DNA of 26,474 nt from Chiloscyllium plagiosum. Taxonomy: Eukaryota. The notes under the pieces were generated by a model. It was not told the origin of the DNA and searched no databases. It worked only from the letters and a program-made list of their open reading frames with translations. The stretch spans positions 15,643,031 through 15,669,504 of the forward strand of contig NC_057752.1 in NCBI RefSeq assembly GCF_004010195.1, in the 5' to 3' direction. Positions 1-26,474 of this stretch are shown piece by piece; position 1 is the first letter of the stretch; each line of letters begins with the position of its first letter. The position numbers were made by a program, and so were the translations under genes.

Positions 1-330
1 AGAATAAGTTCCTGACCATTTGGATTGGTCGATGCATTTTCTGAGTGAAGAGATCAATTACTTTGAGCTGTGAACTCTCTCTGATCCAGAATGGAATGAA
101 GCCCCTTATTTTATTCTCTGCAGTGACTGCCAGGGGAAACTGTGGTTGTAACATTGTTAGAGTTGAGTATTTTCTGAAGAATTCACAAACAAGGGTTACG
201 ACAGCTGAGTTAACTCCTGGTGATAGAGATGTTTTGGACAGCTCTGCAGCTCAATTGAGAGGAAGAAATTCAATTGACACATTCTTCGCTTCAAAGATAT
301 CTCAAAGTACTCCCACTCAGCGTTTTCATT

Positions 331-664
331 ATAGAATCCCTGCAGCGTGGAAACGGGCCAGCATCTGGCCCAACAGGTCCACGCTGACCCACTCAAGAGT
401 AACCCATCCAGACCCATTCCACTACAACACTACCTTATTCCTGACTAATGCACCTAACCTACACATTGCTGAATAATATTGGCGATTTAGCATGGCCAAT
501 TCACGGAACCTGCACATCTTTGAATTGTGAGTGGAAACCAGAGCAAACCCACGCAGAAACAGGGATAATGTGCAAATTCCACACACGCAGCGGCCTGAGG
601 CTAGAATTGAAATGGGTCCCTGGTGCTTTGAGGTAGCAATGCTAACCACTGAGACACTGCCGCT
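331..664 (-). mobile_element. tRNA-derived V-SINE (HE1-like), near full length
   Basis: The minus strand begins with A-box-like GTCTCAGTGGTTAGC and B-box-like TTTCAATTCTAGC. It continues with the V-domain (GTGTGGAATTTGCACATT...CTGCGTGGGTTT...AAAGATGTGCAGG) and a LINE-like 3' tail (GGCCCGTTTCCACGCTGCAGGGATTCTA). Homologous to copies at 15433, 19570 and 24839. Confidence 0.85.
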
Positions 665-807
665 CTAAATGATTGGGCTCTCCCCGGTGGTAGGTCTTGC
701 CGCAGGGTCTGTGCTGACTGTGTCAGCTCTCTGTCAGAGCAGCTCAGCTTGTCTCAATCAGTAATCCCACTTCAACCATCACTTCACTGTTTCCCTCGGC
801 CAGATCA

Positions 808-1321
808 GGAGTAATGCGTCCAGTTCTGGTCGCCCTGTTATAGAAAGGATAAAATTAAGCTGGAGAGTGTTCAGAAAAGATTTACCAGGATGTTCCGAGG
901 ACTAGAAAGTTTCTGTTGTAGGGAGAAGTTGGATAGGCTGGGACTGTTTTCACAGAATCGCAGGAGGTTGAGTGGTGACCTTATAAAGTTTTGTAAAAAC
1001 ATAAGGTGTAAAAATGAGGTGAATGGAAGTTATCTCTTTTCCCTCTGGGGGGGAATTTCCAGATTAGGTGCAATCTTTAATGTGAAAGGAGAAAGATTGA
1101 TAACAGACATGAGGGTATTATGCTTTGTGTGCAGAACGAACCCCCAGAGAAAGTGGTGGATGTGGATGTTTAAAAGGCATTTTACATAAATGTGAAATGG
1201 CAGGATATGGGCCAAGGGCGGGCAGATGGGACTGGCTTAGTTTGGAATCATGGTCAGCATGGACTGGTTGGACCTAAGGGTCTGTTTCCATTCTGTATGA
1301 CTCTCTGACTCTATGACTCTA
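808..1321 (+). mobile_element. CR1-clade LINE, 5'-truncated 3' end
   Basis: Encodes a degenerate ORF2 C-terminus (VQFWSPCYRKDKIKLESVQKRFTRMFRGL...LDRLGLFS...RRRLSGDLI), followed by a 3' UTR ending in a (TGACTCTA)-like microsatellite tail at about 1298-1321. Confidence 0.85.
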
Positions 1322-1602
1322 GGATTGAGCTAATTAGTCAATGCCCTTCAGATGCAATCTTTCTTAACCACACTCCAAGACCATTCATTTCATATCCCTA
1401 CCACTGCCCTGTCAAAGGAACGTTTTGCATCAGGACACACTTTCTTTCATTGCTATTCAGTGTGTATCTGTGTCTTTGATGAACTTTCCCCCAACTTCTT
1501 TGGCTCATTGTGGATCTCCCTTTGCTTCTGTTACCTTTTTGAGTCTCTGCAGCACGCAATTTCTGGAAAGCGAAATCTCTATAACATTTCTCACCCTACA
1601 CC

Positions 1603-1967
1603 TGTCACTTTAAAAGGCTATGTTGTCGTTGTTTTTTTTTTGAAGAGTGTTCGTAAAGGCAGAGGTCCCGAGGAGTCTGGGGAGTTGAACAGAATAACAA
1701 TGGAAGGGGATCGGCCAGTTCTCCCAGATCAGGCCTTCTCCAGTTTTTCCTTGCTGCAGCATTCACAAGATGTTGGAGTCCGGAAATGTTGCAAGTTTCA
1801 GTAAAGGATTCCACTGACTTTCTCTGAAATTAATCTCTGGATGTTGTTCTCTCCTGCCTGTAAGAATCTGTGTTTCAATTTACCTTTCTGCGTCGGGCCG
1901 TGCTTATGGGATGTTACTGTATTGGAACAGCTGGTTAGTTAAGTTCCTGTTTCGGGTCAGTTAGGTT
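1603..1967 (+). mobile_element. Truncated gypsy-type LTR fragment, related to the LTR at 1968-2814 but in opposite orientation
   Basis: 1873-1930 matches the reverse complement of 2710-2767 at 47/58 positions (counted by hand). TGTCACTTTAAAAG at 1603 resembles the start of the minus-strand LTR (TATCACTTTAAAAAG). Confidence 0.6.
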
Positions 1968-2173
1968 TGTTATGGACCAAGTCAGACTCCCCTCAAAATA
2001 TCTTAAGGAGGTAGCCTCGACCCTAACATTTTCTTATTATAAAGGCAGATGTGAAGTCGTTATTCCAGGTGTGATGCAGCTGGTCAAACCAGTCGGCTTT
2101 AAGCAATACTAATTTAATTTAAGCACTACAGTTGAAGCACAAACTAAAGAAATCGGAATTTAGGATAAAATAA

Positions 2174-2282
2174 CGATGGGCCAAATACTGGCAATGGGAC
2201 GAGATCGGGTTAGAAAATTTGGTCGGCATGGATGTGTTGCACCTAGGGGTGTGTTTCCGTGCTGTCCAACTCTGTGACTGTA
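2174..2282 (+). mobile_element. CR1 LINE 3' UTR fragment inserted in the LTR
   Basis: GATGGGCCAAATACTGGCAATGGGAC...GGTCGGCATGGA...GTGTTTCCGTGCTGTCCAACTCTGTGACT parallels the CR1 3' UTR at 1205-1320. Confidence 0.7.
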
Positions 2283-2294
2283 CTGGAAAGCTTA

Positions 2295-2675
2295 CCATTA
2301 TACTCGAGTAATAGTCGGATTTCTTTGACTTCTTTTTATGTTTAAATCTAGGGGATTGACCGTGACATGGATACCACTTTTGAGTGACTGAAATTCACTC
2401 CATATCATTTGCAGAAATCCAATTGATTTCTCAACAAATAAAGAGAAAAAACACAATGAATTACAGTAATGCTGAAAACCCAGAGAAGAGCAGATCAGCC
2501 TGAGCACTAGTAGACCTGGAACGGAGCACGACGGTGGGAACACTGACTGATAAATGGTGATCTGTTCTCTGTGAAGGACTCAGGTTGTCCTCTACACAAG
2601 ATATATCGAAAATTCTAGATTTTTGGCCAGAAATAGGTGTTTACATGAGATCTGCTATTACTCGAGTATGTATGG
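2295..2675. mobile_element. Non-autonomous Tc1/mariner-pogo-type MITE (381 bp)
   Basis: Terminal inverted repeats CCATTATACTCGAGTAATAGTCGGATTTC (from 2295) and GAGATCTGCTATTACTCGAGTATGTATGG (to 2675), flanked by TA at 2293-2294 and 2676-2677. No transposase ORF. Confidence 0.8.
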
Positions 2676-2814
2676 TAACCGACCCAATAGAGTAATTATT
2701 ACTAATTAACTGTTCCAATACAGTAATATCTCATGAACACACCCCTTCGCAAAAAGGGAAATTCAAAAGTACCAAGGACAAATAATCTTTTTAAAGTGAT
2801 AGCATGAACGCACA

Positions 2815-2824
2815 TCCCCCCTTT
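2815..2824 (-). promoter_or_regulatory. Polypurine tract (PPT) of LTR retrotransposon
   Basis: Minus strand AAAGGGGGGA, preceded by a T-run and directly abutting the TG of the 3' LTR. Confidence 0.7.
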
Positions 2825-3149
2825 AAAAAAATGAACCACCAAAATACAACGGTGGCTTCACTTTAAACCCCTTAGTCTTACTCTGTTAGGACAAAACACA
2901 CATATACTACATTGACTATTTGCAAGCAAAAATTCGCAATTACATTCTATATCAATCGATTCACTTCTGCCACTGAATGCCTCAATTTTTCTTCATCCAA
3001 GTCTCGACAACACGTCGACTATTACATTTTCTTATCCTGCCACGCGTATAATTTTTAAATTGAATGGCTGCAGTAATAAGCTCAATTTAAACAGCCTGGA
3101 ATTTTGTCCTTAAATTTCTCCACAAACCTTGATGAGTTACAATGAGTAT

Positions 3150-4290
3150 ATATAATTGTCTCAGATACAGTAATGGCAATATAGATGTGGAAATATTGCA
3201 ACACAAACACCAAGCACAAAGTCTCCTTCTCAATTGTGGAATATTTCTGTTAATGAACATTCAATTTCTGGGAGAAATACCCAATAGGTCTTTCCATCTT
3301 CTTGTCATCTTCCTATAAGTGGACAGCACCGATAGCCAATCACCTGCATTGATAACCACCTTGAAGTTCTTTGCGTAATTAGGTGTGGATAATAGTGGGG
3401 CAGTGATTCACATAGCTTTCAGGCTGTCAAATGCTGTCTGACAGATTGCTGACATTGCAATTTTCTGCACTTCTTCAAAAAGTCAGTGAGTGGAGCAGCC
3501 ACTCTGCTAAAATTTGGCATGAATTTCTGATAAAGGCCACTCAATCCCAGTAATTATAGTACTGCTCTTTTCGTTGATGGTATGGAAACTTCCCAATAAC
3601 CATTGTTGTCACATTCCGTGGGTCCATCTATCCATGTCCGATATCATGACCCAGGAACGTGACTTGGGTTTTAGCAAATTCACTCTTATCCAGCTTTATC
3701 ACCAAGCTGACTTTCTGAAGTCAATCAAATAACTCTGATCGATGCAGCAAATATTCCTCACGTGTGAATAAAAATAACCAGGTCATCGATGTATTCAACA
3801 CAACTGGGTAATTCAGAAATGACTTTATTGTTTAGTCTTTGAAATGTGGTTGGTACATTTTTCATACCAAATGGCATGACTTTAAACTGATACAGTCCAT
3901 TTGGTGTTTCGAAAACTGAAATTGTAATCCCTGTTTCAGATTATGGTACCTGCCAGTCTCCTAAGATTAAGCCCAATTTGGAAATATTAGTTTCTGCTCC
4001 CACATTCTCAACACAGTCTTTCAAGCGTAGAATTGGATATGAATCAGACATTGTAACTGCATGGTCTTGGCAATATTCTGCACATAATTGTTGGGTACCA
4101 TGTGGTTTTGACACCATTACTACGGGGGAGCTCCAGACACTGCAATTCACTTTGATTATGTTGTCTTTGCACATGCACTCAATCTCGTTTCGAAGCTGTG
4201 CCAACTTCAGTGTGTTACGTCGAGAGGGAGGTTGCTTTCTTGGATCAGTTTTTTTCCCTAAATCATGCATAATTTAGGAAAAGTGCATAA
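3150..4290 (-). pseudogene. Ty3/gypsy pol remnant, copy A: RT + RNase H (frameshifts, stops)
   Basis: WSSPVVMVSKPHGTQQLC...DSYPILRLKDC (ORF 3941-4270), MPFGMKN, YIDDL at about 3779-3793, and RNase H-like RPIGYFSQKL...KYSTIEKE at about 3225-3290. Confidence 0.85.
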
Positions 4291-4319
4291 TTATGTGTGG
4301 CGAACTCTGGGCCAGTGGT

Positions 4320-5200
4320 TAACACAGCTTGCAGGCTATAAAATGCCTTCTGCTGTCCAATGAAACTACTTGCCTTTCTTAAGCAATTCAGTAAGAAGAG
4401 CAGCCACACTGCTAAACTTTACTATGCATTACCGATAAAATCCACAAAATCCCAAGAATCGTAGTACTGCTTTTTTTGTGGATGGCATGGGAAACTCCCC
4501 AATTATCTTTGCTTTTGCATTCCATGGTGTCGTTTGTCCATGTCCAATAACATGGACCAGGAAGGTGACTTGGGCTTTGGCAAATTCACTTTAAACAAGA
4601 TTAATCACTAAGCCTGCCTCCCAAAGTCGATCAAACAATTCTAATTAATGTTGCAAATGTTCCTTACATGTGCGAGTAAAAATCACCAGGTCATCAATAT
4701 AAACTACACCATTGGGTCTTCTGGGAATGACCTTATTGACGAGTCTTCGAAATGTGGCTGGCGCATTTTTCATACCAAATGGCATGACTTTAAGTTGGGA
4801 CAGTCCATTCGTTGTTACAAGCCAAAATCGTCTTCACTCTTTTGGACACAGGTTCCTGCCAACATCCTCTGAGCAAGTAGAACTTTGAAATATAAGTCGC
4901 TTCTCCCACATTTTCAACACCGCCTTCCAAACATGGAATTGGATACGAATCAGACTTTGTAACTGTATTAAATTTACGATAGCCCACACAAAACCGTTGG
5001 GTACCATCTGGTTTTGGCACCATTACTATAGGTGAGCTCCAGTCACTGTAACTCACTTTGTTTATGTTGTTTTTGGAGTAGGCGTTCAACCTCCTTTTCA
5101 ACTTGTGCCAGCTTTAGAGAGTTATGCCTATAAGGATGTCACTTCATTGGATCAGCATTATCTATACATACATCATGCATAATTAGATTAGTACTTCCCA
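4320..5200 (-). pseudogene. Ty3/gypsy pol remnant, copy B: RT (diverged from copy A)
   Basis: SDWSSPIVMVPKPDGTQRFCVGYRKFNTVTKSDSYPIP (ORF 4790-5101), [13 protein letters not shown], and VYIDDL at about 4688-4705. Confidence 0.85.
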
Positions 5201-5399
5201 ATTTATTTCAACATACCTCTTCATGTGATAGCAATAACTCTTTCAGGCGATTTCAGTTCTCCTCATGGAAGGTAACTCAATGACTTATTCCAATTTTTGA
5301 CGACTTCTCCTTTTGCTTTACTTCCCTGTCAAAAGATCTTTTGAACATATCCTGGAGTCCTTATCAAATAGTTCACCTCACTCAAGCTCCTTTTGACTT

Positions 5400-6021
5400 A
5401 TTAAGGTCCACTAAACCTTGCTTTTCAAAGTTCATCTATCACTGGAAGTCACTCTAACATCTTATCTCCGAGAGCAAAATTGTGAGCTTTTGATTTCTGG
5501 CCTGCTTCCTGTTTTATTGTATGCTGTGATACTTTTAAATGCTGTCTAACCAACTCGCCCACTCTATTTAATCATTCCCTAAAATTTGACACATGCCCCA
5601 AATGTGTGGTCTCTGAATTCTGACACCAATTTCTCCTTAATCAAGTTCAGAGGTCCTCTCACTTTATGCCCAAAAGCTAATTCAAATGGATTGAATTTGG
5701 TCGATTCATTTGGTACATCTCTGATGGAAAAAAGTACGAATGGAATTCCTTTATCCCAATTATCTAGATAGTCTTGACTATTAACCGTAAACACGGTCTT
5801 CAATATCTGATGCCTCCTTTCTCGCACTCTTTGTGATTCTGGATGGTATGCAGTGGTTTTGAAGTGTTTTATTCCGAAGCTGTCCATAACTTCCTTGAAT
5901 AATTTTGATGCCAAGTTTGACGTTGATCTGATTATATCTCGGTGGGTAGTCTATATCTCGTGAAACTTTTGAGTAACTCCTTCATAATCCTGTGATAATG
6001 TGTAATGGGACAGCCTCTGGA
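5400..6021 (-). pseudogene. Ty3/gypsy integrase (rve core) remnant, upstream of RT; runs into assembly gap
   Basis: FTRYRLPTEI*SDQ, GIKHFKTTAYHPESQ...ERRHQILK...WDKGIPFVLFSIRDVPNESTKFNPFELAFGHKVRGPL (ORF 5579-5914). Confidence 0.85.
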
Positions 6022-6521
6022 NNNNNNNNNNNNNNNNNNNNNNNNNNNNNNNNNNNNNNNNNNNNNNNNNNNNNNNNNNNNNNNNNNNNNNNNNNNNNNN
6101 NNNNNNNNNNNNNNNNNNNNNNNNNNNNNNNNNNNNNNNNNNNNNNNNNNNNNNNNNNNNNNNNNNNNNNNNNNNNNNNNNNNNNNNNNNNNNNNNNNNN
6201 NNNNNNNNNNNNNNNNNNNNNNNNNNNNNNNNNNNNNNNNNNNNNNNNNNNNNNNNNNNNNNNNNNNNNNNNNNNNNNNNNNNNNNNNNNNNNNNNNNNN
6301 NNNNNNNNNNNNNNNNNNNNNNNNNNNNNNNNNNNNNNNNNNNNNNNNNNNNNNNNNNNNNNNNNNNNNNNNNNNNNNNNNNNNNNNNNNNNNNNNNNNN
6401 NNNNNNNNNNNNNNNNNNNNNNNNNNNNNNNNNNNNNNNNNNNNNNNNNNNNNNNNNNNNNNNNNNNNNNNNNNNNNNNNNNNNNNNNNNNNNNNNNNNN
6501 NNNNNNNNNNNNNNNNNNNNN
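6022..6521. other. Assembly gap (500 N)
   Basis: Run of N. Confidence 1.
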
Positions 6522-7342
6522 CCCTCTGCTCCCTGTCCATTCATGTATCTGTCTAGATACATTGTCGTACCCACTTCTACCACCTCCACTGACAATGTGT
6601 TCCAGGCACCCATCACTATCTATGCAAAGAACTTTCCATGCATGTCTCCCTTAAACTTTCCCCCTCACTTGAACCCATGACCCCTTGTAACTGAATCCAC
6701 CACCCCCGTGAAAAATTTCTTGCTGTCCACCCTGTCAAAACCTCTCGTGATTTTGTAGATCTCAATCAGGTCCACCCTCAACTGTTTTTCTACTGAACGT
6801 AATTCTCATCTACTCGACCTCTCTTCATAGCTATCACCCTCCATACGAGACAAAATCCTGGTGAACCCCGTCTGCAGCCTTACCAAAGCATCCACATCCT
6901 TTTGGTAACGTGGCGACCAGAACTGTACGCAGTATTTCAAATATGGCTGAACCAAAGTCTTATACAACTGTAACATGACTTGCCAACTCTTGTACTCAAT
7001 ATCCCATCCGATGAAGGAAAGCATGCCGTATGTCTTCTTGACCACTTTGCTAACCTGCATTGCTTTCTTCATGTTACAATGGATCTGAACACGCAGATCT
7101 CTCTGCACATCAATTATCCCAAGGCTTTTCCATTTATTATATAGTTCGCCCTTAAATTGGATCTTCTAAAATGCATCACCTCGCATTTGCCTGGATTGAA
7201 ATCCATCTGCCATTTCTTCACCCAACTCTCCAAACAATCTGTATTCTGTTGCATTCTATGATAGTCCCATTCACGATCTGCTGCTCCACCAATCTTAGTG
7301 TCATCCGCAGACTTGCTAATTAGACCTCCTCCACCTTCCTCT
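6522..7342 (-). mobile_element. CR1-clade LINE ORF2 C-terminal fragment
   Basis: ISKSADDTKIGG-like RT motif near 7290-7320; QRDLRVQIH...[18 protein letters not shown] (ORF 6806-7108). Confidence 0.85.
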
Positions 7343-7477
7343 TAGAGCAGGCTCGGCCATTTTATGCAATCCTTTCACTGAAAACATATTCCCACCTGTT
7401 AATTTTAATGTCTCAACAGGTATCACGATCTTCCTTGAACATACATGCTCTCAAATCACCGCGTCTCTTCCACTCAC

Positions 7478-7910
7478 ATTCCATCTCTCTCTCTGTCGTT
7501 CTCGCCCTGACCTGACACACTCCCATCTCTTAGATCTTTTCACTCTGCCCTGACCTATGTCGCTGTCTGTTTCATCCCCCTTATTTTGGTCATTCTATCT
7601 TGCTCTATCTCTCTCACCCCATCCCTGCCTCTCTCTCAGCCAAATCCTTTGTCCTTCTCATCCTTTCTCCATCACATCCCCAGTGACTCACAGACTGTGT
7701 CACCATCTCTATCACTCCATATATCTTTCAGCCTCTCTCTTTATCTCTCTTCCTTGTCTCTCTTTGATATTCTGTCTCTCTGTCTGTCTCTCTCTACACC
7801 ACAGTCTCTCTCTCTCTCTTTCTGTCATCCTATCTTTCTATCCAATCTCTCTCTCATTTTGTCTTTTTCTGTGCCCCGTCTCTGCCTGTGCCTGTCTTTC
7901 CTCCTCTTGC
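7478..7910. repeat. CT-rich low-complexity / degenerate (CT)n tract
   Basis: Polypyrimidine sequence with CTCT/CTGT units. The Ser/Leu-rich ORFs 7557-7943 and 7586-7918 are artefacts of it. Confidence 0.85.
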
Positions 7911-7989
7911 TACTGTAGTAATTGTAACAAGGTCAGTCAGTAGGATCTCAGAGAATTTGGTGGGATCAGCGGCCTCCATCTTGCCACAG

Positions 7990-8490
7990 CAGCAGTGGGA
8001 CTGGTGAGAGTGTGGAGGAAGGGGCTGCTGGGAAGGTCAATTAACCCTTTACTAACTTATCCCATGAATACGCGGATCACACGTTAGCAGAAGCACACAA
8101 GGGACTGCTGAGTAAGTGAGGTAATATATTTGGGTGGTTGCTTTACCTAAAACACTACTTCGGTAGGGTCTCTCACCAATCCTACTCCTCTTCCTCTAAC
8201 CAAAAAAAAAAGGTTTTGTGCACCGATTCATTCAGGTAAGTAGTTGTTTCAATAGTCTGTTTGGGAATTCAGAACAGTGGGAATGGATGTAAGGGCAGTT
8301 GCATGATCCTCCGGCCGGATGTGGGAAGTAAGGGTCACTAATCGTGTCCCCAATTACTTCATCTGTCAGAATTTCTCCCAGTTCCAGCTCCTCGGAAACT
8401 GTATTAGGGAACTGGAGCTGGAGCTGGATGAACTTCGCATCATTTGGAAGGCAGAGGATTTATCATACATGAATTCCAGGGACGTAGTCT
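7990..8490 (+). mobile_element. CR1 LINE 5' part (5' UTR and ORF1 N-terminus), interrupted at 8490
   Basis: From ATG 8283: MDVRAVA*SSGRMWEVRVT...FICQNFSQFQLL...IRELELELDELRII...RDVV, a degenerate Zn-finger plus coiled coil typical of CR1 ORF1. It continues at 10781. The 5' boundary is approximate. Confidence 0.75.
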
Positions 8491-8514
8491 TGAGGATCTA
8501 AAATTTGAATTTAG

Positions 8515-10375
8515 GCTGTTGTTAGAAGCATCGAGTGTATGCAGATTTCTATTAACGACTCCGCCGTCTCCAACCTTGCAAAGGGAGAGATGATAAAGAT
8601 CAAACTTGACCTGCTGTGTGGACTTGCCATTGCCAGCATTGGTGCACAAGAAGGGACAGTTTACCTGTGCGATCCTGAGCAAACAGAGACTGTGTACCAA
8701 CTATGTCAGAAAGATGTCCTTGTGTGCCAAGAGATTGAATGTTACCAAGAATGACTATTGCAGTGGTCAACTGCATCAAAAACATTGACCAGTTCATTTA
8801 CAGACCACGTCTAAATGGTCTTTACTCTTTAAAGGTGTTGTGTGACAGTTTGATTTCATTTGTACTATGGGCATCCCTGGTAAGCCTTGTCGCCTTTCAG
8901 ATAGATCACGTAGTAAAAGAGACAAAGGGGGGTTTTTATCCTTCACTAACAATTTGTTTCTAGAAAGCCATAACATATTTGGAGAGGATGAAGTAGTTTG
9001 TTATGTCCTTACTTCAGCAACAGACTCCCTGACCCCTTTTACCTTCTAAGTCCTAACATGGGGGTATAGAATAGTTCTAAATTATGTACAGGATTATGGA
9101 CTTCCTCCAATAAATCCACGATATCCTATCCAAATTGCTACAATGGTAAGGGATGGGGGGTGCGCTATGTCAAAGTGCCTAAAATTATCCCCTGTGCTCT
9201 GGTAAAATGTATCAGTCGTCACTGCTTCCCTAAAGGAGCTCGCAACTCGTGCGTATGCCTTAAGGAGGAATGTGTTTATATTACCACTACTATTCAAACC
9301 CTTTGTGGGGTGGGTAGCAACACCCACCTTCATTATGATACCTCTAATGGCACTAATATTTTCCCAATTATTGGATGGGTAGAAACATTCTGGGATATTG
9401 ACCACGTCTCTTATCAAGAGACCCACCTCATTCGACTAAATGATTTTCAGTCTTTACGTTCGGGACCAAACAAATAATCATGGATTACCCAGATACTCCA
9501 GGAAGTCACAAAAATAGGCCCGCTTCTTATTGGGAAGGTCCCTCCGTTATCTATACTAAACCTGGATATTATTTTTTCAGTGATAATAACGCATCTAAAT
9601 ACCTTGTCCCGAATAGAAGAAGTACTCCTCGTGTTGTAGCGGTAGGAACACTATTTCCAACTACTGTTGCCTGTCCACTTGCCTGGCAACGAGATTCAAA
9701 TTCCCCTGTTAAACATTCAGTTTCTCCTGACTTTTGTGCAGATTGGAAGAATCCAAAGGCCATATCAAGAAGTAAAACTCACTCATTGGCATATGCGGCT
9801 CTTAGTGTTCTTTCTGTAGGAGGGTCATCAGGAATTATTAGTCATCAAAACCGTAATTCCGTAATTAATCTCATTTGTGGACTCACGATTTTGGGAAATG
9901 AGACAACTGTTGTCCTAATAGAAATTAGTGACATACTTTCAGAATTGTGCCTATTTACCCAACAAAACCGCTGTGCACTCGATTACATGCTTGTGAAAGA
10001 ACGTGGAGTTTGTGCAATAGTCAAAGGAAAGTGCAACATGGAGGTCACTAATTTTATCGAAAACATTACTAGACATATAGATAATATCCACACTTTTGTC
10101 AACCAAATGAATGAAGGTGCATGATTGGGTTTTGGCTCATGGTACAACTGGCTAATCAATATGGCTATATATGCTGTTATTGTTTGAGTTGGTATTTTGC
10201 TGGTATTGCTATTGTTAACTGTATTATTGCTAAAATGTTAGATTCTATTGACATCATTGGTTCCACCCAGAAAATACTTCTCCACTCAGCTGATGGTGAG
10301 GAAGCACCAGTGCCTGCCCCGGGTTACTCTTCGGAGGAAGAGAAAGTTTGGCAGTCATTCGCTGCCATCAAATTG
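8515..10375 (+). pseudogene. env: Retroviral-type envelope glycoprotein (SU-TM) pseudogene with filovirus GP2-like TM
   Basis: Pieced from ORFs 8539-8754, 8867-9049, 9160-9477, 9480-10124 and 10121 onward. Shows a Cys-rich SU, a degenerate cleavage site PVKH (9705-9716), a hydrophobic fusion segment SLAYAALSVLSVGG, ISD-like QQNRCALDYML, CAIVKGKC, a Trp-rich membrane-proximal region and a hydrophobic anchor at about 10140-10235. Several stops and frameshifts. Confidence 0.85.
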
Positions 10376-10572
10376 NNNNNNNNNNNNNNNNNNNNNNNNN
10401 NNNNNNNNNNNNNNNNNNNNNNNNNNNNNNNNNNNNNNNNNNNNNNNNNNNNNNNNNNNNNNNNNNNNNNNNNNNNNNNNNNNNNNNNNNNNNNNNNNNN
10501 NNNNNNNNNNNNNNNNNNNNNNNNNNNNNNNNNNNNNNNNNNNNNNNNNNNNNNNNNNNNNNNNNNNNNNNN
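10376..10572. other. Assembly gap (197 N) hiding the env end, PPT and start of the 3' LTR
   Basis: Run of N. Confidence 1.
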
Positions 10573-10776
10573 TAAATAATGTGTAATTTTCGAATGTAAT
10601 TGCGCCATTTCTCCAGGGAACACAAAAGCTTTTAACCTTCGTGTTGCTGGACAAATCTGCGTGAGGCTGCTTTAATTAATTAAACTGGCAATTTTGCTTT
10701 AAACAGACTATACTCCTCGTGATTCTTTTGACCGATCTCGAACCAAGAGGCCCCTGTGGAAGGGTCTAGATCTTCA
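10573..10776 (+). repeat. Visible part (probably R-U5) of the 3' LTR of the env-bearing element
   Basis: Non-coding, with candidate poly(A) signal ATTAAA at 10679-10684. Ends in the terminal inverted repeat and CA. Confidence 0.6.
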
Positions 10777-10780
10777 GTCT

Positions 10781-13228
10781 CACCTCAGGTACAAGAAAAA
10801 AGGTAGATGGGTTACAGTCAAGGGGATGGAAAGGGAACAGGCAGTGAGTGCTGGGATTTGCTGTGGCCATCGCCTCTACAGTAAATATACTATTTTGGAT
10901 ACTATTGCGGGGTGGGGATTGTCTACCAGGGGAAAGCTATAGTGGCCAGTTTTCTGGGAGAGAATAGAAAAGTGCTAATCGCAGGGAACTCAATAGTGAG
11001 AGAAATGGACAGGAGATTTTGAGGTTGCGATCGGGATTCCGGGAAGGTATGTTCCAGGGTCAGGGATGTCTCTGATCGTGTCTACAAGATTATGAAGTGG
11101 GAGGGTGAGCAGCCCAGAAATCATGGTGCGCATTGGCACCAATGACACAGCTAGGAAAAAGAATGAGGGTCTAAAAAGTGACTTCAGGGAGTTAGGTTGG
11201 AAACTAAAAAGCAGGACAAGCAGAGTAGTAATCTCAGGATTACTACTGGTGCCACGTGCTTGCGATGCGAGGAACAGGGAGCGACTGCAGTGAAACACGT
11301 GACGACAAGGCGGTTGCAGGAGGGAGGGCTTCAGATACATAGATTACTGGGGTACCTTCTGGGGAATGTGGGACCTGTTCATGAAGAATGGGCTACACAT
11401 AAACTAGAGGGGAACCAATGTCCTGGGTGGGAAATTTGTGAAACACTTTGGGAGGTCTTAAACTAGTTTGGTAGAGTGATGGGAATCAGAGCTACAGATC
11501 AGAGGAGAGGGTAGTTGTTGAAGCGGCACAAATAGAATGCAGAGAATCTGTCAGGAAGGATACAGAGTTGTTAGGCCAAATGGATGGGTTAAAGTGTGTC
11601 TGTTTCAATGCAAGGAGTGTCAGGAATTAGTGGTGAAATTGGAGCATGGATCAGTACTTGGAAATACGGCATTGTAGTCATAATGGAGACATGGATTTCA
11701 AAGGAAGAGGAATGGATGCTGAATAACCATGGAGAGGGTTATGAACTAACAGTATGGGAAGGTCTTTTATAACGAACAGGAGGGAGGAGCATTATTAATT
11801 CAAGAGTGCATCGCAAATGCAGAAAAGGAGGTTGTTGAGGAGGGTTTGTCTTCTGAGTCAGTATGGGTGGAAGTCAGTAAAACGAAAGGAGGAGTCACTT
11901 CATTTGGTGCTTTCTATAGCATCCCTCCCCACCCCGCCCCAAATAGAAGCAGAGAGATGGAAATACAGATTGGACAGCCGATCTTGGAAGGGTGCAGATG
12001 AAACAGAGTTGTTGTTATGGGCGACTTCAACATCCCTAGTATTGATTGGAACCTCCATAATGCAGATGGTCTGAATGAGGCCAATTTTATCAGGTGTGTC
12101 CAGGAAGGATTCCTGACTCAATATGTAGATTCGCCAGCTAAGGGGTGGCCATATTGGTTTATGTGCTCGGTCCCCAGCCAGGCCAGATGCCAGATCTCTT
12201 GGTCAGACAGCATTTCGGTGAAAGTGACCACAACTGCCTCACATTTACCATAACCATGGAGAGGGTTATGAAATAACAGTATGGGAAGGTATTTAATTCG
12301 GGGAGGGGAAATTATACTGCTATTAGACAGGAGCTGTGGATTATAAATTCGGAATAATTGTTTTATGGGAAATGCACAATATAAATGTGGAGATTTATGA
12401 AGGAGCAGTTGTTGAACAACTGTTTCCCACTGTTACAGGCAAGGAATGATAAGGTGGCGAAGCCTTGGATGACAAGAGAAGAGGAGAAGGTTGAGCAAGC
12501 AAGGATCTGGCACAGCTTTACACGATTACAGGGTGGCGAGGAAAGAACGCAAAAAATGGACTGAGGAGACCGAGGAGGATGCACGAAAATGCCTGGGCAA
12601 GAAGGAGTAGGGAAAACTCAAAGGCATTCTATACTTACGTGAGGAATAAGCGGATGATCGGAGAGAGGGTAGGGCCAATCAGGGATAGTGGAGGGAACTT
12701 ATGGCTGGAGTGTGAAGAGATAGGGGAGGCCCTAAATGAGATTTTTGTTTCAGAGGGATCTTGTTGATAGTGAGAACAACGTGGACCAGATTAATAGGCT
12801 TTAACAGATTGATATTAAGGAAGTGGATGTGCTGGAAATTCTGTGAAGCATTAAGATAGTACCAGATATATCCAAGGAGTAGTACTGGATGATTGGAGGG
12901 AGGTGAATATTGTTCCTCTATTCAAGAAAGGGAAAAGGGAAATCTCTAGGAATTACAGACCAGTCAGTCTTATGTCTGTAATAAACTAGGTAGTGGAAAG
13001 ATTCTGGGAGATAGGATTTATAACTATTTGGAAAAACATAGTTTGATTAGAGATAGTCAATGTTGCATTGTGAGGGGCAGGTCATGCCTCTCAAGCCTTA
13101 CTAAGTTCTTGGCGAATGTGACAAGACAGGTTGACAAAGGTCGAGCAGTGTATGTGGTGTATATGGGTTTCAGTAATGCATTTAATAATATACCCCACGG
13201 TATGCTCATTCAGAAGGTGAGGAGGTAT
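10781..13228 (+). mobile_element. CR1 LINE continuation: ORF1 SGNH esterase domain and ORF2 (APE endonuclease, RT N-terminal part), decayed
   Basis: GRWVTV follows the junction; VRIGTNDTARK...SRVVISGLLLVP (esterase); LKCVCFNARSVRN at about 11590; MGDFNIPSIDW; PLFKKG...NYRPVSL; VRGRSCLSSL...AVYVVYMGFSNAF. Confidence 0.85.
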
Positions 13229-13822
13229 AAGCCCTGTCCTCATTTGCCTTTCCAAAATGCAGCACCTTACATTTATCTAAATTAAACTCCATCTGCCACT
13301 CGTCGGCCCATTGGCCCACCTTAAAAAGGCCCCATTGTACTCTGAGATAACCTTCTTTATGTCCACTACACTACCAGTTTTGGTATCATCTGCAAAGTTA
13401 CTAACCATTCCTCCCATATTCATATCCAAATAATTTATACAAATGACAAAAAACAGTGGACCCAGCACTGATCCTCGCAGCACACCACTGGTCACAAGCC
13501 GCAAGCCTGAAAAAAAATCCTCCATCACCACCCTGTGTCTCCTACTTTCGAGCCAATTTTGTATCCATACAGTTCGTCCTCTCTGGATTCTAACCTTGCT
13601 AACCAGTCTAACATGTGGAACCTTTTTGAAGGCCTTGCTGAAGTCCATATAGGCAACTCCCACCACTCTGCTTTCATCAATCTTCTTTGTCACATCTTAA
13701 AAAAAATCAATAGAGTTAGTGAGACATGATTTCCCACACACAAAGTTTTGTTGAATCTTCCTGATCAGTTGTTGCCTTTCCGAATACATGTGGATCCTGG
13801 CCCTCAGAATCCCATTTAAGAA
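13229..13822 (-). mobile_element. CR1 RT fragment in inverted orientation
   Basis: AYMDFSKAFKKVPH...TSGVLRGSVLGPLFFVICIN...FADDTK (ORF 13277-13693). Confidence 0.85.
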
Positions 13823-13827
13823 ACTAG

Positions 13828-14548
13828 GCAGTAGATTGAAAAGTATTTCATCAATGATATGAACATTTGGCTTACTCTCAGTGCCACATGCTGGTGAGGA
13901 TAGGAGCAGGACAATAGAGCAGATGAATGCGAGGCTGAGGGGCTGGTGCATGGGGCAGGGATTCGCATTTTTGGATCATTGGAATCTCTTCTGGGGCAGA
14001 CATGATCTGTATAAGAAGGATGATTTGCACTTGAATTGGAAAGGGCCCAATATACTGAAGGGGAGATTTGCTTGTGCTACTCAGGAGGCTTTAAACGAAT
14101 GGGAAAAGTGGAGCCGGGATGGTGGGAGCAGAGTCAAGAGATAGTGAGAAAAGAGATAAGTCTGAGGTTGGTACAGTTGAGAAGAGGAGCAAGTCAAATA
14201 GTCAAGGTAGGCAAGAGCAAGGCAGAGATTAGGGTAAGATGGATGATTCAAACTGCATTTATTTCATTGCAAGAGGCATGTGAGGTCAGGCAGATGAACT
14301 CAGGGCATTGTTGGGAACATGGGACTGGGATATCATAGCTATGACAGAAATGTAGCTCAGGGAAAGGCAGAACTGGCAGCTTAATGTATCAGAGTATCAG
14401 CGCTAAAAGAAGGATAGAACAGTGGGGTAGGTAAGGAGGGGGGATTGGCATTTTTGGTTTGGAATAACATTCCAGCTGTATTTAGGGAGGACATCCTGGG
14501 AGTACAGCCAGTGAAGTTATTTGGGTGGAACTGAGAAATAGGAAAGAG
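13828..14548 (+). mobile_element. CR1 LINE fragment (ORF1 esterase end, ORF2 endonuclease start)
   Basis: MNARLRGWCMGQGFAFLDHWNLFWGRHDLYKKDDLHLN, then NCIYFIAR...WDWDIIAMTE. Confidence 0.8.
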
Positions 14549-15432
14549 TCTTATTTGTCTTCAGCATGTGGAGATTGTATTGACATGATGTCGTCTTCAT
14601 ACTGACAGTGAAGGGAAGTTTGGAAAGTGCGTGAATGGGTGGAAACAGAAGAACATGTTAACAGTGTTATACACAGATGAGAACACAGATAACAGTGTGC
14701 CAAATGCTAAGTGACTGTGCTACAACAAATAGACAACCTGCTGTGATATTATAGAACTCAGAACTTTACTAACTGTTCAAGGATTGAAAGAATCAACAAA
14801 AGTGAAACTGTTGCATGTGTAAAGAAACAGCGATGACTCACTTTCTGGAAGAAACTGTTAAAGGACAAGGAAAAACTTATCCAGGAATTGGAAGCAATTA
14901 GCCACATCCAAAAGGAACCAAGTTACAGTCAAAAAGACGACAGGAATGTCATCAATATTGTGGCTGCAAGGACGTTTAAAAATCGCCAAGAATATCACAC
15001 ATTGATAGACGGACGAAAATCTGCTTCAGAATCGTACACCAGAAATCCCACATTAACAGAACTTCAAAGAACAACGTTGTACAAGGATTGAACCCTGAAT
15101 ACTTCCAGAGACAGACACCATTAGTGAGAATCATGGCCAAGTTCCACCATTAATTGGGTAACAGCCAAGTTCAGTTGTGAGGCTTAACTTGCTAACTTGA
15201 GGGGATATACTTTGTTTGCTACATGCAATAAAGGTCAAATCACTGTTTCGGTACTTGGTTGTCTGTGAGACTTCTTCTAAAGGAACTAAATTAAAGGTAG
15301 CCTGTGGTGTATTACCCACAATACTGTGTGTGCAGTCATTCCCTGACAGCCAGTCCCCACGTTATAAATAGGTTTCATTCTTGAGGATGTTTCACAGTCG
15401 ATTTATATGTGGTTTGGAACGCAATTCACAAT

Positions 15433-15680
15433 AGGTTGGCATGGTGGCTTAGTGTTTAGCACTGCTGCCTTACAGCATCAGGGTCCTAGGTTCAATTCCA
15501 GCATCAGGCAACTATTGGTGTGGAGTTTGCACATTCTCTCTGTGTCTGTGGGGGTTTCCTCGTACAGGCCAGGTGCATTAGTCAGAGGAAAATGGGTCTG
15601 GGTGGGCTATCCTTCGGAGGGTTGGTGTGGACTTGTTGGGCCAAAGGGCCTCTTTCCACACTGTAGGGAATCTACTCTAA
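15433..15680 (+). mobile_element. HE1-like V-SINE with internal deletion
   Basis: A box GGTGGCTTAGTGTTTAGC, B box GGTTCAATTCC, V-domain GTGTGGAGTTTGCACATTCTC, and tail GGGCCTCTTTCCACACTGTAGGGAATCTA. Confidence 0.85.
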
Positions 15681-15980
15681 GACCTTTTACGCAGATGGTG
15701 ATGGCTGGCATGAGGGGACATAGCTTTAAATTGAGGGGTGATAGGTTTAGGATAGACGTCAGACGTAGTTTCTTTACTCAGAGAGTAGTCGGGGCATGGA
15801 ACACACTGACTGCAACAGTGGTAGATTTGCCAACTCTAAGGGCATTTAAATGGTTATTGGATAGACATATGGATGATAATGGAATAGTGTTCGGATAGTT
15901 GGGCTTCAGATTGGTTCCACATGTCAGCGCAACATCGAGGGCTGAAGGGCCTGTACTGCGCTGTAATGTTCCATGCTCTA
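15681..15980 (+). mobile_element. CR1/HER1-like LINE extreme 3' end
   Basis: RGHSFKLRGDRFRIDVRRSFFTQRVVGAWN, with 3' UTR ...GGGCCTGTACTGCGCTGTAATGTTCCATGCTCTA. Confidence 0.85.
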
Positions 15981-17039
15981 GAACAATCAAACATAGCTGT
16001 TCATAAGTAAGACCAAACATCCCTGTGTCGATCTCCTAAACTTATACCAGCACACCTCTGTACAGGATCATATTCGGACTTACAACAATGAAATAACGGT
16101 CAGAGTGCCAGATCCTCCCAATGCTGCATGATCATTGACCCTGGCTATTCCACTCCGGTCAGTGACCACACTCAGACCCATTCTGTATTGTGAGATCCTC
16201 CCACAATATTCTTCCATTCTATCCTGCTTTGTGAGAACAGCACACAGTTCTCCGGTAATTCAATAACTTCATAATGAAGAGAAATCTCTGTGAGACCAGA
16301 CCAATTCAGGGAACAGAACCTATCCACAGCCATCAGACAGTGAATTTGACAGAATGATTTTACTGACTGTTGAGTTGGGATGACTCACTCAGCCATGTTC
16401 AGTCTCAGTGTGACAGCAGGAAACAAGCCCCACATTGATTCAGGCAAGTTGAAGAATTCTAGTCATTTTTAATCAACCTGCACAGAGATGTAGACAGGCC
16501 TGTTTTAGTTCAGGGGTAGGGACACATTAAGATGTTAGGGTATGATAAAGGGATAATGACATTCGAAGACTGGACACAAAAACATTGAACCCAGAGAGAC
16601 CACACCCCCAGATACGCAATTGTGCGTTGTCTCTACCGACAGAAATGTGAAATATTCACCCAAACCCGAAATAACACTTTGGCAGTCACCTCATTCCCTC
16701 TTCTGCTTTGGATACTTTTTGTTTGTATTTTCAAGCCGGCGATATTTTGACAAAAGTCTCTCATGGGTCTTGTTGGTCTTTCTTCTGTGATCAAATCTGC
16801 ACTTGTGTTGATTCTTTTGGGAAAAACTTGAAGTTTTCCAATCAGTAATTACTCATCGATTATCCATTTGTTAAAGGATAGATTTGTTAGAGAAAACATG
16901 ATTGCTGTTTTCTTGCTATTTTATTTTAAATTTTATTCTGGGAAATGGTTTCTTCATCTTAGATGGAGATCAATGAGATATTGACCATCTGTACGTATTT
17001 CATATTTGAGATGACATGTGGATGAGTGTATCTTGATTC

Positions 17040-17690
17040 CCAGTGCAATCATGTCTGTGACACTATTCTTAATCCATGGTGATACATTACCAGCAATCCT
17101 GAACACATTCATATTGTTTCCCGTGAGGCACGTTATCAAAAACCTTTTGATAATCCAAATACACCACATCCACTGCTTCACCACATCAACTCTGTCAGTA
17201 ACATCTGCAGGAATTCCTCTCAGTTCCCTCCCCTTCACAATTCCATGCTGCCTGTGCTGAATCAGAGAATAGTTTTCTACTTGTAAAATAATTGAATGCT
17301 GTAAAATAATGGCTTGCTTTGCAATAAATTAATCACCTTCCCAGTGACTAAGGTTGGGTTTACAGATCTGCCACTTTTATTAGCCAACCTTTCTTAAACA
17401 ATGATGGAGCCTTTTCAAAATGCTGAATACCTGTCCACATTGAGATATCGATATCACTTGAAATGTGATGATCAATGTACATGGTGGAAAACTTCATGTG
17501 ATAATCACTCTCTCTGTCGACATGTGTTTCAACTCTCTCAGGCAAAGGCCAGCGGGTCCCCTGAAAGTGTCAACTTTCAGTTCCACACTTCACTGGATCA
17601 CTGAATTGTGCTTGTTTTAGGGAGGGTTCCTGTGTCTTTTACTGTTAAGACAGACACAAATGACTTATTTCCCTTCTCTGCTGCTTCTCT
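17040..17690 (-). mobile_element. Old, highly decayed CR1 ORF2 fragment
   Basis: Frameshifted remnants: DVTDRVD...VDVVYLD-like (17120-17210), LFKKG (about 17385-17402), NKSFVSVLTVKDT (about 17630-17670). Confidence 0.55.
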
Positions 17691-17739
17691 CCTTCCGATT
17701 ATACATGTCTGTCTCTTCACGGAATTGACCCACATCAGT

Positions 17740-18040
17740 CTTTCTGAATCTGTTTGCCTGAACATTGTGCAAACATCAGCCAACATTCATCCCTCTGACA
17801 TTATGGTGGACGCAGTGTAAAATGTTTGGGCCTGAGACACTACACTGAGGCAATCCTGCAGCGATGTCGTAGAGTGAGTTACCCACCCCCCAAACAACTA
17901 CAACCATCTTCCATTGTCTTCCATGAGGCTCCAAACAGAGGAGAGATTGCACCCCACCCACAGCCCGACTCACATTGACTCCAGTTTTGTAGTGGCTCTT
18001 TCCTACAAATTGCCAATTGTCTCCTTGATGTCAAGGACAG
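17740..18040 (-). mobile_element. Old non-LTR (CR1/L2-group) RT fragment
   Basis: DIAAGLPQCSVSGPNIL (equivalent to GVPQGSVLGP), LDIK motif at about 18020-18040, and a degenerate ADD-type motif at about 17770-17785. Confidence 0.55.
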
Positions 18041-18284
18041 TCACTCTGACCTGTTCTCCAGTGTTTGTAATATGAAGAGGAAAAAAATAACATGGTGATC
18101 TACGTAAAGATAGGATCGGGAAAATTTCCACCTGAATGATTTCATAACTTTAGCGATAGATGAGTAGGAAATCTGCTGTCTGGTAAGAATTAATGCAGTT
18201 AGTAAAGCTAAGTGTACCGAATGAACCAAGGCTGTATAAGGTTCAAACCTTATACAGCCTTGTTTTAGAAAAGTGCAAACATAG

Positions 18285-18899
18285 AAGGCATATGGCGTAC
18301 TGGCTTTTATTGGTAGAGGAATTGAGTTCCAGAGTACTGAGGTCATTTGCAGTTGTATAAAACTCTGGTGCGGCCGCATCTGGAGTATTGTGTGCAGTTT
18401 TGGTCGCCATACTATAGGAAGGATGTGGAGGCACCGGAACGGGTGCAGAGGAGGTTTACCAGGGTGTTGCCTGGTATGGTAGAAAGATCGTATGAGGAAA
18501 GGCTGAGGCACTTGGGGTTGTTTTCATTGGAGAAAAGAAGGTTTAGGGGGTGACTTGATAGAGGTGTACAAGATGATTAGGGGTTTAGATAGAGTCGACA
18601 GTGAGAATCTTTTTCCACGTATGGAGTCAGCTATTACAAGGGGGCATAGCTTTAAATTAAGGGGGGGTAGGTATAGGGCAGATGTTAGGGGTAGGTTCTT
18701 TACTCAGCGAGTCGTGAGTTCATGGAATGCCCTGCCAGTAGCAGTGGTGGACTCTCCCTCATTATGGGCATTTAAGCGGGCATTGGATAGGCATATGGAG
18801 GATAGTGGGCTAGTGTAGGTTAGGTGGGCTTGGATCGGCTCAACATCGAGGGCCAAAGGGCCTGTACTGCGCTGTATTCTTCTATGTTCTATGTTCTAT
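18285..18899 (+). mobile_element. Young CR1/HER1-like LINE 3' end
   Basis: [23 protein letters not shown]...RGHSFKLRGGRYRADVRGRFFTQRVVSSWNALP; tail (TTCTATG)n; one frameshift in a G run near 18546-18550. Confidence 0.9.
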
Positions 18900-18949
18900 A
18901 GTTGACAGAGAGCCAGGGCAGAAAGGTTTTAATTTTGACATGTTTAAGA

Positions 18950-19562
18950 CATGTGAAGAGAGGTCAGCTAGCAGAATGTGCAGCTTGTCACGTGGGGAGT
19001 CCTGGACATTGTCAGTGACCAAGATGACCACATGTGCAGGAGGTGTTCCCAGTGCAGAAACTGGAGCTCTGGGTCTCGGAACTTGAGCAACAGTTGGAGA
19101 CACTGTGGCACAACCACAAGGCTGAGAGTGACATGGATAGCACGTTTAGAGAGGTGGTCACACTGCAGCTCAAGGGGCTAGAGGGAAGATGGGAATGAGC
19201 TGAAAATGTGTTGCTGGAAAAGCGCAGCAGGTCAGCTGAAAACGTGTTGCTGGAAAAGCGCAGCAGGTCAGGAAGAAGGGAATGGGTGACCACCATACAG
19301 TCCAGGATTCACAGGCAGGTAGTGCAGGAGTCCCCTGGGGTCCAACTCGCTAACTGGTATTCCATTTTGGAAGCTGATGTGGGTGCTGTGAATTCAGAGG
19401 AATGCAGTCAGAGTCAAGCGACTGGCACCACAAGCGGCTTGACTGTACAGGGGGAGGAATAAAGGAAGAGGATTAGTGGTAGGGGATTCTTTAGTCAGGG
19501 GCCAGACATCTGCACCCAAAGATGTGACTCTAGGATGGTGTGTTCCCTTCCTAATGCCAGGG
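18950..19562 (+). mobile_element. CR1 LINE ORF1 5' fragment (second family)
   Basis: ECAAC...DDHMCRRC (Zn finger), LELWVSELEQQLETLW (coiled coil), FREVVT, EWVT, VQESPGVQLANWYSIL, VVGDSLVRG (SGNH start). Confidence 0.7.
19198..19270. repeat. Tandem 36-bp dimer inserted in CR1 ORF1, flanked by 14-bp direct repeats
   Basis: AGCTGAAAA(T/C)GTGTTGCTGGAAAAGCGCAGCAGGTC twice (19198-19233, 19234-19269). Flanks are GGAAGATGGGAATG (19184-19197) and GGAAGAAGGGAATG (19271-19284). Confidence 0.85.
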
Positions 19563-19569
19563 TTAGGGA

Positions 19570-19726
19570 TTAGATTAGATTACATACAGTGTGGAAACAG
19601 GCCCTTCGGCCCAACAAGTCCACACCGCCCCGCCGAAGCGCAACCCACCCATACCTCTACATTTACCCCTTACCTAACACTACGGGCAATTTAGCATGGC
19701 CAATTCACCTGACCTGCACATCTTTG
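19570..19726 (-). mobile_element. HE1-like SINE, 3' half
   Basis: (TTAGA)n tail and ACAGTGTGGAAACAGGCCCTTCGGCCCAACAAGTCCACACC...GCAATTTAGCATGGCCAATTCACCTGACCTGCACATCTTTG, matching 340-520. Confidence 0.8.
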
Positions 19727-19809
19727 TGTGAAATCAAATCAAATCCCCATGGCCCATCCATATCATTCTCACTTGGGGCAGGGAAAACAATGGTTTGAAT
19801 GAATCATGA

Positions 19810-22420
19810 GACCATTAGACAGAGTAGTGGAAGTAAGGCCATTCGGCCCATCGATACCACTCCGTCATTCATTCATGGTTGGTGTGCATTCAACTCCACT
19901 TACCCGCACTCTCCCCGTAGCCCTTAATTCCTTGTGAGATCAAGAATTTATCAATCTCTGCCTTGAAGACATTTAACATTCCGGCCTCCACTGCACTCTG
20001 TGGCAATGCATTCTACAGGCCCACCACACTCTGGCTGAAGAAATGTCTCCTCATTTCTGCTCTAAACTGACCCCCTCTAATTCTAATGCTGTGACCACAG
20101 GTCCTAGTATCCCCGCCTAACGGAAACAAATTCTCAGCGTCCACCCTTTCTAAGCCATGCATTATCTTGAAAATTTCTGTTAGATTTCCCCGCAACCTTC
20201 TAAACTCTAATGAATACAATCCCAGCATTAGCCGTTCATTGTATTGCAAGTGGGCATCAGAGCCGCCCCGCATTTGCCACGGGTCGATGCCTACATCGGT
20301 AAAACTATAGGAATTCATTTTGTGTTTTAAACGGCAGCCGCAGCTTAAACCCACAGAACTCAGCAGCTGCCGGTCCGCCACGTGACCGGGAGATGGGAGC
20401 CAGAGGACAGATCAAATCGACACTAGGCCAAACACTAACCATGACTCATAGACCGAAACTCCGGAGCTAATTAATATGGAAACCCATCTCCTCATCAAAT
20501 CAAGAGACTGACTGAAACACACCCATGTTCATCAATACAAAACCATCCTGACACAAAGGACAGGCATCCACCAGACTAATACACACCAGCACCCCAAGGG
20601 AACAAAGGGGGAGGGGGTGCTAGCCTCCAGCCCACACAGAGAGAGACAAGCAGATAGTACCCGGACCCGTTTACATAATCCAATTAGCACCCTATTGTGT
20701 GTACACTGCAACTCTCCTGGGACGGCAGGAAACCCACCATTTGCACCTACTCCAGCGATGATGGGGAACTATCATCCCATTCATACTCAAAATCCTCACA
20801 TCCTGACAAAGAAAGGTATATAATGTGTAGCAGCGCGCGGGAACAGCAGAACAGCCGAGATTCGGACCTCGGTTGGTCTCCGCCGGCGTTACTGTATCAA
20901 TAAACGTTACCGATTGTTGAACCGCACTCTGGGCTCGGACTGATATCATTTCATCCGCGCTAACAGTATGTTAGACCTCCCATTCCAGGGATCATCCTTG
21001 TGAATCTCTGCTAGACATGCTCTGGTGCCAGTATGTCTTTCCTGAGGTGTGGGGCCCAAAATTGGACACAGTATTCTAAATGGGGCCTAACTGGAGTTTT
21101 ATAAAGTCTCAAAAGCCCATTGCTTTTACATTTCAACTCTCTTGAGATAAATGACAACATTACATTTGCTTTTTTAACCATGGACTTAACCTGCAAGTCG
21201 ACCTTCAGAGAATCGTGGACTGGAGCTCCCAGATCTCTTCGTACTTTGGCTTTATGAATGTTCTCACCATTTAGAAAATATTCCATGCCTGTATTCTTTT
21301 TTTCAAAGTGCAAGAGCTCACATGTGCCCACATTGAATTTCATCAGCCATTTCCTGGACAATTCTCCTAAACTGTCCAAATCTTTCTTCAGCCTCACCAC
21401 ATCCTCAGAACTGCCTGCTTGCCCACTTAACTTCATATCATTGGAAAACTTCACCAGAATGCCTCCAGTCCCTTCATCCAGATCATTAATCTATAAAGTG
21501 AACAGCTGCAGCCCCCACTTGTCACCAGCTGCCATTCTGAAAAAGAACCTTTTATCCCAACTCTCTGCCTTCTGTCAGACAGCGAATCCCCAATCCATGC
21601 CAGCAGCTCACCTCGAACACCATGGGCAGCCTCCTGTGAGGCACCTTATCAAAGGTTTTTTGGAAGTGTAGACAGATAACATCCCTGGTCTAACCTCCTT
21701 GTTACCACTTCAAAGAATTCTAACAGGTTTGTCAGGCACGATCTCCCCTTACTAATTCTATATTGACTCGTTCTCCTCCGATCCTTCACATCCAAGAATT
21801 TAGAAATCTCAACTTTAAGAATGGATTCTAGAATTCTACCTACAACCGAGGTTAGGCTAATCGGCCTATAATTTTCCATCTTTTGCCTTAATCCTTTCTT
21901 GAACAAGGGGGTTACAACAGGAATTTTCCAAATATCTGGGACTTTCCCTGACTACAGTGATTTTTGGAAGATCACAACCAACGCCTCCACTATTTCCTCA
22001 GCCACCTCTCTCAGAACTCAAGGATGTAGCCCATCAGGGCCAGGAGATTTATCAATTTTTAGACCTTTTGACTTTTCTAGCACGTTCTCTTTTGTAGTGG
22101 CTACCATAATCAACTCTGCCCCCTGACTATCCTTAATTGTTGGGATATTATTCCTTTCTTCCACTGTGAAGACTGAATCAAAGTACTTACTAAGTTCTTT
22201 AGCTATTTCCTTATCTCCCAACATGAGCCTTCCTGCATCAATTTGGAGCGGTCCAATGTCTAGTTTTGCCTCTTGTTTGTTTCTTATATATTGAATGAAG
22301 CTGTTACTATCATGTTTACTATTACTGGCGAGTTTAACTTTATATTTGATCCTCTCCTTCCTTATACACTTTTTGTAGTTCCTCTGTTTGCTTTTGTAGT
22401 CTTCCCAATCTTCTGATTAT
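19810..22420 (-). mobile_element. CR1 LINE ORF2 (RT to 3' end), interrupted by a solo LTR
   Basis: [79 protein letters not shown]...RRHFFSQSVVGL. Confidence 0.9.
20245..20965 (+). mobile_element. Solo LTR (721 bp) with 4-bp target site duplication
   Basis: TG (20245) ... CA (20965); GTAT at 20241-20244 and 20966-20969; TATATAA at 20817-20823; AATAAA at 20899-20904. Host CR1 sequence is contiguous on either side. Confidence 0.85.
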
Positions 22421-22509
22421 CCCTTGTTTCTTTCAGAAAGTCCAAAACAAAAATATGAAAAGTCACAGTGGAACAGAAACTTACTGAATGACAATATCGT
22501 TTTCTAGGC

Positions 22510-23200
22510 TGATGATGCACTCCAGCCCCTGCAGTGCCCACCAGTCTCGAAAGGCCTCATCTATGCTGTCCAGGGACACCCAAGGGCAAATCTACCCGTG
22601 AAAGAGGGCAGACAGTTAGAAATTGCAAGCCTCTCATTGGCCTGTTGCCTGGCCATCTTGGCCAGGACCAGGAGCAGAGACATGAGAAGGCCTGTAAAGT
22701 TGTCTGCCCATCCCCACACCTGGTGTCAGTAGATCAGGAGGGTGGTACTGAAATGTAAACATTTTAACAGCAGTCCCTTCAAAAACCGAACAAGAAGCTG
22801 CAAGTGATCACACTGGACATACACATGGAAAACCGTCTCCTCCAGGTCACAGAACGTGTGTGTGGTCTGACACCTGGTGAACTCCCTCATCTGACAGTTG
22901 TTTGGGACCACTGCAGGCAGCATTCTCCACACCAGATCCCTGGAGTAAGAGGGGAGGACCCCTTTGTAGATGACCCTCCGATAGGAATGTCAGCTCACAG
23001 AGGGAAAAACGTCACACCAAGGCATGTCCGGGCAGTGGGCTGAGGCGTAAAAGTGGAAAATGTGCAGCATCAGCCCGTACAGATAACGCCTCAGTGCTGT
23101 TCGAAAGGACACCGGGAAGATTTCCCTCAGTCAGCTCAGATTGTGGAACACTGCTTCACGGGGGAGGGTACGGGCTGTGGGGCTGATATCGAGTTCCAGA
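22510..23200 (-). mobile_element. L1/Tx1-clade non-LTR retrotransposon, ORF2 C-terminal (zf-RVT-like) fragment
   Basis: WRMLPAVVPNN...TFCDLEETVFHVYVQCDHLQLL.RFLKGLLLK..HFSTTLLIY, followed by LLVLAKMARQQ. Resembles the Tx1-type CCHC C-terminal region; boundaries approximate. Confidence 0.7.
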
Positions 23201-23477
23201 TGGACAGGGATCAGAATACTGTCTCCGTTCTTGCTCCAGAGGACACTGTGTGACACTGATCGTTCCCCATTTATTCATGTTCATCCATCGGTCTTGATGC
23301 AGTAGTCTCTGGTGTGACTTAAATGTGCTGTTTAATGGCATCCTTTTATTAATGCTCTGAGTACACTTGTCGTCATCGTTAATACTAGACAGATTTGCTC
23401 CGACAGAAACTTTCTTTTCCTCCATCCTATCACTGTTATCCATTCCCCTTCACATGGTGTGGCATTACCATTTGTTT

Positions 23478-24355
23478 TATTGATGCTTATATTGAATAAT
23501 TCGCTTAAAAGGAAACATAATGTGTTTATGAACTTTTCTCTGAACTTGGACAGTGTTGCTACATAAATAAGTGTGTTTGTACAGCAGTTTATATCCCGGA
23601 GCATATTTGCGATATATCTGAAGACATATTCAGAATTATTGTCTAATAATGGATCTAAAGTATAAAAATATTTCAAAAGGTACCACATCCATAGAAGGAT
23701 GAAGCTACTGGATATTGCGAAGAGTAAAATGATAGACTTTCTTCTGCTCTCCATCTCTGGGTCACAATGATTCTGCCCCTTGCTCTGATCCCTCAGTCTC
23801 TTATGGGCCCGACTGGCCACTAAAATGTACCTGACTGTCAGAGTGTTGATCAACAGAATTAAAGCAAATGGGAGCATTGGAGTTAAGACCTTTTCAAACC
23901 TATTGAATACTACCCGTACGGGATCATTATAATATGCTTCAGTATTGGTGCAGAGCCACTCGACATTGTTAATGATTCATTTAGCTTCGTACCTGAAGTA
24001 GGTGGGAATGTTTTTGAAACAGAGTAGAATGCCTGTTGTTGCTAGAACCACTGCCGCAGTTTTCTTGGTGCAATATTTTGTTTTCAACTTCTGGCAACAA
24101 ATCGATCAAAGGTAAAAGTGACGGTGAACCAGACAGAACAATCAGTGGCAGCACGGCGCAGGGTATAGTGAACTCTGCAGACAGTCGTCACATCCAAGAA
24201 ATTCCCAGGGAAATAATAATCATTGATCCGATACAGTATGACCTCAAGGATAATGTACAGCAGATCCGCTGTCACCATGGTGACCAGGTAACACGTGGTG
24301 CATGGCGAGATTCCACATTTTCTGCTGAATAAAACCACAAGTGCCAGTAATTTCA
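23478..24355 (-). pseudogene. Class A GPCR, GPR139/GPR142-like, main coding exon, disabled
   Basis: Splice acceptor CCTTTCCCTTCACTCTCCCACAG| at 24356. Translation gives KCGISPCTTCYLVTMVTADLL, SVWFTVTFTFDRFV, KTKYCTKKTA, LPFALILLINTLTVRYILVASR, DPEMESRRKSIILLFAIS and NCCTNTLIYVAT. There is a frameshift at about 24100, an in-frame TGA at 23977-23979 and a probable further frameshift near 23518. Confidence 0.85.
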
Positions 24356-24838
24356 CTGTGGGAGAGTGAAGGGAAAGGAGATTAGAAATTACAGGAAAAT
24401 CATTCACAGTTCCTGAGGACAGACCATTGAACAAAACAAATCAGCAATGACTTCAACAAACTTCGAATGTGTACAGATCAGGGTAAAGATCAGGTTGAAC
24501 AGGTATCAGACAGAGGGATGGAAGCAGGTCAGTGCTTTAATATTCCAATGAGGAATTGTGTGTCTGAAGCTGGAGAAGTGCAACTTTGGAGTAGACCCTT
24601 TGCTCCACCGGCTGCAACGTGTTCGATTTCCTTTTCTGTTCCAAAGTGCATCACCTGCCAGGAAATACTCACTACCCCATTAGACTCACTCTCTGAGTTG
24701 AGTGTCTTTCCTTCACATGTCACATTTTGTGGTCTTACCTCTTGTAGATCAGCCTTAATCACCATTACTGTCACTCCTTCCACAGTGCCCCAGCACATTA
24801 ATGAGCCAATCCTTTTTTGGGAATTTGTAATTGACTGG

Positions 24839-25165
24839 AGCGGCAGGATGGCTCAGTGGTTAGCCCGACCACCTGACAGCGCCAGAGATCCGTATTCAAT
24901 CCTAGCCTTGGGTGACTGTCTGTATGGGGTTTGTGTGTGGTTCCTGGGTCTGCATGGGTTTCCTCCCACAGTCCAAAGACATGCAGGTTAGGTGAATTGA
25001 CCATGCTAAATTGTCCATAGTGTTCAGGCATGTGCAGGTTAGTTGAGCTGTTTGGGGTACATATTGGGTAGTGGAATGGGTCGAGGTGGGTTAATGAACT
25101 CTTCGGAGGTTCAATGTGGACGTGTTGGGCTGTAGGGCCTGTTTCCACATTGTAGGGACTCCTAA
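24839..25165 (+). mobile_element. HE1-like V-SINE (in the presumed GPCR intron)
   Basis: A box GATGGCTCAGTGGTTAGC, degenerate B box GTATTCAATCC, GGTTTCCTCCCACAGTCCAAAGACATGCAGG, and tail GGGCCTGTTTCCACATTGTAGGGA. Confidence 0.85.
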
Positions 25166-25872
25166 AGAGAAAAAAGATCAGGGTTTGTTTTTCACTTTTA
25201 TACATGTTTCAGAAATGAGCCAAGTGCTTATTTATATACACTGTACAAGAAATTGGGTAGATTTTCCTTTGTTCCTTCATATTTTTCAACTTCCAATTGA
25301 ACTATGTCTCTGTGACAAGACCCCAGTTGATGTAAGGGTGGATGGGGGAGGAGAGCAGTATAGATCTGTTCCCACTACTCCACATATCGGGAAGTGAAAT
25401 AAAACTGCACAATATTTCACCTTATCAATTTACATTTCACATAAAATGATCTGTCAAACAGGTTTCTTACCAAAAACAGTTGTTTGTTTCCCATCAGGAC
25501 AAAATATATTCCAGAGTATGGCAACATTGATTTACATGGAATTCTGGAAGGCAGGGGTGTAAATGATTGTAGCAAATAAAAATACGAAAAGACAATCTCT
25601 TCTGCTTTCTCTGTCCCCTAATTCTCCTTTCTCTCTCTGTCTCTGCATTCCCGAAAGGAGCAGAGAACAAAATAGGTTCTCGCGCAGACATGGAGAAATT
25701 CGAAAATAACAGGCACAGTTTGACAAACAGATTATTTCTGAACACAAAGTGAAAAGGAGTTGGATGTTGCACGACATTTGTTCTGTGTTTTTACGTGGGG
25801 TCCTGCTGCTCAACATGCATCTTTGCCGATGAAGGCTTGTACATACAGATTCTTCAGAAAATATAACGTTTT

Positions 25873-26474
25873 ACATAGAACATAGAAGAATACAGCGCAG
25901 TACAGGCCCTTCGGCCCTCGATGTTGCGCCGATCCAAGCCCACCTAACCTACACTAGCCCACTATCCTCCATATGCCTATCCAATGCCCGCTTAAATGCC
26001 CATAATGAGGGAGAGTCCACCACTGCTACTGGAAGGGCATTCCATGAATTCACGACTCGCTGAGTAAAGAACCTACCCCTAACATCTGTCCTACACCTAC
26101 ACCCCCCTTAATTTAAAGCTATGTCCCCATTTAATAGCTGACTCCATTCATGGAATAAGATTCTCACTGTCGAACCTATCTAAACCCCTAATCATCTTGT
26201 ACACCTCTATCAAGTCACCCTTAAACCTTCTTTTCTCCAATGAAAACAGCCCCAAGTGCCTCAGCCTTTCCTCATACGATCTTTCTACCATCCCAGGCAA
26301 CATCCTGGTAAACCTCCTCTGCACCCGTTCCAGTGCCTCCACATCCTTTCTATAGTATGGCGACCAAAACTGCACACAATACTCCAGATGCGGCCGCACC
26401 AGAGTCTTATACAACTGCAACATGATCTCAGGACTCCGGAACTCAATTCCTCTACCAATAAAAGCCAGTACGCC
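25873..26474 (-). mobile_element. Young CR1/HER1-like LINE 3' end (continues beyond window)
   Basis: ORF 26148-26423 [21 protein letters not shown]...; (CATAGAA)n tail at 25873; same subfamily as 18285-18899. Confidence 0.9.

Follow-up and report, generated by a model that had tools for sequence, protein, structure and literature searches.

A probable 5′-deleted, decayed endogenous retrovirus with a filovirus GP2-like envelope pseudogene inside a LINE of Chiloscyllium plagiosum

It was in retroviral elements of cartilaginous fish that filovirus-like ectodomains were described by Nino Barreat and Katzourakis (2024; PMC11521997), and in the available text of that paper these chondrichthyan ectodomains are sister to those of the ebola-, cueva-, marburg-, and dianloviruses with a posterior of 0.83. 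LTR coordinates are given there for 6 of the 14 chondrichthyan ectodomain loci, with spans of 5.8–10.3 kb, three skate loci being short (5.8–6.4 kb), and in these six the ectodomain lies 670, 680, 885, 937, 1019, or 3398 bp from the nearer end. The CX6CC motif is a hallmark of gamma-type Env, a type that includes alpharetroviral and filoviral forms according to the accessible part of Hogan and Johnson (2023; PMC9967133). Defective proviruses are documented in two human viruses, again from the portions of the papers available: premature second-strand transfer occurs in HIV-1, and among 23 large deletions obtained with 5′-covering PCRs, 20 began upstream of the primer-binding site (PBS) (PMC12657518), and 5′-LTR loss preceding integration has been described in HTLV-1 (PMC6950816). 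In the literature on env-only ERVs, the term “env-only” appeared in none and “LTR-env-LTR” in one among the matches listed, and such structures may still be published.

We analysed a window of 26,474 nucleotides of C. plagiosum DNA and found that the element it contains (Table 1) is very probably a chondrichthyan ERV copy that is 5′-deleted and decayed and bears a GP2-like env, a kind already published. As in the accessible part of PMC11521997, a shark-type genome carries a GP2-like ectodomain within an LTR element, and the distance from this ectodomain to the element end, 625–685 bp with the gap at its assembled size, is near that of the two whale-shark loci (670 and 680 bp); another published locus, at 3.4 kb, does not fit this pattern. 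In contrast with the LTR-flanked loci of 5.8–10.3 kb in that text, the window copy measures ~2.3 kb and has ~66 bp of 5′ LTR, in a comparison of sizes. CmiERV I–III of the elephant shark (Han 2015; PMC4422223, available in part) are likewise old, complete or fragmentary ERVs of a cartilaginous fish, but they were classed by their pol as snakehead-like and epsilon-like, whereas the window copy has no pol.

Table 1. Features of the insertion and its host LINE in the window, with the evidence for each
Feature	Positions	Strand	Evidence
5′ part of host LINE ORF1, decayed	8283..8486	+	Translation; very high summed depth in 4/4 runs; other copies join across the insertion
Left 4-bp target-site duplication, GTCT	8487..8490	+	Sequence; single copy in empty LINE copies
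5′ LTR remnant (U3 start, ~66 bp), with left att end TG and inverted-repeat arm 8491–8500	8491..8556	+	Contig entry at 8491; X2 exit at 8556; U3 assigned from position
Putative deletion junction, LTR to pre-env	8556..8558	+	X2 loose ends behind 8556; X9 record 21 aligning from 8558
Pre-env sequence, ~32 bp	8558..8589	+	Co-aligned with env in X9 record 21
env pseudogene, whole length	8590..10375	+	tblastn of P0007, P0053, P0015, P0016, P0009; Pfam; PDB
Assembly gap, 197 N as assembled	10376..10572	.	Sequence
3′ LTR, visible part, with right att end CA and inverted-repeat arm 10767–10776	10573..10776	+	14–31 contigs per listed place, 4/4 runs
Right target-site duplication, GTCT	10777..10780	+	Sequence; LINE joints land on 10776
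Remaining host LINE: esterase-like part of ORF1, followed by ORF2 remnants (endonuclease, RT)	10781..13200	+	Weak Pfam matches

The ends of the insertion are TG...CA with a 9/10 inverted repeat between the two arms: positions 8491–8500 read TGAGGATCTA, directly 3′ of the GTCT at 8487–8490, and positions 10767–10776 read TAGATCTTCA, followed by the GTCT at 10777–10780. This terminal motif by itself is within chance. When the rule was a 4-bp duplication, TG..CA, an inverted repeat of at least 9/10, and a spacing of 0.2–12 kb, 12 pairs satisfied it in the window, many of them due to inverted LINE copies, and 40 Markov controls gave a mean of 3.2 pairs (range 0–7). Once both ends are fixed by contigs, the chance of the motif is ~6e-9, a rough value that takes equal base frequencies.

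The element boundaries are real, and we accept them as such because of independent contigs and not because of the motif alone. Part of the insertion is held by 20 of the 24 listed public runs, which come from organisms A, B, and C, and the contigs of four runs, X1 and X2 (A), X9 (B), and X15 (C), were aligned to 8240–11030. Contigs with loose ends just before 8491 numbered 45 in X1, 26 in X2, 45 in X9, and 46 in X15, and their flanks agree only at 0.36–0.39 in the four runs, i.e., there are many different flanks; since these are unrelated in 4/4 runs, 8491 is the terminus of a family inserted at many sites. Empty copies of the host LINE in the same contigs jump from 8451–8457 to 10776 across the insertion, and a hand count of the five listed joints landing on 10776 gave the exact one-GTCT length in four and a length one base short in the other. 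The TG...CA ends, the 9/10 inverted repeat, and the GTCT duplication claimed by the first-pass annotation are thus borne out by the sequence, the family terminus, and the empty-site joints, and its proposal that an LTR element, rather than LINE copying of an RNA-virus message, brought in the GP2-like gene stands on the same family terminus and single-GTCT empty sites.

These results support an insertion made by an integrase, with the ends and the duplication observed and the integrase itself deduced. In all four runs the plurality letters of the flanks showed a T at the second base ahead of the duplication, whose own first and last positions were C and G, and the target site in the window is TA[GTCT]CA. 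Target preferences of 4-bp-duplicating integrases are reported in the available part of PMC4422553, and both the flank pattern and TA[GTCT]CA fit them weakly, with an agreement of ~0.37 and runs that may share loci; the 4-bp duplication fits gamma and spuma viruses and is non-decisive for class (PMC4422553).

The Pfam matches of the host LINE all lie below cut-off (Lipase_GDSL_2, E 0.002; Exo_endo_phos_2, E 2e-4; RVT_1, E 0.004), and we take it to be CR1-type, a name given for its esterase-type ORF1. Excision of the insertion had been said to restore this ORF1, and the codons gac gta gtc tca cct cag gta caa are indeed regained as described, but a new frame shift appears a few codons on, and there are stops as well.

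Inside the element, nine X2 contigs leave the window sequence at 8556 for a common other sequence (agreement 0.78), and one X9 contig (record 21) aligns over 8558–8873, preceded by 27 unaligned letters, from which we infer an internal junction near 8556/8558. The env side of this bracket is a single contig, the 8556 row is listed for X2 alone, and LTR variants exist (X1 has loose ends before 10720), one of which, parting at 8556 for some other reason, could account for the X2 contigs. The junction is spanned by 0 of the 33 listed contig piece rows, and neither a contig across the LINE–LTR junction nor a loose-end row at 8514/8515 was present among the matches listed. It was at 8514/8515 that the first-pass annotation had set the junction, with 24 bp from the terminus to env-like coding sequence, and this has to be replaced, given that the contigs bracket 8556/8558, the peptide AVVRSIEC-MQISIND read from 8515 is mostly LTR sequence and had no homology match, the ATG is at 8590, and the homology to whole-length relatives starts at 8620–8659, just 3′ of it. 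The companion statement that gag, pol, PBS, and 5′ LTR body are all missing is correct for gag and pol, with no match to their Pfam families in the three plus-strand frames of 8491–10375, but ~66 bp of the 5′ LTR are kept. The space before the env start is 99 bp, which is too short for gag or pol, and there is no room for a PBS between the left terminus and env. The remnant at 8491–8556 has no match to 10573–10776; the expected second copy would fall in the gap.

The window contains a single occurrence of a 13-letter motif chosen in view of the loose end at 8556, and this lies at 10621–10633 of the 3′ LTR; the motif was picked after the fact and is only a hint at both ends of one LTR lineage.

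The env is whole-length but dead. It runs collinear with relatives of 646–664 aa (P0007, 646 aa; P0053, 664 aa) in the order of a signal-peptide-like start, a Cys-rich N-terminal domain, RSKR at 8909–8920, SU, TM from ~9717 with the ISD and CX6C at 9960–10034, membrane anchor, and tail. It carries at least four frame changes (near 8735, 9050–9120, 9425–9510, and 10130–10240), besides in-frame stops at 8786, 8843, 9047, 10122, and 10185. Its own Pfam matches both lie below cut-off (TLV_coat, E 3e-4; Ebola-like_HR1-HR2, E 0.011), and relative P0007 has Pfam env matches above it. The env is multicopy, with up to 37 contigs per listed place in the four runs; the longest listed env pieces are ~12–17% different from the window copy, with C>T and G>A ranking among the most frequent substitutions. 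In X1, there are also low-depth contigs bearing the private env letters of the window copy, at a depth of ~22–24 at five listed places. In a separate Atlas search, the N-terminal env domain of P0053 retrieved env clusters at 0.87–0.90 with 118–136 shared features, together with two unrelated low rows, and we treat this as a lead only.

The TM is closer to ebolavirus GP2 (E 7e-11 against PDB) than to the solved retroviral TMs (syncytin-2, E 0.002; ASLV TM, E 0.012). Gene models of sharks and rays (Heterodontus, Pristiophorus, Mobula, Hemiscyllium, Chiloscyllium, and Scyliorhinus) are the nearest proteins, with an identity of ~36–64% over the TM block. A catshark has a cluster of 52 sequences at 90% identity, some with 664-aa frames. 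In a TM tree of 34 of the 36 segments (P0017 and P0037 were dropped by the trimming rule and the outgroup was chosen by hand), the window env groups with named proteins of sharks and rays in a clade of 14 rows (support 92/85), whereas the Callorhinchus env P0029 lies outside the window env's clade. The ebolavirus GP2 row (P0034) is sister to the 14-row clade at 82/78, on a flagged long branch; in this weak form, the topology printed in the accessible part of PMC11521997, a chondrichthyan clade beside ebolavirus GP2, recurs in a tree from which that paper's sequences are absent.

The window TM shares with gamma-type Env, as far as the available text of PMC9967133 describes it, an ISD-like stretch, an N-glycan site (NET) in HR1, and a membrane anchor, and it also contains heptad repeats. 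In contrast, the clade of the window env differs from that type by the absence of the third cysteine of CX6CC, which is lacking in 18 of the 18 clade rows printed, window included, whereas the ebolavirus GP2 row has it; in the printed segments, CX6CC can be read in 10 of the 20 non-clade rows. The window TM would therefore be gamma-type in its workings while failing the strict CX6CC motif.

At the right end, the gap is expected to contain the polypurine tract, with the last part of env before it and the first part of the 3′ LTR after it, and no contig closing it was present among the matches listed. Beyond the gap, the 3′ LTR has TAAATA at 10573 and ATTAAA at 10679, possibly the tail of a TATA box and a polyA signal, respectively. 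Two purine runs of at least 10 occur in the element (8580 and 10333), neither of them before an LTR start, and a GGN-type peptide closes the sequences of relatives P0005 and P0007, which would suit an env running into a polypurine tract.

Neither a full-length relative with these termini nor a linked pol was found in contig and protein searches. Alignment A1 gave 26 pattern matches against viral contigs and 107 against metagenome contigs, of which none was confirmed in either set, and no long pol-env proteins were found, which is weak evidence. As no linked pol was recovered, we infer the gag and pol of the parent. Four metagenome loci retrieved by a 19-base LTR-end pattern matched over only 21–22 bases, lacked env, and were set aside as chance, as was a single sub-threshold Rfam match; the tRNA scan gave none.

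Very probably, the element is a one-off defective provirus, and the loss of the left half is an ordinary fate for ERV copies. A cartilaginous-fish retrovirus of a once-abundant lineage, with a filovirus-like gamma-type env, would have integrated in the LINE ORF1 with a 4-bp duplication, and a single loss event at this locus would have taken away a stretch that begins at about base 67 of the 5′ LTR and stops ~32 bp short of the env start. By the normal proviral layout, this stretch would have held the rest of U3, R, U5, the PBS, gag, and pol, and the env would have decayed neutrally afterwards. Reverse transcription requires a PBS and a 5′ R, and it yields two equal LTRs. Since the window copy lacks the 5′ promoter, R, and PBS, no further copying by the retroviral route is open to it.

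Two routes could have produced this single loss. It may have occurred after integration, by a non-homologous germline deletion, to which we give not quite an even chance, or the first U3 bases may have been joined to an internal site by premature second-strand transfer in the course of reverse transcription, a route that we hold to be a reasonable though tentative candidate and one that would keep both att ends, so that the integrase would still accept the DNA. Early retroviral-vector work by Pulsinelli and Temin reportedly dealt with such strand-transfer deletions. The HIV-1 proviruses of premature second-strand transfer resemble the window copy in having a defective 5′ LTR joined to internal sequence with the 3′ LTR kept (PMC12657518, available in part), and the 5′-LTR-less HTLV-1 proviruses resemble it in the retained 3′ LTR and the duplication at both ends; in the latter, however, the duplication abuts internal sequence, whereas the window copy keeps a true U3 terminus (PMC6950816, available in part). 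Both cases, as far as these texts go, are somatic copies of human viruses, unlike the copy in the window. That gag, pol, and the greater part of the 5′ LTR were lost, which had been attributed to a post-insertion deletion, is still the best reading, but the loss may also have preceded integration, and the data fit both timings.

Other explanations must be weighed against a one-off defective provirus. The provirus could be whole or longer in the animal if a short-read assembly had collapsed a repeat and so fused the start of the LTR with env, and this is unlikely, even though N gaps are present at 6022–6521 and 10376–10572, the family is repetitive, and no contig among the matches listed spans the junction. 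Relatives differ on both sides of 8556/8558, which leaves no visible shared repeat to collapse, the window's own sequence has no repeat at the junction, and the private env letters in the low-depth X1 contigs mean that the env copy exists in the reads, with the reservation that the source sample may be X1 itself. Small non-autonomous elements carrying env had been offered by the first-pass annotation as an alternative. Such a family would be composed of a short left end, env, and a 3′ LTR and be mobilised in trans by a helper, and the multicopy env in organisms A, B, and C, the 52-sequence catshark cluster, and the three short skate loci in the accessible part of PMC11521997 would suit it. We found no support for such a family among the matches listed and regard it as very unlikely, because the PBS and 5′ R needed for reverse transcription are missing, the ends are unequal, and the other copies depart from the window on both sides of a junction that is not crossed in any of the 33 rows of pieces listed.

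If instead a spliced env RNA had been reverse-transcribed and integrated, the left end would be the remnant of a leader exon. Four different upstream sequences of the catshark gene models converge 7–8 codons ahead of the Met of env, a point that may therefore be an acceptor, and the window breaks ~11 codons before its Met; but the left piece is the start of U3 and not part of the transcript 5′ end, the sequence after 8556 in other copies has no initial GT donor, the window lacks an AG just ahead of 8558, and a spliced copy would retain a full 5′ LTR and PBS, all of which makes this highly improbable. To the other earlier alternative, an env inside one very long LTR with the 2.3-kb insertion as a solo LTR, we attach scarcely any credence: a single TG...CA unit with a duplication does have a solo-LTR look, but env does not follow the terminus in its other copies, the env ends of relatives run into polypurine-tract-like sequence, and the published loci, in the text available of PMC11521997, place the ectodomain before the LTR at the usual distance. 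Practically negligible is a filovirus glycoprotein mRNA copied by a LINE, with the termini arising by chance, since a family terminus with many flanks contradicts it, there is no poly-A tail, and the nearest proteins, in agreement with the tree, are the shark and ray gene models, whatever the closeness of the TM to ebolavirus GP2 and the commonness of the terminal motif alone by chance may say in its favour.

The one-off defective provirus therefore adds one more decayed copy to a retroviral lineage from which, according to published work, the GP2 ectodomain of ebolavirus and marburgvirus is likely to derive. What the locus contributes are the precise termini, the 4-bp duplication, and the target-site pattern for such an element, which we did not encounter in the available part of PMC11521997, and also a clade without the third cysteine of CX6CC that is present in ebolavirus GP2. 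It is very improbable that the short-U3/env junction recurs at independent loci, in which case env-only elements with unequal ends would have moved without a PBS or 5′ R, spreading a filovirus-like fusion gene through shark genomes; if true, with the junction at many sites, this would be a new route of movement for an envelope gene. If the loss came before integration, premature second-strand transfer would have left a germline fossil at this locus.

We found two env layouts within the chondrichthyan clade when the start of the env pseudogene of this copy (8590-8920) and two whole-length relatives, P0007 (646 aa) and P0053 (664 aa), were compared with the clade proteins P0008, P0010 and P0051. 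In the former three, the long forms, a Cys-rich domain (about 110-130 aa) and a basic, furin-like site separate the signal peptide from the conserved NLF motif, whereas in the latter three, the short forms, the signal peptide is followed directly by SU. An Atlas search with the Cys-rich domain returned mainly env clusters. In TM, the printed segments of this copy (10011-10037) and of 17 relatives all show CX6C, with the third cysteine absent across the whole chondrichthyan clade, in contrast to the CX6CC of ebolavirus GP2; the printed squamate segments and that of Tapajos virus likewise have CX6C without the third cysteine. The SU-TM link may be different in the chondrichthyan lineage.

Within the visible part of the 3' LTR (10573-10776), variation was seen at 10632-10720: some public contigs share the last 57 LTR bases with the window and differ in the sequence before 10720, and some contigs skip 10633-10719; therefore, LTR variants are present in this provirus family.

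The window holds other features besides the provirus, collected in the table below. In the decayed pol, RT occurs twice, at a spacing of about 906 bp and with 74-79% identity between the copies, and an integrase-like peptide (5579-5950) that gave no match in a Pfam search is located upstream of RT; this integrase-before-RT order is that of Gmr1-type Gypsy elements. Env and this pol lie on opposite strands, and no link was seen between them. The two LINE 3' ends, with a complementarity of 93-97%, are much younger than the LINE holding the provirus, the zf-RVT match is probably an L1/Tx1-type remnant, and the GPCR sequence probably represents either a pseudogene or a frameshift in the assembly.

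Additional features of the window
Feature	Coordinates	Strand or orientation	Remarks
Decayed LTR-retrotransposon pol	3415-5950	minus	
Two LINE 3' ends	18294-18894 and 25873-26474	inverted	
36-bp tandem duplication	19198-19271		inside another LINE ORF1-like remnant
zf-RVT match, weak	22726-22989	minus	E 0.006
Rhodopsin-family GPCR sequence, two frames	23332-24440	minus	7tm_1, E 7.5e-6 and 6e-4

Finally, the env cluster of P0021 (also P0053 and P0055) comprises 52 sequences at 90% identity or more in one catshark, Scyliorhinus torazame going by the record names, with 664-aa frames in two of the members listed, which suggests a recent amplification of this env lineage.
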